DNA of 64,000 nucleotides from Pyrodictiaceae archaeon (lineage in GTDB: Archaea; Thermoproteota; Thermoprotei_A; Sulfolobales; WAQK01). Positions 1-64,000 of this stretch are shown piece by piece. The position numbers and the translations under genes were made by a program. Location: positions 9,901 to 73,900 of the forward strand of contig WAQK01000025.1 in NCBI GenBank assembly GCA_015520265.1. The letters are read 5' to 3'. The first letter of the stretch is position 1. Every line of letters begins with the position of its first letter. The notes under the pieces are model-generated. The model worked only from the letters and a program-made list of their open reading frames with translations. It searched no databases and had not been told where the DNA came from.

Positions 1-1717
1 GTTTCAGTGTCTCGGCGTCATCTATCCTGTAGGCGTAGTTTAGGTTTACAAGCCTGAATAGGCCGCGGCTGACCTCTATCTGGGTGGAGAAGCGGAGGCG
101 GGAGAGGTGGCCTACTCGTGCCAGTAGTGTCTGGAGCTTCCTGGACGTTGCGGCTAGCCTTCCTCTGAAGGAGGCGGCTTTCCGGCCGTCCAGGTACACG
201 GTTACTTTGGCCTCCAGGTCCTGTGAGGGGTTGAGGTCCTCGGCGAACCTCTCGTAGAGGGCTGGTATCGCCGTCTTGGAGGCGTAGATCCTGCCGATCC
301 CCGTGTAGATGTAGACGGCGAACCCCCTTTCGAGGAGCCACCCCACTGCTTCACGCGCCCTGTCCAGGGGCATCTCGAGGCCCCGTGCCAGGACGTCTAT
401 GGGCATGGGGTTTTCGAGGGCTTCGAGGACTCGGCGCCTCCTGCTGAGGCTCCACACATAGTCAACTACGCCTGGATCGATGTTGACGTGGACCCCGGCT
501 CTCCTCGCCTCCAGGAGGCCGTCCACCAGACTGTCAACATCGACTGTGTCGGGGGTTGTTATGAAGACCACCCAGCGGTGCCTGAACCTGGCGCCCTCGC
601 TGGCCCTGAGCACCCTGCCTAGCCGCTGGATGAACCGCAGGGGGCTAGCCGTGTTGCTCCACACCACCATCAAGTCGGCCTCGGGAAGGTCTATGCCCTC
701 CTCCCCGGCGCTGGTGGATACTACGACTCTGGTGTTCCGCATTCTTGCCTTCTCCAGCGCGGCAGCGGGGTCTATGCGGCGCCGCCCTAGTATGAGGGCG
801 GTGCCCCAGCCTCTTAGCGCCTTGTGGAGGTAGGTTGCCACGGCTACGCGTTCCACGAAGACCAGGGCTTTGGCGAAGCCCTCATGGTCCCTTAGCACCC
901 TTAGAAGGGCGTCGAGCTTATGGGCCAGCCTGACATCGGGGCTGTAGAGGAGGCTGGAGACGGTGTCTGGGAGGACCTGTTTCAGCCTCTCGCCTGACTC
1001 GAGGCTCTCCCTCAGGGCCAGCGCGCCGTCTCTGACAAGCCACCTTATGGCGTTGCCCAGGAGGGCTCTCTCGTGGCCGGCCACCTTCTCCCAGGCCTTC
1101 TCCAGCTCCTCGTAGAGCCTCGTCTCCGAGGGGTTTAGGGGTGCCTCGTAGATCTCCGCCTCCCACGCCGGTATGTAGCGCCTAAGCCTAGGGTCCTCCC
1201 AGCCCCAGCTCCTTATCTCGCCTATCAGCTCCTCTATCTCCCCCCTCCTGCTGGGGGGTATGTAGGCTGAGAGGCCCAGCCGCCGCCTGAAGTGGTGGCC
1301 CTCCATTACACGGCGGTACGCGTCCTGCCCCGTGGTGTGATGGCACTCGTCCACAACTACCGCGTCGAAGCCCTGGGCCGTGAATCTTGCCCACTCGGCC
1401 ACCACGATCTCGGGCGTGGCCACCACTACCCGGCTACGCCACGCCCTCTCCCTGGCCAGCCGCGGGAGGCTGCCGTGTAGGGGCGCCGCATCTATGCCCT
1501 GGCTGCGGAGAAACCCGGCGTTCTGCTCCACGAGGAACCTGGTGGGCTCTAGGACCAGGACTCGCCGAGCCTCGCCCCTGCGGAGTAGCTCCCTTATCCA
1601 GAGGGCGGCTACCAGCGTCTTCCCCGTCCCGGTGGGCATGCAGACCACTGCGCCGCGCCGGGACAGGGCCCAGGCCGCCGCCTCAGACTGGTAGCCGCGG
1701 GGCTTCAGCCTCCTCAT
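1..1717 (-). CDS. SF2 DEAD/DEAH-box helicase (3' end runs off the window; absent from the ORF track because no stop lies inside the window)
   Basis: Hand translation of the minus frame from ATG at 1717-1715 stays open to position 1. MRRLKPRGYQSEAAAW..CMPTGTGKT (Walker A), VVVDECHH (motif II), STSAGEEGIDLP and QRLGRVLR (motifs V/VI). The ATG overlaps the upstream stop (ATGA). Confidence 0.85.
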   Translation of the reverse strand, partial: MRRLKPRGYQSEAAAWALSRRGAVVCMPTGTGKTLVAALWIRELLRRGEARRVLVLEPTRFLVEQNAGFLRSQGIDAAPLHGSLPRLARERAWRSRVVVATPEIVVAEWARFTAQGFDAVVVDECHHTTGQDAYRRVMEGHHFRRRLGLSAYIPPSRRGEIEELIGEIRSWGWEDPRLRRYIPAWEAEIYEAPLNPSETRLYEELEKAWEKVAGHERALLGNAIRWLVRDGALALRESLESGERLKQVLPDTVSSLLYSPDVRLAHKLDALLRVLRDHEGFAKALVFVERVAVATYLHKALRGWGTALILGRRRIDPAAALEKARMRNTRVVVSTSAGEEGIDLPEADLMVVWSNTASPLRFIQRLGRVLRASEGARFRHRWVVFITTPDTVDVDSLVDGLLEARRAGVHVNIDPGVVDYVWSLSRRRRVLEALENPMPIDVLARGLEMPLDRAREAVGWLLERGFAVYIYTGIGRIYASKTAIPALYERFAEDLNPSQDLEAKVTVYLDGRKAASFRGRLAATSRKLQTLLARVGHLSRLRFSTQIEVSRGLFRLVNLNYAYRIDDAETLK

Positions 1718-2607
1718 AGGTGCTTCACTGCCTCCTTCATGACCTCGGCGTAGAGCGCCACCGTGTCCCTGTATTTGGTCTCGGGGACGCCGGTGTAGAT
1801 CAGGTGCATCCTTAGGGGTAGCTCCTTCTCCCTGACCTCCCTCACCATGAACCTGGCCAAGGCCCTGGCCAGGGGGCCTAGCTCAGGGTAGCCCTTGCCC
1901 AGCGGCACCCTCTTCTTCAGTATCCTCCTGCCCAGCACGAAGCCGACCACCTGGCTGAACCTCAGGGAGAGGAACCCGTGGCTCAGCTCCAGGGTGCGCT
2001 CCAGTATCCTGGTCCAGAAGGCCTCGTCGGCCATCCTGTCGGCCTCCTCGAAGTTGCCGGTCTCGGCTGCGCCGGTCTCCAGCATCCAGGCGTTCTCCAG
2101 CTGGACTGAGACTATCAGCTTCTCGGGACCCACCATCTCCCTGAGGGCCTTGACCTCCTCCCACACGCCCAACATCCTCTGTGTGTATGGGACCTCCACA
2201 CTGATCAGCATCTGCTCGCCAGCTTCCTGGGCCAGCTTCTTGAGCACATCGCCAGCCGCCTCGAGGTCCCTCTCGTCCATGTAAGCCCTGTAGCCGAGGT
2301 GTAGGTTGAAGACCTCGGCGCCCGCCAGCTTGGCCTTCCTAGCGGCGTCGAGGAGGGCCTTGGTGGTGGCTTCCTGGACCTCGCGGCTCCTGGAGACCAC
2401 GTTGTAGTAGGGGGCGTGGGCTGTCACCGTGGTGAACACGTCGAGGGTCTTCTCCCGGTACTGCTGGAAGTATTCTTCTGTCCTGGTCCTCCTGGAGAAG
2501 TCGCGGGGCGGTACCTCTGTCAGCTTCATGCCCAGCGTCGCCGCTATGCCTAGCTTGGTTAGGCCGTTGTATGTTCCCCAGTCGAACAGGATCACGGCTA
2601 CCACCAT
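1714..2607 (-). CDS. Xylose-isomerase-like TIM-barrel protein, AP-endonuclease-2 (Endo IV)-like
   Basis: 297-aa ORF. TAHAPYYNVVS...LAGAEVFNLHLG pattern resembles the Endo IV / sugar-phosphate isomerase TIM-barrel family. Stop overlaps the helicase start. Confidence 0.6.
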   Translation of the reverse strand: MVVAVILFDWGTYNGLTKLGIAATLGMKLTEVPPRDFSRRTRTEEYFQQYREKTLDVFTTVTAHAPYYNVVSRSREVQEATTKALLDAARKAKLAGAEVFNLHLGYRAYMDERDLEAAGDVLKKLAQEAGEQMLISVEVPYTQRMLGVWEEVKALREMVGPEKLIVSVQLENAWMLETGAAETGNFEEADRMADEAFWTRILERTLELSHGFLSLRFSQVVGFVLGRRILKKRVPLGKGYPELGPLARALARFMVREVREKELPLRMHLIYTGVPETKYRDTVALYAEVMKEAVKHL

Positions 2608-2675
2608 GTAGAATTAATGTAACCGGGATCTTCAATATATCTGGCCCTGTCGGGGTTGGAGCCGTGTCGGAGGGG

Positions 2676-3002
2676 ATGGTGTGCTTCGAGGGCGAGACTT
2701 GGTTCGCGGGTGTAGAGGACCTCTACAGGCTGGTCTCCCGGGGCCTGGCGGAGGCTGGCTGTGTGGAGGAGTTCTCCGAGGAACTGGCAGGTTGGCTCAG
2801 GGCTGCGTACTCCTGTAGTGGCGCCAGGGTCCTCGTTGTGCTTGAGAGGCTGGCTGGCCGTCTAAAGGGCGTCGGGGGGTTCGCCCATCCCGCCATGGAC
2901 CGGCTGGGCCCCGTGAGGATCAGCGTGGTCGCAGAGGGGGAGGGTGCGGAGAGTGTGTGCCGTGTCGTCTACATATACCTGGCCTCCAGGGGCGGGGGCT
3001 AG
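2676..3002 (+). CDS. Hypothetical protein (start moved to internal ATG to avoid overlap with the divergent gene)
   Basis: ORF 2571..3002. Internal Met at 2676 (MVCFEGETWFAG...). No recognisable motif. Confidence 0.35.
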   Translation: MVCFEGETWFAGVEDLYRLVSRGLAEAGCVEEFSEELAGWLRAAYSCSGARVLVVLERLAGRLKGVGGFAHPAMDRLGPVRISVVAEGEGAESVCRVVYIYLASRGGG

Positions 3003-3196
3003 TCAAGCTTATTGGCCCGGCCTGGTTACCAGTCACTTCTTGGAGGCGGCCGGCCTGCCCGCTCCACCCCCGACGCCGCCGTTGGGCGGAGGGGTGAGGT
3101 GGGTGGTTCTGCCGTCCGCTACATCCCTCAAGCCTTGCCGGGGAACCCTAATTAGCCCCGGCTGGTCTTCTCCTGGTCTAGGCAGGGTGCCCCGCT

Positions 3197-4012
3197 GTGG
3201 AGCTGGCTTCGTGGAGGACGCTGGCGCTGGTGGTGAAGAAGGCCGACGTGGTTCTGGAGGTACTTGACGCTAGGGAGCCGGGGTGGACGAGGTCGAGGAG
3301 GCTTGAACGGATGGTGGAGGCCCTGGGCAAGAGGCTTGTCCTGGTGATCAATAAGGCCGACCTCATACCTAGGAGGGTTGCGGAGAAGTGGAAGAGGATC
3401 TTCGAGAACGAGGGCTACCCCACGGTGTACATGGCTGCTAGGCACCACATGGGTACCCGGGTGCTGAGGAGGACCATTCTGAGGCTGGCTGAGTCCACCC
3501 CCGTGGTGGTGGCCGTGGCGGGGTACCCTAAGACGGGCAAGTCCAGCATAATCAACGCGTTGAAGGGGAAGCACAGCGCCTCCACCAGCCCAGTGCCGGG
3601 GAGCCCCGGCTATACTAGGCACGTGCAGCTGTACAGGGTTGACGACAAGATATACATCCTAGACACGCCGGGCGTCATACCGGTTGAGGGCGGCCTCTTC
3701 GAGAGGGTGGTGAGGGGGAGGAGCCCGGAGGAGTTCGATGATCCTGTTCCCGCGGCCGCCGTGCTCATCGAGCACGTGTTGAAACACAATCCGCTCGCCT
3801 TCCTCGAGGCCTACGGGACCAGGGAGAGGGACCCCTACAGGATACTGGAGCATATTGCCCTCCACCGGGGGTGGAGGTACAAGTCGACGAGGGAGCCGCT
3901 CATAGAGGAGGCTGCCCGCACAGTGCTGAGGGACTACCATCGGGCCAAGATCAAATACTATGTGCCTCCGGAGGAGTACCTGCTCCAGGGGCGGGGGCGG
4001 AGGCTGGCCTAG
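3197..4012 (+). CDS. Circularly permuted GTPase (YlqF/RbgA/MJ1464-type ribosome-biogenesis GTPase)
   Basis: G4 NKADL precedes G1 GYPKTGKSSIIN and G3 DTPG. This permuted motif order is typical of the family. Confidence 0.85.
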   Translation: MELASWRTLALVVKKADVVLEVLDAREPGWTRSRRLERMVEALGKRLVLVINKADLIPRRVAEKWKRIFENEGYPTVYMAARHHMGTRVLRRTILRLAESTPVVVAVAGYPKTGKSSIINALKGKHSASTSPVPGSPGYTRHVQLYRVDDKIYILDTPGVIPVEGGLFERVVRGRSPEEFDDPVPAAAVLIEHVLKHNPLAFLEAYGTRERDPYRILEHIALHRGWRYKSTREPLIEEAARTVLRDYHRAKIKYYVPPEEYLLQGRGRRLA

Positions 4013-4060
4013 CACCCCGAAACGCGGTGTTTTCCATTTTTAGCAACAAAATAGAAATAA

Positions 4061-4678
4061 ATGCCGCACCCGGCCCTACATTCATGGTGGGACGCGACGC
4101 TGAGGCACACTGTGGAGAGGGAGCTTAACGCCACCTTCGAGCAGTGCCTCGAGTGTCTGTTGAGGCCCGACAGGTTCCTGGGGGAGAGCAGGTACACGTA
4201 TAGGGCTTCGAGGCTTGACGGGGTCTACGAGATCGTTTTCAAGTGGGTGAAGTGGGGTATAACAAGGTTCTACAGGGTCAGGCTCCGCGTGGTCCAGGAG
4301 GGCCCCGTGGTGAGGTACGTCAGCACCCCGGACTCCGACTACGAGTTCTACATGGAGTTCCACCTCAGGCCCGGCGGCGATGGGAGGACCCGCGTGTGGG
4401 TGGAGGCCAGGATGAAGGCCGGGCTGATGGCCGACCTGCTGGGCAGGAAGGACTATGCCAGGTTCGTGGAGGAGCTGGTGGACCGCGGCCTGGGGGCTAT
4501 GCTTTCAGCTGTGGCGGAGGAGAGGAGGAGCGTCGGGGCGGGGCAGGCCAGGCCCAGGTGTGAGGATTGCCTCCTCTACGAGTTCTCCAACAAGTACTGC
4601 TATTACCTGAAGGGCCCTATCGCGAACCCGGAGGATCCACCCTGCGGCGGAAGGGGCTTCATAGAGCACAGGCTCTAA
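4061..4678 (+). CDS. Hypothetical protein with Cys-rich C-terminus
   Basis: 205-aa ORF with protein-like composition. C-terminal CEDC...C...C. No firm family assignment. Confidence 0.5.
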   Translation: MPHPALHSWWDATLRHTVERELNATFEQCLECLLRPDRFLGESRYTYRASRLDGVYEIVFKWVKWGITRFYRVRLRVVQEGPVVRYVSTPDSDYEFYMEFHLRPGGDGRTRVWVEARMKAGLMADLLGRKDYARFVEELVDRGLGAMLSAVAEERRSVGAGQARPRCEDCLLYEFSNKYCYYLKGPIANPEDPPCGGRGFIEHRL

Positions 4679-4734
4679 GCCCCGCGACGCCGAGGAACGG
4701 TATAAGCCCCTCCCCCACAACTATTCTAGCAGGG

Positions 4735-5055
4735 GTGTCATCAGGCTTGGAGCTGCCCGACTACAGCGACTACCTCCCCGAGGACGCGCTACGCGAGGTC
4801 AGGGAGGCAGAGGAGAAGCCCCGAAGGCGGAGGAAGAGGAGGAACTACCCCACGTCGAGGGACATAGTAGAGGCTGTGGTGGAGGCGGCGAGGAGCGGGC
4901 CCCGCGACCCCCACGAGTTCCCCGACCTGGTCCTCAGGATACTGGAAGGGAAGGGGTTCGACACCAGCTACGTCACGGTTAAGAGGATATGGAGGACCTA
5001 TGAGGCCTTGGTGAGGCGGGGAGTGATCAGCGATGTTCTCGGGGTGGTTCTTTAG
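4735..5055 (+). CDS. Small hypothetical basic protein
   Basis: In-frame GTG at 4735 after the upstream stop. TATAAG at 4701 lies ~30 nt upstream. KPRRRRKRRNYP basic patch. Confidence 0.45.
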   Translation: MSSGLELPDYSDYLPEDALREVREAEEKPRRRRKRRNYPTSRDIVEAVVEAARSGPRDPHEFPDLVLRILEGKGFDTSYVTVKRIWRTYEALVRRGVISDVLGVVL

Positions 5056-5078
5056 GGGCCCAGCTTGACGAGGTCCGC

Positions 5079-6087
5079 CTAGCCCGTAAGGGCCGCCAGG
5101 AGGAACTCCTCGTAGTCGTCGACCTCGACGCACAATTCCCTCAGCAAGGGCCACATAACCGTGGACCAGTACTTCTCCAGCAGCCCATCCCTAACTCCGC
5201 GGTCCAGGGGATCGCTCAGGTTGAGATCCGGCACCCATAGGAGCAGGCTGGACTCATAGTCGGCGACGTTCGTGGATAGGGGAGGCTTAACGGGCCCCAA
5301 CGTCACGTTGGGCCGGGTTATACATCTCGAACCTCCTGCCCGACGCCAGGAGCCTGGCCCCAACCTCCTTCACAACATACCTCAGATAGGGATAGTATAG
5401 CTGGTCTCGGTACCACTCCCACACGCTCCTGTCGTAGGTTGTTATGAAGATGTACGTGTAGTTGAAGATGTTATCCGGTGTGGCCTGCCAGGCGGCCACT
5501 GGCAGATCTGCGGAACAGCACCCACAATAACCATTTTCACAGGATCCACGTATATCAAACCATTAAAGTAGAATGGAAAGGGACAGTATTCACCCACAGG
5601 GTACGAAACTATAGACCCAACATATATTGACACGCTTCCGCGGACTGGGTCATAATAGGCTACCGAGCAGTTAGGCTCCGGTAACCCACGAGCACTGGCA
5701 GCCTCCTTGAAGGAATTACAGTTAAAAACCAGGCTCTCGAGAACACCGTGAAATCACGATTTATGTATTCGCATGACATAGCTGGCTGGTATGTTGCTAT
5801 TATTGGTTACACCTTTGTCCATGTGTAGTTCTAGGTGGTCGATGCCATAGCGGTAGTCTATCAGTATAGTGTATCTGGAGCCGCTGAGCCTTCCACTCCA
5901 ATGGGTCTCCAGGAGCCTAGTCTAGGATCAGGGGAGCCTCTGATAGTTTTATGTAGCCTGGGTTTGTGGGTATCGTGGGGCTGTGTTTGGTCTTCTGGTA
6001 TGCCTGGTACAGGACTATTATTGTCGCCGAGGCTGCGAGGCCTATGAGTATCCAGGCGATTAGGAGGGACCTTCTCCTTTTTGGCAT
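5079..6087 (-). pseudogene. Disrupted gene for a signal-anchored/secreted protein (at least 3 frameshifts plus 1 in-frame TGA)
   Basis: Four consecutive minus-strand ORF pieces read as one protein when joined. MPKRRRSLLIAWILIGLAASATIIVL.. (6087-5917); LLETHWSG..IHKS-TGA(5756-5754)-FHGVLES..VSIYVGS..(to 5442); LPVAAWQATPDNIF..(5499-5287); ITRPNVTLGPVKPP..LAALTG (5363-5079). Confidence 0.6.
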
Positions 6088-6349
6088 CACAAGCAGTCCC
6101 TGGAGACGCGTTTGGATGTGGCGAATTATATTTTTCCCTAATACCGGAAAACTATAGTACTTTGACGATGATACAGATATATGTACAATGATGTGCTGAT
6201 CTAAATTATATTTCTTCATCCCATTCGGTATTACCTTTGGTATTACAACAGGTCACGGACAATGATCCTTCGGTCCGACAACCCTAGATCTCCCAAAGCT
6301 AAAATGCCCTTCCAGGGTTAATGGGATATTACGTTCCAGCTGTTCCTCT

Positions 6350-6615
6350 ATGGTTAGTTTTTTGGTTTACTGGTTTGGTTGTTGTTTGTATATTACGTGA
6401 TGGTGGTTGGAGCGGTGTTTTTGGGTTGTGGGTGCTAGGTCTTGTGGTGGTTTTGTGGGGGTTGTGGGTGGGGGTGGTATTATGTTTGTTGTTTTGTTTA
6501 CTTGTTTTTGGTGTTGTTGGTTTGTGTGATTACTGTTTGTTGTTTGTCTTGGTGTTTGTTTTGCTTGGGTGGGTGGTTTGGTGGTGGGTTTGTTTGTCTG
6601 GGTTTGATGGTGTAG
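6350..6615. repeat. Extreme strand-asymmetric G+T-rich low-complexity tract (C+A-rich on the minus strand)
   Basis: Hand count of 6361-6600: 12 A + 10 C in 240 nt, so about 91% G+T. Degenerate GTT/GGT triplets. G-runs include GGGGGTTGTGGGTGGGGGTGG at 6457-6477. Confidence 0.9.
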
Positions 6616-6661
6616 TTAACTGGCGGTTAACTCTACCAGTGGTTAACATTACAGGTTAAAC
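6615..6661. repeat. Cluster of GTTAAC palindromes (3 exact plus 1 GTTAAAC variant)
   Basis: GTTAAC at 6615, 6626 and 6642; GTTAAAC at 6655. Spacing is 11-16 bp. Each is preceded by G/T-G (GGTTAAC). Confidence 0.7.
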
Positions 6662-6860
6662 CTAACTGTTTCAGGTCTCACCTGTGAGCTAATTCCGGGT
6701 TGATTTACTGTTCCCGTCGTGCCGGAGCGGTCTTTGCGCCTCGTTACTGGTTCGATTACCGGTGTTTGTTTTTAGCAACATATTTTCCGGTTGTGCCGCT
6801 GGGGTTGTCTGCACGATTCCGGAGGGAAAAAGATGGTGAAGCGTAGGTTAGAGCTACATC

Positions 6861-8105
6861 CTAGTGGCTGGCACCCTTGTAGTGTGTCATGATGGCCCTG
6901 ATGGCTGGTTTGGCGAGGATGGCGTAGATGAGGAAGCCTATGGCGTGGATCCCGATGGTCACCACTATCTCTACAGGGGTTGGCGTGTAGGGCCTTATCT
7001 GGCCCAGGCTGTCTGGGATGTAGCTGGGCAGCACTATGGTGAGGGTCTTCTCGCCGATCACTGCTATGACCGTGAGCAGCGCTATGAAGGCCACGCCGCC
7101 ACGCGTGCTCCTCACGCTGGGTATCAGAGCCAGGATCACCGCCGCAACACCCAGGGCTATCCAGAGCCAGAAGAGCAGCGAGAGCCAGGCAGCGGCCCTG
7201 CCCAGCAGCAGCACCTCGAGCTGGGCCTTCTTGAAGGGCTCCGTTGTGTACCAGAGCAGCTCCTGCACCTCGCTGAAGGTGAAGTAGAGCCCCACTATCA
7301 GGGCGCCCGTGGTGACGAAGATGGTCTTCCTATACACGTCCCAGTCAACCCTGAACCCCTTCACACTCCTCTCAGCCAGCAGTAGGACGAGGAGCAGCAG
7401 TGCGGGCCCGCTGGCGAAGGCCGTCGCGACGTAGCGGGGCGCCAGCAGCGCGGTGTTCCAGTAGGGCCTAGCGGTGAGGGCCTGGGAGATGAACGCCGTG
7501 ACAGTGTGGATCCCTATGGCTATGGGTGCCGCCACTATAACGAATGGGACCAGGAACCTGGCCGACAGAGACCTGTCCTCCCTATACCTCCCCACAGTGT
7601 ACAGATAGCCCACAAGGTTGATCACCAGGTAGCCAGTGATAACCACGAAGTCCCAGCCCAGCATCGAGCGGGGAAAGTTGGGGAGTAGCGGCATCAGCAC
7701 CATCGCCCTGAGGGGCCTACCCATATCCGCGATGATGAGCAGCAGCACCACTATGAGCGCCGCCACCGCCTGCACCTCCCCCAGCACAGCTATCTTCCTG
7801 AACCCCGGATGGTTGAACACGTAGGCACCCAGCGCGAACATTATGCCAGCAGCAGCAACTCCGACCCAGAACACGAAGAACGATATGTAGAGGCCCCAGG
7901 GAACGCTGTCGCTCATCCCGGTCAGCACCAGGCCGCCCTGCTCGGACCTTAGGAATATGGGAGCGTGCTGCACGCCCACCCACACGTAGACCCCGTAGAC
8001 AGCCATCACCAGGAGGCCTAGGAGCAGGCCATAGTAGGCCCTCCCCCCTCTAAGGCCCTCCCTGACCACGTACTTGACCGTCTCCACTACCTCGCCCACA
8101 CTCAC
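6861..8105 (-). CDS. NrfD/PsrC-family integral membrane quinone-interacting subunit
   Basis: 414-aa polytopic membrane protein. ATGA overlap with the upstream FeS gene. Gene context is cytochrome c - FeS - NrfD. Confidence 0.8.
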   Translation of the reverse strand: MSVGEVVETVKYVVREGLRGGRAYYGLLLGLLVMAVYGVYVWVGVQHAPIFLRSEQGGLVLTGMSDSVPWGLYISFFVFWVGVAAAGIMFALGAYVFNHPGFRKIAVLGEVQAVAALIVVLLLIIADMGRPLRAMVLMPLLPNFPRSMLGWDFVVITGYLVINLVGYLYTVGRYREDRSLSARFLVPFVIVAAPIAIGIHTVTAFISQALTARPYWNTALLAPRYVATAFASGPALLLLVLLLAERSVKGFRVDWDVYRKTIFVTTGALIVGLYFTFSEVQELLWYTTEPFKKAQLEVLLLGRAAAWLSLLFWLWIALGVAAVILALIPSVRSTRGGVAFIALLTVIAVIGEKTLTIVLPSYIPDSLGQIRPYTPTPVEIVVTIGIHAIGFLIYAILAKPAIRAIMTHYKGASH

Positions 8106-9133
8106 TTCTCACCACCTCCCTCCTTGGCAGCGGGGGTGCGGGCCGGGCCGAAGAAGTAGAAGAACCTGGGCCTGGTGCCAGCCTCGGGCTTCAACACGAA
8201 GGCGCCGTACTCCTCCAGCACCCTCCTGATGGGGCTCTCAGGGTCGTTAAGGTCGCCGAAAACCCTCGCGCCCACGGGACACACCTCGACGCACGCAGGT
8301 ATGCCTCCATCCCTGGTCCTGTGGATACACCAGGTACACTTCTCCACCACGTGGACCTGGCGGGGCACGTTGCCTAGTATATGCATGTTGGGGTTCAGCT
8401 CCAGCACCGAGGGCTCCGGCACACCCCAGTTGAAGTGCCTCGCACCGTAGGGGCAAGCCGTCATACAGTACCTGCAGCCGATGCACCTCTCATAGTCTAC
8501 CACCACTATGCCGTCGGGCTCCCTCCAAGTAGCCCTCACGGGGCAAGCCATGACGCATGGCGGGTTCTCGCAGTGCATACAGGCGACCGGCACGTACACC
8601 ATGTCCTCCTTGGGCGCATCAGTGTAGTCGAGCTTGGCGTGGAGGAAGTCTATGGCCTCCCCCTCCCTAGGCGCCTCTAGGACCTTAATCCACTCGATCC
8701 CATTATTCCTGGCAACATTGTTCTCCATGACGCACGCGTAGGCGCAGCGCCTGCAGCCGATACACTTGTTCACGTCGAGGGCCATGGCGAAGGCCACACC
8801 CTGCCTCGCCGGCGTTGCCTTGACCTTAACAGCCTCGCAGCGCCTCCTGGCCTCGGCGCACTCCTCCGAGCCCTCGCCATACTCCCTGCAGATCTCCTCC
8901 ACCTTCCTGGAGCACCACTCCTTGATCCTCTCCTCCTTCCACTCGGCCTTCCTGGCCAGGGTCTCCTCGGTCTCGCGCCGCGGCGGTACGCCGAGAACCT
9001 CGGATAGACTGACTGGCTTTAGCATCGACATCAGCGTGGACCTGCTGACACCTATGAAGGAGATCCCGGCCGCGAAGACGCCGGCCTTGAGCAGGTTCCT
9101 TCTCTTCTCGTCAACCCTCCTAGACCCGCTCAC
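8102..9133 (-). CDS. Tat-exported 4x[4Fe-4S] ferredoxin subunit (NrfC/PsrB/DsrO-like)
   Basis: Start reassigned to the in-frame GTG at 9133, which overlaps the cytochrome stop (GTGA). Twin-arginine signal EKRRNLLKAGVFAAG. Cluster motifs CIGCRRCAYAC, CMHCENPPCVMACP, CIGCRYCMTACP, CTWC..CVEVCP. Confidence 0.85.
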   Translation of the reverse strand: MSGSRRVDEKRRNLLKAGVFAAGISFIGVSRSTLMSMLKPVSLSEVLGVPPRRETEETLARKAEWKEERIKEWCSRKVEEICREYGEGSEECAEARRRCEAVKVKATPARQGVAFAMALDVNKCIGCRRCAYACVMENNVARNNGIEWIKVLEAPREGEAIDFLHAKLDYTDAPKEDMVYVPVACMHCENPPCVMACPVRATWREPDGIVVVDYERCIGCRYCMTACPYGARHFNWGVPEPSVLELNPNMHILGNVPRQVHVVEKCTWCIHRTRDGGIPACVEVCPVGARVFGDLNDPESPIRRVLEEYGAFVLKPEAGTRPRFFYFFGPARTPAAKEGGGEK

Positions 9134-9816
9134 GGCTCCCCACCCCTCTTCCCGATTGGGGCCACCCAGAGGATTATACCCAGACCCGCCAGCACGGCCA
9201 CCACGCCTCCAAGTGCAATGCTGGACTCGTCGGGAGGACTCGGCCTGTCGGAGGGCTCCGGCAGTATGCTGAGGGCCGGCATCGTTGGGTCGTGGGGGTT
9301 GTGGCACTCGACGCAGGCCTTGGCAGGCTCGACGCTGAGGTCCCTATACTCGGGGCAGATGTGGAACCAGTAGCCCACACCCTTGTAGCCCTCCACCAGC
9401 TCAGCCGTGCCCCCGCTACACGTGTAGGTCTGGTTCCCGTGGGCGTGGAGCTGGTAGTCCCTATAGATGTCAGCATGGCAAGTGGAGCAGACCTTGTTGA
9501 GATCCATCAGGCTGTCCCTCGGATGGAGGCCCGGTATCGATATATTGACTCCCCCCACCAGCACGTCAACCTGGGGCGCCTGGTGGCAGTTGGAACAATA
9601 AAGGCCTCCATGGGCGCCCTCCGCCAGATCTATGCCGTGGAACTCGTTGGACCTCGACTGCCCAGTCACTGTGAGGGCTGCGTGGCACTGGGAGCAGGGA
9701 TAGAACTCCTGCCCCTCGCTCGAGGCCGCCAGTATTGGCGCGTAGAGGGCCGCCGCCAGCAGCAGGAGAACCGTTAGCCTGACCCACGAAACCATGGCAT
9801 CCCAGCCTCGGCACAC
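9130..9816 (-). CDS. Membrane-anchored tetraheme c-type cytochrome
   Basis: Four CXXCH motifs (CSQCH, CSNCH, CSTCH, CVECH). N-terminal signal MVSWVRLTVLLLLAAALYAPILAASS (likely true start at 9795). C-terminal TM helix IALGGVVAVLAGLGIILWV. Confidence 0.85.
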   Translation of the reverse strand: MCRGWDAMVSWVRLTVLLLLAAALYAPILAASSEGQEFYPCSQCHAALTVTGQSRSNEFHGIDLAEGAHGGLYCSNCHQAPQVDVLVGGVNISIPGLHPRDSLMDLNKVCSTCHADIYRDYQLHAHGNQTYTCSGGTAELVEGYKGVGYWFHICPEYRDLSVEPAKACVECHNPHDPTMPALSILPEPSDRPSPPDESSIALGGVVAVLAGLGIILWVAPIGKRGGEP

Positions 9817-9909
9817 CCATTGTTTAGACTAGTTATTATAAGCCGGGGACCCTGATATTTAATGTTAGAGGTTAGCAAGGCTAACCCGCCTAGACGCTAA
9901 ACCTTTAAG

Positions 9910-10629
9910 ATGCAGAGCCGATACCAGCCACTGAGCGGTGCGTCGGGTTTGGAGAAACCGGTCGTAGTGAAGATTTCGGGCAGGATAATATCGCCCCAGA
10001 ACATCGGGCTAGTCAAGGAGTACTCCAGGATCCTAAAAGACCATCACACACGTGGCGCCAGGATAGCCGTAGTAGTAGGCGGAGGAGTCACTGCCAGAAA
10101 CTACATAGATGCCGCCCGCAGCCTAGGCTGCTCAGAGGCGGTTCTCGACATCATAGGGATCGACGCATCCAGGCTCAACGCGAGGCTCCTAATAGCGGGA
10201 CTGGGCAGCAACGCACACCCACTGGTACCCCACAACTTAGCCGAGTTCCTCCAGTACTGGGAGAGCGGCAAAATAGTGGTGGCAGGCGGATTCCAGCCGG
10301 GGCAGAGCACCAACGCCGTAGCGGCGGTGATAGCGGAGGCCATAGGGGCTGATAGGCTCGTCAACGCAACTCTGGTGGACGGCATATACGACAAAGACCC
10401 CTCCAAACATAAGGACGCCAGGCTCCTAGAAAAACTGGGCTACCGCGAATTGAGGGAAATTCTCCAAACCAGCCAGACCAGCCTAGCAGGAGCCTACGAA
10501 CTCTTCGACCCAGTAGCCCTGAACGTGGCCGAGAGGAGCAGGATAAAACTGGTCTTCATCAACGGCTGGAACCCCGAGAACCTGGCCAAGGCCCTACGCG
10601 GCGAGAAGGTGGGCACACTGGTCGGGTAA
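9910..10629 (+). CDS. pyrH: Uridylate (UMP) kinase, archaeal type
   Basis: VVKISGRII, VVVGGG and VAGGFQPGQSTNAVAA amino-acid-kinase fold motifs. Confidence 0.85.
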   Translation: MQSRYQPLSGASGLEKPVVVKISGRIISPQNIGLVKEYSRILKDHHTRGARIAVVVGGGVTARNYIDAARSLGCSEAVLDIIGIDASRLNARLLIAGLGSNAHPLVPHNLAEFLQYWESGKIVVAGGFQPGQSTNAVAAVIAEAIGADRLVNATLVDGIYDKDPSKHKDARLLEKLGYRELREILQTSQTSLAGAYELFDPVALNVAERSRIKLVFINGWNPENLAKALRGEKVGTLVG

Positions 10630-10630
10630 A

Positions 10631-10828
10631 CTAGGCGGCCCGCCTGAACACCATTCGGCCCCTATCGTAGTCGGGAACCCTCTCCACCAGGCCATCCGAC
10701 ACCAGCCTCGCCAGCAGCCTACGGGCCTCCATCCTCCTCAAACCCAGTTTCTCCTCGAAAAGCCTCAGAACCTCGCCAGCCTCCAGGGGTTCTCGGCCCA
10801 GGAGCTGCAACGCTTCCTCCAAGTCCAT
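10631..10828 (-). CDS. Small winged-helix-like protein
   Basis: 65-aa ORF. RRLLARLVSDGLVERV resembles a wHTH recognition helix plus wing. Confidence 0.5.
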   Translation of the reverse strand: MDLEEALQLLGREPLEAGEVLRLFEEKLGLRRMEARRLLARLVSDGLVERVPDYDRGRMVFRRAA

Positions 10829-10933
10829 CCGGCGGCACCCAGGTTAATGATAATAGGTCTGAATCCTAAAATCCATAATCGGCTGTGAAGAGGCCCTCGA
10901 TCACCGACAAAGAAGGGATGAGGAAGGCAGGGT

Positions 10934-12334
10934 TTACCTGAGCTCCCGTTCAGCCCTACGTATTTCCTCTATTATAATGTCAGCCGCCCTATCGGCCAGC
11001 TCCAGCGGTATGCTGAGGGGCGGTGCCAGCCTGATCGTGGATAGGCCAGCACCGATCACCAGCACTCCCCGTTTAAAGCACCTTTCCAATATGTTAGCCA
11101 CCTCTTTCCTGGCCGGCTCCTTGGTCTCCCGGTCCCTGACAAGCTCGACACCGATCATCAAACCCTTCCCCCTCACATCACCCACTATTTCGACCTCCTC
11201 CTGCAGCTCCATGAACCTCTTCACCAGATGCTCGCCGACCCTAGCAGCATTCTCGAGGAGGCCCTCCTCCCGGATCACGTCGATAACCGCGCTGGCAGCA
11301 GCTGCAGATACAGGATTACCTCCAAATGTGCTAGCATGACTACCGCCCGGCAGATCCATGACCTCGCTCCTCCCAATAACGGCGCCGAGGGGCAGCCCCG
11401 AAGCAATACCCTTGGCCACCGCCACCAGGTCGGGCTCCACGCCCCAGTGCTGGATGGCGAACCACTTGCCCGTCCTCCCCATCCCCGCCTGAACCTCGTC
11501 GTCCACCAGGAGGATCCCGTACTTGTCGGCCAGGCGGCGGAGCTTGGGGAAGAAGTTGTCGGGAGGAACCACATAGCCACCCTCACCCTGGATGGGCTCG
11601 AAGACTATGGCGGCGGTCTCCTCGGGGGGAACATATTTGCCGAAGACCCAGTCCTCCAGGAACCCTATCACAGCATCACCGCACTCCTCGGGCTCTTCCG
11701 CCCCGAAGGGACACCGATAGGGATAGGGGTAGGGCACATGCACAACGTTAGGGAGGAGTGGGGAGAACCCAGCCCTCTGCACAGGCTTGCTGGAGGTCAG
11801 GCTCATGGCCCCGAAGGTCCTGCCGTGGAAGGCGCCTATAAAGGCTATTATGTAGGGCCTGGAGCCCCTAAAATGGCCCCTCGCCACTTTGAGGGAGGCC
11901 TCCACAGCCTCGGCCCCACTGTTCCCGTAGAACACCTTCTTGCCGCCGCCCATGGGAGCTATTTCTAACAGCTTCTCAGTGAGCTCGACTATCTCCTCGT
12001 AGTAGAAGTCTGTGAGCGAATAATGTAACAACTTTTCGGCCTGCCTCTTGATGGCCTCCACCACCCTAGGGTGCTGGTGCCCCACGTTCAGCACGGCCAG
12101 ACCCGAGTTAAAATCAATGTAAATGTTACCGTCCACATCCTCCACAAGGGCGCCCCTACCCGTCTTAACAACGAGGGGATACCAGCGCACGAAGGACTGC
12201 ATAAGGACCCTGCTGTCCCTTTCAATGATCTCCCGGGCCTTTGGCCCCGGGGGCTCGACAATTATCCGAGGAGCCTCTACCGTGGACTTACCCGTTTCCA
12301 CCCGATCCATAATTAGCAGCACCCCGGGGGACAC
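10934..12334 (-). CDS. Class III pyridoxal-phosphate aminotransferase (4-aminobutyrate/acetylornithine aminotransferase family)
   Basis: DDEVQAGMGRTGKWFA, GGNPVS and FHGRT motifs. 466 aa. Confidence 0.85.
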   Translation of the reverse strand: MSPGVLLIMDRVETGKSTVEAPRIIVEPPGPKAREIIERDSRVLMQSFVRWYPLVVKTGRGALVEDVDGNIYIDFNSGLAVLNVGHQHPRVVEAIKRQAEKLLHYSLTDFYYEEIVELTEKLLEIAPMGGGKKVFYGNSGAEAVEASLKVARGHFRGSRPYIIAFIGAFHGRTFGAMSLTSSKPVQRAGFSPLLPNVVHVPYPYPYRCPFGAEEPEECGDAVIGFLEDWVFGKYVPPEETAAIVFEPIQGEGGYVVPPDNFFPKLRRLADKYGILLVDDEVQAGMGRTGKWFAIQHWGVEPDLVAVAKGIASGLPLGAVIGRSEVMDLPGGSHASTFGGNPVSAAAASAVIDVIREEGLLENAARVGEHLVKRFMELQEEVEIVGDVRGKGLMIGVELVRDRETKEPARKEVANILERCFKRGVLVIGAGLSTIRLAPPLSIPLELADRAADIIIEEIRRAERELR

Positions 12335-12378
12335 CTACCCGGTGGGATTATTAATATTATTCGCAGAACCGATCAACA

Positions 12379-12585
12379 ATGCAGGAGATCGCTTTGGAGC
12401 TAGAGGTCCTGGAGGAGTATAGCGTGGCGGGGGAGAAGAGGTTTAGAATACTGGTGAGGGGAACAAACATAATTCTCAACGTGAAGGCCGGCAACGAGGA
12501 GGAGGCCCTGACAAGGGCTAGGGAGCTGGCCGAGAAGATGGGGCTCCCCGAGTTCCTCGACAGCATTAAGGCGAGGATGAGCTGA
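12379..12585 (+). CDS. Small hypothetical protein
   Basis: 68-aa ORF with balanced charged composition. The alternative antisense ORF (12357..12566) is Ser-rich and less protein-like. Confidence 0.4.
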   Translation: MQEIALELEVLEEYSVAGEKRFRILVRGTNIILNVKAGNEEEALTRARELAEKMGLPEFLDSIKARMS

Positions 12586-13384
12586 GTTCCCTCTGCCTCT
12601 TCCTGTAGCTACGCTCGCCCAGCCTCACGGCTACAACGTATAGTGCAAAGTAAGGTAACGCCAAGAGAAGCATGGTCATGCCGGTGGGGTCTGGAGAAAT
12701 TATAGCGGAAACAACCAGCATCACTACGAAGGCATACTTCATGTTCTCTCCTTTGAACCTCTCAGGCTCCATTATGCCACTGGATATCAGGTAGTAGATG
12801 ATTAGAGGAAACTCGAAGGAGAGACCGGTGGCAACTAGGAGCATGAGAATGGCGTCGTAGAGCTCGCTGATGTCGGAGAACATACCCTGAGCTATGTCAG
12901 TAGGCGATATGGCCAGAAACAGTATGGCCATCATTTTGAAAGCTATCGGAACAACCACGTAGTAAGCTACAATTATGCCCAGCATGAAGAGGGCCGTACC
13001 AGCTATAAGCGCCTTCTTGAGGGCCCTCGCCTCATGAGGGTAGAGGGCCGGAGCCACATAGGCATAGATCTCCCGGGTTATCACAGGCAACGCGCCTAGA
13101 ACACCGAGGATTATAGCCGTTTTTATGAGAACATTGAAGCCGGAGAACGGCTTCCACTGCCCTATCGTCATATTGTACTCCTTCCCCATGAATTCTACAT
13201 GTGTGGGCACGGTGTGCTCTATGAGCATCTGGGGAAACTTGGTGATAAGCGGCGTATAGTACGTGGTCTCCACGGGAACCGCCGAGAGGACCGCCGCCGC
13301 AATGATTACTGCAAGAATAGAGCGCCTCAGCCGAACAATAAGCTCCTCCACATGCTCCAGCAGCGGGCGCTCCTCATCACTCAT
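12566..13384 (-). CDS. tatC: Twin-arginine translocase subunit TatC
   Basis: 272-aa, about 6 TM segments. N-terminal LLEHVEELIVRLRRS is typical of TatC. Confidence 0.85.
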   Translation of the reverse strand: MSDEERPLLEHVEELIVRLRRSILAVIIAAAVLSAVPVETTYYTPLITKFPQMLIEHTVPTHVEFMGKEYNMTIGQWKPFSGFNVLIKTAIILGVLGALPVITREIYAYVAPALYPHEARALKKALIAGTALFMLGIIVAYYVVVPIAFKMMAILFLAISPTDIAQGMFSDISELYDAILMLLVATGLSFEFPLIIYYLISSGIMEPERFKGENMKYAFVVMLVVSAIISPDPTGMTMLLLALPYFALYVVAVRLGERSYRKRQRELSSSSP

Positions 13385-13477
13385 GCCCAGGTCCTCCGGC
13401 CATCAGGATAGTTGGGCCAATAACATTATTTAGCGTAACGTCGCCCAGAACCACAAAAAGGTTGAAAGGCGGCAAGG

Positions 13478-13795
13478 CTAGATAAGGCCCTTCTCCTTAG
13501 CCTTCTCGAGTACCTCGTCGATGAGCTCCTCCTTGCTCTTACCCTCAGTCTCCACACCCAGCTTCTCGGCCAGCTTCTTCAGGGTCTCCTCGTCAACCTC
13601 CTTCCCTTTACCCTTAACCCTCTCCGCGGCAGAAATGGCCTCCTCGTCGTAGAGCCCTGAACTGGCCTTCCTAAACTCCCTGATTGCCTGGCCTAGACCC
13701 TTAGCCAGTTGGGGCAGCTTAGATGGTCCGAAGATTATCAGGATTATCAAAAGTATTATGACCCACTCCATGCCTTGGAACCCAAACAGGCTCAA
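13478..13795 (-). CDS. tatA: Twin-arginine translocase subunit TatA/E
   Basis: N-terminal TM WVIILLIILIIFGPSKLPQLAKGLGQAIREFRKA (TatA hinge/amphipathic helix) followed by an acidic tail. Confidence 0.8.
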   Translation of the reverse strand: MSLFGFQGMEWVIILLIILIIFGPSKLPQLAKGLGQAIREFRKASSGLYDEEAISAAERVKGKGKEVDEETLKKLAEKLGVETEGKSKEELIDEVLEKAKEKGLI

Positions 13796-13904
13796 ACCAC
13801 ACGCCCCCTGAGCAGTGGCTCCTAGTAACCATGAGATGGCCGGATAATAATTAACCCTTTCCCAAGCCTATACAACGTGGCCAGCGTAGAATGGTGTAAT
13901 ACAC

Positions 13905-15323
13905 ATGGAGCTGCTAATAGTTGACGCCGCAACGCTGGAGGCGCGGAGGGCGGATCCCCTAGACGCCGAAAGGATTGCCGGGCTGCTGGACTCAGCCAGA
14001 TACGGGTTAATCCTCGTTGCACGGGGAGCAGAGCCTGAATATTGGCCCTGGCTAAGGAGGAGGCTTGTGGAGCTGGGGGCCAACACTTATAGGGCTAGAT
14101 ACATTGATGCCGACAGGGATCCACTGCTCCTCCGGCACGGCGACCTACAATTACTCGTCGAGGCCTGGTCAAGGTTCCTATCAGCAGCACCCCAAATCCC
14201 TAGGCCCCGCCTCAAGCCAAGCCTTAGACACAGGCTCTCTCGACGAGAGCTTCTGAGGCGGGGGCCCCCAGCATTTATAGAATACACAGCAATGCCTCTG
14301 ACCATGGAGAGCCGGTGCGCCCAGCTTGCCGCCTGCCAGCTCTGTCTGTCTTCGTGCCCCTACAGGGCCCTCCAGGGCAAGCCGCCTGAACCCGACCCCT
14401 CAAGGTGTGTGGAGTGCGGGCTATGCACCAGCTTCTGTCCCAGCGGCTACCTCTGGGACCCATCATCACCCTCCTCCAGCCTCAAAGCACTAGCGGACCA
14501 CATGTTGGAGCACGGCTATGCATCGTTAATCCTGGTCACCTGCCCCCGCCTAAGGGCCAGACTCTACAAGGAGCTAGAGAAGGGCGAGCTGAAGGGGGCA
14601 GGCATACTGGTCTATGAGGCCTCCTGCATAGCCTCGCTATCCCTGGATCAGCTCATCTACCTAAACTCCCGTGGCCTGAAGACCCATTACTACTGCCCTG
14701 CCGAGGAAAGGACAGAATGCTCCAAACGTCTAGGCGCAGAGGAGTATTTGGAGCTCCTCGCCAAGGCTGGTAAGGTGCTGAAACTGAGCTATGGTTTAGG
14801 GGCTCCCGAAGGCCCTAGGGCCGAGAAGCCTCTCACACCCATTCAGGCTGGGAGCAGAAGACTGTTCCTCCAGGCAATGGCAAGGGGGAACGGGAAAGTA
14901 GAGGGCGGAGTCCCGTTCTATACAGTTATGGTCAGCGAAAACTGCACCTTCTGTAGGGCATGCCAGCAAAACTGCCCCGTGGAAGCGCTCAGGGTGGAGG
15001 CAGGCCCCACGGGCTATAAGCTGGTCTTCAGCCATGCCGGATGCATAGGTTGCAACCAGTGCGTTATGGCGTGCCCTGAGGACGCTATCCAGGTGAGGAG
15101 CCTGGCCGACGCGTCTATGCTAGCCAAAGAATGGCATGTAGCGGCTTCAAGCCCGGTGGCCAGATGCAGGGTTTGCGGCAAGCCTCTAGGCCCCGAATCC
15201 ATGGTGAGGAGGGTGGAGGAGAACCTCAGGAGGAGGGGGCTATCCTCAAATATCGTCGAGGCCGTCCGCATATGCCCTGAATGCAAGATCACGCGGAGTC
15301 TCGGAGCGTCCGGGCAGGATTAA
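13905..15323 (+). CDS. Polyferredoxin-like iron-sulfur protein of unknown role
   Basis: Motifs CQLCLSSCP, CVECGLCTSFCP, CTFCRACQQNCP and CIGCNQCVMACP, plus a C-terminal CRVCG..CPEC zinc-ribbon-like pair. The N-terminal ~130 aa has no recognisable domain. Confidence 0.7.
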   Translation: MELLIVDAATLEARRADPLDAERIAGLLDSARYGLILVARGAEPEYWPWLRRRLVELGANTYRARYIDADRDPLLLRHGDLQLLVEAWSRFLSAAPQIPRPRLKPSLRHRLSRRELLRRGPPAFIEYTAMPLTMESRCAQLAACQLCLSSCPYRALQGKPPEPDPSRCVECGLCTSFCPSGYLWDPSSPSSSLKALADHMLEHGYASLILVTCPRLRARLYKELEKGELKGAGILVYEASCIASLSLDQLIYLNSRGLKTHYYCPAEERTECSKRLGAEEYLELLAKAGKVLKLSYGLGAPEGPRAEKPLTPIQAGSRRLFLQAMARGNGKVEGGVPFYTVMVSENCTFCRACQQNCPVEALRVEAGPTGYKLVFSHAGCIGCNQCVMACPEDAIQVRSLADASMLAKEWHVAASSPVARCRVCGKPLGPESMVRRVEENLRRRGLSSNIVEAVRICPECKITRSLGASGQD

Positions 15324-15365
15324 GGTTATCCGGGCTGGAGCCAAGAAATACTGGGGGTGTGAAGA

Positions 15366-15908
15366 GTGAAGCCTGCACTGATAATAGTAGATATGCTAGA
15401 AGAGTTCGTGCGGGGCCGTCTGAAGAGCCCCCAAGCTGAGGCCATAGTTCCCGCCATAAGGAGACTGATAGACGCTGCCCACAGAGCCGGGAGACCGGTG
15501 ATCCATGTGGTCGACTCCCACCTACCTTTCGACGCTGAGTTTAGGGTTTGGGGCAAGCACGCTGTTAAGGGGAGTCCCGAGGCCAGGATAGTGGAGGAGT
15601 TGGCGCCCAGCAAGGAAGACCTGGTCTTCGAGAAGCGTTACTATAGCGGGTTCAGGGGGACAGGCTTAGACACGGCCCTCCGCGACCTGGGGGTCGACAC
15701 CGTGCTGGTCGCCGGAATCCATACACACATCTGCGTGCTACACACCGTCGCCGATGCCTTTTACCACCGGTACAATGTATACGTGGTCAAAGACGCGGTG
15801 GCAGCGTTCAGCAAGAAGGACCATGAATACGCGCTGAACTACATGAAGCAGGTGTACGGGGCCAAAATAGTGTCGTTAGAGGAGGCCGAAAAACTACTCA
15901 GCGGATGA
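15366..15908 (+). CDS. Isochorismatase-family cysteine hydrolase (nicotinamidase-like)
   Basis: PALIIVDMLEEF and VAGIHTHICVLHT (catalytic Cys context). Confidence 0.8.
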   Translation: MKPALIIVDMLEEFVRGRLKSPQAEAIVPAIRRLIDAAHRAGRPVIHVVDSHLPFDAEFRVWGKHAVKGSPEARIVEELAPSKEDLVFEKRYYSGFRGTGLDTALRDLGVDTVLVAGIHTHICVLHTVADAFYHRYNVYVVKDAVAAFSKKDHEYALNYMKQVYGAKIVSLEEAEKLLSG

Positions 15909-16772
15909 CCCTTCATCCCTGGCAGCCACCCTGTTGACCAGGTGGTCCAGGTGCTGGGTCCAATATTCGTATAGACTCCTGGGAACTTTTTTCCCGGCAA
16001 TGGTTTCGTCCACAACCTTCCAGTAGTTTCCACAAGCATGGCAGACATATAGCCTGAACCTCTGGTCCCCTCCAAGCGTGTAGAAGCCCATTTTCTCGTG
16101 ATCCTCGTTGCCGCAGAAGGGGCAGCGGAGCCTCGAGAACCTCCACTCGGTCCAGCACACCTGGCATTTAAGGTAGAGTTTGCGCCCCTCCCCCTCCACA
16201 TAGCCTATTCTCGTATGGCTCCCGCAGACCGGGCAGTATCCCTGTCCCCATAACTCGTACTTCAGATGCTCCCTCACCAAGCCGGCAACAGCCCTAACTA
16301 CCGGCTGAAGCGACCACAACATAACGGCCTCGATGAGCCCAGGCTCCAGGCCCAGCTTCTCTGCGAGTTTGCGTATATCGTCGCTACGCCCCCTCAAGAG
16401 GGATGCCACCAGGCCAGACACCTTGAGGGACCCGTTCTCCACGAAGCCCTCCAGCCTCCTGACCTGCCGCTCCAGGCTTGGCCTGTGCCTTCTAAGTACA
16501 GCGAGTATGGAGAGGGCGATCTCACGCCACACCTCCTCGGGGAACTGGGGAAATCCGGCCACAGAAACTAAGGGCTCCTTAGACGAGTAGACCTTCTCCA
16601 GGGCGGAGAGGTACCTGCTCCTGGACCCCCCGATCCTCGCCTGGACAGCCTTCTCTATGGCGGCCTGGATCTCTAGTAGGTCTTCAAGCATCTCGTAGGC
16701 CTCGGCATTATCCCGGTCCTCCTGTTTCAGCATCTCAAGGGCTCTGAGCACATTTTCCAGGGGCTCAGACAC
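15894..16772 (-). CDS. fdhE: Formate dehydrogenase accessory protein FdhE-like
   Basis: Four Cys pairs (CPVCGS, CQVCWTEW, CPFCGN, CHACGN) with FdhE-like spacing. Lies adjacent to the FDH operon. Confidence 0.75.
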   Translation of the reverse strand: MSEPLENVLRALEMLKQEDRDNAEAYEMLEDLLEIQAAIEKAVQARIGGSRSRYLSALEKVYSSKEPLVSVAGFPQFPEEVWREIALSILAVLRRHRPSLERQVRRLEGFVENGSLKVSGLVASLLRGRSDDIRKLAEKLGLEPGLIEAVMLWSLQPVVRAVAGLVREHLKYELWGQGYCPVCGSHTRIGYVEGEGRKLYLKCQVCWTEWRFSRLRCPFCGNEDHEKMGFYTLGGDQRFRLYVCHACGNYWKVVDETIAGKKVPRSLYEYWTQHLDHLVNRVAARDEGSSAE

Positions 16773-16837
16773 TGTACATGCACCATTTCGTGGATGATTC
16801 TAAACAGTTTTGTAAAAGTTAAAAAATGGATTGTTTT

Positions 16838-17539
16838 TCAGGACTTCCGGACCTTCTCATACCACCGTGGATGGTGCTCCTTAGCGAACTCTTCCGGCAC
16901 CGTGCCTGTGCGGAACATGGCGGTTACCATAGGCCTGTGCTCTGGTATCATTGTTGCAAGGTACACGTGTATTGCCAGGAATATTATGGAGAGGTAGAAG
17001 CCTATCACGTGAATTAGGTGCGCGTATTCCCACACTGTTACACTAAAGCTATCCCTAAACCACATTATTATGCCAGTGATGTACATTATCACCATGCCTA
17101 TGGAGGCTAGCCAGATCCAGCACTTTTGGCCGAGATTATACTTACCGAACTCCGGGCGGCCCCTACCGAGATAGTAGTCGATCATGTTCCTCAGGCCCTG
17201 TTTGAAGCATTCGAGGCTCCAGCACTCGGGCCAGAACTCCCACTTGGCGGCCCTGAATATCTCTGCGAAGAAGAAGGGCACCAGCACGAAGGCCAAACCC
17301 AACGCAGAAAGTCTGTGGATCCAGCGCGCCACCTGGACGCCAGCGGAGTAGGCGTCGTACTCCGGCGCGAAGACCTCGGCTATGGGGTAGCCCAGTATCT
17401 CGCCGAGCACCCTGAAGGTCTCGCCGCCCACCAGTATCAGCCCTGTTAGCAGGAAGGCTGCCGTGAAGTGTATGAGATGCTTATGGGCCCAGATTTGTAG
17501 TTCCGAGAAGACGCGCAGCTGCCTCTCACCAGTCATCAC
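16838..17539 (-). CDS. Formate dehydrogenase-N-like gamma subunit (membrane b-type cytochrome)
   Basis: 233-aa protein with about 4-5 TM helices and conserved His residues. ATGA-type overlap with the beta subunit. Confidence 0.7.
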   Translation of the reverse strand: MMTGERQLRVFSELQIWAHKHLIHFTAAFLLTGLILVGGETFRVLGEILGYPIAEVFAPEYDAYSAGVQVARWIHRLSALGLAFVLVPFFFAEIFRAAKWEFWPECWSLECFKQGLRNMIDYYLGRGRPEFGKYNLGQKCWIWLASIGMVIMYITGIIMWFRDSFSVTVWEYAHLIHVIGFYLSIIFLAIHVYLATMIPEHRPMVTAMFRTGTVPEEFAKEHHPRWYEKVRKS

Positions 17540-18366
17540 GACCCACCTCCACCTTCACCCTCCTCTCTCTTCTCCGAGATGCGGCGGGACCTCCAGTAGA
17601 TGAGGTGTCCTGCGATACCCAGTAGTGTTAGGCCGAAGAGGCCCCAGCCCACGGGCTCGACTATGCTCTTCCTGACGGACACCGGAGGCTTCCTCGGGTC
17701 CTTGGGCAGGCCTTTGAACGTGCGGCTTACTTCGCCGAAGTACCCAGGATCCGTCAGTTTGCCGCTCCACTTCTTAGTCACGTACACGTAGTGGGTGCGT
17801 CCAACATAGTCATTAACACTGTCACCGTAGATGTCGTAGCCCTCACTCCTATACTTGGAGACCAGCTCGTCGTACTCACCGTAAACGAGGGCCTTGGTGG
17901 GACACGCGGAAACGCATGCCGGTTCGAGGCCGTTCTGAACCCTGTCGATGCAGAAGGTGCATTTGTACACCTTATTGGCGGCTGGATCATATTTCGGCAC
18001 GTCGTAGGGACACGCCTCTACGCAGAACTGGCAACCTATACATTTGTCGACCCTGATCACGACTGGTCCATCGGGATACACGTCGATGGCATTCACAGGA
18101 CATGCCTGTGCGCAAGGTGCATTGCTACAGTGCATACACTGGCGTTTCAACATGAGCCAAGAGAAGCCATCGGCTTCGCTCACCTCCTTGAACATTATCA
18201 GGGTCCAAGTGTTCGGCGTGAGTTCGGGTGGATTAGTATATGACATATCCGGCTGGAAGCTCGTCTCTTCCGCCCTGGTACTATTCCAGGTGTGGCAAGC
18301 CACCTGGCACGCCCTACAGCCTATACAATTATCCAGGTTCACGACTATGACCTTCTCCCCCGCCAT
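17536..18366 (-). CDS. Formate dehydrogenase-N-like beta subunit (4x[4Fe-4S], C-terminal membrane anchor)
   Basis: CIGCRACQVAC, CMHCSNAPCAQACP, CIGCQFCVEACP and CTFC..CVSACP. C-terminal TM WGLFGLTLLGIAGHLIYW. Confidence 0.85.
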   Translation of the reverse strand: MAGEKVIVVNLDNCIGCRACQVACHTWNSTRAEETSFQPDMSYTNPPELTPNTWTLIMFKEVSEADGFSWLMLKRQCMHCSNAPCAQACPVNAIDVYPDGPVVIRVDKCIGCQFCVEACPYDVPKYDPAANKVYKCTFCIDRVQNGLEPACVSACPTKALVYGEYDELVSKYRSEGYDIYGDSVNDYVGRTHYVYVTKKWSGKLTDPGYFGEVSRTFKGLPKDPRKPPVSVRKSIVEPVGWGLFGLTLLGIAGHLIYWRSRRISEKREEGEGGGGS

Positions 18367-18411
18367 TTAAATCACCCCCCATCCAGGACTCGAATTCACG
18401 TGGGCCACCTC

Positions 18412-21400
18412 CTACCTGTTAAGCTCCGTGTAGTCGTAGTCCTCAGGCGTCGCCTTCCTAACCCACGCCAGGCACGCCTTGCTTTCCTGCATCGTCGTCA
18501 CTGTATCCATGAATATCGCTGTGATCGTGTTGGCCACAGCGTAGGTCCTGTGGCCACCGGACCAGCCCCAGTGCCACGGTATGTTGGCCACGTAGACCTC
18601 GGAGCCGTTGATCCTGAGCTTCGGCAACCTCCCGGTCACCATGGCTCTTACATATATCCTGAACCTGTTGCTGCCCAGCTCCACTATGTCACCCGACTTG
18701 ATGCCCAGCTTTTCTGCCAGCTCTTTAGGTATCTCTATGAAGGGTTCTGGGAACAGCTCAGCCAGGTATGAGAGGTTCCTGGTCATCTGGCCGGTGTGGA
18801 AGTGCTCCTCCAGCCTGTTCGCGGTCAGCACTACGGGCAAGGCGTCCTCGGGCTTCTGCAACTCCTCAGGCGTTATGGCGAACCAGCCACTTATCATTTC
18901 CCAGCCGCTGGGAGGCCTTATGAGGCGGTAGTTCTCCGCTCTTCTCCAAGCCATTGCCGGATACTTGACGGCCAGCTCCTTTAGGGGTGACTCCACGGGC
19001 TCGTAGTGTATGGGGTACCTCATGTCCCAGGCCCATATCTTGCCGTCCTCACCGGGATACGCATACCACTCACCGTACCTCTCCTTCAGCTCTACGACGC
19101 AGTCCTTGAGAGGCTTGGCGGCTGTGCAGCTCTCAAGCTCGGCTGTGAACTTGTCCCTAACCTTGAGCCAGTCGAACCAGCCTACATACTTGATAGTCTT
19201 GCCGCCTATGGTCTTCTCGCCTTTGAAGTAGGGCTTCTTGTAAACGGCCTTGCCCATCAACACGACCTCGGGGTCGTAGTAGAAGCTCTCGCAGAGCGGG
19301 CACTTAACGCCCATGTCCTTGAGCGTCTTCACCTCATAGGTGCCATCTGGTCTGAACACAACGAACTTGCCAACCACCGCCTCTTCGTAAAGGAGCTTCC
19401 ACGGATCCTCAGCGCCCGTGAATAGGTCGGTCATGCCGCTCCACGCCCTCTTGTAGAACTTTCCGATGAAGAAGTTGTGTCCAGGTATGAAGGCGGGCCT
19501 CCACTCTCCGGTCAGCGGGTCCCTGATCTCGCCGGTCTCGCCAGTTATGGTCTCCGTCACTGCGCCCTTGACCCTGCTATAGATGCCGCTGGCCCTGTAC
19601 GTCCTGGTTTTTCCGAGGGTCTTCTGGAGGGTCCAAAGGTTGTATAGGATGCGCACGTTCTTGGGCCAGCTCCAGCCCCAGTTCTTATACATCAGGTACG
19701 TGTTGTCGAGTTCGCCGTCTATCTGGTCGCTGGTTCGGAGGAAATTATACCTCCTCTTCGAGAGGTTCCTATGGGCCACCCAGTCATACATACCGTTGTA
19801 TAGGTCTACTGCCAGGTCGATCTCCTTGTAGATCAGCTCAGGGTCCACGTCCCTGTAGTCGGGATCAGAGTACCTGCCAGTGGTGTACTCCATGAAGACC
19901 CGTATAGTCCTGGTGTAAAGTTCTACGGCCTCGCCCGGCTTGTAGGGATTCCTTATGATTACCCTCTCCCTGTGTTTGCCGTAAACCTCGCTGGGGAGTT
20001 CCGAGACTTTGTATTCCCTAAGGTACTCCCAGAGCTTCAACATGATCCATAGGTCGGCCCTAGCTATGCCGGGCGGCTGTACAACCCTGTCCTGCCACTG
20101 TAGCCACCTGTTGCTATTGGTTATGCTTCCATACTTTTCGTACTGGAAGGCTGCTGGCAACAGGACGTCGGCGAACCATGCGGATTCTGTTTCAAATATG
20201 TCGACAACCACGAGGAGGTCGAGCGATGCTAGGGCTAGATAGACGCTCAGCGCGGTTGCGTTGCTCACCGCTATGTTCTCGCCCATAAGGAACATGGCCC
20301 TCACGACACCGTCGAACAGGGTTCCCTGCCACCAGGTGTTCTCCGTGTATCCAGCGCCGAAGGGCAGGTCGCTGATCACTGTGCTTGCAGGGTCCCAGGG
20401 CTTGTCCTCGGGGTCCGTACCCACGAAAACTCCCCAGGTAAGCTCGAAGCGGCGCCAGTTCTGGAACCACCATGTCCACAGGATCGCCGTGGAGTTCACA
20501 GTGATGGTGCAGTTGTCGTCGTTCTCATCGCAGGACTCGTAGATCAGGCCCAGTGTTTCGCAGGTCTGCTTGCTGGGCCTCCAATGGAAGGCGTCGGGGA
20601 ACCCCTTGATCTTCCATTCCTGGTAAGCCCTGACGTGCTTGGTGCTGGGAGGTAGCTTGATGTAGCCTGGCAGGATATGGGCCAGTATGCACATGTCTGT
20701 GGTTCCCTGTACGTTGCTGTGGCCACGATAGGGGTTGAGCCCTCCGCCCGGGAACCCCATGTTGCCCAGGGTTAACTGGAGGATCGTGCTCATCCTCGTG
20801 ATCTGTGTCCCGATATGGTGCTGAGTCTGGCCCATGGCCCACTGTATGGAGGCGAACTTCTTCCACCCTGTGGTGACGCCGCTGTTCTCGACGTAGAGCC
20901 TGGCTATCTCTCTGAGCTTCTCCACCGGTGTCCCGGTTATCTTGGAGACCGTTTCGGCGTCGTACTCTTCGGCTATTTTCTTGATCTCGTCAACCTCGGC
21001 CAGGTCGATGTTGAGCCTCTCAACCATCTCCTTGAACGTGTCCAGCTGGTCTACCGGCGGACTTCTTTCGTGGAAGGCGTAGTGGAGTATGTAGAGCAGG
21101 AAGGCTATGTCGGTGCCGGGTCTGAAGAAGGCGAAGATGTCGGCTTTGGAGGCGGTTCTACCGTACTTGGGGTCCGCGACTATAAGTGTTAGTGTGCCCT
21201 TTTCTCTGCCCCTCAATGTGTGCATCATGCTGACAGGGTGGTTCTCTGCCGGGTTACCGCCAAATATGAGGTAGACGCTAATGAACTGTGTATCTATGAA
21301 GCTCTGGGTCTGAGCTCCGAACCCCACGGTTCCAGCCAGCCCGGCAACCGTGGTGGAATGGCATCTCCTCGCGTCGTGGTCTATATTGTTGCTCCCCAAC

Positions 21401-22068
21401 AGTGCCGCTATCTTCCTGATAAGGTAGCCCTCCTCGTTAAGGAGCTTAGCGCCAGCAATTATCATCATAGGGAACAGTTTGCCCTTATAGTAGTAGCCGT
21501 CGTCATGTTTAGGGCCCCACTCACCCTTCTTCTCGTAGACATCCATGATCCGCTTCATCCGCTCGGCGATGAAGCGGAACGCCTCATCCCAAGACACTGG
21601 CTTCCACACAGGCCGGTACTTCTCCATAATTTCGCGCAGCTCCTTCTGGCTCCTGGCCTTCCTCAGCTCCTCCACAGGGGGCTTAGGGTTGACCCTTATC
21701 ATGGGTGTCTTCAGGCGTCTAGGGTTCTCCGTGCCGAACAGCTGGATCGATGCTACGCCCTTGGCGCAGAGCTTGCCCTCATTAAGCGGATTGTCGGGAT
21801 CACCCTCCAAATGGATGACCTTGCCACCCATCTTGTAGAAGATGATGCCACATCCCACGGAGCAGTAGGTACAGATCCCTCTAACCTCCTGGGAGTACTC
21901 TATCTCCTTACCACCGATCTCGCCCAGCCAGTATCTCTTGGACGGAGTCTTGAACGCCAACAGACGGGTAGCCGAGCGGCCCAGAGCTACTGGAAGCGCT
22001 GCCAGTCCTACGGCTTTCAGGAAGTCCCTTCTCCTCATTTTCAGCTTCTGCTCCATTGTTCCCCCCAC
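18412..22068 (-). CDS. Tat-exported molybdopterin (bis-PGD) oxidoreductase, formate dehydrogenase alpha-like, Cys-type, unusually long (1218 aa)
   Basis: Twin-arginine signal MRRRDFLKAVGLAALP. FS0 motif CTYCSVGCGIIFY..C. Active-site-like ARRCHSTTVAG (Cys-His where FdnG has Sec-His). fdhD and fdhE flank the operon. Confidence 0.85.
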   Translation of the reverse strand: MGGTMEQKLKMRRRDFLKAVGLAALPVALGRSATRLLAFKTPSKRYWLGEIGGKEIEYSQEVRGICTYCSVGCGIIFYKMGGKVIHLEGDPDNPLNEGKLCAKGVASIQLFGTENPRRLKTPMIRVNPKPPVEELRKARSQKELREIMEKYRPVWKPVSWDEAFRFIAERMKRIMDVYEKKGEWGPKHDDGYYYKGKLFPMMIIAGAKLLNEEGYLIRKIAALLGSNNIDHDARRCHSTTVAGLAGTVGFGAQTQSFIDTQFISVYLIFGGNPAENHPVSMMHTLRGREKGTLTLIVADPKYGRTASKADIFAFFRPGTDIAFLLYILHYAFHERSPPVDQLDTFKEMVERLNIDLAEVDEIKKIAEEYDAETVSKITGTPVEKLREIARLYVENSGVTTGWKKFASIQWAMGQTQHHIGTQITRMSTILQLTLGNMGFPGGGLNPYRGHSNVQGTTDMCILAHILPGYIKLPPSTKHVRAYQEWKIKGFPDAFHWRPSKQTCETLGLIYESCDENDDNCTITVNSTAILWTWWFQNWRRFELTWGVFVGTDPEDKPWDPASTVISDLPFGAGYTENTWWQGTLFDGVVRAMFLMGENIAVSNATALSVYLALASLDLLVVVDIFETESAWFADVLLPAAFQYEKYGSITNSNRWLQWQDRVVQPPGIARADLWIMLKLWEYLREYKVSELPSEVYGKHRERVIIRNPYKPGEAVELYTRTIRVFMEYTTGRYSDPDYRDVDPELIYKEIDLAVDLYNGMYDWVAHRNLSKRRYNFLRTSDQIDGELDNTYLMYKNWGWSWPKNVRILYNLWTLQKTLGKTRTYRASGIYSRVKGAVTETITGETGEIRDPLTGEWRPAFIPGHNFFIGKFYKRAWSGMTDLFTGAEDPWKLLYEEAVVGKFVVFRPDGTYEVKTLKDMGVKCPLCESFYYDPEVVLMGKAVYKKPYFKGEKTIGGKTIKYVGWFDWLKVRDKFTAELESCTAAKPLKDCVVELKERYGEWYAYPGEDGKIWAWDMRYPIHYEPVESPLKELAVKYPAMAWRRAENYRLIRPPSGWEMISGWFAITPEELQKPEDALPVVLTANRLEEHFHTGQMTRNLSYLAELFPEPFIEIPKELAEKLGIKSGDIVELGSNRFRIYVRAMVTGRLPKLRINGSEVYVANIPWHWGWSGGHRTYAVANTITAIFMDTVTTMQESKACLAWVRKATPEDYDYTELNR

Positions 22069-22230
22069 GGAACGGACACTTATTCTATGTATAGAGTGTA
22101 TACTAACTATGATATAAAAATCTTTGTAAGTTTTTTAATGCCTTTATAGTGGTGAGATTATATTAATTTAGATATTTTTATAATTATTATAATAATAACT
22201 ACTAAAAAACAAAAATAAAGGGTCTAAGGG
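22069..22230. promoter_or_regulatory. Strongly AT-rich divergent control region upstream of the FDH operon
   Basis: A run of about 130 bp such as TATAAAAATCTTTGTAAGTTTTTTAATG...TTTTTATAATTATTATAATAATAAC, immediately upstream of the 22068 start. Confidence 0.4.
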
Positions 22231-22487
22231 AGCCCTAACCATTCAAGCCGAGACAAACCTGCTGGTTGGAAAACTTAATAGAGCCACAGTACCATTCCTT
22301 CATGGTTTAAACGCATGGGAGAGGACCCTAACTTTAATCAGCTTGTGGATGAAGACTGGTTCGCCTGGGAGGAAATGGTTCTAGGCGAGGACAGCAAGTG
22401 TAGAAAAAGAGGAAGCAAGAAACGCGACAAGTTCAAACCGCCCAATATGGATAAGGATAAACAGTAGAAGTAACGGGGAATCCTGGA

Positions 22488-22545
22488 GTGATGAGCGATC
22501 TCGGAACGGAGGGTTCAACCCAATGAAGAGCCGTGTGAGGGCTGA
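22488..22545 (+). ncRNA. Candidate C/D-box sRNA
   Basis: C box GTGATGA (22488-94), 12 nt, D' CGGA (22507-10), 12-nt spacer, C' ATGAAGA (22523-29), 12 nt, D box CTGA (22542-45). Intergenic location. Confidence 0.5.
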
Positions 22546-22616
22546 GTGGATGTACCATATGCAGCCCTGCAACTCTGCGCACGGCTAATTCCAATAATGA
22601 ACGGTGGGTCGAGGAT

Positions 22617-23381
22617 ATGGCGGGCAGGGAGCCTGAAGCCACGGATAGGCTAAGGATATTGAGATACAGTCCGGAGAAGGCGGGGTCAAAGGACGATCTC
22701 CTGGTAGAGGAGATTACTGTTACCATAACTCTCAATGGACGCGAAATGGCCCGGCTTCAGGCTCTACCAACGCATTTAGCTGAGCTGGGAGTAGGCTTCC
22801 TAGTGTCTGAAGGCTATCTTGCCAGAAATGGTGTCAGGTCCGTTAGGGTTGAGGGCGCCAATATATATGTGGAGGGGGACCTATTAGGGGAGCGGCGGAT
22901 CCTAGCAGTGGGCTCTGCATGCGGGGCCTCCGAGACCAGCTTGGACGAGCCCCAGACCAGTGTTCGTGGCGTCCTCGTGGTAGAACCAGCCACTGTGCTT
23001 TCCGTGATGAAAAAACTCTTCGAGGGGTCAAGGATCCATAACATTACGGGAGCCACGCACGCCGCGCTGTTCGCCGACGTGAACGGAAACATTCTGTTCC
23101 TGGCAGAAGATCTGGGCAGGCACAACGCTGTCGACAAGGTTGTGGGTTGGAGTGTTCTCAACAATATAGACCCTTGTAAGGGGATCCTAGCAGTCTCCGG
23201 GAGGCTGACCCTGGAAATGGTGCTGAAAGCGGTGCGGGCCGGGTTCTGCATAGTGGTTTCAAAATCGGCGACCACACTGCAAGCGGCGCTTCTTGCGAGA
23301 AAATACGGGCTGACACTGATAGGGTTCGCCCGTGGCAACTCATTCAACATTTACAGTGGCGAGGAGAGGATCGCCGTATAG
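22617..23381 (+). CDS. fdhD: Formate dehydrogenase accessory sulfurtransferase FdhD
   Basis: GRHNAVDKVVG motif and SGRLTLEMVLKA. 254 aa. Confidence 0.85.
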   Translation: MAGREPEATDRLRILRYSPEKAGSKDDLLVEEITVTITLNGREMARLQALPTHLAELGVGFLVSEGYLARNGVRSVRVEGANIYVEGDLLGERRILAVGSACGASETSLDEPQTSVRGVLVVEPATVLSVMKKLFEGSRIHNITGATHAALFADVNGNILFLAEDLGRHNAVDKVVGWSVLNNIDPCKGILAVSGRLTLEMVLKAVRAGFCIVVSKSATTLQAALLARKYGLTLIGFARGNSFNIYSGEERIAV

Positions 23382-23392
23382 CGGCTGGCCGG

Positions 23393-24547
23393 TCAGCCAA
23401 TCACCAGGTCCTCTTTTATCAGCCGCCCCTCCCTGAACCTGCCAGGACTGAAGGGCGCCATTACCGGGTGCAGATACCCCTTCTCGAGCAGGAGCGCCAT
23501 GTATTCACCCACTGCAGGCGCTAGCATGAAGCCGTGCCCACTGAAGCCAGAGGCCACTGCGAGCCCCTCAACCTCATCAACATATCCCAGCACAGGGTTA
23601 TGGTCGGGGGTCGTAGCGTAGTGGCCTGCCCATTGCCTGAGCCAGTTAACAGCGGCCAACGCAGGAATAGTTTCAACCATAGCCTTGGCCGCCCGTAAGG
23701 GGAACTGGTATGTATGCTGGTAACTCCACGTAGGCACGTCCAGCGGTGTTGCGGAGGAGAGCAAGACCTCGCCGCGCAGCGTCTGCTGGGCGTAGGCGTT
23801 GACCTTCGTATTGATGACCAGAGGCCTTATGGTTATCTTGAGGGGCTCCGTAACCATAGCCTCCTTCCGTATAGGCTCTATGGGCAGATCGACACCAGCG
23901 GTTTTTGCCAATATCCTAGTCCAGGGTCCCGCTGCTAGTATAATAGCCTTGTCCGCCTCTAGGAGGCCTACGGGGGTTTCCACGCCTACAGCTCTGCCAC
24001 TCTTAACCGTTATTTTCTCAGCCTCCACGTATTCCAGCACTTGAACTCCAAGTTTGATGCAGTTCTTCCAGTAGGCCCGTACCACGGCGTCGTGATGGTA
24101 TCTCCCATTGGTATCGGCCAGATAGCCTCCCACGATTCCCTTAAGGTTGAGGAACGGGTACCGCCTGGCCAGCTCATCCACATCCAGGATTCTGCCCTCA
24201 GGTATGCCCAGCTCCCGCCACGTCTTCATGTAGCTCCTCATGCCCTCCAGGTGCTCTTCCCTATAGAACAGCCAGAGGTAGCCCCTTCTAACGAAGAGCG
24301 TATTGTATCCCAGAACCCTGCCCAACCGGTACATCCTCTTAAGACTCTCCCATGCAAGCAGGGAGGCCTCCCTGTTGAAGAAGTGGGCCCGTGCATTAGC
24401 GGCGTTCCTAGTCGAACTCCCTGACCCTACATACCTCCTCTCCACCACTATAACTGAGGCGCCCAGCCTGGCCAGATGGTACGCTATGGAGAGCCCTACA
24501 ACCCCGCCGCCCACTATGATATAATCACTCCTCCTCGAGCTCTGCAT
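23393..24547 (-). CDS. FAD-dependent oxidoreductase (sarcosine oxidase beta / D-amino-acid or proline dehydrogenase beta-like)
   Basis: N-terminal DYIIVGGGVVGLSIAYHL dinucleotide fold. 384 aa. Operon with a 2Fe-2S protein and an alpha-like flavoprotein. Confidence 0.8.
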   Translation of the reverse strand: MQSSRRSDYIIVGGGVVGLSIAYHLARLGASVIVVERRYVGSGSSTRNAANARAHFFNREASLLAWESLKRMYRLGRVLGYNTLFVRRGYLWLFYREEHLEGMRSYMKTWRELGIPEGRILDVDELARRYPFLNLKGIVGGYLADTNGRYHHDAVVRAYWKNCIKLGVQVLEYVEAEKITVKSGRAVGVETPVGLLEADKAIILAAGPWTRILAKTAGVDLPIEPIRKEAMVTEPLKITIRPLVINTKVNAYAQQTLRGEVLLSSATPLDVPTWSYQHTYQFPLRAAKAMVETIPALAAVNWLRQWAGHYATTPDHNPVLGYVDEVEGLAVASGFSGHGFMLAPAVGEYMALLLEKGYLHPVMAPFSPGRFREGRLIKEDLVIG

Positions 24548-24800
24548 GCGCCAACACCCCTAGAGGGACGGGTCTTGCAGGAGGCCTAAAGGTTGGCAAC
24601 CTAATCTCGGAGGGGTCGAACCCGGCCTCCTCGGCCAGGATCTTGGCTACCGTTACTAAGCACTGCTTTCCCTGGCAGGGCCCGGTACCTATACCCAGCA
24701 GCCTTTTGAGATGTTCTAAGTCCCGGTAGCCCTCCTTAACAGCGCGGCGTACTTCTTCAAGCGTGACGTCCTCGCAGAAGCAGACAATAACCTTACCCAC
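24525..24800 (-). CDS. Small BFD-like [2Fe-2S]-binding protein
   Basis: CFCEDVT...GTGPCQGKQC Cys pattern. 91 aa. Confidence 0.7.
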   Translation of the reverse strand: MGKVIVCFCEDVTLEEVRRAVKEGYRDLEHLKRLLGIGTGPCQGKQCLVTVAKILAEEAGFDPSEIRLPTFRPPARPVPLGVLAHAELEEE

Positions 24801-26235
24801 TCATCAACACCCCCGCCCTTAGTGAGCTGGCCAGGGCCGCAGCTTTCTCGGCGTACTCTCTCCTGCCTTCGGCCACAAGTACATAGTAGGCTGCGAGGAG
24901 CCCTGAGGCCAAACGGTCAGCGTAGCTTAGATACCCTGCGAGGCTTCCTGCGACCCACACATTATTTAAGACCCTAAGCTTGCCGTCATGCTCCGGAACA
25001 TGGGCTCCAATCCTGGCGTCGAATCTCAGCCTAACCCCTGCCTGCGCTGCCAGTTCTAGCGCTGGATAAAACCCCTTAGCCACTGCTATATACTCGACCC
25101 CAATCCTACGCCTATTCCCGGCATCTACAATGACCCCGCTAACCTTTTTCCTGCCATACGCAGCGATGATTCGCTCACTATCCTTGGATGAGAGATCCCC
25201 ATAGGGCCCTACAATCTCCACTCCTGCCGCCTCGAGGAACGCCGCCAAGCGGGAGGCCCTCCAGCCGCGGCCAACCACGGCCACGCGGCCACTTATCTTG
25301 AAGTCGTGGTCCACGATGAGACGGCGAAACCCGTAATCATACATTATCCCGGGAAGGTCGTTGTTTTCGAAGAGGCCTGGCTCCTCATAGGCCCCAGTTG
25401 CCAGAATCAGGTACTTGAACTTCACGGCCAGATGCCTGCCACTTCTATATGACTCCCTAACGTAGGCCCCCACCAAGTTCTTGGACGGGTATAAACCGTA
25501 GGCATCTGTTGAGGTCAGGATTTTTACGCCAGCCGACCTCGCTCTCCTTGACAGCTCACGGGCAGCCTCCTGCGGCGACTCATATTCGTGCCTCTCATGG
25601 AGCCCCGCATCTTCCAGGGGGTCGAGCCTAGCATATCCGCCTAGGGTCTCCATCGAGTCTACCAGCGTAACGTTTAGGCCTTCCTCGGCCAGTAGGGAAG
25701 CCGCCGCCAGTCCCGAGAGCCCGCCGCCCACGACCAACACTTCTGCCTCGACCCGTTCCCCCTTACCGTAGTCTCCGTGCTCCTGGGGAAACCGCCCTAG
25801 ACCAACTAGCTTCTCTATCAACCTCCAGGAAAGAGGCCACACGAACCATTTGCCTGGCAAGCCTTCATACAACCCTTTGTACGATACGAGCCCCGGAAAC
25901 TTGTCGAGCACCGAGAGCAGGTCAAACTCCGCGGAGGGAAGGGCATTCTGGCTCCTAACACGCATACCCTCTTCAACCCTAGTAATACACGCCGGAACGT
26001 TCGGTATGCCGTTAACCTCTACCAGGCAGGCCCTACAGTACCCCCTACCACACTTATAACCGCGCCGCCTATGATACTTGAGGCTTCGGGAGAACGTGTA
26101 GAAGCCCGATTTCATAAGCGCCGAAGCCACAGTGTCCCCTCTTGACGCGCTGACACGTTTGCCGTCAAAACTCAGCAGGATGCGGGACTCTCCTGGAAAA
26201 CCCATCACCCACAGGGTCATTAGCTGGAACCGCAA
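24793..26235 (-). CDS. FAD/NAD(P)-binding oxidoreductase with N-terminal 2Fe-2S-like domain (sarcosine oxidase alpha / HcnB-like)
   Basis: CGRGYCRACLVEVNG...PAC near the N-terminus. VLVVGGGLSGLAAA and VAVVGRG Rossmann motifs. Confidence 0.8.
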   Translation of the reverse strand: MRFQLMTLWVMGFPGESRILLSFDGKRVSASRGDTVASALMKSGFYTFSRSLKYHRRRGYKCGRGYCRACLVEVNGIPNVPACITRVEEGMRVRSQNALPSAEFDLLSVLDKFPGLVSYKGLYEGLPGKWFVWPLSWRLIEKLVGLGRFPQEHGDYGKGERVEAEVLVVGGGLSGLAAASLLAEEGLNVTLVDSMETLGGYARLDPLEDAGLHERHEYESPQEAARELSRRARSAGVKILTSTDAYGLYPSKNLVGAYVRESYRSGRHLAVKFKYLILATGAYEEPGLFENNDLPGIMYDYGFRRLIVDHDFKISGRVAVVGRGWRASRLAAFLEAAGVEIVGPYGDLSSKDSERIIAAYGRKKVSGVIVDAGNRRRIGVEYIAVAKGFYPALELAAQAGVRLRFDARIGAHVPEHDGKLRVLNNVWVAGSLAGYLSYADRLASGLLAAYYVLVAEGRREYAEKAAALASSLRAGVLMSG

Positions 26236-26280
26236 TATGTATTTTACCGCCCTTAAAATTAAACAAAATCGCGTCCACTC

Positions 26281-26339
26281 GTGATGAATACTCCCCAGCA
26301 GGACCTCGAGGGCGGGATGACAGGAATTCCTTTAACTGA
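26281..26339 (+). ncRNA. Candidate C/D-box sRNA (weaker internal boxes)
   Basis: C box GTGATGA (26281-87), 12 nt, D'-position AGGA, 13-nt spacer containing the palindrome CCTCGAGG, C'-position ATGACAG, 12 nt, D box CTGA (26336-39). Confidence 0.35.
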
Positions 26340-26441
26340 AAACCAGAAGCGTGTCAGCTGAGACAGGTGTCCTCACGGCCCCTTTTGGCTCGGAACCCCG
26401 TCGTCTTCATCCAGATAGGTTAGTGTTGCGTAGCGGCTAAT

Positions 26442-27167
26442 TTAAGATACGTTTCTTCGGCCCTTTAGGAGAACTCTTCCGAGATCCTCAACAATCTGGG
26501 GCCCCGTACTTGTCCCGATCCTGTTGGCGCCAGCCTCCAGCATAAGCAGCGCGTCAACAGCGGTCCTTATACCGCCAGCGGCCTTTACGCCCATCCTTTC
26601 GGAGATGGCCCCACGTATGATAAGTACATCCCTTACCGTCGCGCCCCTCTTCCCATAACCTGTATTAGTTTTAACATAGTCGGCGCCGACCCTTTCCACA
26701 AGTCTTGCAGCCTCCACTATCTCGTCGTCGTCCAGAAGACTGGTCTCAATGATTATCTTGACCACTGTGCCCCGCTCCTTGGCCAGTCTAGTGAGGACAG
26801 ACAGCTCCTCCTCAACCTGTCTTAGCCGTCTAGCCTTGAAGAGAGCCACATTCATTACTATGTCCACTTCTGCCACGCCATGGTTCAATACATGTTCCAG
26901 TTCAGCCTCCTTCGCCTTAAGGGGGGCGTAGCCGAAGGGAAAACCTATTACAGTACATATCCGTGCGTTTGAGATCGAGACGGCGTAGTCTACATACGTG
27001 GGTGGTACTACAGCGCAGGCGAATCCATAGCGCTCAGTCTCTCTGACAACCTTCTCGATCATTCCCGGCGTGGTCTCAGGCTTAAGCACGGTATGATCTA
27101 TAACTCCTGCAATACCCTTGGCTCCAAGCCTCTCGGCTTCCTGCCTGAGTCTTTCAGGGAGGCTCAT
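26442..27167 (-). CDS. deoC: Deoxyribose-phosphate aldolase
   Basis: IDHTVLKPETT, KIIIETS and VKAAGGIR class I aldolase motifs. Confidence 0.85.
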   Translation of the reverse strand: MSLPERLRQEAERLGAKGIAGVIDHTVLKPETTPGMIEKVVRETERYGFACAVVPPTYVDYAVSISNARICTVIGFPFGYAPLKAKEAELEHVLNHGVAEVDIVMNVALFKARRLRQVEEELSVLTRLAKERGTVVKIIIETSLLDDDEIVEAARLVERVGADYVKTNTGYGKRGATVRDVLIIRGAISERMGVKAAGGIRTAVDALLMLEAGANRIGTSTGPQIVEDLGRVLLKGRRNVS

Positions 27168-28456
27168 TCGATCCAGTCACCGGTCTCTATCTTCTCAGGG
27201 ATGTATTTGAATGCTAGGAATCTGAGGCCTTTACTGGTGAGGGCCTCTATCTCCAGCTTAGAGAGGGTTGCGAAGAATATGCCTACCTCACGTATCCACT
27301 CTGGGGTCTTGAACCAGTCATAGCCTGCATGCTTCTTCTTGGTTATCTGCTCCCTCTCCTTGCCACTTATCCTGAGCTTGGAGAGGACGTGGTTCTTGAA
27401 GGGCTTGAACACTTCTATACCAACGAGCTCTATTGCCCTGAGCACATCCTTGGGCTTGGCACGAATAATGTAGTTCCTCCTCTCCTTCGGGTCGAGGAGC
27501 GGCTTCTTACCTGTGAGCACTTTTTTGAGGCCCCTCTTGCCAAGGAGCTTTGCGAAGTTGTTAGCATATTTTTCGAGAACCTCATCCCCGAAGATGTCGC
27601 TGGGCATCACGCCTATGAACTTGGCCTGGGGTGTGGCTAGCCTCTCGCTCTCGTAGCTAAGGGTGACGGAGCCTATCTTGAAGACGCTGTAAATGTACCA
27701 TCCGTAGGGGTCCGCGTCGGCCAGAATGTAAACAGGCAGTCCGAGCTCCTCGTTGAGTCTGCGCACGAACCTCCTGGTAGCCCTGTCGGGCTGCCCGGCG
27801 CTGGTCACTAGGAGGGCCTTGTGCTGATCCCAGAACCTTATCCTGTGGAGCTGCTGGAACACCGCGTCCTTCTCTATGACTAGCACGTATTCAGCGTCTA
27901 CGTCGAGGAATTCTATTTGGTCGGGTGTGGGCTCTATGGAGTAGGCGCCATGCCCCATCCTGCTTAGATCGATCACGTCGCCGCCGCTCCTGATCCTCAT
28001 TCTGCCTACGACTTTACCCTTCTCTTTACTGAGTATCAGCATCTCCTCCCTGAGTAGCCCAGTGTAAGCCTCAATGTCCCTTATGGCCGCGTCGGATTCC
28101 CGCTGCTCGTCCCAGGTGTTCTCTTTCCCCTTGATGGTGTGCTTGCCCCTGTAGTACAGGTCCCTTATAGTAGGGTACTCGTTGTTCACCAGAGCCTCGT
28201 AGATTATGGAGGCCATGAGGACCGTCTGCATGAACCTCTTAGCCTCACCGGTGTCGAGGAAGCTCCTCTTAAGCTTCTCCGGGCCCAGGAGGAGAAGCTT
28301 CCTCTTGGCATCATAGATCGTGTTGCTGAGGGTCCTCTTGGGCATTATGAGGACAGGCCTCTCTCCCCTCTCCATTTGCTCCACTATCTCCAGGAACCTC
28401 TTCCGGATCACCTCGGCGGCCTTCATCCTCGCAGCCACATCAACGTCCTGCACCAA
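27164..28456 (-). CDS. top6A: DNA topoisomerase VI subunit A
   Basis: Spo11/Top6A-type sequence. Toprim region YILADADPYGWYIYSV. ATGA overlap with deoC. Adjacent to top6B. Confidence 0.9.
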   Translation of the reverse strand: MVQDVDVAARMKAAEVIRKRFLEIVEQMERGERPVLIMPKRTLSNTIYDAKRKLLLLGPEKLKRSFLDTGEAKRFMQTVLMASIIYEALVNNEYPTIRDLYYRGKHTIKGKENTWDEQRESDAAIRDIEAYTGLLREEMLILSKEKGKVVGRMRIRSGGDVIDLSRMGHGAYSIEPTPDQIEFLDVDAEYVLVIEKDAVFQQLHRIRFWDQHKALLVTSAGQPDRATRRFVRRLNEELGLPVYILADADPYGWYIYSVFKIGSVTLSYESERLATPQAKFIGVMPSDIFGDEVLEKYANNFAKLLGKRGLKKVLTGKKPLLDPKERRNYIIRAKPKDVLRAIELVGIEVFKPFKNHVLSKLRISGKEREQITKKKHAGYDWFKTPEWIREVGIFFATLSKLEIEALTSKGLRFLAFKYIPEKIETGDWIE

Positions 28457-28462
28457 GCCTTC

Positions 28463-30046
28463 TCACCTCGCCAGGCGAGTTTCAAGCTTGGCCAGCTGTT
28501 CCTCAGCTAGGCCTACATGCCGCCTTATGGTTTCCAGCAACATGTTCCTAATCTTCTTCTCGCCGTCGCTTTCGCCCATGAGGACTGACAGGCTCCTAGC
28601 GACCTCGGGCACGTATTTCAGGAAGGTCTCCACTCTGCGACGCATCTCCTCCTCCTGCCTCTTCTTGCTGAGGAACCTTCTGAGCCTGCGGGCAGCCTCC
28701 CTGACAGCGTTCCTTATCTCCTTCTCAATCTCAGGGACATCTGCAATGCTCTCCTTACCTACCCCCTTAAAGGGCACCTTGGTGCTGCAGACGTGGACCA
28801 GCACCACTAGGGGTGCAGGAAAGTTGACCAGATACTGCTTCCAATCAAACTTCTCAGGATCAATAACCTTCCACGCCACATCGGATTTCGTGTCGAAGAG
28901 CAGAGGGATCTTGTTAGCGTACCTTATGAGCTGAGGCTCCCTATCCGACTTAACGCCTCCGCCATATGCAATCCCCACCTCGATTATGAATGGGTGCCCG
29001 GAATAAGCCGAGGGCCTCCTGGTTACAGCGGCAACGAACTCGGGTCTGAAAACCCTCTCGAGGCCAGCCTTTATTATATCCTCACTGAAGGGTGAGAGCG
29101 AGTCGGCCCTGGGAGGCTTGAATCCTGTGTACTCTTTCAGTTTTCTCGCCAGCTTCTCGAGGCTCCTTACAGTCATCTTTCTGACGTCAGCCTTCGGGTC
29201 CAGGCCAGCCCATTCCAGGAAACGGTCAACCGTAACCTCGCCTATACCCTGGAAGCTTTCTATGAGGAATTCACGCAAGGTGGTAGACTTCGCGGAGGCT
29301 ATGAGGAACTTAAGCATCTCTATGTCGACGCCGTGAGGATGCGGTTTCACCGACTTGGGCGGAGGTGGGAGTTTCTCTATAGCCCTAAGATATCTTGTCA
29401 CCTTGCCGTCAGGGTCCCTGAACACTAGCTCAGCGTAGGGTGCGGCCACCGCCGTTTTCTCTATATAGTCGTAAATGTATTGTCTAGCCCTGGACCAGTC
29501 ACCCTCAACCGTAATGCTTACTATAGTGCCGTGCCATCTGCTATTCTTTCTCCAGCTCTTTTGTTCTAGGATTAAAGGTTTGTTCTGCTTGATATCTATA
29601 TTAAGCTTGAAGTAATATATTCTGCCCGAGACTATGGGCGAAGTTATGACCTCCACGGGTTTGCCTGTGGTTATCTGGCCGTAGAGAATGGCCATCTTGG
29701 CTCCCAGACCGTACATGCCCCTGGTCTGCCTGAGAACATACTTAGAGCTGAAGAGAACCTGGCCGAAGGCGCGTGGCACGTATTGGGGTGGTATGCCGAC
29801 ACCGTTGTCTTCCACAGTGACTATATAGTGGTTAGGGTTATCCCGAGACCTCTCGATGTAAAGCTTAATTATAGGGAGTATGCCGTGCGTGTCGGTGGCA
29901 TCGAGGGCGTTCTCAACTAGCTCTCTAACTGTCTGATAAAGAGCACGGGTCGGATTAGCGAAGCCAGCTATCTCCCTGTTTCTATAGAAGAACTCCGCCG
30001 CACTGAGGCTCTTAAAGGTCTCGGGCGCTGCCGCACCGCTGGGCAT
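28463..30046 (-). CDS. top6B: DNA topoisomerase VI subunit B
   Basis: GHKL ATPase motifs ELVENALDA, DNGVGIP and GLGAKMA. 527 aa. Confidence 0.9.
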   Translation of the reverse strand: MPSGAAAPETFKSLSAAEFFYRNREIAGFANPTRALYQTVRELVENALDATDTHGILPIIKLYIERSRDNPNHYIVTVEDNGVGIPPQYVPRAFGQVLFSSKYVLRQTRGMYGLGAKMAILYGQITTGKPVEVITSPIVSGRIYYFKLNIDIKQNKPLILEQKSWRKNSRWHGTIVSITVEGDWSRARQYIYDYIEKTAVAAPYAELVFRDPDGKVTRYLRAIEKLPPPPKSVKPHPHGVDIEMLKFLIASAKSTTLREFLIESFQGIGEVTVDRFLEWAGLDPKADVRKMTVRSLEKLARKLKEYTGFKPPRADSLSPFSEDIIKAGLERVFRPEFVAAVTRRPSAYSGHPFIIEVGIAYGGGVKSDREPQLIRYANKIPLLFDTKSDVAWKVIDPEKFDWKQYLVNFPAPLVVLVHVCSTKVPFKGVGKESIADVPEIEKEIRNAVREAARRLRRFLSKKRQEEEMRRRVETFLKYVPEVARSLSVLMGESDGEKKIRNMLLETIRRHVGLAEEQLAKLETRLAR

Positions 30047-30166
30047 GGCTACTCTCCCTCCCTAAAACACTTGTTTAGATCCGGTTACCCTTTAAACCAC
30101 GCAGGTTTATCAGCCGCGCACTAATATATTTTCGTCCCATCAATTTACAGTGGTTGACCGAAAATA

Positions 30167-31096
30167 TTAGGATAATAGCCCGGCAATGATTATCGGCACC
30201 ACAAGGGTAGCATCGGCGTAGACCACAACCCTCCTGGAGCGTGGTTTCACCTTGCCCCACGAGATGGCTTCCCTGGGATGTGCCCCACTAAGACTCCCGT
30301 CGTACTCCACAGCTGTGGTGACGTACACCACGTAGTCAAGACCATCCTTGAACTGGTTCCACCATATGGTGTGATGCTTGCTTATTCCACCCCCTATTAT
30401 GAGGGCTGCCGAGGTCTTCGCCGTGAAGACGAGGTCGGCCAGCTCCTTCATGTCGACCAGCAGGTCCAGCTTCACGCCGCTGGACTGGGAGTGCATGAAC
30501 AGGGCTGTACCGAAGCTGCCGTCAACGATGCCGGGCACGTATATGGGTGTCCTGGTCTCGTAGGCCGCCCTGAGAATCGAGTTCTCGTCATCTATCCTCT
30601 TGCCGAACTCCCAGAGAAGCTCCCTAACGCCCCACGACTTCTTCTCAGCAGCAAGCTCATCCATAATCTTGAACACCACGCGTTCTATCAGGGGGCCATA
30701 GCTCTTCACGGGTATGAAGACGTTGCCAAGACGGTGTACGCCTCTTTCGTGTAGCTGGGAGTCATCTGCCTCGAAGAACCCCTTGTAGTAGTCGCCGCCA
30801 AAGCTCCTCGCAATGTCGTGGTCCACGGCGCCGCACGTGGTTATAACCACGTTGAAGAGCCTCTCCCGTATAGCCTGGGCCAGAACCCCTCGGAGACCCG
30901 TGGATATGAGGTTTCCAGTGAATGAGAGGAAGCGGAGCTCGGCGCCCATACCTTCCCGGAGAACCTCTACAGCCTCAGCCAGGTGGCCAGCCATGAAGCC
31001 GTGTATCTTCCTGTAAAGTTCTATCAGCTCAGCCACACTCATGTCCGGCGAGACCTGGGCATCGGCAACCCTTTCAAACACATCATGGCCCTTCAA
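30167..31096 (-). CDS. Deoxyhypusine synthase
   Basis: 309 aa. FLSFTGNLISTGLRG, ITTCGAVDHD and GGGISKHH family-typical segments. Confidence 0.85.
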   Translation of the reverse strand: MKGHDVFERVADAQVSPDMSVAELIELYRKIHGFMAGHLAEAVEVLREGMGAELRFLSFTGNLISTGLRGVLAQAIRERLFNVVITTCGAVDHDIARSFGGDYYKGFFEADDSQLHERGVHRLGNVFIPVKSYGPLIERVVFKIMDELAAEKKSWGVRELLWEFGKRIDDENSILRAAYETRTPIYVPGIVDGSFGTALFMHSQSSGVKLDLLVDMKELADLVFTAKTSAALIIGGGISKHHTIWWNQFKDGLDYVVYVTTAVEYDGSLSGAHPREAISWGKVKPRSRRVVVYADATLVVPIIIAGLLS

Positions 31097-31677
31097 GGTC
31101 TGTCCCCTCCCCGACCTCCAAGCGCTGCCAGGTGTAAACTTATTTTCGCGAGATCCTCCAGGGCCTCCAGCGCATCAAGTGCCTCATAGACTCTTCTGCC
31201 CCACGCTACCACTCCGTGGCCAGCCAGGATCATAACACGGCACCGTTTGGCCTCCTCGCCCACCCTCCTTGCCAACTCGGAGGAGCCTGGAGGAAGCTCT
31301 TCGACAAGACCTATGCACTCGCCTATGGCATATCTCGACTCAACCGTGGAGGAGGGGGCTACTTCGAGGCCGGACATGTGGAGGGCCAGTGTGTAGGGGC
31401 TGTGGGCGTGGAGCACTGCCGCTGCCTCCTCCACATTCCTGTAGATTTCGAGATGCATCCGGTGCTCTATAGAGGGTTTCCCGGGGCCCTCAATCCGGCC
31501 TGTTGGGATATGTATCTTAACCAACACTCCGGGCTCCAGCCTGTGCTTGGCAACGCCGCTAGGCGTTATCCAGAAATACTCCCCAAGCCGCACGCTTCCG
31601 TTGCCGCCTTTCACGTTGATCAGGCCACGTGCGTGGAGCAGCGCCATGGCGTCTACAAGCTCCTCCAATGGATCCAA
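31093..31677 (-). CDS. Class II aldolase/adducin-family protein (fuculose-phosphate aldolase / MTRu-1-P dehydratase-like)
   Basis: NVKGGNGSVR, SIEHRMHLEIY and LHAHSPY metal-ligand His pattern. Confidence 0.75.
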   Translation of the reverse strand: MDPLEELVDAMALLHARGLINVKGGNGSVRLGEYFWITPSGVAKHRLEPGVLVKIHIPTGRIEGPGKPSIEHRMHLEIYRNVEEAAAVLHAHSPYTLALHMSGLEVAPSSTVESRYAIGECIGLVEELPPGSSELARRVGEEAKRCRVMILAGHGVVAWGRRVYEALDALEALEDLAKISLHLAALGGRGGDRP

Positions 31678-31688
31678 GCTACTCCCCG

Positions 31689-32846
31689 CTAGTCTAGACG
31701 CATTATTATGACTTTAAGATACCGTAGGAAATCATCCTGCGGCCTGCTCACGTGGTCAGGACTGGCACCGTGCATCCAGAGTATGGTCGCCTCGCGGCCA
31801 GCGCTACGTACAGCCTCCCCGATTAGCTGGAGGAACTCCTCTGGCCTCAGGAAGTAGCTGCACGACGAGGCTAGGAGTAGTCCTCCGGGCTTCACGCGGC
31901 GGGCAACAGCCTCGTAGAGTCTCCTGTAAGCCTTCATCCCGGCCCCCTTATGTTCCCGGCCAGGTATGAGTGCTGGCGGGTCAGCGACCACTATGTCGTA
32001 GTTCTCCCCGGTCTTCCTGAGGAAATCCTCCACTCTGCCAGCATGTATGGTGGCCTGGTCTCTCACCCCGTTAACGACCAGGTTCCTCTCAGCCATCTTG
32101 ACGGCCAGGGGAGACTCCTCGACCAGCACCGCTTCCTCTGCCCCAGCCAGAAGTGCATGCACGGCGAAGCCGCCAGTATAGCTGTAGAGGTCAAGGATCC
32201 TTGCACCGCTCCAGACAAGTTCGCCCAGCTTTAGCCTATTGATCCTCTGGTCCAGGAAAAACCCGGTCTTCTGCCCACGCTCCACGTCGACCCAGAACTT
32301 AGCCCGCCCCTCAAGTATCCTGGCCTCGGTTGGCCCTCCTCCTCTGAGCACACGTCTCTCCACCGGAAGCCCGGCCTCCCTGCGTGAACGCTGGTCATTC
32401 TTAAGATACACAAGCCTGGGCTCTAGCCTGTCCTCTATCCAGTCGGCCACCAGGTCCAGGTGCCTGTCAAACCCTAGGCTACTTGTCTGGACCACCACTA
32501 CGTCGCTGTAAACATCGATTATTAGGCCTGGCAAACGGTCGCCCTCAGCGTTGACCAGCCTATAGGAGTCCCAGGGTGCCAGGAGCCTTCGGAGCCTCAG
32601 GGCCCTGTCTAAGGCCTCATGGATGAGGTCACGCGGATCCGCGCCGCACTCGCCGCTCAGGATCCTGACGCCAACAGCGCCTATATCCTCGTAGAAGCCC
32701 GAACCTACACACTCCTCGCCGAGATAGATGTCCGCGAAGCCTCCCCGCACGGCCCCGACTGTGTAGTCTACCCATTTAGAGTAGATCGTGAGGAGCCCCG
32801 ACTCGACGAGCCTCCTAGCCCCCTCCTTGAGGTAAACGGCAGGCAT
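31689..32846 (-). CDS. PUA-domain SAM-dependent RNA methyltransferase (RlmI-like)
   Basis: LDLYSYTGGFAVHA (SAM motif I), VVADPPA (motif IV), and an N-terminal PUA-like region. Confidence 0.8.
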   Translation of the reverse strand: MPAVYLKEGARRLVESGLLTIYSKWVDYTVGAVRGGFADIYLGEECVGSGFYEDIGAVGVRILSGECGADPRDLIHEALDRALRLRRLLAPWDSYRLVNAEGDRLPGLIIDVYSDVVVVQTSSLGFDRHLDLVADWIEDRLEPRLVYLKNDQRSRREAGLPVERRVLRGGGPTEARILEGRAKFWVDVERGQKTGFFLDQRINRLKLGELVWSGARILDLYSYTGGFAVHALLAGAEEAVLVEESPLAVKMAERNLVVNGVRDQATIHAGRVEDFLRKTGENYDIVVADPPALIPGREHKGAGMKAYRRLYEAVARRVKPGGLLLASSCSYFLRPEEFLQLIGEAVRSAGREATILWMHGASPDHVSRPQDDFLRYLKVIIMRLD

Positions 32847-32931
32847 GGCGTGCCGGTTTTACTAAAAATCTTTCCATATTTAAACACCCATAGGACCCCG
32901 CTGTATACATTGAAATCGGTGAAAAACGGGT

Positions 32932-33354
32932 ATGAGGAAGAGGAGAGCCCTCTCACCCCTGGTGGCCACAGGGATCCTGATCTCCATAGCCGTTGTCGGC
33001 GGCCTAGTGCTGTACAACTACTTCTACAAGGCTATGGGCGGTGTCAGCAACGTCAACACCGTCGCCTTCACCGCTAAGGCCGTCGTGGTAGGGAGCAGCA
33101 GCATAGTGCACTACCAGGTGTGGAACACAGGAAGCAACGACGTAACGCTGCTCAGCATAGAAATTCACGCCAGCAACGGAACCACCGTAACGCTACCCAT
33201 TCAGGGCGTAACCGTTCCGGCCGGCGAGAGCTACTCGGGCAACCTACAGGCAGGGATCCTTGACCCTGCACTCGAGTATGTCGCCATACTAAACTACGAG
33301 GCTGGAGGCAACCAGGTCTCCACGGACCCGGTGAAGATGCTAGTTTCCGGCTAA
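32932..33354 (+). CDS. Archaeal type IV pilin-like protein (class III signal peptide)
   Basis: MRKRRA/LSPLVATGILISIAVVGGLVLY. A basic leader, a small residue, then a hydrophobic helix typical of PibD/FlaK substrates. Confidence 0.7.
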   Translation: MRKRRALSPLVATGILISIAVVGGLVLYNYFYKAMGGVSNVNTVAFTAKAVVVGSSSIVHYQVWNTGSNDVTLLSIEIHASNGTTVTLPIQGVTVPAGESYSGNLQAGILDPALEYVAILNYEAGGNQVSTDPVKMLVSG

Positions 33355-33421
33355 ACCTCTGTGGTCGCCGGGAGTATGTGAAATCCATCCCTGTTTTTCT
33401 CATCTCCTTCCTTCACCAGGG

Positions 33422-35722
33422 GTGAGGGGCATGCCGAGAAGCGAGGGCCGTGTGCCGGCAGTGGTGAAGCAGTGGATAACCCTGGGGTTGAAGCGTTACT
33501 ATCACGGCGACAGCGGCTCCGACCTTAAACCTGTCCACAGGTATAACGTAGGTCCTGTGGACGTGTACATAGTATATTCCGCCAGCACAGGAAGATACTA
33601 TTACTTCATAGATGAGCCAGAGCTACCTGAAGAGCTCAGAGATCCCCTAGAGAGGCTATTATCCGAGGCAGCCCTGGGCAGGCTCAGGCTAAAGGACGGG
33701 GTCGAGCACCTGGCGGAGCAGCTGGCCTCCAGGCACCCAGAACTTGCAGACGTGGCGGAGAAGCAGTACCCTGTTCTAACCTATTATCTCCAGAGAAGCC
33801 TGAGCGGATACGGCCCCCTATACCCGCTCCTCAAGGACAGCATGATAGAGGAGGTGGCGGTAGAAGCGCCCGGGATACCTGTCGCAGTTTATCACAGGCT
33901 CTATAGCGACGGGTGGATGGACACCAACATAGTGCTCGTCGAGGAGGAGCTCGACTCGCTTGCCCTCTCAATCGCCAGAAAGGCAGGCAAACATCTGAGT
34001 GTAGCTGTGCCACTTGCTGAGGGTCTAACGGAGGAGGGGCACCGGGTAGCCCTCACCTTTTCTCGGGAAGTCTCCCGGAGGGGGAGTAGCATAGTGATCA
34101 GAAAATACCCTGACAAGCCCTTAACGATCGTGGATCTGTTGAAGAGCAACACGCTCTCACCTCTGGAGGCCGCCTATCTCTGGATGCTCGTGGAAGCCAA
34201 GGCGTTCCTCCTAATAGTTGGTGGTATGGCCAGCGGCAAGACAAGCATGCTCCAAGCGCTCGCCACACTGATTCCCCCGGACCAGAGGATAGTTACGCTG
34301 GAAGATACGCCCGAGCTGAACCTCCCCCACACCCACTGGGATCCCCTAGTTACCAGGTACACCTACTTCTCGGAGACCTCCGCCAACGTCGACCTCCTGG
34401 CACTCGCCAAGTTCGCCCTCAGGAGACGGTCAGACTACATCATTATAGGAGAGGTCAGAGGCGAGGAGGCGCGCATGCTAGCCCAAGCCGCTGCCACTGG
34501 GCAGGGCTCTATGTGTCTAGAATACTCAGACAGAGTGCTAGTGAAGCAGAATGGGAATGCTAAGCTGATCCAAATAGGGGATCTAGTCGAGCACTGCCTC
34601 AGCATAGGCTACGGCTGCAACATGGAGATCCTTTCATTCGACCCGCTCCGCTGGAAGCCCGTCTGGGCCAGGATACGTAGATATGTGAAGACCTACACAA
34701 CCAGCTGGGTAGAAGTGAAAACCCTGGCCGGGCGGCAGTTTAGGGTCACTCCAGACCACCCGGTACCAGTGATAACCTCCGGAAACCCAAGCGTGAAACC
34801 TGCGTACAGGCTTAAGCCTGGAGACAAGATCCTGGTAATCGGCCGTCTGCCACCGACGGGGACCCGGCGAAAACAGGCTGGCACTACAGGTAGCGGGTAC
34901 AGACTAAAAGTGGAGCTAGCGGGTGCAACTAAGCGTCGTGAAGGCTCCATAGGCGCCTTGCTGGCCTCTAGGGATCCACAGCTCGTCGAGGGCTTCGCTG
35001 AATCCATCCTGGATACCGCCCAGAAGAGCGGGCCTGACACCTACAACTTCAAGGATATGGAGAAAGCATACCTGGCCCACTATGCTCTAAAACTCCTAGG
35101 CGTGGACTCAGCCATATCGGGGAACGGGGAACATGTTACACTGAAAATACTTCGTGGAGCCCGTAACGACGCACCCTTCCTGACCGACGTGATAACCGGT
35201 GTCAGGATAATTAGGCTGAACAGCAAGGAGCCAGCCTACGACGTTGAGGTCGATACAACCCATCTCTTCGTGCACGGGTCCTCCATCGTGACACACAACT
35301 GTACATTCCATGCGGATGGGGTAGAGTCCACTCTAGTCCGCCTATCCTCGCCGCCCATAAGTCTGGGCGAGTCCTTCCTCTCCCTCATATGGGCTATACT
35401 GGTGATGAGAAGGGTTAGGATTAGGGGCAAGGGGACGGTCCGCCGATTGATAGAGGTCGCAGAAATGGTTCCCACCAGTGGGGCTAGAACTGTGTTCGCC
35501 TGGAATCCTGAAACAGACCAGCACCTGCCGTCGACAGCAGAGGAAGTTGTAGGCAGGAGCTACAGGCTGAAGCAGGTGGCCAAGCTATATGGGTGGAGCA
35601 CAGAAGAGCTGGCGGCAGAGCTGGGCAAGCGCGAGCTGTTCCTCACCGCGTTGTCCAGAGGAGGCTCTCCCTCCTACCTAGACGTGGCCCGCGCTGTTGC
35701 AAGATTCTATGCGAGGAGGTAG
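33422..35722 (+). CDS. Type II/IV secretion-system ATPase (FlaI/PilB/VirB11/KlbA family) interrupted by an intein
   Basis: Walker A GGMASGKTSML and Walker B DYIIIGEVRGEEA. The extein sequence AATGQGSM | intein | CTFHADGVEST restores the conserved ATGH..T.HA box. Confidence 0.85.
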   Translation: MRGMPRSEGRVPAVVKQWITLGLKRYYHGDSGSDLKPVHRYNVGPVDVYIVYSASTGRYYYFIDEPELPEELRDPLERLLSEAALGRLRLKDGVEHLAEQLASRHPELADVAEKQYPVLTYYLQRSLSGYGPLYPLLKDSMIEEVAVEAPGIPVAVYHRLYSDGWMDTNIVLVEEELDSLALSIARKAGKHLSVAVPLAEGLTEEGHRVALTFSREVSRRGSSIVIRKYPDKPLTIVDLLKSNTLSPLEAAYLWMLVEAKAFLLIVGGMASGKTSMLQALATLIPPDQRIVTLEDTPELNLPHTHWDPLVTRYTYFSETSANVDLLALAKFALRRRSDYIIIGEVRGEEARMLAQAAATGQGSMCLEYSDRVLVKQNGNAKLIQIGDLVEHCLSIGYGCNMEILSFDPLRWKPVWARIRRYVKTYTTSWVEVKTLAGRQFRVTPDHPVPVITSGNPSVKPAYRLKPGDKILVIGRLPPTGTRRKQAGTTGSGYRLKVELAGATKRREGSIGALLASRDPQLVEGFAESILDTAQKSGPDTYNFKDMEKAYLAHYALKLLGVDSAISGNGEHVTLKILRGARNDAPFLTDVITGVRIIRLNSKEPAYDVEVDTTHLFVHGSSIVTHNCTFHADGVESTLVRLSSPPISLGESFLSLIWAILVMRRVRIRGKGTVRRLIEVAEMVPTSGARTVFAWNPETDQHLPSTAEEVVGRSYRLKQVAKLYGWSTEELAAELGKRELFLTALSRGGSPSYLDVARAVARFYARR
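34514..35299 (+). mobile_element. Intein (262 aa) inside the secretion ATPase
   Basis: Starts CLEYSDRVLV (Cys1), has block B TPDHP, ends SSIVTHN followed by the +1 Cys (CTFHAD). In frame with the host ORF (34514 and 35297 both checked). Confidence 0.8.
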
Positions 35723-35724
35723 CC

Positions 35725-37185
35725 TTGAGGAGCCCCGCTAGGCCCTACATCGTTGCAACAGTCCTGGCGGCATCCGTACTGATTACAGCTGTGCTGCACA
35801 GCCCTCTATACATAGTTCCAGGAGCCGTGGCCACAGGAATATTGGCTGGCCCCCGTGTCTACGATTTCCTTAAGAAGGACGCGGAGCGCAGAGGCATAGA
35901 CAGGGAGACACCATACTTCGTAGTATATGCTGCATCCCTGCACTCCTCGGGGATCCCTCTATACAAGTCACTCCTCATGACCCGCAGTTCCTCCCTCTTC
36001 AGGCACATCTCCAAGCAGGCAGAAGTTCTCGAGCAGCTACTGAGAGTGGTTCATGACCCTGTAGACGCACTGTACCAGCTCTCACAACAGTCTCCATCCA
36101 AGGAGTTTGCCCAGATACTGAGAAACTACGCGAGCCTCCTCAGGAGCGGCGGCCAGCCGCACGTGTATCTCAAGAACCTAGCCCAACACTACTCCAGAAG
36201 GCTCGAGGACTCCTGGAGCAGGTTCTCCACACTGCTGGTTGAGGCGGAGGAGGCATACCTGATGATCTATGTGCTGGGTTCCTTCCTGCTTCTCCTATAC
36301 TCGCTCCTCTCATCGGCAACCGCGCCCCTCCTCCTCTTCAGCTTCTTCATGGCACCCCTCCTGGGTGCAGCCCTGCTGGCATACATCCACTACGAGGAGC
36401 CTGGGCTGAGGCTGCCTTCACGCTTCAAGCTTCTCCACCTAGCCCCATATCCAGGCTCGCTGGCAGTATTCGTTGCCAGCGAGCCTAGGCTAGGCGTGTG
36501 GCTAGCCCTGGTCATTAGCGCGACCCCCCTCCTTGTCCACGGCATCTACCTGGAACTCACCTCCCGCAGGAGAGCCGCTCGTCTAAGGTCCGAGATATCT
36601 GCCGCCTTCAACGAGATCTCCGACTACGTGAGGCTAGGCTACCCCCTCGATAGGGCCATTGAAATGGTTCTCAGGGACCCCTCCCTCAGCTCCGAGGCAG
36701 GAAGGGTGCTTTCAGCGGTTACGGTCTCCCCCGAGTCCGCCTACCTTTCGAGCGGGGACCTCGACGACAATTATAGGTACCTCCTGGTACTCTTAGCCCA
36801 CATGGGTTCGACCTACACGCCGCCCGAGATCTTCGACCTGGTCAATGGCTTCCTGGCCACCACGAGCTACGCTACAAGGAGGGCTAAGAGCAGGGTCAAA
36901 CCCTACGAGGCAGTCATGTTGGTCTACCCGCCCGTGCTACTATACGTGGCCAAGAAGATCTCCGGAATGCTGGCATCGATAAGTGTGCCAGCTGCGGGGA
37001 TCCTATCAACCCTAGCCCCCGGAACAGTTGCCGCGCTGGGCGGATCGATGGCCGCTCTAGTCGTAGTCCCGCTGCTTGTTAATACCTTCATAATGGATAG
37101 GATAGAAGGCGATGCTGCGAATCCCATGAAAAAAGGCTTAGCACTAGCGGTTTCAGGGCTCTTCGGCGCCCTGCTTAGCCCTTAG
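35725..37185 (+). CDS. FlaJ/TadC/PilC-like polytopic membrane platform protein
   Basis: Start moved to the in-frame TTG at 35725, 3 nt after the ATPase stop. Multiple TM segments. Position downstream of the pilin and ATPase. Confidence 0.7.
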   Translation: MRSPARPYIVATVLAASVLITAVLHSPLYIVPGAVATGILAGPRVYDFLKKDAERRGIDRETPYFVVYAASLHSSGIPLYKSLLMTRSSSLFRHISKQAEVLEQLLRVVHDPVDALYQLSQQSPSKEFAQILRNYASLLRSGGQPHVYLKNLAQHYSRRLEDSWSRFSTLLVEAEEAYLMIYVLGSFLLLLYSLLSSATAPLLLFSFFMAPLLGAALLAYIHYEEPGLRLPSRFKLLHLAPYPGSLAVFVASEPRLGVWLALVISATPLLVHGIYLELTSRRRAARLRSEISAAFNEISDYVRLGYPLDRAIEMVLRDPSLSSEAGRVLSAVTVSPESAYLSSGDLDDNYRYLLVLLAHMGSTYTPPEIFDLVNGFLATTSYATRRAKSRVKPYEAVMLVYPPVLLYVAKKISGMLASISVPAAGILSTLAPGTVAALGGSMAALVVVPLLVNTFIMDRIEGDAANPMKKGLALAVSGLFGALLSP

Positions 37186-38635
37186 CGACACCTATGGGCC
37201 TCAGCCTTACCACTAGTTTAGCTATCTTCACCTTGTGCGCCGTCTCCGCGACCCTAACGCTGTCCTTGTAGGCCTGAGGAGCCTCCTCGGCGATCACACG
37301 CGCAGTATGTGCATGGATGTATATGCCCTGCCTGGAGAGCTGGGCTACTATCTCGCTGGGCCTGAAGCTCCTCACCGCCGCGTGCCTGGACATCCACCTG
37401 CCGGACCCGTGGGGTGCCGAGTAGAAGGTCCTGGCACCGGTGGGTACGCCCACCATGACGAAGCTGTACGTGCCCATGCTACCCGGTATCAGGACGACCT
37501 GCCCGATGTCCTTGTGGTCGGCAGGGATCTCGGGGTGCCCCGGAGGGAACGCTCTGGTGGCGCCCTTCCTGTGGACCACCAGCTTCATCCTCCTCCCGTT
37601 GACCTCGTGCTCCTCTATCTTGGCGATGTTGTGGGCCACGTCGTAGACCACTTCTAGGCCAAGCTTGTCCGGATCTGCGTTGAACACCTGCTTGAAGCTC
37701 TCCCTCACCCAGTGGGTTATGAGCTGCCTGTTGGTCCATGCGAAGTTGGCGGCGGCAGCCATGGCTCCAAGGTAGTCCTGGGCCTCCCTTGAGCTGTAAG
37801 GAACGGAGGCCAGCTCTCTGTCAGGAGGCCTTATCCCGTACTTCCGCATGGCTCTCTCCATTGTTAGGAGGTAGTCGCTGGCCACCTGGTGGCCTAGGCC
37901 CCTGCTACCCGTGTGTATCATCACTGTTACCTGGCCCTCATGGGTTATGCCGAGAACCTTGGCGGTTTCGGAATCGTAAATCTTGTCAACCACCTGAACC
38001 TCCAGAAAGTGATTGCCGCTTCCCAGCGTGCCGAGCTGGGCAGCGCCCCTGCGCTTGGCTCTGTTGCTAACCTTGGTGGAGTCGGCGAGCTTCCAGCTCC
38101 CCCTCTCCTCTATGTGTTCGAGGTCCTCTGGCCAGCCGTAGCCCTTAGACACCGCCCACTCGACGCCCTCGTCAAGGACCCGGTCCAGCTCGCCTGTGGT
38201 TAGCCTGAGCTTGCCAGTGCTGCCCAGCCCGCTAGGCACGTTGTAGTAGAGAGTGTCTATCAGCTGTTTGAGCCTGGGCCGCACGTCCTCTTCACTAAGG
38301 TTAGTCCTCAGGAGCCTGACGCCGCAGTTTATGTCGTAGCCGACGCCCCCGGGGCTTATGACGCCGTCCTCGTCTATGCTCATACCGGCCACTCCGCCTA
38401 TAGGGAAGCCATAGCCCTGGTGGCCGTCAGGCATGACGAAGCTGGACTCCTGGATACCCTTCAGGCAGGCCACGTTGGCGGCCTGCTCCAGTGTCAAGTC
38501 GTCCTGCATCTTTTTGAGCAGGTACTCGTCCGCGAATATTACGGCTGGGACCCTCATGCAGGGCTTGGCGCCCTTAGGTATGACCCACTCGTAGGGCCCC
38601 ACCTTCTTGAGGCTTATCCTGGTCAACTTCCGCAC
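37175..38635 (-). CDS. rtcB: RNA-splicing ligase RtcB
   Basis: GYDINCGVR, GSGNHFLEVQ, HTGSRGLGHQ and APHGSGR motifs. 486 aa, no intein. Confidence 0.9.
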   Translation of the reverse strand: MRKLTRISLKKVGPYEWVIPKGAKPCMRVPAVIFADEYLLKKMQDDLTLEQAANVACLKGIQESSFVMPDGHQGYGFPIGGVAGMSIDEDGVISPGGVGYDINCGVRLLRTNLSEEDVRPRLKQLIDTLYYNVPSGLGSTGKLRLTTGELDRVLDEGVEWAVSKGYGWPEDLEHIEERGSWKLADSTKVSNRAKRRGAAQLGTLGSGNHFLEVQVVDKIYDSETAKVLGITHEGQVTVMIHTGSRGLGHQVASDYLLTMERAMRKYGIRPPDRELASVPYSSREAQDYLGAMAAAANFAWTNRQLITHWVRESFKQVFNADPDKLGLEVVYDVAHNIAKIEEHEVNGRRMKLVVHRKGATRAFPPGHPEIPADHKDIGQVVLIPGSMGTYSFVMVGVPTGARTFYSAPHGSGRWMSRHAAVRSFRPSEIVAQLSRQGIYIHAHTARVIAEEAPQAYKDSVRVAETAHKVKIAKLVVRLRPIGVAKG

Positions 38636-38672
38636 CGTTACATCTGTGTATGGGAAGCCTTTATAGGGTATT

Positions 38673-39125
38673 TTGTACTTACACTACAAAATAGCCATGC
38701 CAGCAGTGTTCCGCCTGGTAAGGGTGCTGGGAAGAGAGTTCCTTAAAAACTACGTGGAGCAGCTCGGCGAACGCGTGGCTGACGGCGACGAGCTGTCCGA
38801 AGAGGTGTTGGAGTACTTTCAGGAGATACTGAGGCTCAGCGAGGAGGAAGGCGAGGCCGACTACGTTGAGGAGCTGGAGGAGGCCTACGATCCGGAGATC
38901 CATGGCAGGCTGTTCTCACCAACCATAGTCAAGCTGTTATCAACCATCGCCTCCGGGGAGGTTGAGAGCGTGAGCCAGCTGGCCAGGAAGCTGAGACGCG
39001 ACGTGGGGAACGTGTATAGGGACCTCAAGTGGCTGGAAAACCTTGGACTGGTCTATTTGGAGAACAATGGGCGGAAAAAGGCGCCGAGGCTCCTAGTATT
39101 GGAATATGGGGTCAGGTTCGCCTAG
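38673..39125 (+). CDS. Winged-helix (ArsR/MarR-like) transcriptional regulator
   Basis: C-terminal SVSQLARKLRRDVGNVYRDLKWLENLGLV HTH, with an acidic N-terminal half. Confidence 0.6.
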   Translation: MYLHYKIAMPAVFRLVRVLGREFLKNYVEQLGERVADGDELSEEVLEYFQEILRLSEEEGEADYVEELEEAYDPEIHGRLFSPTIVKLLSTIASGEVESVSQLARKLRRDVGNVYRDLKWLENLGLVYLENNGRKKAPRLLVLEYGVRFA

Positions 39126-40398
39126 ACACACTTTCCACGAGCTCCTCCAGGCTGAGGCGCCTCTGCTCCCTGGACTCCATGTCCCGCAACGTGTAGGCCC
39201 CCTCCTCGAGTTCTGCACGTCCTATGATCACTGTATACCTGTACCCCGCATCGCTAGCATAGCTAAGAGCCTTGCCGAGGCGCCTAGTCCTCCCATGGTA
39301 TAGCTCGGCCTGTACACCCTGCTCATGCAGCCTTCTTGCCAGTATCAGTGCCGCGGCCTCCGCCTCGGGAATCAGGGGTATTATTAGCACTCGGTTCACC
39401 TTCTCTGAGAGGAACTGCCTGCCCTGCATTCTGAGCGCCAGGAGGAGCCTATCCAGCCCTGCCGCGAACCCGGTGCTGGGCGTGGGTTCTCCACCGTACA
39501 GCTCTATCAGTGTATCGTACCTGCCGCCTCCCGCCACGCTGACGCCGAGTTCAGGGACCTCCACCTCATATATTATACCGGTATAGTATGCGAGGCCTCT
39601 GGCGAAGCTGAGGTCAACGTGGATCCTTCCAGGCATTGCCCCCGAAAGTATGTCCACGAGGCTTCTGAGGCGCTCAGCCTCCTCCATCGCCTCGGATATG
39701 CCGGACAGGACCTCTCTCAGCTCGTTGAGGCCTGGGCCCTCCGCCAGCTGAGCCAGCACGTCAACCATTTTTCTGTCCGTCGCTGCGCGTCGCGCAGCCG
39801 CGATGGCTTCCTCATACAGCTTCTTGTCCATGAGGTGGAGGACCCGGTCCTGCTCCTCCTCCGGTATACCGGCCCTCCTCATAACGGCCCTATGGATACC
39901 GACATTGTCGACCTTGAACCTGTAGCCCTCAAGGCCCGCGCGTCCCAGGAACTCGTCGAGGAGCGACATGGTTTCAGCGTCGCCCAGAATGTCCGAGGAG
40001 CCTATGAGTTCGACCCCGGCCTGGTAGAACTCCCTATACCTGGCGTGCTGTGGTTCCTCATAGCGGAAACAGTTGGCAACGTACATGACTCTAACGGGTT
40101 TAGGCAGGCCCCTCATTTTGTCCAGATACATTCTAGCGACGCTAGCGGTAACCTCAGGCCTGAGCGCCACCTCTCTGCCCGCCTTGTCCTTGAATACATA
40201 CATGGTTCTCCGGATCTCCTCCCCCGACTTGAGGGCGAAGAGGGCGAAACGTTCAAGCGTGGGCGGCATAACCTCCACATACCCGTACAGCTTGGCCACG
40301 TCCCGAAACGTGTTGGCCAGCCAAACTAGGTCCCCCGCGTCGGGGTGCAGTATATCCCTCATACCCCTAAGAGGCTGCAATGGGATCTTCTCGGGCAC
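39112..40398 (-). CDS. hisS: Histidyl-tRNA synthetase
   Basis: GMRDILHP, FRYEEPQHARYREFYQAG (motif 2) and GGGRYD (motif 3). Confidence 0.9.
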   Translation of the reverse strand: MPEKIPLQPLRGMRDILHPDAGDLVWLANTFRDVAKLYGYVEVMPPTLERFALFALKSGEEIRRTMYVFKDKAGREVALRPEVTASVARMYLDKMRGLPKPVRVMYVANCFRYEEPQHARYREFYQAGVELIGSSDILGDAETMSLLDEFLGRAGLEGYRFKVDNVGIHRAVMRRAGIPEEEQDRVLHLMDKKLYEEAIAAARRAATDRKMVDVLAQLAEGPGLNELREVLSGISEAMEEAERLRSLVDILSGAMPGRIHVDLSFARGLAYYTGIIYEVEVPELGVSVAGGGRYDTLIELYGGEPTPSTGFAAGLDRLLLALRMQGRQFLSEKVNRVLIIPLIPEAEAAALILARRLHEQGVQAELYHGRTRRLGKALSYASDAGYRYTVIIGRAELEEGAYTLRDMESREQRRLSLEELVESVSRRT

Positions 40399-40401
40399 GA
40401 T

Positions 40402-40917
40402 TCAACCCCTCCTGGGAGTAAACCTGTTAATGGCATAGTAGGTGACGTCGCCGTGCCTATCCACGATAGCCAGCACGGGGATCCTCCCGTTCCTAACCGA
40501 GGCCTCAAGCATCTCCAGCACGTCGGTTAGGCTTATCATCCTGCTCTCCTCTAGCACGTAAACCTCCACCAGGCCCCCGCGTGGATCCTTGAAGACGAGG
40601 CTATTCCGCGAGGGGCCCTGCACGGGCTTCCTGCCACGCTTCCTGAGATCATAATATACGGTGAACATGACCCACATCATCTCGTCTCTACGCGAATAGT
40701 AGGCCATGAGGTCCCTGAAACCCATCTCCTGCCCATCCATAGTGGCTATTAGGCGGCCCTTGTAGACCAGGTAGACGGCCTCCAGGGGCGAGAGATGGAG
40801 GCCGTCGGGCCCCTCGTAGCCGTAGCCCTCGCTCCTCAGCTCCTGGTAGCCCTCCCTGACCACGGCACCCTCCTCAGACACCTCTGCCACGGGCTTGGCC
40901 TCGGACACCGGCACCAC
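40402..40917 (-). CDS. endA: tRNA-splicing endonuclease subunit (appears to lack the canonical K-F-G-x-D-F catalytic segment; possibly the structural subunit of a heteromeric enzyme)
   Basis: LSPLEAVYLVYKGRL and VYYDLRKRG are endonuclease family patterns. 171 aa. Confidence 0.65.
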   Translation of the reverse strand: MVPVSEAKPVAEVSEEGAVVREGYQELRSEGYGYEGPDGLHLSPLEAVYLVYKGRLIATMDGQEMGFRDLMAYYSRRDEMMWVMFTVYYDLRKRGRKPVQGPSRNSLVFKDPRGGLVEVYVLEESRMISLTDVLEMLEASVRNGRIPVLAIVDRHGDVTYYAINRFTPRRG

Positions 40918-40978
40918 CAGTATTTTATTCTCTCAACCAACTATACTTCTGGTGCTCTGCTTGGAGGTCTTTGAGAGA

Positions 40979-42034
40979 TTGGCTATTAAGCCTTTAGAGT
41001 GGAGGGACGGCGCCGTTAGGTGGATAGATGTCTCAAGGCTACCCTGGGAGGAACGCGTGGTGGAGACACGGGACGTGGAGAGGCTGGCCAAGGCTATAGA
41101 GAGGCTGGAGATCAGGGGTGCACCCGCGATAGGTGTGGCCGCAGCTTTAGGGATAGCCATGGCCGCCTACAACTCGGATGCAGAAACCGTGGAGCAACTA
41201 CTAAGAGATGTTGAGAGAGCTGCCGAGAGGCTTAGACGGACGCGGCCTACAGCTTACAACCTTTTCTGGGCCATAGACAGGATGCTCGGTACAGCCAGGA
41301 GGGCGGCGCAGTCCGGGGACACGGATGGTCTTAGGAGGACGCTGGTTGAGGAGGCCCTTAGGGTCATGAGGGAGGACATAGAGGCAAACATGACGATGGG
41401 CAGAATAGGCGCCGAGCTTGTGGAGGATGGCGACACTATACTCACCCACTGCAATACAGGCGCGCTGGCCACGGCCGGGTATGGCACCGCACTGGGCGTT
41501 GTGAGGGCTGCGTGGGAGCAGGGCAAGAAGATCTCAGTTATAGCTACCGAAACGCGCCCCCTCCTCCAGGGGGCCAGGCTGACTGTCTGGGAACTAGTTA
41601 AGGAGGGGATACCTGTGAGACTGATAACCGACAACATGGTGGGCTACGTGATGGCCAAAGGACTTGTCTCCAAGGTCTTCCTAGGGGCCGACAGGATCCT
41701 TCTAACAGGACACGTCACCAACAAGATCGGGACCTACACCATAGCCGTGTTAGCCAAGAGGCATAGGGTCCCCTTCTACGTCGTGGCGCCAACATCAACT
41801 ATAGACCCCAGGACCCGGCCAGAAGACATAGTAATTGAGGAAAGAAGCCCGGAGGAGGTCAGAACCGTTCTGGGCAAACTAACGATAACGGTGCCAAACG
41901 TCGAGGTATACAACCCGGCCTTCGACACCACGCCCCCCGAACTGGTATCGGCGATAATCACCGAGAAGGGTATCGCTCGCCCCCCGTACCCTGAAAGCCT
42001 CTCCAAGCTCCTCGGCAAGAGGTCGGCAAGGTAA
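40979..42034 (+). CDS. eIF-2B alpha/beta/delta-family isomerase (methylthioribose-1-phosphate / ribose-1,5-bisphosphate isomerase-like)
   Basis: Start moved to the in-frame TTG at 40979 (LAIKPLEWRDGAVRWIDVSRLP). IRGAPAIGVAAA, THCNTGALAT and GADRI motifs. Confidence 0.8.
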   Translation: MAIKPLEWRDGAVRWIDVSRLPWEERVVETRDVERLAKAIERLEIRGAPAIGVAAALGIAMAAYNSDAETVEQLLRDVERAAERLRRTRPTAYNLFWAIDRMLGTARRAAQSGDTDGLRRTLVEEALRVMREDIEANMTMGRIGAELVEDGDTILTHCNTGALATAGYGTALGVVRAAWEQGKKISVIATETRPLLQGARLTVWELVKEGIPVRLITDNMVGYVMAKGLVSKVFLGADRILLTGHVTNKIGTYTIAVLAKRHRVPFYVVAPTSTIDPRTRPEDIVIEERSPEEVRTVLGKLTITVPNVEVYNPAFDTTPPELVSAIITEKGIARPPYPESLSKLLGKRSAR

Positions 42035-42072
42035 ACCTATTAAAACCGGTTCCTTGAACCTTTTATCCCGGC

Positions 42073-42171
42073 GGGCCCGTCGTCTAGCCTGGTTAGGACG
42101 CCGCCCTTACAGGGCCAAAGGACGCCTAGGAGAGGCGGAGGTCCGGGGTTCAAATCCCCGCGGGCCCACCA
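42073..42171 (+). tRNA. tRNA-Val (anticodon UAC) with a 21-nt canonical intron (42112-42132) and encoded CCA
   Basis: Acceptor GGGCCCG/CGGGCCC, D arm GTCT..GGAC, anticodon stem CCGCC/GGCGG, loop CT-TAC-A[intron]A, T arm CGGGG-TTCAAAT-CCCCG, then ACCA. Confidence 0.85.
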
Positions 42172-42235
42172 ACCTTCTAGCGGCGCGATGAACTTATATG
42201 AGTGCCCAACATGCTTGGAGGTGGGGTGCAAAAAT

Positions 42236-42445
42236 ATGCCGAAAGAAGTTATGAGCGCGGAAGAGTTCTTCAAACACGCTGAGAGGGCGGAGGAGTGCAG
42301 GGTCGTGCGCGGCAAGGATTACGTGAAGCTGAAGGCCAGAACCAAAAGATACCTATACACGCTGAAAGTTGAGCCCAGCGAGGCAGAAGAACTGGTGGCC
42401 AAACTCAGGGAAATCTGCAACAACCTCGTAGAGATAGGAGGCTAG
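42236..42445 (+). CDS. rpl38e: Ribosomal protein eL38 (L38e)
   Basis: MPKEVMSAEEFFKHAERAEECRVV..VKLKARTKRYLYTLKV aligns by eye with eukaryotic L38 (..VKFKVRCSRYLYTLV..). TATA-like CTTATATG lies ~40 nt upstream of this ATG, so the longer ORF start at 42188 is disfavoured. Confidence 0.75.
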   Translation: MPKEVMSAEEFFKHAERAEECRVVRGKDYVKLKARTKRYLYTLKVEPSEAEELVAKLREICNNLVEIGG

Positions 42446-43716
42446 TACAGATCTATCTTTTCCCCATTACTGGGAACCACGGCATCTATGCCTAACTCGT
42501 TTCTCACGGACTCTGCGAAAGCTTCAGCCACCTCTGGTTCGCCGTGGACCACCACGACCTTCTCCAGGCCCTTAATCCTCCGAACTACCTCTAGTAGCTC
42601 TGTTCTACCAGCATGGCTGGAGAAGTCGAACCACTCTACCCTCGCCTTAACCAGTGGGCCCTCCTCCGTGTACTTGCCCTCCTCAAGGATCCTTCTGCCA
42701 GGCGTCCCAGGCGCCTGAAAGCTTACCATGAAAACAGCGTTCTTCTTGTTCTTGGCCAGCTTCCTCAGATAAAACCTCGAGGGTCCGCCCTTCAGCATCC
42801 CGGCGGATGCTATAATTACGCCTGGCTCCTTCCACGCGTTCCTCCTATCCTGCCATCCCCTGACAATGTTGGCCTGCTCATAGGCCTTCCTAAGTAGCTC
42901 CGGGTCTCTAAGGAACTTGTCGCGTTCCAGCATGAGCTCTGTTATACCCCTAACCATTCCATCCACATAGATGGGGTATTCAAAGCCCCTCTCAACAAGA
43001 ACGCAGAGTATTTCTTGCCCCCTCCCCAGGCTGAAGGACGGTACGAGAACGGTTCCCCCGTTCTCCACAACCTCCAGAACATCATTGTAGAACCTTTCCT
43101 CAACCTCCCTGCGCGGGGGATGCTCGCTGGTCCCGTAGGTCGACTCTATTACTAATACGTCGGCCTCGAGGCCCGAGACGTCGGCTGGCCCCACCAGCTT
43201 CGTCTCCACAAAGTTGATGTCCCCCGTATACACGATTTTCTTAGAGCCCGCCTCTACTTCAACCATTGCGCTACCGGGAATGTGCCCCGAATCTCTGAGC
43301 CTCACAACTATGCTGCCCAGTTCCACGTCTTCGCCGTAATCCACCACACGCATCGTTGAAAGGAACTCTGCCACCTCGCCATCCTCGAAGGGCAGATAGT
43401 AGCCCGAGAGTTTGAGGAAATCTCTTAGCATTATTTCAGCCACATCCCGGGTAAAGGAGGTGGCAACGGCCTCGGGTTTCCTGGATATGTAGAATATGGG
43501 GGCGCCACCTATGTGGTCCAAATGGCCATGGGTTAGGACTATTCCTTTAAGCTTGGCTGGCGGGTAGTGTAGCGGAAGCTGCGGCAAATCATTGTCGTCG
43601 AAGTTGACGCCATAGTCTAGCAACACGGCGCTACTCTTATGCTCGACGGCTATCGCCGCCCTGCCCACCTCCTTGCCCGCGCCAAGGATTGTTAAAGTGA
43701 CCATGTTTCCGTTCAC
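42442..43716 (-). CDS. Metallo-beta-lactamase / beta-CASP family RNase (aCPSF2-like)
   Basis: LTHGHLDHIGG (motif 2) and beta-CASP-like central region. 424 aa. Confidence 0.8.
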   Translation of the reverse strand: MNGNMVTLTILGAGKEVGRAAIAVEHKSSAVLLDYGVNFDDNDLPQLPLHYPPAKLKGIVLTHGHLDHIGGAPIFYISRKPEAVATSFTRDVAEIMLRDFLKLSGYYLPFEDGEVAEFLSTMRVVDYGEDVELGSIVVRLRDSGHIPGSAMVEVEAGSKKIVYTGDINFVETKLVGPADVSGLEADVLVIESTYGTSEHPPRREVEERFYNDVLEVVENGGTVLVPSFSLGRGQEILCVLVERGFEYPIYVDGMVRGITELMLERDKFLRDPELLRKAYEQANIVRGWQDRRNAWKEPGVIIASAGMLKGGPSRFYLRKLAKNKKNAVFMVSFQAPGTPGRRILEEGKYTEEGPLVKARVEWFDFSSHAGRTELLEVVRRIKGLEKVVVVHGEPEVAEAFAESVRNELGIDAVVPSNGEKIDLY

Positions 43717-43836
43717 CTTTCTGCTGACTGCTCTTATCTGTGAAATTCGAGCGTATATTTAATTTCTTCACCTCTCCAGGGTCTATAATCTAAACACTTA
43801 AAGGTAACAGGAAAACCCTACACCACGGGATACCAC

Positions 43837-44214
43837 ATGTTCGGCCTATCTCCCAGAGACCTGAAGAGGCAGCTGAAGAGGCTCGGTATAAAACTCGACG
43901 TAGAGGAGCTTGAGGACGCGAGAAACGTTACCATAGAGCTGCCCGGAAAGATGCTGGTTATAGACGATCCCCAAGTAGTTATCATGAGGCTCCAGGGCCA
44001 GACAATATTCTATATCATGGGCGAACCGCGCGAGGTCGAGATAGAGGAAGAGGAAGTCACGCCGGGTATCGAGATAAGTGAGGAGGACGTCCAACTCGTG
44101 GCCAGCCAGGCTGGTGTATCGCTGGAGGAGGCAAGAAGGGCCCTAGAGGCCTCGGAGGGTGACCTAGCCAAGGCAATCATGCTCTTAGAGTCGAAGAAAC
44201 GCTTTACCTCCTAA
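43837..44214 (+). CDS. nac: Nascent polypeptide-associated complex protein (NAC + UBA)
   Basis: NAC domain VTIELPGKMLVIDDPQVVIMRLQGQTIFYIMG and C-terminal UBA VSLEEARRALEASEGDLAKAIMLL. Confidence 0.85.
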   Translation: MFGLSPRDLKRQLKRLGIKLDVEELEDARNVTIELPGKMLVIDDPQVVIMRLQGQTIFYIMGEPREVEIEEEEVTPGIEISEEDVQLVASQAGVSLEEARRALEASEGDLAKAIMLLESKKRFTS

Positions 44215-44920
44215 GCGGGGCCAGGCTCCTCAAGGATTTTATTATGTCGTCCACGCTTTTGTGAAGTGAGACCACGTAGGGTATACGTTCCTTGTCAGCC
44301 AGTCTTAGGGCCAGTACATCCACCCTCCTCCTAGGCCCGTGAACTATAACCATAGCCGGTTTAAGCGGAGCCACGCGGACAGCCACCATGGGTGATCGGC
44401 CCGTGGACACTCTGGTGAAGATCAGTGCTCGCTCCGTGGTCATACCCATGATGAATTGGAACTCGTTTCCAGTCATAGTCTCTATAGCTGCAAGGCTGTC
44501 CAGTACAGTGTACCCGTAAATCTTTCTGTCAGGTATCTCTGTGGAAAGAGGGATACCCTTGACGGCGGTTATAACATCGTCTATTCCCACACCTTCCTCA
44601 TACTCAAGCATATCGATGATGGCCTCCACGTTGAGGTTCATGGATCTCGCCAGCTCTCTTACTATATTCCAGCCCCTCTCCTCGTCGAGACGCAAGAGGC
44701 CTTCCACGAACCTTTTAATGAACCTGCTGCCTGGCACCCTTCTGCCCTTCTCATAGTCGCTGATAACGCTGGGGGCTACCATCATGTACTTGGCAACCTC
44801 TACCTGGGAGGCCTTGAAAAGTTCTCTCCACTTCTTCATGGCGATGCCGGGCTCCTCGCTCCACACAATATCGCCAGCTATCCTCCTGGCTATAACGTCG
44901 CGTATGAATTCCGAGACCAC
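44204..44920 (-). CDS. XRE-type HTH transcriptional regulator with uncharacterised C-terminal domain
   Basis: ASQVEVAKYMMVAPSVISDYEKGRRVP HTH_3-like segment. 238 aa. Confidence 0.65.
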   Translation of the reverse strand: MVSEFIRDVIARRIAGDIVWSEEPGIAMKKWRELFKASQVEVAKYMMVAPSVISDYEKGRRVPGSRFIKRFVEGLLRLDEERGWNIVRELARSMNLNVEAIIDMLEYEEGVGIDDVITAVKGIPLSTEIPDRKIYGYTVLDSLAAIETMTGNEFQFIMGMTTERALIFTRVSTGRSPMVAVRVAPLKPAMVIVHGPRRRVDVLALRLADKERIPYVVSLHKSVDDIIKSLRSLAPLRR

Positions 44921-44988
44921 GAGCGGCCCCTACACAATTCATGGCTGTAGCGGGATAAAAACTACACGACACTAGTCGAAAAGGAAAG

Positions 44989-45109
44989 TGGTGGGCCCGC
45001 GGGGATTCGAACCCCGGACCACCCGGTGTCTCCGACGGTACTCGTCCTATGATTCCCGCGCGGCCTACGGCCGCGTGCCGGGCGCTCTGCCGGGCTGAGC
45101 TACGGGCCC
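44989..45109 (-). tRNA. tRNA with 44 nt of intervening sequence, probably two introns; tentative anticodon CAU (Met or Ile2); encoded CCA
   Basis: Reverse complement reads GGGCCCG-TA-GCTC..GAGC-G-CCCGG-[51 nt]-CCGGG-TGGTC-CGGGG-TTCGAAT-CCCCG-CGGGCCC-ACCA. The 51 nt contain T-CAT-A flanked by hairpins CGCGGCC-GTA-GGCCGCG and GACG-AGTAC-CGTC. Confidence 0.8.
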
Positions 45110-45152
45110 TCCGTGATCTTCCTAAGTTTTCGTGGTTCTTTTAAGCCTTGCT

Positions 45153-46412
45153 CTACGTGCCCAGCGTCCACGATTTGAGGTACTCCTCCTGGGTGGGTGT
45201 CAGCTTGTCTATCTTCACGCCCAGGGCTTCCAGTTTAAGCTCAGCTACGCGCCTATCTATCTCTAGGGGGACCTTGTAGACCCTGGGTTCCATTCTCGGG
45301 TTCTGGTGTATATATAGCACGGAGAGGGCCTGGTTGGCGAAGCTCATGTCCATGACCTCGCTGGGGTGCCCCTCTGCAGCTACTAGGTTTACGAGACGCC
45401 CCTCGGCCAGCAGGTATAGTCTCCTGCCATCCTTGAGCTTATACTCTACAACATGAGGTCTGATGGTTCTTTTCTCGACTGCCAGCTCCTCTAGGTCTTT
45501 AATGTTTATCTCCACGTTGAAGTGGCCCGAGTTGGCGAGGATCGCGCCGTCCTTCATTAGCTCCAGGTGCTCTTTACGGATCACGTCTCTATTTCCGGTC
45601 GCTGTTACGAAGATGTCGCCTATCCTCGCCGCCTCCTCCATGGTCATGACCTGAAAACCGTCCATGTATGCTTCGAGGGCCCTGATGGGATCAACCTCCG
45701 TGACTATGACTCTGGCACCCATGCCGCGCGCCCTCATGGCTATTCCTCTGCCGCACCACCCATAGCCAGCCACAACGAGGTTCTTGCCAGCCAGCAGTAT
45801 GTTGGTGGCGCGCAGTATCCCGTCTATTGTGCTCTGCCCGGTACCGTACCGGTTGTCGAACAGGTACTTGGTGTAGGCGTCGTTGACGGCGATCACAGGG
45901 TACCTGAGGACACCCTGCTCCTCCATGGCCCTAAGCCTTATGACGCCCGTGGTTGTTTCCTCGGTTCCCCCCTTGATCCTTTTTGCAAGGTCTTCGGCGT
46001 TCCTGTGAATGTAGGTGTGGAGGTCGGCTCCATCGTCGAGGACTATACTGGGCTCGAACTCCACTATCCTCTCTATAGCCCAGTAGTACTCCTTCTCGGT
46101 CTCTCCCCTCCACGCGTAGACGTGTATGCCCTCAGAGGCCAATGCAGCAGCCACGTCATCCTGTGTTGAGAGGGGGTTGCTGGCTGCGAGGACTATTTCG
46201 GCTCCTCCAGCTGCAAGGGTCCGCATCAGCACTCCGGTCTCCTTGGTCACGTGTAGGACTGCCCCTATCTTTAGACCCTTAAGCGGCTGCTCCTCCTGGA
46301 ACCGCCTCCTAATAATCAAAAGCACGGGCATGTGTTGCTCCGCCCAGTCTAGCTGCAGCCTCCCCTGCCCAGCTAGATTAATATCCCTAACCTTATACTC
46401 CACTGTGTACAC
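45153..46412 (-). CDS. ahcY: S-adenosyl-L-homocysteine hydrolase
   Basis: 419 aa. [15 protein letters not shown]-binding motif, HFNVEI and GRLVNL family segments. Confidence 0.9.
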
Positions 46413-46448
46413 CCAGCCATCTAGAAGACAAGGGATCCATATAAACGG

Positions 46449-46994
46449 TTGCCCAGGTGTTTCGAGATGCCGTACACTCGGGGCGCCCTCAAAGCACTCC
46501 TGGCTGGCAAGCCATGGCTCTTACCCATAGTGGCGGTTATGATTAGACACCCCTTCGCAATGACGACAAGCGAGCTGGCTGAGCGTGTGGGAGTGCGTTC
46601 TCCCCTAGTTAAGCGGGCCCTATGGTGGCTCTCCAAAGCCGATGCCGTGGCTGCTTCCGAGACATTGCCTAGAAGGTATAGGCTCAGAGATCAGGCTAGG
46701 ATAGAAGTCGAGGAAATCCTGCGTAGTAGCTGGCAGAAGGAGAGAAGAATGGTCTTTAGGCAGGGCGACGAGTATCTGCTTATCGCAGTTAAGCCTACTC
46801 GTATTTCGGTGTGGACGGTGCCAGCAGACTTGGTGGAAAGAGTGGCCGAGGTTCTAAGGGTTAGCGGTGGCTGCTTCAAACCGGTGGATGTGTCCAATGC
46901 TCTAGGGATCCCCGTCAGATTGGCCAGCCTCGCGCTTTCTGTGCTCCACGTCTCTGGTAGAGTGTCACGAAGCAGCGGGTGCTACCAGGCGTAG
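46449..46994 (+). CDS. Hypothetical protein with winged-helix-like segments
   Basis: [26 protein letters not shown] and a second similar C-terminal segment. 181 aa. Confidence 0.5.
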
Positions 46995-47006
46995 TGTGCT
47001 ACAGGA

Positions 47007-47066
47007 TCAGTATCGCAGGGCTTCTTCAGCGCCCTTCACGGGCTCCGAGTCGGAGGTTCACATCAT
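47007..47066 (-). ncRNA. Candidate C/D-box sRNA
   Basis: Minus strand: C box ATGATGT (47066-60), 12 nt, D' CGGA (47047-44), 14-nt spacer forming GCCC-GTGAA-GGGC, C' CTGAAGA (47029-23), 12 nt, D box CTGA (47010-07). Intergenic location. Confidence 0.4.
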
Positions 47067-47146
47067 TCAACTGAATCCTCGTTAGGGTGTGTTGTATTTC
47101 AGGTTTTATATACTCGGTTCTCCAATTATAGCATGATACGGGGTGT

Positions 47147-47974
47147 ATGGTCGTGGTTGACATTGTTACCCAGCTAAAAGACCTAGCTATCGACATAGTG
47201 TCTATTGTCGTGATAGTGGGTGCAGGATATCTTGTAGGAGTGGGTGCTGGCATCCTTGTAAGAATGTTCTCGGCCAAGCTCCTAGAAGGCTATGCTAGGA
47301 CCTCTGATGCAGGTAAACGGCTCCAGGAGGCCGGAGTCCCCGGTGTGCTTGAACTCTTAACTGTGGCCTTCGCAGCGTCACTCGCCTTCCTTGCGGCAGT
47401 AGACTACGTTGATCTGGGTGGCGAGATCGGCGCCGTCCTCTACACTGTAGCCAGCTACCTGCCCCGAGTCGTCGTGGGAGTTGCTGTGCTCTTCCTGGGG
47501 ATACTGCTTTCAGCGGGTTTCTCATCCGCGCTGGGCGACGTGTTGGCGAGGATGCTTCCCAAGAAGCGCCGTGAAATCGCAGAGCTGGGAAGAGGCCTTA
47601 TCTTGGTGGGCCTAGTGGCCCTAGTGGTCTCGGTGTCCCTCGGAATAATGGGCCTGACTGGTACCTATGTGTATTCGCTTATACTTGGATTAGCGATAAT
47701 GGCGATGGGCGTCATAGCTGGCTCGATGCTTGTTGACAGTATTGTCGAGGACAACCCTGAGTTTAAGGAGTTTGCAGGGTACGCTAAGTTCCTAGTCTAC
47801 TTGATATTCATCATGATAGGCCTTGCCGCCATCTTCACCCAGTACCCTGGAGCCTCCAGGGTTATAACGACGCTCTCCTGGGGAGTGGCGCTGGCGATGG
47901 CTATACTCCTGCTGCCCCTGGTGTACACGTTGGCCAAGAGGCTGGTGGGCGAGACGGCTAGAAGGAGGGGCTGA
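47147..47974 (+). CDS. Polytopic membrane protein, unknown function
   Basis: 275 aa with about 6-7 hydrophobic helices. Confidence 0.6.
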   Translation: MVVVDIVTQLKDLAIDIVSIVVIVGAGYLVGVGAGILVRMFSAKLLEGYARTSDAGKRLQEAGVPGVLELLTVAFAASLAFLAAVDYVDLGGEIGAVLYTVASYLPRVVVGVAVLFLGILLSAGFSSALGDVLARMLPKKRREIAELGRGLILVGLVALVVSVSLGIMGLTGTYVYSLILGLAIMAMGVIAGSMLVDSIVEDNPEFKEFAGYAKFLVYLIFIMIGLAAIFTQYPGASRVITTLSWGVALAMAILLLPLVYTLAKRLVGETARRRG

Positions 47975-47986
47975 TTACGGGAAGGT

Positions 47987-48106
47987 TGGTGGGCCCGCGG
48001 GGATTTGAACCCCGGACCACGGGGACTTCCGCCCATATGGGTCCCGAGTCGGGCGCCGCTCGCCGCGGCGTACCCCGCATCCTAGTCCAGGCTAGACTAC
48101 GGGCCC
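47987..48106 (-). tRNA. tRNA with 41 nt of intervening sequence, probably two introns; tentative anticodon CGG (Pro); encoded CCA
   Basis: Reverse complement reads GGGCCCG-TA-GTCT..GGAT-G-CGGGG-[48 nt]-CCCCG-TGGTC-CGGGG-TTCAAAT-CCCCG-CGGGCCC-ACCA. The only Y-T-NNN-R-N window in the 48 nt is CT-CGG-GA. Confidence 0.8.
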
Positions 48107-48250
48107 ACCGCGATCTTAGTGGATGAATGAGGAGCTTTTAGCATTTACGTTCGATATATATGCTTCAACTATACTTTTTAACATGTAATACAAGGAATTA
48201 AGGATATTTTTAATAATTTTGCACCCTAATTTTAAAATAGGGTAAATATC

Positions 48251-48664
48251 ATGCCCATGTTCGTACGGGATCTGATCAAGCGGAAGCCGGTAACTGTGCG
48301 GCTAGGAGAGTCGGGGCGGCGAGCCGCCGAAATCATGGTAAGGGAAAACATAGGGTTCCTACCCATAGTGAGTCCTGAAGACGATAGAAGGGTTGTCGGA
48401 GTGATCTCTGAGAGGGATTACGTCAAGGCCATATCAAGAGGGTTAAATCCCCTGGAGATCAGGGTCGAAGACATGGGTACAATGGGGCATCTATACAGCG
48501 TCCATATAGATGCACATATCTCTGAAGCCGCCAAGCTCATGGGCAAATACGGTATTAGGCATCTGGTAGTAGTTGATGACGAAGGGCTCCTTGTGGGTGT
48601 CATCTCGATCCGCGACCTTCTGAACCTTGAGGGTCTCCTAAGCATAATGAGCGAATATAGCTAG
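48251..48664 (+). CDS. CBS-domain pair protein
   Basis: 137 aa. Two CBS-like repeats (GFLPIVS..GVISERD, IRHLVVVDDEGLLVGVISIRDL). Confidence 0.8.
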   Translation: MPMFVRDLIKRKPVTVRLGESGRRAAEIMVRENIGFLPIVSPEDDRRVVGVISERDYVKAISRGLNPLEIRVEDMGTMGHLYSVHIDAHISEAAKLMGKYGIRHLVVVDDEGLLVGVISIRDLLNLEGLLSIMSEYS

Positions 48665-48715
48665 GCGTGACGACTTATAACCAGGGAGCCGTGTTATGTC
48701 ACCGTTGGTGTATGC

Positions 48716-49423
48716 ATGAACGTAGCTAAGCGGGCCGTAGCCCGGATAGCTACACGGATGGTTCTGAGCCGGAACTACAAGATCGTTGGCGTGGGCACAG
48801 GGTCCACGGTAGGGTTCTTCATGGAGGAGCTGGCGTCAAGGCCGGAAGCTAAGAGGCTACAGTACGTTGCTTCATCCATAGACACTGCAAGGAAGCTTGC
48901 TAGTCGTGGCCTCCTGGTACTGGACCCCGGTACTGTGGATCAGATAGACGTATACGTTGATGGTGCCGACGAAGTCGACCCTAAAGGCAACATGATCAAG
49001 GGGCGTGGGGCCGCTCATTTGTCCGAAAAAATACTGGCCTACCGGTCCCGCTTCAACATATTTATCGTGGACGAATCGAAGCTCGTGGATAAGCTTGGCG
49101 AGAAGAGGCCCGTGCCGGTCTCACTGGTGCCCAGCGCCTTGAGCCTAGTGGTTAACGCATTAAAAATGCTGGGCTACGATGTGGAGCTTAGGGGAGGCAA
49201 CTGCAAGGATGGGCCCTGTATCGATGACCACGGCTTCGTGGTGCTAGACGTGTGGACTGGGCCCATGGATGACCCAGAAAGAGTGGACAGGCTTCTTCAA
49301 AGCGTTCCAGGCGTCGTCGAGACAGGCCTGTTCATAGGTCTGACAGACCTCGTGCTTGTTGGGAGGAGTGATGGGGGTGTCCAGGAGATTAGAACGCACC
49401 GCACGAGAGGGCTACACCTCTGA
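48716..49423 (+). CDS. rpiA: Ribose-5-phosphate isomerase A
   Basis: GVGTGSTV, DGADEVD and KGRGAAHLSEK motifs. Confidence 0.85.
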   Translation: MNVAKRAVARIATRMVLSRNYKIVGVGTGSTVGFFMEELASRPEAKRLQYVASSIDTARKLASRGLLVLDPGTVDQIDVYVDGADEVDPKGNMIKGRGAAHLSEKILAYRSRFNIFIVDESKLVDKLGEKRPVPVSLVPSALSLVVNALKMLGYDVELRGGNCKDGPCIDDHGFVVLDVWTGPMDDPERVDRLLQSVPGVVETGLFIGLTDLVLVGRSDGGVQEIRTHRTRGLHL

Positions 49424-49802
49424 GGAGCTGGCAGGCCAGCTCTCCGACGAACAATACGTGGAGGGGTTCCAGCACCCCAGGATAGCTGAGGCCCTCCAGG
49501 GCACAAGGTATATCAGGATAAGTGTGCACCCCGAGGCATGGGTGTACCTGGGCAGAAGGGAAGATCACGTGCTGGTCCCCCGACTATACTGCTCATGCCT
49601 CGACTTCCTGGTTAACGTAGTTGGTAGGCGGAGGAAATCCCCCTGCTACCACCTTGTGGGCCTGGAGCTGGCTCGGAAGCTAGGCAGGGTCAAAGATCTA
49701 TCCAGCCTGGCCGGGCCCCAGGCCCCTAAGATAATGCTCGAGATCCTGGAGCACGGTTTCAGTAGAGAGTTAAGGAGACTTGCCTTGAGGAGCCAATCAT
49801 AA
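49371..49802 (+). CDS. SWIM zinc-finger-like protein
   Basis: CSCLDFLVNVVGRRRKSPCYH fits CxCx(n)CxH. Start set at ATG 49371 (the ORF opens at 49356). Confidence 0.55.
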   Translation: MGVSRRLERTAREGYTSEELAGQLSDEQYVEGFQHPRIAEALQGTRYIRISVHPEAWVYLGRREDHVLVPRLYCSCLDFLVNVVGRRRKSPCYHLVGLELARKLGRVKDLSSLAGPQAPKIMLEILEHGFSRELRRLALRSQS

Positions 49803-49840
49803 TTTAAGGGCATATACAATTGCGTGACTAGGGCTCGGGG

Positions 49841-50149
49841 ATGGGTAGGAGGAAGAAGAGGAGAAGGAAAATTCTGAGGCCAAGACGGACGTTGCCGACG
49901 GTCTTCGTATGCCCCCACTGTGGGTCGAGGATGCTTTTCATCAATATCCGGAGATCCAAGGGTGTGGCGGTGGCTAGATGCGGCCACTGTGGCTTCAAGA
50001 CGGAGCTACCCGTCACACCCTTGCACCAGCCTGTCGACGTTTATGGGAGGATACTGGATGAATACAACGCTGGTACGCTCGACTTCGAGATCGTGGAAAT
50101 AGGGGAAGAGCAGGCTGAGGAGCTATGGGAGGCTGGCGAGGAAGAGTAG
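49841..50149 (+). CDS. Transcription elongation factor Elf1 homologue (zinc ribbon)
   Basis: Basic N-terminus MGRRKKRRRK, CPHCGS..CGHCG ribbon, and QPVDVY as in eukaryotic Elf1. Confidence 0.75.
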   Translation: MGRRKKRRRKILRPRRTLPTVFVCPHCGSRMLFINIRRSKGVAVARCGHCGFKTELPVTPLHQPVDVYGRILDEYNAGTLDFEIVEIGEEQAEELWEAGEEE

Positions 50150-50898
50150 CAAAGTATCTCGCCGAGAAGCGCGTCGAGGCGCCGCTTCACTTTACGCTCA
50201 TAGACCCTGACGAGGTTTCAGTCGACCCGGACCACGCTGCCAGGCTCGTAGAACCCATGGTCTCAGCGGGAACTGATGTCATACTTGTAGGTGGAAGTAT
50301 AGGGGTCTCGGAGAGGCTGCTCGATGAGGTTATCTCGAGTCTCAAGAAATATGGCTTACCGGTCGTACTATTTCCCGGTAATGTTAACGGTCTTTCGAGA
50401 GAGGCAGACGCGGTTCTCTTCATGAGTCTCCTCAACAGCGATGACCCCTACTACATTGTAGGAGCCCAGGTGCAGGGCGCCGTCATAGTTAAGAGGTACG
50501 GTCTCGAGGCCCTGCCCACGGCATACCTGATAGTAGGGTATGGGGGTGCAGCTGGCTACATTGGAAGGGCCAGACCGCTTCCACCGGATAAACCAGAAAT
50601 AGCGGTTGCTTATGCACTAGCCGCCGAGCTGCTGGGCATGCGGTACATCTACCTAGAGGCGGGTTCGGGGGCCCCCTCACCCATACCTTCAGAGATGATA
50701 GCCGCGGTCAGAAAGGCCGTCGATACGCGTACGATGGTGATCGTGGGAGGAGGTATACGGAGCCCGGAGGCGGCTAGAAAGGCGGTCAAAGCCGGTGCTG
50801 ACGTTGTTGTTACAGGGACCATTGTAGAGGAAGATGCGGAGAGAGCCGCCAGAATTGTTCGTAGCATCAAGCGTCAGGGTCGCCATACTTCTTCTTAA
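50125..50898 (+). CDS. Geranylgeranylglyceryl phosphate synthase (PcrB/GGGPS family)
   Basis: HFTLIDPDE, LVGGS, YLEAGSGA and VGGGIRS motifs. Confidence 0.8.
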   Translation: MGGWRGRVAKYLAEKRVEAPLHFTLIDPDEVSVDPDHAARLVEPMVSAGTDVILVGGSIGVSERLLDEVISSLKKYGLPVVLFPGNVNGLSREADAVLFMSLLNSDDPYYIVGAQVQGAVIVKRYGLEALPTAYLIVGYGGAAGYIGRARPLPPDKPEIAVAYALAAELLGMRYIYLEAGSGAPSPIPSEMIAAVRKAVDTRTMVIVGGGIRSPEAARKAVKAGADVVVTGTIVEEDAERAARIVRSIKRQGRHTSS

Positions 50899-51151
50899 CG
50901 GCCTCCTCGACATCCACTCCTACCAGGTTGGCCACCGAGAGAAGCCATGCCAGAACGTCTGCTATCTCTTCCTCCACATTGCCGTCCTTAAGCAGCGCCT
51001 CCGCCATCTCGCCGACCTCTTCCACGAACCAGGCAAAGGTGGCGAAGAGCCCCCGCTTACTGTCCCGTTCATAGTAGAGTCTATACATGTACTCCTGGAG
51101 CTTCCTCAGCTCCATCCAACATGCCCACACTAGCCTTTGGTCTCTCCACAA
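50867..51151 (-). CDS. MazG-like nucleotide pyrophosphohydrolase
   Basis: FVEEVGEMAEA and EEEIADVLAWL (EExxE / ExxD metal motifs). Confidence 0.75.
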   Translation of the reverse strand: MWRDQRLVWACWMELRKLQEYMYRLYYERDSKRGLFATFAWFVEEVGEMAEALLKDGNVEEEIADVLAWLLSVANLVGVDVEEAVKKKYGDPDA

Positions 51152-51207
51152 TTAAATAATCCTCCGAGAGGCTCCAGGAATTTTAAATAGCGGCCGCGCA
51201 TCCAGAA

Positions 51208-51405
51208 TTGACGGGGAGAAGGGTGCCTCAGAAAAAGAGGAAAAAGGATAAAAAACCGGTGACACTCACCGCTGCGGGCCTGCTATCGTTTTACGAGGAC
51301 TTTGATGCCATCGTTACACTGAAGCCAATCCACATAGTGCTACTAGCCTTGGTGTTCGCTGCTGCAGTCCTGGTGCTTCACGTGGTGGCCCCTCCCCTGG
51401 GCTAA
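51208..51405 (+). CDS. Preprotein translocase subunit Sec61-beta
   Basis: 65 aa. Basic N-terminus, AAGLLSFYED, and a single C-terminal TM. Confidence 0.7.
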   Translation: MTGRRVPQKKRKKDKKPVTLTAAGLLSFYEDFDAIVTLKPIHIVLLALVFAAAVLVLHVVAPPLG

Positions 51406-51448
51406 CCCGTTGAGGTGCCAGAAAGATAGGATGATGTATTAGCATTAA

Positions 51449-52366
51449 TTACTTATAGATCTCTTCAAGTTTCGTGTAGAACTCCCACATTTCATCAACA
51501 TACTTTTCGAGAACGGCGATATCGCTCTTCTTCAGATGCCTGAACCTGCCCTGGAGCCTTATGTACTCGACCAGTGGTTTCCGCTTGGACTTATCCCTGT
51601 ATGGCCGGCTGAGGGGGCTTATTCTGAACTTGCCGTTCTCATACTCGTAAAGTATCCAGAGCCCCGTCTGTACGGCTAGCTTGGCTACCTCGGCTGTTTT
51701 GGCGGGATCGAAGCGCCATCCCACGGGGCAGGGGGCATGTAGGTGTATGTATTTGAAGCCCCTTATCTTGGACGCCTTCCTGAGCTTATCTATGAAATCT
51801 GTGGGGAACCCGACACTCGCTGTGGCGACATAGGGGACCCTGTGAGCTATGAGTGTTAGCGGCACGTCTTTTTTATGCTCTTTCTTCCCCGTCCAGGTCG
51901 TGGTCGTCCAGGCACCGTAAGGCGTGAGACTGCTCCTCTGTATCCCTGTGTTCATGTAGGCCTCATTGTCAACGCAGATGTATATTATGTCCTCGTTCCT
52001 CTCAGCAGCTCCGCTAAGAGCCTGGAACCCTATGTCTCCTGTACCCCCGTCGCCAGCCCATGCCACCACCTGGGCATCCTTCAGCCCTCTGATTTCCAGG
52101 GCTGCCTTTAGCCCAGATGCGGCGGCCGCCGCTGCGGCGAAGACTATGTTGAGTATCGGCATGCCTATGCCTGACCTAGGATATATCCCCTGGATCACGG
52201 AGGAGCAGCTAGCCGGTATGACTAGTACAGCATTTTCCCCCAGCGCCATGCCCACATAGCGGAGCCCCATAGTTTCGGGGCAGCCGGGGCATGCAGCGTT
52301 GCCGGGCATCAGGAAGTTCTTTCTAGGAAGATCTTGGATTCGGACCATAGACCCATCACACCCCAT
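51449..52366 (-). CDS. 2-oxoacid:ferredoxin oxidoreductase beta subunit (TPP-binding); substrate (pyruvate vs 2-ketoisovalerate) not determinable
   Basis: CPGC near the N-terminus. GDGGTGDIG TPP motif. Confidence 0.85.
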   Translation of the reverse strand: MGCDGSMVRIQDLPRKNFLMPGNAACPGCPETMGLRYVGMALGENAVLVIPASCSSVIQGIYPRSGIGMPILNIVFAAAAAAASGLKAALEIRGLKDAQVVAWAGDGGTGDIGFQALSGAAERNEDIIYICVDNEAYMNTGIQRSSLTPYGAWTTTTWTGKKEHKKDVPLTLIAHRVPYVATASVGFPTDFIDKLRKASKIRGFKYIHLHAPCPVGWRFDPAKTAEVAKLAVQTGLWILYEYENGKFRISPLSRPYRDKSKRKPLVEYIRLQGRFRHLKKSDIAVLEKYVDEMWEFYTKLEEIYK

Positions 52367-53522
52367 ACCAGTAATCGTTCACGTAAACCCGCCCCTCCTC
52401 TTCGACCTTCTTCACGAAGTCTTCGACCAGCTTCTCAAAATCCCTGACACCCACATCGACTCCTCCTACACCCGCGACCACACCCATGATAGACGGCTTC
52501 GCCTCTAAGGCCTCGACAACCTCGGCGTGAAGCGGCCCTCCACGGCCCATGGAGACTGAGCGGTCGAACACCATGACGCCCTTCATCCCCAAGAGTTTCT
52601 CCCTGAGCCTTTCCCTCGGGAACGGCCTGACATACCTTATCCTAGCTACACCGACCGGGATGCCTCTCTCCCTGAGCCTGTCAGCAGCCTCCTTGGCGTT
52701 GCCAGCCCAGGTGCCCATAAGCACTACCACGTACTTGGCATCATCGCAGCGGTAGAACTCGACGAGGCCGCCGTAGCGTCTCCCCGTCATCTTGTAGTAC
52801 TCCTCGTCGACCTCCTCTATGACTCTCTTAGCATTATACATGGCCCTCTGCATGGAGTGCCTCATCCTGTAGAAGGCCTCGTCGGGCGGTATGTTACCCA
52901 TAATGACGCCGCTTCCGGGCTCGATCACGTATGGCCTAGGGAGCCTGGGTGGCAGCCAGGAGTCCACAACCTCCTGCTCGGGCACGTCGACGGGCATGGC
53001 TGTGTGGCTCAGAAGGAAGCCGTCGAGACCTACCATGGCTGGCAGATAGACCCTCTCGTCCTCTGAGATGCGGAACGCTTGAAGCACCAGGTCGAGGACC
53101 TCCTGGTTGTCCTCGGCCATGGATATTATCCATCCGGTGTCTCGCTGATCCATGATGTCCTCGTGGGAGACGTGGATGTTCCATGGAGGTCCTATAGCCC
53201 TAGTAACAACTGCCATGACCAGGGGTAGCCTCGAGGCCGCGGCCCACCACACGACTTCGTGCATATAGAGCAACCCATGACTGGAGGTGGCTGTGAAGGC
53301 CCTGGCGCCGCCCGCTGCTGCGCCGTAGACGGCTGCAAGTGCTGAGTGTTCGCTCTCCACACGTATCATTTTCGCCTCTATCTCGCCGTGCTCCACCATC
53401 TCTGCGAGCTTCTCCACTATGGTCGTCTGAGGTGTTATCGGGTATGCTGCTATAACCTGGACTCTTGCCAGTTTCACTGCCTCGGCTACCGTGTGGTTGC
53501 CTGTGAGTATCTTCCTAGGCAC
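52356..53522 (-). CDS. 2-oxoacid:ferredoxin oxidoreductase alpha subunit
   Basis: 388 aa. GNHTVAEAV..AYPITPQT N-terminus typical of POR/VOR alpha. Confidence 0.85.
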   Translation of the reverse strand: MPRKILTGNHTVAEAVKLARVQVIAAYPITPQTTIVEKLAEMVEHGEIEAKMIRVESEHSALAAVYGAAAGGARAFTATSSHGLLYMHEVVWWAAASRLPLVMAVVTRAIGPPWNIHVSHEDIMDQRDTGWIISMAEDNQEVLDLVLQAFRISEDERVYLPAMVGLDGFLLSHTAMPVDVPEQEVVDSWLPPRLPRPYVIEPGSGVIMGNIPPDEAFYRMRHSMQRAMYNAKRVIEEVDEEYYKMTGRRYGGLVEFYRCDDAKYVVVLMGTWAGNAKEAADRLRERGIPVGVARIRYVRPFPRERLREKLLGMKGVMVFDRSVSMGRGGPLHAEVVEALEAKPSIMGVVAGVGGVDVGVRDFEKLVEDFVKKVEEEGRVYVNDYWYGV

Positions 53523-53790
53523 CGCCCTGCACCTCCGGCACCATTTCTATGGCTTTGACAGGGCACTCGTTGGCGCAGATCCCGCAGCCTTTACAATACT
53601 CGTAGTCGACACTGACGCTGTTGTCTTCATGCCTGATTATGGTGGCTTCAGGACAGTATAGCCAGCAGAGGAGGCACTTGATGCACTTCCCCTGATCTAT
53701 GACTGGTTTATAGTTGCGCCAGGTTCCAGTCTTGCCCATAGCCCCTGGGGCGGGGCGGGACAAGGGTAAAACCAAGTGGTCTTCCTCCAA
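53515..53790 (-). CDS. 2-oxoacid:ferredoxin oxidoreductase delta subunit (2x[4Fe-4S])
   Basis: CIKCLLCWLYCP and CKGCGICANECP. Confidence 0.8.
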   Translation of the reverse strand: MEEDHLVLPLSRPAPGAMGKTGTWRNYKPVIDQGKCIKCLLCWLYCPEATIIRHEDNSVSVDYEYCKGCGICANECPVKAIEMVPEVQGGA

Positions 53791-53791
53791 T

Positions 53792-54343
53792 TCACCTCAC
53801 CCTGACGGCCTTCTCGTAAGCAAGCTTGGCAGCCTGGGCGTTGGCCTCACCCATACGTCCAGGCCAGTTGGACTTGATCTCGTCTACCACGGAGTCCAGG
53901 GAGACCGACCCGGTGGCTTTCACGACTGCTCCTAGGATAGACGTGTTGACTACGGGCCACCCGGCGACACGCAGGCCTAGGCTTAACGCGATGCCTGTAG
54001 CATCCACTATGAACACCTTATAAGGACCCTGTATACCTGGGTCCTCTTTAGAATTCACCACCAGCACGCCGCCTTCCCTAAGTCCTTCCAGCACGTTCAC
54101 CAGCTTGAAAAGAGTGGGGTCCAGTACAACTACAACGTCCGGTTCTCTTACCTGTTCATGAACCCTTATAGGCCGGTCTGAGATCCTTGCAAACGCCACC
54201 ACCGGAGCGCCTCTCCTCTCGGCGCCGAAGTGGGGGAACGCCTGACCATATCGCCCCTCCCGGTGCGCCGCACCCACAAGGAGGCGTGCCGCCGTAACGG
54301 CTCCCTGGCCTCCCCTACCGTGGAAACGGTATTCTTCGATCAA
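53792..54343 (-). CDS. 2-oxoacid:ferredoxin oxidoreductase gamma subunit
   Basis: FHGRGGQGAVTAA N-terminus typical of POR gamma. 183 aa. Confidence 0.8.
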   Translation of the reverse strand: MIEEYRFHGRGGQGAVTAARLLVGAAHREGRYGQAFPHFGAERRGAPVVAFARISDRPIRVHEQVREPDVVVVLDPTLFKLVNVLEGLREGGVLVVNSKEDPGIQGPYKVFIVDATGIALSLGLRVAGWPVVNTSILGAVVKATGSVSLDSVVDEIKSNWPGRMGEANAQAAKLAYEKAVRVR

Positions 54344-54640
54344 AGGCCGAACCCGCTATAATTTTGTTGCCCGCGATATTATTAACTTACCACCAGGTTT
54401 CCGTCATACAATGCATGTAACTTTTAACTACCAACACCACCTATTTAAAATGAGTCTACAGGAACCTGGAGGGGCGTAGACAAGGGAGCGAGGGGAGAAA
54501 CCATAACATACCTGCCTACACCCGAGGAGATAAGGAGGCTGCGGAAGAAGGCCGGGCTCTCGCAGCGCGAGCTAGCCCGTAGAGCTGGCGTCAGCCAGGC
54601 ACTCATAGCCAGGCTCGAAAGAGGCACCATTAATCCCCGC

Positions 54641-55072
54641 ATGTCGACACTGAAGAAGATACTGGACGCCATAAATGAGTCGCTCAAGGAACGGGTTACG
54701 GCTAAGACCGTGATGCACACGCCGGTGATCACGCTTCACCCCGACGACACAGTATGCAGAGCCGTCAAACTCATGGACCACTACGGGATATCCCAGATAC
54801 CTGTAATAGACTACGAGGGCAGGCTTTTAGGCACGATATACGAAACATCGCTGCTCAAGCTCTTAGCACACAGCGACTCACCCAACCCCTGCGAAACCAA
54901 GATATCCGAGGTCATGGAGGACCCGCTACCAGTAGTGTCGCCATCGACCAGTATTTCAACCATAATCGCACTCCTAACGGAGCACCCGGCACTGCTTGTA
55001 ATTGAGAAGGGCGTTATACAGGGCATTATAACCAAGATCGACATAATCAGGATGAGATTGCTCCACGAATAA
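54641..55072 (+). CDS. CBS-pair protein whose XRE-type HTH domain is encoded in-frame upstream (54449-54640) without any ATG/GTG/TTG start
   Basis: Upstream in-frame translation reads ..[51 protein letters not shown]... An ATG at 54450 is in another frame and stops after 9 codons. Confidence 0.7.
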   Translation: MSTLKKILDAINESLKERVTAKTVMHTPVITLHPDDTVCRAVKLMDHYGISQIPVIDYEGRLLGTIYETSLLKLLAHSDSPNPCETKISEVMEDPLPVVSPSTSISTIIALLTEHPALLVIEKGVIQGIITKIDIIRMRLLHE

Positions 55073-55166
55073 ATGCCCCTTAAAAGATAAGGGCTCAGGT
55101 ATTACCTTAAAATCTCCATACGAAGCATCCTGCTTGATAGAACGCATCTTTCCATACTTGTCCCAC

Positions 55167-55186
55167 TCCACTGGAAGCCAAGGGGT
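55167..55186 (+). repeat. ORB-like element 1: TCCACTGGAAGCCAAGGGGT
   Basis: Exact 20-mer shared with 55485-55504. TCCA-C-TGGA dyad followed by a G-run. Confidence 0.8.
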
Positions 55187-55250
55187 TTAAAAAGCGAGGT
55201 TTATCATGCATGTGTGTAGAATCGGCGAGGCGCGACCGAGAACCCGGTAT

Positions 55251-55280
55251 AAGCCCCCACCCCATAGCTACCACTCTACA
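55251..55280 (-). repeat. Degenerate inverted ORB-like element
   Basis: Reverse complement is TGTAGAGTGGTAGCTATGGGGTGGGGGCTT. GGTAGCTATGGGGTGGGGG matches GGAAGCCAAGGGGTGGGGG of element 2 at 16 of 19 positions. Confidence 0.5.
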
Positions 55281-55484
55281 GGACTACATATACCATGGCC
55301 AGTCTCCCTCCATGTATGCAGATTAAGGAGTGACGCTAGTGGCAGTACCGTGGCAACGAATTAGCATCCTCCATCAATGAATAACCTTAACGGATTAGTG
55401 AACGAACACAATTATAGAAATCTATATATAGAGATCATTATACAAACCGACCGGCACAAACGCCATATCCAACATAAAACTAGT

Positions 55485-55509
55485 TCCACTGGAAGCCAAG
55501 GGGTGGGGG
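55485..55509 (+). repeat. ORB-like element 2: TCCACTGGAAGCCAAGGGGTGGGGG
   Basis: Exact 20-mer repeat of element 1 with an extended G-string. Followed by two half-sites TTCCACTAC / CTCCACTAC. Confidence 0.8.
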
Positions 55510-55571
55510 TTTCCACTACCTCTCCACTACACGTACTACTATACGTGTATACGGTTTATAGGACCCCTCTG

Positions 55572-55591
55572 CTTCCACTGGAAGCGGTGGG
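55572..55591 (+). repeat. ORB-like element 3: CTTCCACTGGAAGCGGTGGG
   Basis: Perfect 15-nt palindrome GCTTCCA-C-TGGAAGC (55571-55585) followed by GGTGGG. Confidence 0.7.
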
Positions 55592-55712
55592 CTCCATACG
55601 CAATGAGGGTTTGTGAATAGAGATTCACGTTTAATATATTTAATAATGTATATTTGATCAAGACAAACCCTGTCAGTGTGCGTGTCCCCGCTTACCCGGC
55701 CTATAGAACTAC

Positions 55713-57053
55713 TTAACGGTACCAGAACCACCAGCTGTGCTGTGGAGGTGTGGGCGGGTCTGTCTTCTCTTTGCCGTATCTCTCCAAGGGCTTTGTCAAG
55801 TGACCCATGGCGGAGGGTGCAGCTACATATATTCCTCTGCTGATGTCGCGTGAAATAGGGATCCTTTCTTTCCGCGCATGGGGATCTCTGTATCCGCATT
55901 TCCTGCATTTGAAGCCCTTACCTTTGCCCGCTGAAGTCATCCTAGCCCCGCACCGTGGACAGCGCGGGTTCACTAGCCTGTACGTTTCTGATAGTTCGAT
56001 TATTTCCAGCTTCTCTACGTTGAAGGTGACCCCTCGCGCGGATGATGCCGGTTTAACCACACCGCTTATCCTGATCCTGTCTCCTGGCACCAGTTTTCTA
56101 GCCACGCGTGGGAGTGTGCGTGTTGGCTCGTAGAAGGCAGCATCAATAGTTCCTGTATCGTCGGTTACGCGTAGGATCACATGCCCCTTTGGCAGGATCC
56201 TGGGAGAACTAGCCACAGTCACCTCGACGCTACCAGTGCGATATGGTTTGAGTTCTGCTACTTGTCTAGGCACATGATGTGCGTCTGTCGCCTGGTTGGA
56301 GCGATATATAATCCAGGCATCCAGAGGCTCGTCTATTTCTAGGAGTCCAAGGGCCCGGCGCAACACGCGGGGATCTTCACCCCTTATGCCGACGAGTATG
56401 GGGTCGAGCCCGCGGGGTGTTATGAGCACCCTATCCTCATCTTCGTCGTAGTTGTTGAAGGTGAAGGGCCTGGTTTCGGCATCCATCCTCTTCACGCTGC
56501 CAGGGTCTACTAGGCGGGGGGAACCCCAGCGTTCAGGGGACCTATACGCCAGGAGCTCGTAGGTGTAGTCCTCGTCCTCCAGCAGCGCCCCTAGCGCAGT
56601 CAGGGCGCCGACAATACCCCGTGCACCCCTGTACTCCCTGGGTACCAGCACTCCAAGCTTCTCCGCGTACCTGTACGCCAGGTCAGGTGTAACTAGGTCG
56701 GTTAGCGCCATCTTGTACATCGGCTGGAAAGCATGGGGATCAACATCTACTGCGAAAACCATTCCAGGCGAGCTTGTGGGATGCCGCGTGGCGCCCCTGT
56801 ACTCGGCGCTGGCCTGAACCAGCGCCTCCACAGCGTCTTCCACCCTTCCTTCGGGTAGTCTCACCCTGAGAACTACTGCAGCGTTACCCCTAGTTTTCCA
56901 GGGTATCCCAGGGTTTAGTCTCACCAGTAGCGGGTAGTCCTCAAAGACGGCACCCAGCTCAAAAAGAAGTTTTACGGCGATGGCCGCGAAATGTGTGGTG
57001 CAACCCCCCTCGGGGGAATCGTGATCATCTATACCTACGTGTAGCCTCCTCAT
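55713..57053 (-). CDS. tiaS: tRNA(Ile2) 2-agmatinylcytidine synthetase TiaS
   Basis: N-terminal HVGIDDHDSPEGGCTTHF and C-terminal zinc ribbon CPRCGARM..CRKCG. 446 aa. Confidence 0.85.
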   Translation of the reverse strand: MRRLHVGIDDHDSPEGGCTTHFAAIAVKLLFELGAVFEDYPLLVRLNPGIPWKTRGNAAVVLRVRLPEGRVEDAVEALVQASAEYRGATRHPTSSPGMVFAVDVDPHAFQPMYKMALTDLVTPDLAYRYAEKLGVLVPREYRGARGIVGALTALGALLEDEDYTYELLAYRSPERWGSPRLVDPGSVKRMDAETRPFTFNNYDEDEDRVLITPRGLDPILVGIRGEDPRVLRRALGLLEIDEPLDAWIIYRSNQATDAHHVPRQVAELKPYRTGSVEVTVASSPRILPKGHVILRVTDDTGTIDAAFYEPTRTLPRVARKLVPGDRIRISGVVKPASSARGVTFNVEKLEIIELSETYRLVNPRCPRCGARMTSAGKGKGFKCRKCGYRDPHARKERIPISRDISRGIYVAAPSAMGHLTKPLERYGKEKTDPPTPPQHSWWFWYR

Positions 57054-57310
57054 TTGCCGAACTCCTTGCCCTCTACAACTATCATGGTGAGCGTGGACCT
57101 CACACGGTCGAGCTTCCTTATCTTGTTGGCGACGATCTCCTTGAGGCTGTCCATGTTTTCTGCCTCAAGCTTGGCCACTATATCGTAGACGCCGTACACT
57201 ATGTAGGCCTCCTTAACGCCCTCTATCTTTGACAGTTGCTCGAACACGTCCTGCTCCGTCCCTATCTCGGTGTTTATCAATACTATGGCTGTGGGCAAAG
57301 ATCCCACCAA
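57050..57310 (-). CDS. Stand-alone Lrp/AsnC-type RAM (ligand-binding) domain protein
   Basis: AIVLINTEIGTEQDVFEQLSKIEGVKEAYIVYGVYDIVAKLEA is a typical RAM fold pattern. ATGA-type overlap with tiaS. Confidence 0.7.
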   Translation of the reverse strand: MVGSLPTAIVLINTEIGTEQDVFEQLSKIEGVKEAYIVYGVYDIVAKLEAENMDSLKEIVANKIRKLDRVRSTLTMIVVEGKEFGK

Positions 57311-57358
57311 CCTCTAATTAACCCGTAATGGGATAAAGCTGTTTCGGGACACCGAAAA

Positions 57359-57883
57359 GTGGGAGAGGCGCCCAGAGTCCTCGTGTTACACTACCGGCAG
57401 GATGACCCCTCTAAATGTACGGCCGAGAAAATGATCCGCATGGGCCTAGCCTTAGCGGCTCATGAAAGGAGGCTTCCCCGCGGTGTAGTTGTCCTGAACC
57501 CTTTCTCCCCGATAAGGCTCTCGCCCAGCGACAGACCCAATATGCTAAAGGCAGGCCTACTGGTGGTCGACGCCTCCTGGAAGAAGGCCCAACAGGTCTT
57601 TAAGAGGATAGGGAGGAGAGGCCTCCACAGGAGCCTCCCTTACCTCGTCGCAGCCAATCCCGTGAACTACGGACAGCCCCGCATGCTCAGTAGCCTCGAG
57701 GCGATCGTAGCAGCCCTTTACATAACCGGGTTCAGGGAGGCGGCTGAACGCTACGCGTCCATATACAAGTGGGGGCCCCATTTCATAGAACTCAACAGGG
57801 AGCCGCTAGAAGAGTACTCCAAGGCTCGGGGGCCTGAGGAGATCCGTGAAAAGGAGAAACTCTTCGAGCCGAGCCCATTATAA
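57359..57883 (+). CDS. tsr3: 16S rRNA aminocarboxypropyltransferase Tsr3 (DUF367)
   Basis: GTG start. HYRQDDPSKCTAEKM, VVDASW and VAANPVNYG motifs. Confidence 0.8.
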   Translation: MGEAPRVLVLHYRQDDPSKCTAEKMIRMGLALAAHERRLPRGVVVLNPFSPIRLSPSDRPNMLKAGLLVVDASWKKAQQVFKRIGRRGLHRSLPYLVAANPVNYGQPRMLSSLEAIVAALYITGFREAAERYASIYKWGPHFIELNREPLEEYSKARGPEEIREKEKLFEPSPL

Positions 57884-57907
57884 GCCCCGTGGCTAGATAT
57901 ATACTTC

Positions 57908-58229
57908 GGCCGGTCCCGGCTGGCGGCCACGGGCCTAAGGGCCCGAGGAAACTCCGCCCTCCCCGCGGCACCGGGGCCCCGCAAGGGGCGCGGGGAAACC
58001 CGCGGCAACGGCACAGAAACGACACGGCCACCGCCGGATGACCGTGAGGCGGCGAGGGCTTCCCGGCGACGGGGAGCCAGGCAACCCGCTGAGAACGGTG
58101 GTGGATGCGTTGAAACGGCCGTCCCCCGGGGAGCAAGGCCTCCGCCGCTGAGGCGCCGCGCGAGGCGGGGGGAACCGCTCAGCCAAATGCCGCCGCAGTA
58201 CAGAAGGCGGGTTATAGCCGGGACCGGCC
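57908..58229 (+). ncRNA. rnpB: RNase P RNA (archaeal type A-like)
   Basis: 13-bp P1 helix: GGCCGGTCCCGGC (57908-20) pairs with GCCGGGACCGGCC (58217-29). P4/CR-I-like GAGGAAACTCCG and CR-V-like AGTACAGAAGGCGGGTTATAG. Very GC-rich. Only spurious Pro/Arg/Gly-rich ORFs overlap it. Confidence 0.85.
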
Positions 58230-58249
58230 GCCAAGCTGCTGGGAGCATA

Positions 58250-58744
58250 ATGGCTAATATACCTCCCAAATCTAAACAGGGTGCGGCGAGAAGAATGAGT
58301 CTAACAACGGCTACCCGGAAATTGCTGGACGAGCTGAGCTCTCTGCTCAGCAGGCGCGTCGTTGTGCGGCTCTCCAATGGTAAGACCTATGAGGGTGTTC
58401 TGGCAGGCTTCGACCACCCTTCCCTGAACCTCGCGTTGACCGATGTAACCGATGAGAAGGGTGACAAGTACCCCAAAGTCATCGTGAAGGGCACAGTTGT
58501 GTCCGAGATAGTCGCTAAGGAGCTACCCCTCTTCGATCCCCGCGAGTTCGCCGAGTATGTGGTTAAGAAGCTCAACCTGCACCCCGGAGACGCTAAGGCC
58601 TATACGGATGCTGGCATAGTGGTCGTGCTCGGCAACATCAGGGTCTCCGAGCAGGGTGTCGAGGGGAGCGGGCCTCTCGCCAACAAGGTTCACAGCCTCT
58701 GGCAGGAATACATCTCGGAGAGGCAGAAGTCCCGGGGAGCGTAG
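58250..58744 (+). CDS. Sm-like archaeal protein with C-terminal extension (SmAP3-like)
   Basis: Start set at ATG 58250, 20 nt after the RNase P RNA. Sm1/Sm2-like VVVRLSNGKTYEGVLAGFDHPSLNLALTDV..VIVKGTVVSEI. 164 aa. Confidence 0.75.
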   Translation: MANIPPKSKQGAARRMSLTTATRKLLDELSSLLSRRVVVRLSNGKTYEGVLAGFDHPSLNLALTDVTDEKGDKYPKVIVKGTVVSEIVAKELPLFDPREFAEYVVKKLNLHPGDAKAYTDAGIVVVLGNIRVSEQGVEGSGPLANKVHSLWQEYISERQKSRGA

Positions 58745-58747
58745 CGC

Positions 58748-60313
58748 ATGTTCCAGGTCAGGGATAAAGATCTGGCCGGACGCATAGGTAGGCTGGAAAC
58801 CCCCCACGGCACCCTTGAAACACCAGTACTTTTTCCCGTCGTCAACCCCAGAAAGCAGGAAGTCCCTCTAGATGAGGTTAAAAGGGCCGGGTTCCGGGGA
58901 GTTATAACGAACGCCTACCTGATCAAGAAGTACTACGGCAAGGAAGCGGAGGAGGAGGGGGTTCATGGGATCCTGGGCTTCGACGGCGTCGTCATGACCG
59001 ATTCTGGCGCCTACCAGATACTCCAGTACGGCAGAATAGAGGCCGATCCCCGCGAAATAGTAGAATATCAGGAGGCCATAGGCTCCGACATAGCGGTGAT
59101 CCTAGACATACCCACCGGGGCAGCCTCAACCCGGGAAGAAGCCGAATATACTGTGGAGGAGACGCTTAGACGGGCTAGGCTATCGGCCAGGATGTTCAGT
59201 GCCGAGGAGAGGATATGGGTGTTGCCGATTCAGGGCGGCGTCTACCTGGACCTCGTGGAAAGGAGCGCGAAGGAGGCGTCGAGGATCGAGGGCTACAGGA
59301 TGTACGCCATAGGTAGCCCGACGCCCCTCATGGAGCACTACGAGTTCGACAGGCTGCTAGAAATAGTCTACACGGCTAAGCGGCACCTACCTCCCTCTAA
59401 GCCTGTCCACCTGTTCGGAGCCGGTCATCCCATGTTGATACCCATAACGGTCGCCATGGGGATAGACAGCTTTGACTCGGCGTCCTACATACTCTACGCC
59501 CGGGATGAAAGATACCTCACGAGGTCCGGCACCCTCCGCCTCAAGAACATGGAGTACTTCCCCTGCAGCTGCCCCGTCTGCTCCAAATACACGCCTCAGG
59601 AGCTACGCGAGATGCCTCGCAACGAGAGGGTAAAGCTGCTCGCCATCCACAACCTGTACGTAATATCCAGGATACTCAGGGAAACCAAGCAGGCCATAAA
59701 GGAGGGCCGCCTCTGGGAACTAGTCGAGGAGACGAGCAGGGCACACCCCTCCCTTTACAAAGCTTTCCAGGTCTTCGCCTCTAAGGGTGAGTGGCTCGAA
59801 CTATACGACCCGAGGACCAAGGGCGTGGTCCGAGGGATATTCCTATACGACGAGCTGTCCCTCAACAGGCCTGAACTCGTACGCCATAGAAGGTTTGTGG
59901 AGAAACACTACCAGCCTCCCCCTGCTGAGACCCTCGTGCTGTTGCCAGGGGATCCCCGGGACAAGCCCTACACGCAGTCAAGGATCTACCGGAAAGCCAG
60001 GAAGAGGTGGGGCGACGATGCCCACTACGTGTTCTACACACCCTTCTACGGAATTGTCCCTGAGGAACTTGCGTTGACCTATCCCTACTCCCAGTTTGAG
60101 GCACCCGTGAACCCGGCCAAGACCGTTCTCGTAGAAATGTGGAGTTCCTTGAAAAAGTTCCTGAAAAGACACGGAGAACTCTACACTCGCGTGGTTTTTG
60201 TCTATACGCAGGAACCTAGCTGGTCATTATGGACTATGAGGAGGGTGACACGGGCTCGGAGCGTCTTCTCACATCTAGAGTTGGCCGAGATAACACTAGA
60301 TCACGACTCATAG
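58748..60313 (+). CDS. tgtA: Archaeosine tRNA-guanine transglycosylase, short form lacking a C-terminal PUA domain
   Basis: GRLETPHGTLETPVLFPVVNP, VMTDSGAYQ and zinc site CSCPVCSKY. 521 aa. Confidence 0.85.
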   Translation: MFQVRDKDLAGRIGRLETPHGTLETPVLFPVVNPRKQEVPLDEVKRAGFRGVITNAYLIKKYYGKEAEEEGVHGILGFDGVVMTDSGAYQILQYGRIEADPREIVEYQEAIGSDIAVILDIPTGAASTREEAEYTVEETLRRARLSARMFSAEERIWVLPIQGGVYLDLVERSAKEASRIEGYRMYAIGSPTPLMEHYEFDRLLEIVYTAKRHLPPSKPVHLFGAGHPMLIPITVAMGIDSFDSASYILYARDERYLTRSGTLRLKNMEYFPCSCPVCSKYTPQELREMPRNERVKLLAIHNLYVISRILRETKQAIKEGRLWELVEETSRAHPSLYKAFQVFASKGEWLELYDPRTKGVVRGIFLYDELSLNRPELVRHRRFVEKHYQPPPAETLVLLPGDPRDKPYTQSRIYRKARKRWGDDAHYVFYTPFYGIVPEELALTYPYSQFEAPVNPAKTVLVEMWSSLKKFLKRHGELYTRVVFVYTQEPSWSLWTMRRVTRARSVFSHLELAEITLDHDS

Positions 60314-60315
60314 CA

Positions 60316-61041
60316 CTACATGTAGAGGTCCTTACCCACAGTCCTCTTAGTTTCCTCAAGCTTGGAGAGCTTCTCTAGTTCCTCCTCAAACTTGCGCGCT
60401 TCCTCGTAGAGTTCAGAGGCGTCTATTTTGAGTCCTATGAGCTGGCCCACCTTCTCCACAGCCACGGCTGCCGCGTAGGGATCGTACCTCATGGCTTCGG
60501 CGTAGGGTAGTACTGCTAGTGCTGGCAGGCCCTTGAGTTCAGAGTACATGAGGAGAAGCGCAAGAGGACCTATGATGAGGAGCCATTTGTCCATGAGAGG
60601 TTCGCCGAGCTTTTCAGCATAGTGGCTATTGGCCAGCCACCGCATCTTCTCCTCGCCGCTCTTAAGCTTCTTGTCCAGACCTCCGATCAGTATCGCTTCA
60701 GTTATGCCCACCTTCTTCATCCATTCAACCAGAACCTCAGCGAATACTCTCCGGTCCCTGGGGTCGGGGAGGTCGTGGTTCACCACAACCACCAGCTTGG
60801 GATTCTCTCTGTAGAATATCTCGAAGGGAAATGCTAGGCCATAGTCGTCGCGGAATGCGAATTCCGGCATGTACTTGGTGAGTATCACGCCCACACGCTC
60901 CATACCCAGCTTAGAAGCTATGTATCTGGTGGCTATGTAGCCCGTGGCGCCAAACCCCTTGAACCCTGTGACCAGCCGGGCTCCCTGGAAGGCTGCCTCG
61001 TCGAAGCCCTCCTTCAGCACTATCTCGACTCTCCTGGGCAC
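60316..61041 (-). CDS. PAC2-family protein (proteasome assembly chaperone PbaA/B-like) ending in an Hb-Y-X tripeptide
   Basis: LVTGFKGFGATGYIATRYI is PAC2-like. C-terminus is ..GKDLYM. Confidence 0.65.
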   Translation of the reverse strand: MPRRVEIVLKEGFDEAAFQGARLVTGFKGFGATGYIATRYIASKLGMERVGVILTKYMPEFAFRDDYGLAFPFEIFYRENPKLVVVVNHDLPDPRDRRVFAEVLVEWMKKVGITEAILIGGLDKKLKSGEEKMRWLANSHYAEKLGEPLMDKWLLIIGPLALLLMYSELKGLPALAVLPYAEAMRYDPYAAAVAVEKVGQLIGLKIDASELYEEARKFEEELEKLSKLEETKRTVGKDLYM

Positions 61042-61526
61042 TAGTCTTCAACCCCCTTTCGAACCCTTACAACTTCGCCGCTCTTAAAATATGGTATCTC
61101 GACGCCCGAGAACCGGGCCTTACCGACTGCGAGTAATCTGTCCTGCTCGTCCACCACGAGGACCTCATCGCCGGGCCTTATGCCTGGATCCGCTCTGACC
61201 ACGTGTTTGGCGAAGGCATTGCGCCCCCGAGCTATATACTCCGCGACGCTCGTATCCACGTAGACTCTGAGCCTGGGTTCCGGCATGCCCCGGTGGAGGA
61301 GCCTAGCCCCCTCTATGCTGAGCGAATACAGCCCGTCCTGGGCCCTAAGCGTGGCGATGATCTTTCCCTCTAAGAGGAGGCTTCTTATGCGTAGAGTGTT
61401 GGGGGAAACTGAGACGAGAACGTTATCGGGTATGAGGAGCCTGCCAGCCGGAGGGCCGAACTGGTAATCAGCTATGACCCTTAGGCTGGCAAGCTCCTTG
61501 ACGGTGGGTCTTCGGAGCCTCAACAC
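61041..61526 (-). CDS. Stand-alone pre-PUA/PUA domain protein
   Basis: IRPGDEVLVVDEQDRLLAVGKARFSG..GEVVRVRKG is a PUA pattern. 161 aa. Confidence 0.75.
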   Translation of the reverse strand: MLRLRRPTVKELASLRVIADYQFGPPAGRLLIPDNVLVSVSPNTLRIRSLLLEGKIIATLRAQDGLYSLSIEGARLLHRGMPEPRLRVYVDTSVAEYIARGRNAFAKHVVRADPGIRPGDEVLVVDEQDRLLAVGKARFSGVEIPYFKSGEVVRVRKGVED

Positions 61527-61537
61527 GTTGACCCGGG

Positions 61538-62716
61538 CTAGATCTGGAGGGTGACCCCCTTATCAACAATATCTTTCCGCCTCTTCTTTAGCACCTTCTC
61601 TATAGCATCGAGGAAATCCTTCATTGCGACCACATCTCTTCCCTTCCTAATGGCATTATATCCTGCCTCGACGCAGATTACTTTTATGTCGGCGCCAGTA
61701 GCACCCTCGGTCATCCTGGCCAGCCTCTCCAGGTCCACGTCGTCTGCCAGCGGCATCTTCCTGGTGTGGATCTTGAATATCTCAACCCTTCCACTATAGT
61801 CGGGAGGCGGGACGTAGATGAGTCTGTCGAACCTGCCGGGCCTCAGGAGGGCCGGGTCCAGTATGTCTATCCTGTTGGTGGCTGCTATGATCTTCACATC
61901 GCCCAGCGGGTCGAAGCCGTCTAGTTCGGCCAAGAGCTGCATAAGGGTACGCTGAACCTCCCTTTCACCGCTAGTCCCTATGTCGAGCCTCTTGGCTGCT
62001 ATAGCGTCGATCTCGTCGATGAATATTATGCTGGGAGCCTTCTTCTTGGCGTACTCGAAGACTTCTCTGACCAGCCTGGCACCCTCACCGATGAACTTCT
62101 GCACAAACTCCGACGCAACCACCCGGATAAAGGTGGCGTTGGTCTCGCCAGCCACAGCCTTGGCTAAGAGCGTTTTACCGCAGCCGGGCGGCCCATAGAG
62201 TAGCACGCCCTTCGGCGGCTCTATGCCTATCTTTCTGAAAAGCTCAGGGTTCTTGAGGGGTAATTCTACCGCTTCTCTGAGTTCCCTTATCTGCTGGTCT
62301 AGCCCGCCCACGTCGGAGTATCTGACCTTAGGCCTCTCTATAACCTCCATGCTGTGCACGTGCGGATCCTCGCGCTGGGGCAGGATCTCCACTATAGTTG
62401 AGCCCCTCTGGTTTAAGGCCACGTTCATCCCTGGCCGTAGCTTCGACTGGTCTATCTTGTTACTAATAGTTACAATGAGGTTCGGACCCGTGGAGCTCTT
62501 CACTATGGCCCGCCCGTCGCCGAGGACCTCTAAGACCACGGCCTCTATGAGAGGCGGCGCCAGAAGCTTCTCCACCTCGCTTTTATAGTACCTCAGCTCG
62601 CTCTTCAGCGTGGTTCTTTCGGCCTCCAGCTCCCTGAGCCGCTGTTCCAGGTATTTTATGTATTCTAGAAGTGAGTCGTAATCCATCGAGTCTCTGCTGT
62701 TATCTATTGCTGCCAT
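61538..62716 (-). CDS. pan: Proteasome-activating nucleotidase (PAN, AAA+ ATPase)
   Basis: N-terminal coiled coil, Walker [16 protein letters not shown], Walker [33 protein letters not shown]. Confidence 0.9.
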
Positions 62717-62825
62717 GCCAGACCCCTATCAAATTACTTGGGGACAGGCAACCTAAATAACGGTTTTCAGTCATTCACTCGGCAAAAGATTATCAAGGGC
62801 CGGGACCCGGATAACTTCCACGGGC

Positions 62826-63356
62826 ATGGAGACAATGGTGTACGATGTAAGATACTGCGAGCTCTGCGGCGCCCTCATACGGGGGTCAGCCCACAGGGTC
62901 ACAGTTGAAGGGGTCTCCATGATGGTCTGCGGACGATGCTACTCTAGACTAGCGTCGCGCAGGGCTAGAGAGCCGCCCAGGCCTCAGAGACCCCCGGCGC
63001 CCCCCAGAAGAGTTTCCCGGCCAGCGCCCCGGCCAAAGCCTAGGAAGGACACGCTATACGACAGATATGAGGTCGTGGAGGACTATGCTGAAAGGATAAG
63101 GAGAGCGAGACTAAGACTCGGGTGGAGCCAGGCGGCGCTGGCACAAAGGGTGGGTGAGGGTGAGAACGTGATTAAACGTATAGAAGCCGGGCGTCTAGTG
63201 CCACCCATAGAGCTGGCCAGGAGGCTTGAGAAGGTCCTGAAGATCAGGCTACTAGAACCTGTTGTCGAGGAGGTTTTCCCTGCATCCACCCGTGGCGCCG
63301 AGGATTACACTTTGACCCTCGGAGACATTGTCAGGATAAGGGGGGAGGATGAATAG
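62826..63356 (+). CDS. mbf1: Archaeal multiprotein bridging factor 1 (zinc ribbon + XRE HTH)
   Basis: CELCG..CGRC ribbon, then GWSQAALAQRVGEGENVIKRIEAGRLVP HTH. Confidence 0.8.
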   Translation: METMVYDVRYCELCGALIRGSAHRVTVEGVSMMVCGRCYSRLASRRAREPPRPQRPPAPPRRVSRPAPRPKPRKDTLYDRYEVVEDYAERIRRARLRLGWSQAALAQRVGEGENVIKRIEAGRLVPPIELARRLEKVLKIRLLEPVVEEVFPASTRGAEDYTLTLGDIVRIRGEDE

Positions 63357-63360
63357 GTTC

Positions 63361-64000
63361 ATGAGACGTGAAGCCATACTGGTTCTCCCCCGGAGGATGT
63401 ATGACCCGGACGAGGCGATAGGACTCGTCCGCACAGCCCTTTACGAACCAATAGAGATAGTGAGAGTAAGGGGGCGGACCACACCCTACTACATCGGGCG
63501 AGGTAAGCTTGAGGAGCTCAGAAGCCTTGTAGACGGTAAGGTGGGCGACCTCACGCTCATAGTGTTTGACGACCTAAAGCCTAGGGAGTCCTACGGCATT
63601 TCGAAGACCCTTGGGATAAGGGTCATAGACCGCGTCCAGCTGATACTAGAGATCTTCGCCTTACACGCAGGGTCCCAGGAGGCCAAGCTACAGATAGAAC
63701 TGGCCAGAATGAAGTACGAGCTACCCCTGGTACGCGAATTGGTGCGGAGAAGCAAGATGGGCGAGCTGCCAGGCTTCCTGGGACCTGGGCGTTACGCTAT
63801 AGACGAGTACTACAGGCTTATGCGCCGCAGGATAGTAGCCATATCCAGGAAGTTGGAGGAACTTAGGGAGAGGAGAAGAAGGGAAAGACTTTCAAGGCGG
63901 AGAACGCGGCTACCCCACGTGGCCATCGCCGGATATACGAACGCCGGGAAAACAACCCTTTTCAACAAGATCACGCTGGAGTCGAAACCCACAGGTGACA
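63361..64000 (+). CDS. hflX: GTPase HflX (3' end outside the window)
   Basis: Hand translation from ATG 63361: HflX N-domain ..RVQLILEIFALHAGSQEAKLQIELARMKYELP.. then G1 GYTNAGKTTLFN. Absent from the ORF track because no stop lies in the window. Confidence 0.85.
   Translation, partial: MRREAILVLPRRMYDPDEAIGLVRTALYEPIEIVRVRGRTTPYYIGRGKLEELRSLVDGKVGDLTLIVFDDLKPRESYGISKTLGIRVIDRVQLILEIFALHAGSQEAKLQIELARMKYELPLVRELVRRSKMGELPGFLGPGRYAIDEYYRLMRRRIVAISRKLEELRERRRRERLSRRRTRLPHVAIAGYTNAGKTTLFNKITLESKPTGD

Follow-up and report, generated by a model that had tools for sequence, protein, structure and literature searches.

A G+T-rich intergenic tract conserved base by base among Pyrodictiaceae archaea forms the core of a putative ~500-nt non-coding module

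What maintains an intergenic stretch of about 265 bp in which one strand is nearly devoid of A and C? The question is posed by a locus of an uncultured, hyperthermophilic Pyrodictiaceae archaeon located within the 64,000-nt stretch of contig WAQK01000025.1 analyzed here (hereafter, the window, in which all positions are counted). The original prediction described ~91% G+T over ~265 bp, with 12 A and 10 C between 6361 and 6600, an irregular mixture of short units without an exact tandem repeat, and G-runs at 6457-6477 and 6567-6588. This description proved accurate throughout. By base count, the plus strand is 90.2% G+T over 6350-6615, the 240 nt at 6361-6600 contain T 124, G 94, A 12, and C 10, and both G-runs are found at the quoted positions. 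As for repeat units, TRF detected only weak arrays of 6-12 nt (two to four copies, scores of 30-40), and periodicity is limited to a weak signal at ~4.8 nt. A skew scan, proposed for the whole genome and run across the 64 kb, found the tract to be unique there: sliding 240-nt segments have a mean G+T fraction of 0.494 (sd 0.050), with the peak at 6357-6596 reaching 0.9125 versus 0.667 for the non-overlapping runner-up, and the tract was again the sole G+T extreme with segments of 40, 60, and 100 nt. An assembly artifact can be dismissed: six more metagenome assemblies of this species, all independent (L001-L006), contain the tract, and so do the four lineages L007, L099, L104, and L105.

The tract sits at a junction of converging transcription, and the following features define its immediate surroundings:

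6341-6615, no strand assigned: the G+T-rich (plus) / C+A-rich (minus) tract, core of the conserved module, delimited by composition and identity to relatives
6321-6659, plus strand: a 112-codon ORF of V/L/G/W/F/C type, judged not to be the cause of the conservation
6861-8105, minus strand: nrfD, encoding an NrfD-type membrane subunit, the last gene of a multihaem cytochrome / Fe-S / NrfD operon (Pfam PF03916 and ORF list)
5079-6085, minus strand: a decayed gene for a secreted protein (start MPKRRR...), a neighbor outside the element, recognized by its frameshifts and a deletion polymorphism

To the left, a plus-strand operon encoding a GTPase, a 205-aa protein, and a ~102-aa protein ends at 5055. 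To the right, an A5 run on the plus strand (6827-6831) corresponds to T5 on the minus strand just past the nrfD stop codon. The decayed gene begins downstream of the tract with its own start. Besides the frameshifts, it shows two polymorphisms, a 330-nt deletion and a C run of either three or four (C3/C4). Identical NrfD proteins are encoded on 15 metagenome contigs, and the nearest named relatives belong to Pyrodictiaceae/Desulfurococcales (Pyrodictium, Hyperthermus, Pyrofollis, and Pyrolobus; NrfD identity of 61-66%). No synteny of the left flank was found in Pyrodictium, Hyperthermus, or Thermodiscus. Synteny breaks down at the locus, with neighboring genes varying in their presence, and virus-like genes are found ~10 kb away in one haplotype.

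Comparison with L104 (GCA_054044545.1), in which proteins are 95-98% identical to those of the window, clarifies the relationship between the tract and its neighbors. The order in L104 is nrfD, an intact gene for a 483-aa surface protein (stop at 7863 in L104), an A/T-rich spacer, a block of GTTAAC motifs, the tract (~8040-8300), and an intact 404-aa gene (start at 8555), the last being the counterpart of the decayed gene of the window. The 483-aa protein has its own S/T-rich linker and membrane anchor, and its gene has its own stop codon and a T6 run. Thus, the tract is intergenic even where both neighboring genes are intact. Of the counterpart of the 404-aa gene, most has been deleted in L099 and nothing is present in L102 or L105; the tract is retained in both L099 and L105 despite this loss.

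The tract is far more similar among lineages than neutrally evolving positions. Between the window and L104, 256 of the 275 aligned positions (93%) are identical, without gaps, and the GTTAAC block is 90% identical, compared to 67% in the adjoining spacer and 68.5% at four-fold degenerate sites (615 sites); the excess of the tract over the neutral level is significant (binomial p = 3e-23). With respect to L099, the tract is 86% identical (91% in the last 145 nt) and so is the GTTAAC block (86%), versus 64% and 54% for the spacers, one of which includes 61 gap columns, and 70% for four-fold sites. In L007, the tract is 89% identical over 61 nt, where the contig ends (~87-89% over the first 54 nt), the GTTAAC/palindrome block 98-100%, and four-fold sites of nrfD 62%, with the spacer toward nrfD being unalignable. 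In L105, the most distant lineage (69% identity of a neighboring protein), the tract is 83-85% identical over 6436-6503, after which the contig ends. The length is nearly invariant (266, 266, and 264 nt in the window, L104, and L099, respectively), the A and C positions are as well kept as the G and T positions, and the tract occupies the same locus in all five lineages. In these alignments, the sequence, length, and keto composition of the tract are preserved far above the neutral level, regardless of codon position. Collectively, the comparisons identify the tract as a lineage-specific, apparently non-coding element that strong purifying selection has maintained, at the level of nucleotides, in no fewer than five related lineages of Pyrodictiaceae.

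This conservation bears directly on the proposal that the tract is the fossil of a Thr/Pro/Asn-rich linker of the neighboring decayed gene, for which an intact ORF reading through the tract in relatives had been named as a check. No such ORF exists in L104, where neither of the two intact neighbors reads through the tract. Since the tract is intergenic with both L104 neighbors alive, it is not a fossil linker of the kind proposed. A broader version of the idea, a neutral fossil of a Thr/Pro-rich linker from a lost surface protein or cytochrome c gene, draws on the more distant lineages L008-L012, in which nrfD is directly followed, in the same orientation, by a gene encoding a monoheme cytochrome c that combines a T/P-rich linker with an anchor at the C-terminus; this arrangement was observed in Pyrodictium, Hyperthermus, Thermodiscus, and two additional MAGs. 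In that slot, the C+A strand of the tract is the coding one, and one of the minus-strand frames stays open over 82 codons of T/P/N/Q/K. The tract resembles the Thr/Pro-rich linkers of archaeal surface-anchored proteins, such as the cytochromes c of L010 and L012 and the 483-aa protein of L104, in the C+A-rich coding strand, orientation, neighborhood, and length. Unlike these linkers, however, it lacks a startable frame, periodicity, and a membrane anchor, is purer in composition (90% versus ~71% A+C in the one living linker measured, that of L010), is conserved at all codon positions, and lies in an intergenic region beside real linkers, including that of the intact L104 neighbor. Period-3 power is only 1.13x the mean in the tract, with no dependence of G/T on phase (p = 0.41), compared to 3.9x in the genuine L010 linker. 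Neither tblastn nor a profile of five cytochrome c proteins revealed any remnant of a cytochrome domain in the window and close relatives; the matches were to low-complexity sequence only. Finally, conservation two- to four-fold above neutral at a constant length is at odds with a neutral fossil. On these sequence comparisons, the fossil-linker reading appears close to refuted, and we consider it very improbable.

Could the plus-strand ORF be the selected entity instead? The alternative is a small, very hydrophobic membrane protein, either of 112 aa or in a C-terminal version of 76-77 aa. Several observations are compatible with this possibility: the window and L104 share an uninterrupted ORF with identical ATG and stop codon, a 76-aa version with the same stop is present in L099, gene callers predict the ORF, the tract is free of indels, and polar residues are retained (RDGG, CDYC, and a C-terminal N-x-T/S). 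The substitution pattern, nevertheless, is not that of a protein-coding gene. Compared to L104, pS is 0.093 and pN is 0.069, and the ratio of 0.74 resembles those of the other five frames (0.77-1.16); against L099, pN/pS is 0.67. Differences within the ORF relative to L104 are spread over the three codon positions (10/7/8). Furthermore, the pS of 0.093 is far below the 0.315 found at neutral sites (p = 2e-7), which implies constraint on nucleotides rather than on amino acids. In L099, the ORF has ACG in place of the start codon, an in-frame TAG, and two 1-nt deletions that shift the frame, and the L002/L005 haplotype (two of the seven assemblies of the species) carries a TGG to TGA nonsense change at 6584. 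Polymorphisms in the ORF comprise 4 synonymous and 13 non-synonymous changes, close to the neutral ratio (codon count from SNPs). The ORF has no Pfam match, and a search of 1.84 billion representative proteins yielded no homologues outside the lineage, the only relative being that of L099 (P0084 and P0085). There is some likeness to type I toxin-like proteins, which are encoded by short, very hydrophobic ORFs and are often inactivated, but the ORF here is larger, consists of G/T codons only, and shows no signal of selection at the protein level. The initial view of the plus-strand ORF as a by-product of a stop-poor composition is supported, and a hydrophobic protein is an improbable explanation. 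The companion statement on the minus strand stands in part: none of its three frames has a start and two contain stops within the tract, but the third is the 82-codon open frame, which directly follows a stop. The claim that no gene explains the extreme keto/amino skew was correct.

The suggestion of a structural or functional non-coding element was right in spirit. As an account of the conservation, a G-quadruplex on the plus strand or an i-motif on the minus strand, in DNA or RNA, could appeal to the 7-11 runs of three or more G per tract, to G4Hunter maxima of 2.2 in the window, 1.72 in L104, and 1.88 in L105, and to the retention of TGGGTGGG(G/T)GTGG in all lineages. Against it, no lineage contains the canonical motif of four G3+ runs with loops of 1-7 nt, the maxima drop to 1.24 in L099 and 1.12 in L007, both of which have lost the second cluster of G-runs (6567-6588), T-rich stretches without G-runs are equally well conserved, and scores above 1.5 occur in >200 segments elsewhere in the 64 kb. 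The tract is thus alike G-quadruplex-prone sequences in its many G3+ runs and high peak score, and unlike them in the missing canonical motif and in a score that is not kept in L099. We regard this explanation, too, as improbable. Nor does a conventional RNA fold emerge: neither strand folds better than shuffled sequences (z = -0.02 for plus and +0.44 for minus), and RNAalifold consensus structures from two to four lineages display almost no covariation, with 3 compensated pairs out of 133. The sole covarying helix is a 6-bp hairpin at 6322-6338. The only match to Rfam 15 is a snoZ43 RNA at 6113-6203, outside the tract, with 24.7 bits against a gathering score of 43; this candidate was rejected as sub-threshold, its box-like motifs not being kept in L099.

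A remnant of a foreign element had also been put forward and finds no support. Such a remnant might be the end of a virus or plasmid with telomere-like repeats, or of a transposon. TTGTT repeats have been reported at lipothrixvirus termini, and a likeness of the tract to these repeats and to G/T-rich telomere-like ends, along with the breakpoint character of the locus and the virus-like genes in one haplotype, could be cited in support. Telomeric G/T repeats include TG1-3 in yeast and GGTTAC in fission yeast; the tract shares the strand composition and the recurrence of TTAC next to G, but it has no repeat unit and is internal and intergenic, with no telomerase or chromosome end involved. Searches of IMG/VR with two patterns and of phage records with blastn (a set without plasmid records) returned no matches, there is no second copy in the 64 kb, and terminal inverted repeats are lacking. 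The position is the same in five lineages, and conservation above the neutral level is not expected of a dead remnant. This origin appears extremely improbable. A literature search on TTGTT virus ends and CA-rich archaeal RNAs gave no direct lead. A metagenome search with the pattern of the GTTAAC block retrieved 82 loci that proved to be unrelated low-GC GGTTAAC repeats. An IS200/IS605 element (TTAC target) was rejected, with end hairpins not in the right places and the locus fixed.

Conservation is not confined to the tract, which, judging from the arrangement of conserved motifs, is the core of a putative non-coding module of ~500 nt spanning roughly 6203-6762. Its other components are:

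6203-6255, no strand assigned: an A/T box (6203-6213), next to it TTCTTCATCCCATTC, and then, in tandem, GGTATTACC-TTT-GGTATTACA (6227-6247), a candidate promoter plus operator or hairpin
6322-6338, plus strand: a small hairpin, TGGGAT-ATTAC-GTTCCA, in a poorly conserved spacer, for which the evidence is weak
6614-6632, no strand assigned: a perfect palindrome or hairpin, AGTTAAC-TGGCG-GTTAACT, identical in the window, L104, L099, and L007
6615-6662, no strand assigned: the GTTAAC block, with sites at 6615, 6626, and 6642 plus GGTTAAACC (6654-6662), forming the nrfD-proximal edge
6743-6762, no strand assigned: a conserved island, GTTACTGGTTCGATTACCGG, in the spacer beside nrfD, kept in L099 and in part in L007
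6231-6759, plus strand: 11 copies of TTAC in a single orientation, at 6231, 6243, 6329, 6367, 6393, 6498, 6530, 6649, 6705, 6744, and 6756

At the distal end, 6209-6256 is retained in the window, L104, L099, L102, and L105, and persists even where the adjacent minus-strand gene has been deleted. In L104, L102, and L105, the first tandem copy is GGTAATACC, which creates a perfect 8-bp inverted repeat. As read from the alignments, the 6-bp stem of the hairpin at 6322-6338 survives two double changes (U-A to C-G and G-C to A-U) among the window, L104, and L099, and its G.U wobbles pair on the plus strand only; the hairpin is not kept in L105. At the nrfD-proximal end, 3 of the 10 GTTAAC sites of the 64 kb fall within 33 nt, and a TATA-like box on the minus strand, GGTTTAACC, lies ~25 nt upstream of the GTTAAC hairpin. 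Beyond the GTTAAC block, conservation stops sharply and the sequence is lineage-specific in all four lineages; the remaining spacer around the GTTACTGGTTCGATTACCGG island is ~54% identical, with many gaps. The 11 TTAC copies compare to 1.2 expected from the frequency in the window and 2.1 in local shuffles, none of 5000 of which reached 11, and the plus strand contains no GTAA between 6200 and 6800. TTAC is found at homologous positions nine times in L099 and in seven of the eight cases checked in L104, and its copies supply 8 of the 26 A and C bases within the tract. Four pairs are spaced as TTAC-N8-TTAC (0.75 expected), with such pairs bracketing the module at both ends. A role as a replication origin was discarded: L099 has not retained the ORB-like CCAGTGG, and a far better candidate lies at ~55.2-55.6 kb.

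This inventory of motifs sustains the main rival to the explanation that we favor, namely a DNA-level platform for protein binding (a TTAC array, GTTAAC palindromes, and GGTA-N-TACC) that would serve as a regulatory, partition-like, or nucleoid-organizing site. The oriented TTAC excess with nine conserved copies, the paired copies at both module ends, the perfectly conserved palindromes, and the islands within diverged spacers, which look like binding sites, are all consistent with it, as is the recurrence of the 11-mer GGTATTACCTT at 55098. A candidate binder is the small HTH-like protein encoded at 4750-5055, the gene of which adjoins the module in L102 and L105; its match to HTH_32 is weak, however (E = 0.002, below the Pfam cut-off). 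Short sites account neither for the 90% conservation of the intervening 265 nt nor for the two-letter composition. We consider such a platform possible but on the unlikely side; after it, the hydrophobic protein, the G-quadruplex, the fossil linker, and the foreign remnant follow in order of decreasing likelihood.

Our preferred reading is that the core of the module, under purifying selection, acts strand-specifically in transcription or as RNA, a proposal that in our judgment has about an even chance of being correct. It is a best guess that builds on composition, the polarity of the T-runs, and the conserved boundary motifs. On the plus strand, two or three T5-T6 runs are present in each full-length lineage (window, L001, L002, L104, and L099), and no such lineage has a run of four or more A on the plus strand of the tract. 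Lengths of the T-runs drift between 4 and 6 among lineages. Because T5-T6 runs occur in every full-length lineage, transcription of the plus strand would meet several oligo-U signals, and the resulting U-rich RNA might constitute a polar stop that catches transcription initiated at the A/T-box promoter (~6203-6213) or in the GTPase operon before it proceeds toward the antisense strand of the nrfD operon. Runs of T5 or longer on the sense side, the hallmark of oligo-T terminators, are thus found on the plus strand in all five of these sequences. The FttA factor binds U-rich RNA (PMC11616081). The tract is alike the archaeal oligo-U terminators (FttA/aCPSF1) in its T5-T6 runs, U-rich context, and position at a converging-transcription junction, whereas known terminators measure tens of bases and conserve only the T-runs, in contrast to the 265 nt conserved here base by base with A and C excluded.

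Read from the minus strand, the tract would yield an RNA of ~90% C+A (C 39%, G 4%, A 51%, and U 6%) that would be unable to pair with itself and contains no U-tract in any lineage; such an RNA should therefore neither fold nor terminate. It could start just past the TATA-like GGTTTAACC and carry the AGUUAAC-N5-GUUAACU hairpin at the 5' end. This minus-strand promoter candidate is without a good BRE, and the hairpin at 6322-6338, together with the A/T box retained in five lineages, would instead point to a plus-strand transcript. In composition, the putative minus-strand RNA is C-rich, G-poor, unstructured, and longer than the 80 nt expected of bacterial rut sites, which it also resembles in lying downstream of an operon. 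Archaea are not known to have Rho, and for this reason the tract is not classified as a rut site. In addition, FttA prefers U-rich RNA, which here corresponds to the opposite strand (PMC11616081). A terminator or spacer role does not explain why nearly every position is conserved. Pairing with a partner nucleic acid, or the binding of a protein, could be what keeps the sequence constant base by base.

Variation within the species adds a feature that the transcription/RNA model does not predict. Across seven assemblies of the species, the tract contains 16 variable sites in 265 nt (6.0%), compared to 1.1% in the surrounding 16 kb and 2.4% at four-fold sites (Poisson p = 4e-8), and no indels. 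The excess is dominated by G<->T (A<->C) transversions, which account for 9 of the 16 sites in the tract versus 18 of 167 elsewhere (Fisher p = 5e-5). Transitions in the tract occur at neutral density within the species and four- to five-fold below neutral between species, as expected if slightly harmful variants fail to be fixed. The G/T changes occur in both directions, and for 7 of the 17 polymorphic sites the two alleles recur in other lineages, suggesting that a minority of sites toggles fast and the rest is frozen. Because the toggles are bidirectional, oxidative G-to-T damage alone fits poorly. Introgression from L099 was rejected as the source, with only 4 of the 17 minor alleles matching that lineage, as was a DGR target (adenine-centered variation), given that there is no template copy in the 64 kb and no reverse transcriptase among the neighbors. 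The toggling may be caused by misalignment at run boundaries, two-way mutagenesis by oxidized guanine, recombination between lineages at a highly similar stretch, or selection for variability. Two variable sites, 6450 and 6509, switch a T-run between 4 and 5 nt, and in haplotype B and L104, T5 is lost at one of the two and gained at the other, an exchange that is suggestive only. A more speculative extension, which we hold to be rather unlikely, is a tunable strand-polar switch in a hyperthermophile: an RNA, or DNA in single-stranded form, would be kept unfoldable by its two-letter alphabet, read by or paired with a partner, and adjusted through a small set of hypermutable G/T toggles that vary within as well as between species, some of which change T-runs between 4 and 5.

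Low-complexity intergenic tracts of prokaryotes are normally dismissed as debris, and this one has been kept base by base and at constant length while neutral sites diverged by ~30%. If the tract acts as RNA, it would exemplify selection, at ~100 °C, against structure and termination signals; if it acts as a polar stop, it would represent a terminator zone of archaeal transcription that is unusually long and defined by composition. The combination of strong long-term constraint with a five-fold excess of polymorphism within the species at recurrent G/T sites is unusual and might reveal either a local mutation process or a tunable element. Moreover, the tract provides a clean marker for this uncultured lineage of Pyrodictiaceae.

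Next to the G+T-rich tract lies a gene for a secreted protein, and a second, extra surface-protein gene is found at the opposite end of the conserved non-coding module in one related Pyrodictiaceae lineage, L104:

Window 5079-6085, minus strand: secreted-protein pseudogene with several frameshifts, adjoining the tract
L104 6412-7863: extra gene for a 483-aa surface protein, between nrfD (the last gene of the cytochrome/Fe-S/NrfD operon) and the module

Alleles of the secreted-protein gene within the species differ by a C3/C4 run and by a deletion of 330 nt. L104 has an intact version (8555-9769, 404 aa); the gene is mostly deleted in the related lineage L099 and absent from L102/L105. The extra protein of L104 consists of a signal, a large domain with no Pfam match, an S/T-rich linker and a C-terminal anchor. 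The interval between nrfD and the module in the window, L099 and L007 contains only a spacer of 195-300 nt which cannot be aligned. In more distant Pyrodictiaceae (L008-L012), the nrfD homologue is immediately followed by a gene for a small membrane-anchored monoheme cytochrome c (CxxCH; duplicated in L011) with a low-complexity linker; this cytochrome is absent from that position in the lineage of the window.

The spacer between the tract and the A/T box, which marks the module edge distal to nrfD, includes 12 consecutive A in L102 (1100-1125), the most distant of the lineages, compared with A4-A5 at most in the others. On the minus strand these read as T12, which would strongly stop transcription of that strand. 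In Rfam, the flank at window 6113-6203 weakly matches snoZ43, a C/D-box family, with 24.7 bits against a gathering score of 43; this match is most likely due to chance because the box-like motifs are not conserved in L099.

Two haplotypes of the species, represented by other metagenome assemblies, diverge past the helicase gene: L001 (18048-21245) carries a series of small genes, including VirArc_Nuclease, forming a virus-like island, whereas L002 (17935-21217) encodes TusA and an aldehyde:ferredoxin oxidoreductase. Tandem arrays of a GTTAACC...GTTAACC...GTTAAC unit, spaced by 54-59 nt, were observed in two unrelated, low-GC JGI metagenome contigs (L051 360-821 and L062), retrieved solely because they share the search pattern.

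Two further features lie elsewhere in the window:

Window 42073-42171: tRNA-Val(TAC), the sole tRNA within the window
Window 55073-55712: origin-like intergenic region of 640 nt

The length of the tRNA gene (99 nt) suggests that it contains an intron. The intergenic region, bordered by genes for a CBS-domain protein and TiaS with no adjoining orc1/cdc6, combines A/T-rich stretches (~55400-55445 and ~55620-55660) with three direct copies of TCCACTGGAAGCCAAGGGGT, two perfect (55167 and 55485) and one at 80% (55574). Since these copies resemble archaeal origin-recognition boxes (a dyad with a G-string), the region is a candidate replication origin. Located 26 nt past the stop of the bordering CBS gene is the second copy (55098-55108) of an 11-mer, GGTATTACCTT, which includes the palindrome GGTA-N-TACC and is also present at the edge of the module (6227-6237). 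GGTATTACCTT may be a protein-binding site common to the module edge and the 55-kb region.

Follow-up and report, generated by a model that had tools for sequence, protein, structure and literature searches.

A probable ORB-type chromosomal replication origin, organized like Aeropyrum pernix Ori1, beside an HTH_3-CBS regulator gene in an uncultured Desulfurococcales-like archaeon

The intergenic gap at positions 55073–55712 of the window (the whole 64 kb stretch of archaeal DNA analysed here) is predicted to be a chromosomal replication origin of the ORB/Orc1-1 (oriC1) type, organized like Ori1 of Aeropyrum pernix, and we assign this reading a probability of roughly 85 %. The first-pass annotation of this DNA had proposed an oriC at the locus, and the proposal is supported at the level of sequence comparison by a consensus match unique to the gap, by purifying selection, by recurrence in six lineages and by a box-for-box alignment with A. 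pernix Ori1. The locus is very probably a newly located example of an already known kind of origin. The apparent novelty is modest and lies in the conserved linkage to the HTH_3-CBS regulator gene and in a set of conserved blocks outside the ORBs. That the gap would bind Orc1, melt and fire is what we infer from these likenesses, and the predicted origin presumably depends on Orc1-1.

The gap is 640 bp long and is bounded by the 3′ ends of two convergent genes, as the first reading had it. On the left, a gene encoding an HTH_3 (XRE-type) and CBS-pair regulator (54497–55072, + strand; Pfam HTH_3/HTH_31 and CBS domains on its orthologues) has its stop at 55072, and on the right the 3′ end of tiaS (tRNA-Ile2 agmatidine synthase; 55713–57053, − strand; Pfam TiaS_TCKD/FLD/Zn_ribbon) forms the other border. 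The ATG-started ORF of the regulator gene covers 54641–55072, and conserved HTH coding sequence reaches upstream to at least 54497. From ETITY onward its translation is 100% identical to that of the related locus L009.

The published 'Common' archaeal ORB motif, TCCA[CG]T[TG]GAAA[TC][GA]AAGGGGT (Ori-Finder 2; PMC4164010), was used for scoring. Only four of the 128,000 positions in the 64 kb window reached at least 16/20, with scores of 18, 18, 18 and 16, and all four lie in the gap, which bears out the ORB-type identity claimed for the repeats; outside the gap the best score in the 64 kb was 15/20 or lower. The 20-mer TCCACTGGAAGCCAAGGGGT was found exactly at 55167 and 55485, where a direct repeat had been noted, and at up to three mismatches it was matched three times against 0.01 expected from shuffles. 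Statistically, this match to the ORB consensus has no equal in the window.

ORB1 (55167–55186, + strand) consists of TCCACTGGAAGCCAAGGGGT and matches the common motif at 18/20. Its invariant flanks extend over 55150–55207 and include TCCATAC (55151–55157), a heptamer present at both outer edges of the cluster, and a TATA-like TTTAAAAAGCGAGGTTTATCAT; this block is 97% identical in L009 and 91% in L007. A degenerate inverted box (dORB; 55251–55280, − strand), which reads TAGAGTGGTAGCTATGGGGTGGGGGCTT on the − strand, is 83% complementary to ORB2 with its G-tail (inverted repeat I1), in agreement with the degenerate inverted copy described earlier. Its dyad is degenerate (TAGAGTGGTAGC) and points toward the AT-rich core; its extended G-string is intact, with CCCCC.CCCC invariant in three species. 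ORB2 (55485–55509, + strand; 18/20) repeats TCCACTGGAAGCCAAGGGGT followed by a GGGGG extension, likewise has its dyad end toward the core, and is 96% (L009) and 89% (L007) identical.

ORB3 (55563–55593, + strand) is built on the palindromic dyad GCTTCCACTGGAAGC. The third copy with a perfect 15-nt palindrome had been recognized in the first-pass annotation, and the palindrome is real; it occupies 55571–55585 and so starts one base before the 55572 given there. The box can be read on the + strand (55574–55593, TCCACTGGAAGCGGTGGGCT, tail GGTGGGCT) and, in the species of the window, also on the − strand (55563–55582, TCCAGTGGAAGCAGAGGGGT, tail AGAGGGGT). The + strand reading, which was the one originally given, is kept in L009, L007 and L017 and pairs with ORB4 of A. 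pernix; it is favoured because similar text follows the last box in the A. pernix comparison (GGAGGGGTCGTATAC versus GGTGGGCTCCATAC).

The inverted boxes dORB (−) and ORB2 (+) bracket an AT-rich core inside the gap, a putative duplex-unwinding element at 55346–55483. The GC content of the core is 0.33–0.37 compared with 0.567 for the window, which ranks it among the 0.4% of 100-bp windows poorest in GC. Its top strand is rich in A, with an AT skew of up to +0.40. An AT-rich stretch between the inverted copy and the second element had been reported, as had dyad ends facing each other across it; both descriptions are correct, and A. pernix, Pyrolobus fumarii, L017, L019 and L020 show this polarity too. 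The core carries a conserved 17-bp motif, AGATCATTATACAAACC, at 55433–55449. Most of this motif lies in a core block (55424–55448) that is 96% (L009) and 88% (L007) identical amid unalignable spacer, and A. pernix Ori1, L017 and P. fumarii likewise have ATACAAA(A)AC within their AT-rich cores.

Conservation was followed in two close relatives, L009 (TiaS 87% identical in protein) and L007 (74%). Synteny around the gap is the same in L009 as in the window; in L007 two ABC-transporter genes lie between tiaS and the gap, which still adjoins the CBS gene. In the three-way alignment of the window, L009 and L007, identity is concentrated in sharp islands, and the rest of the gap is rich in indels and unalignable. 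Relative to L007, the 4-fold degenerate sites of tiaS and the CBS gene are 35–40% identical, i.e. saturated, and the gap spacers are 22–41% identical. Across the relatives, the conserved blocks are 85–97% identical versus 35–62% (tiaS) and 40–71% (CBS gene) for 4-fold sites. Judged by this comparison, purifying selection acts strongly on both the boxes and the core.

Conserved blocks were also found outside the ORBs. The left block (55100–55125), GTATTACCTTAAAAYCTCCA.ACGAAG, is 92% (L009) and 88% (L007) identical. The right block (55594–55648) comprises CTCCATACGCAAT, the palindrome GTGAAT-N4-ATTCAC (55613–55628) and TTTAATATATTTAATAATG (55630–55648), and ORB3 together with this 55-bp right block is 93% (L009) and 85% (L007) identical. 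GGGCTCCATACGCA is also present in L017, which has a different palindrome at the position of GTGAAT-N4-ATTCAC. These non-ORB blocks may be sites for an accessory factor, for which the HTH_3-CBS protein is an obvious candidate.

The closest known counterpart is A. pernix Ori1, or oriC1 (NC_000854, 444,909–445,231; Grainge et al. 2006; Robinson and Bell 2007). Its sequence was taken from the supplement of PMC8287685 as machine-read PDF text covering 444,909–445,231, with one G restored in ORB1 and the last 19 nt supplied from a published primer. Both loci have four ORBs in the order + − [AT-rich] + +, and in the alignment (A3) ORB1, dORB, ORB2 and ORB3 of the window pair with A. pernix ORB1–4 in the same order and orientation. 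Thus ORB1 aligns with A. pernix ORB1 (CTCCACAGGAAACGGAGGGGT, which the outer boxes resemble), dORB with the inverted ORB2, and ORB2 with ORB3 (ATCCAGCGGAAAAAGGGGGTGTGGGG). Both loci also have extended G-strings on the inner boxes (GGGGGTGTGGGG in A. pernix, GGGGTGGGGG in the window) with dyads toward the core; the core itself includes an ATACAAA(A)ACC motif and has an A-rich top strand in its right half, and neither locus has an adjacent orc1/cdc6 gene. The differences are that the core is ~200 bp in the window versus ~130 bp in A. pernix, that the third and fourth boxes are spaced 89 bp versus ~48 bp apart, and that in the window the left inner dyad is degenerate, the dyad of the fourth-position box ORB3 is a perfect 15-nt palindrome giving an ORB on both strands, and extra conserved blocks stand left and right of the boxes. 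The A. pernix locus has been studied experimentally. All four of its ORBs are bound by Orc1-1, and nuclease P1 sensitivity arises in the AT-rich DNA that separates ORB2 from ORB3 (PMC8287685, citing Grainge et al. 2006). Marker-frequency analysis shows that A. pernix fires from both of its origins, of which oriC1 is the counterpart of the Orc1-1-dependent oriC1 in Sulfolobus (PMC10769869).

Other characterized origins are less similar. Sulfolobus oriC1, which is Orc1-1-dependent and lies upstream of cdc6-1, shares the ORB consensus TCCAGTGGAAAC...GGGG and inverted ORBs around an AT-rich DUE; it differs in having three ORBs (− − DUE +) and a directly adjacent initiator gene, compared with four boxes and no initiator within 64 kb here. 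The oriC of Pyrococcus abyssi/furiosus also has TCCAnTGGAA-type repeats around AT-rich DNA, and according to PMC1904270 its ORB and mini-ORB repeats are bound by Cdc6/Orc1; in contrast to the window it is larger, has many mini-ORBs, is cdc6-linked and belongs to a euryarchaeal single-origin chromosome. WhiP-dependent origins (Sulfolobus oriC3, A. pernix oriC2) come from the same organism group as the window, and A. pernix has one origin of each type (PMC10769869). The defining mark of WhiP-dependent origins is a whiP gene next to them (PMC4010727), whereas the window has canonical ORBs and no recognized whiP-like gene.

The absence of an initiator gene was claimed for the whole 64 kb, and domain annotation agrees: by Pfam, no gene of the window carries an Orc1/Cdc6 domain, and no orc1/cdc6 gene was found in the 6–10 kb flanks of the related loci. 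The accompanying statement that this absence is unusual does not stand, as A. pernix, in which neither cdc6 gene adjoins an origin, is a published precedent (PMC5333045) and the related loci are likewise without one. Such origins usually, though not always, have an initiator gene beside them, and with A. pernix as precedent the lack of one does not disqualify the locus. No whiP-like gene was recognized in the window, a weak test with no WhiP reference model. Two genes were considered as WhiP candidates and set aside: a small winged-helix protein (46476–46994), which gave only a sub-threshold TrmB match and lies 8 kb away, and another unannotated neighbour, which is a membrane protein.

The architecture of inverted, extended ORBs around an AT-rich stretch recurs in six lineages. 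ORB clusters adjoin HTH_3-CBS orthologues in L007, L009, L016 (P. fumarii), L017/L018, L019 and L020, and across 249 kb (the window and related loci) all 20 of the 20 motif matches scoring ≥16/20 fall within clusters beside these orthologues. In every cluster the core-flanking boxes have their dyads inward and their G-strings outward. The L007 cluster includes an ORB1 (TCCAGTGGAAACCAAGGGGT) matching the common motif at 19/20. In L017/L018, from a hydrothermal vent, HTH_3-CBS is 57% identical, the right flank of L017 is DUF131, and the cluster lies in the gap downstream of the gene, running from ORB1 (CTCCACAGGAAACCATGGGGTTTAAAAGG) through an inverted degenerate box and a long AT-rich core to ORB2 (TTCCATAGGAAGCTGAGGGGTGGGGGG) and ORB3, then GGGCTCCATACGCA. 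L019 has an inverted pair of 18/20 boxes (8833−, 8982+) with GGGGTGGGGG tails around 130 bp of AT-rich DNA, and L020 has three boxes of 18–19/20, with inverted ORBs around its AT-rich stretch at 9780− and 9957+.

P. fumarii 1A, a culturable organism whose locus lies at 143.0–143.9 kb of CP002838 (L016, 5690–6600), shows a different placement. There the CBS gene and tiaS are convergent with an 8-bp gap, and the ORB cluster is directly upstream of the CBS gene (5691−, 5790−, an AT-rich core with TTTATACAAAAC, 5975+). One ORB stands ~7 bp ahead of the start codon of HTH_3-CBS, and a further 18/20 box is inside the 3′ end of the gene. Taken together, these comparisons suggest that over evolutionary time the origin stays with the HTH_3-CBS gene rather than with tiaS. 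The linkage is not pan-archaeal, as no ORBs were found near the orthologues in Nezhaarchaeota (L021) and Methanosarcina (L022). A profile search returned no Aeropyrum orthologue of HTH_3-CBS among its best 120 matches, and a metagenome scan with the protein gave irrelevant weak matches only.

An alternative that we consider unlikely is that the boxes bind an Orc1-family protein or the HTH_3-CBS regulator for transcription control or chromosome organization, or that the origin is dormant or a relic. In its favour, an invariant TATA-like TTTAAAAAGCG follows ORB1 and the right block contains TTTAATATATTTAATAATG, P. fumarii has boxes just before the start and inside the 3′ end of the HTH_3-CBS gene, and haloarchaea are described as having dormant origins (PMC4595724). 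Nucleotide skews are weak in multi-origin Crenarchaeota. At the locus there is no skew signal: no disparity extreme (GC, AT, RY or MK) falls at 55.3 kb within the 64 kb window, which is too short to judge by, and GC disparity declines steadily over these 64 kb, following gene orientation. Against a regulatory role, both flanking genes end at the gap, and therefore there is no promoter for the boxes to regulate. A promoter-operator relationship is further disfavoured because the cluster changes sides of the HTH_3-CBS gene between lineages, from downstream to upstream, which an operator would not tolerate. Against both a regulatory role and dormancy, the four boxes match a proven origin exactly in their order and polarity and surround an AT-rich core with a conserved motif, and the 85–91% conservation relative to L007, where neutral sites are saturated, suggests that the locus is functional today.

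It is very unlikely that the element was captured from a plasmid or virus that integrated here and left its origin or attachment site behind, instead of being an ancestral chromosomal origin. Origin capture has been proposed for multiple archaeal origins in the comparison of Aeropyrum with Sulfolobus (Robinson and Bell 2007, as cited in PMC4010727), and the right flank of the cluster does vary between lineages. Nevertheless, the surrounding housekeeping block (RpiA, Elf1, PcrB, MazG, Sec61beta, HTH_3-CBS, tiaS, AsnC and Tsr3) is syntenic to that of P. fumarii, integrase, rep and viral genes are absent, and a scan of 2.9 million viral contigs gave only 9 single matches to the motif, close to our estimate for chance. 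A structured non-coding RNA with the repeats as helix parts is the least credible account, since the length of the gap (640 bp), its conserved blocks and inverted repeats from which long-range helices can be drawn are outweighed by an Rfam search of the gap with 0 matches at E≤1, an unfavourable RNAalifold covariation term (+2.0) with predicted helices that are simply the invariant inverted ORBs, and short conserved islands that fit a DNA-binding consensus on both strands between spacers of variable length. The island pattern is, on this evidence, as expected for protein-binding sites and unlike that of a transcript.

For the preferred reading as an ORB-type origin, a mechanism can be proposed by homology. 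An Orc1-1-type initiator encoded elsewhere in the genome would bind each box. [quoted passage not shown] Binding would bend and underwind the DNA, initiators on the inverted inner boxes with their GGGGTGGGGG tails would recruit MCM, and the AT-rich core would be expected to melt near its conserved ATCATTATACAAACC motif.

A more speculative and rather improbable extension is that the HTH_3-CBS protein is a dedicated origin-associated factor that binds the non-ORB blocks and couples firing to an adenosyl ligand (ATP/AMP/SAM) through its CBS pair. The proposal is made because the gene adjoins the ORB cluster in six Thermoproteota lineages, because the protein is 98–100% identical between species in which TiaS is only 74–87% identical, and because GTGAAT-N4-ATTCAC is replaced by a different palindrome in L017, as a co-evolving operator would be. 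If this were true, the protein would control the start of replication in archaea by sensing nutrients or energy.

With the predicted origin, a replication start would be located on the chromosome for an uncultured Desulfurococcales-like lineage. The comparison would also suggest that the four-box design of A. pernix Ori1 is widespread among related Thermoproteota and no peculiarity of one species, and likewise the separation from the initiator gene. The HTH_3-CBS gene may serve as a simple genomic landmark for oriC1-type origins in MAGs, which would help both metagenome replication-rate estimates by peak-to-trough methods and the comparative study of origin evolution. Additional origin factors may act at the conserved non-ORB blocks.

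Some observations concern the window as a whole. By Pfam annotation of the entire 64 kb, it carries housekeeping genes, and its AAA+ proteins number just two, PAN (the proteasome ATPase) and a FlaI-type ATPase with an intein. A 766-aa ATPase is a protein without a database record. A sigma-70 promoter scan was disregarded, the model not being applicable to archaea. A scan with tiaS over 185,579 species genomes recovered two relatives only, and the nearest species-level relatives carry the label Desulfurococcales archaeon. An identical copy of the TiaS protein occurs on contigs of uncultured MAGs and in hot-spring metagenome assemblies.

The arrangement of genes around the putative replication origin, which lies in the gap between the HTH_3-CBS gene and tiaS (55073-55712), was examined in the related locus L007, where tiaS is 74% identical to that of the window. 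In this relative, tiaS is separated from the origin by an insertion of two ABC-transporter genes, encoding an ATPase and a permease (L007 2710-4445), which shows that linkage of the origin is to the CBS gene rather than to tiaS.

In the Pyrolobus fumarii locus (L016, taken from CP002838; locus positions 5400-6600), the cluster of origin recognition boxes (ORBs) is located upstream of the HTH_3-CBS gene and adjoins tRNA-Asp (5539-5616, minus strand), with the innermost ORB ending approximately 7 bp 5' of the HTH_3-CBS start codon. A further ORB scoring 18/20 against the common archaeal motif is found at 6572-6591, within the 3' coding end of the same gene. The CBS gene and tiaS are convergent in this species and separated by only 8 bp.

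The start of the HTH_3-CBS gene in the window (54449-54660) was also considered. From approximately 54497, the HTH portion of the protein is 100% identical to that of L009, the relative with an 87% identical tiaS, and no in-frame ATG, GTG or TTG was found upstream of the ATG at 54641. Position 54450 has an ATG in a different frame, immediately 3' of a TATA-like TTTAAA. The conserved HTH coding lacking an in-frame start, combined with this out-of-frame ATG, suggests that translation begins at a non-canonical start codon or that the assembly is wrong by 1 nt at this place.

A conserved right block (55594-55648) is present 3' of the last ORB. It contains the palindrome GTGAAT-N4-ATTCAC, the loop of which varies among three species, and the palindrome is followed by the AT-rich TTTAATATATTTAATAATG. 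The block may serve as an operator or form a cruciform. In L017, a further lineage with ORBs beside an HTH_3-CBS orthologue, a different palindrome, TTGCATG-G-CATGCAA, occupies the equivalent position (7050-7110).

Approximately 8 kb from the origin are two conserved, unannotated genes. The product of one (46476-46994) is 172 aa long, has two segments that resemble winged helices, and gives no match other than one to TrmB that falls below threshold; the other (47147-47974) encodes a 275-aa polytopic membrane protein. A link to the initiator WhiP was sought and established for neither. Topoisomerase VI subunits A and B (27164-30046) are encoded 25 kb from the origin, and an SF2 (DEAD/ResIII) helicase gene (1-1714) is cut by the left window end. 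In L020 (1-12000), another lineage with an ORB cluster, the PolD large subunit (DP2) is encoded although the lineage is labelled Thermoprotei; DP2, an RPA-like OB-fold protein and NucS are all within 8 kb of the ORBs.

A FlaI/T2SSE-type ATPase of the window (33422-35722) carries an intein, as do its orthologues in L019, also with an ORB cluster, and in a further locus, L010; no record of the exact window protein was found in the contig index. The 99-nt tRNA-Val(TAC) at 42073-42171 presumably contains an intron. Archaeal RNase P RNA (57911-58226; Rfam, 158.9 bits) is located 0.9 kb past tiaS, and its gene is overlapped by spurious ORFs.
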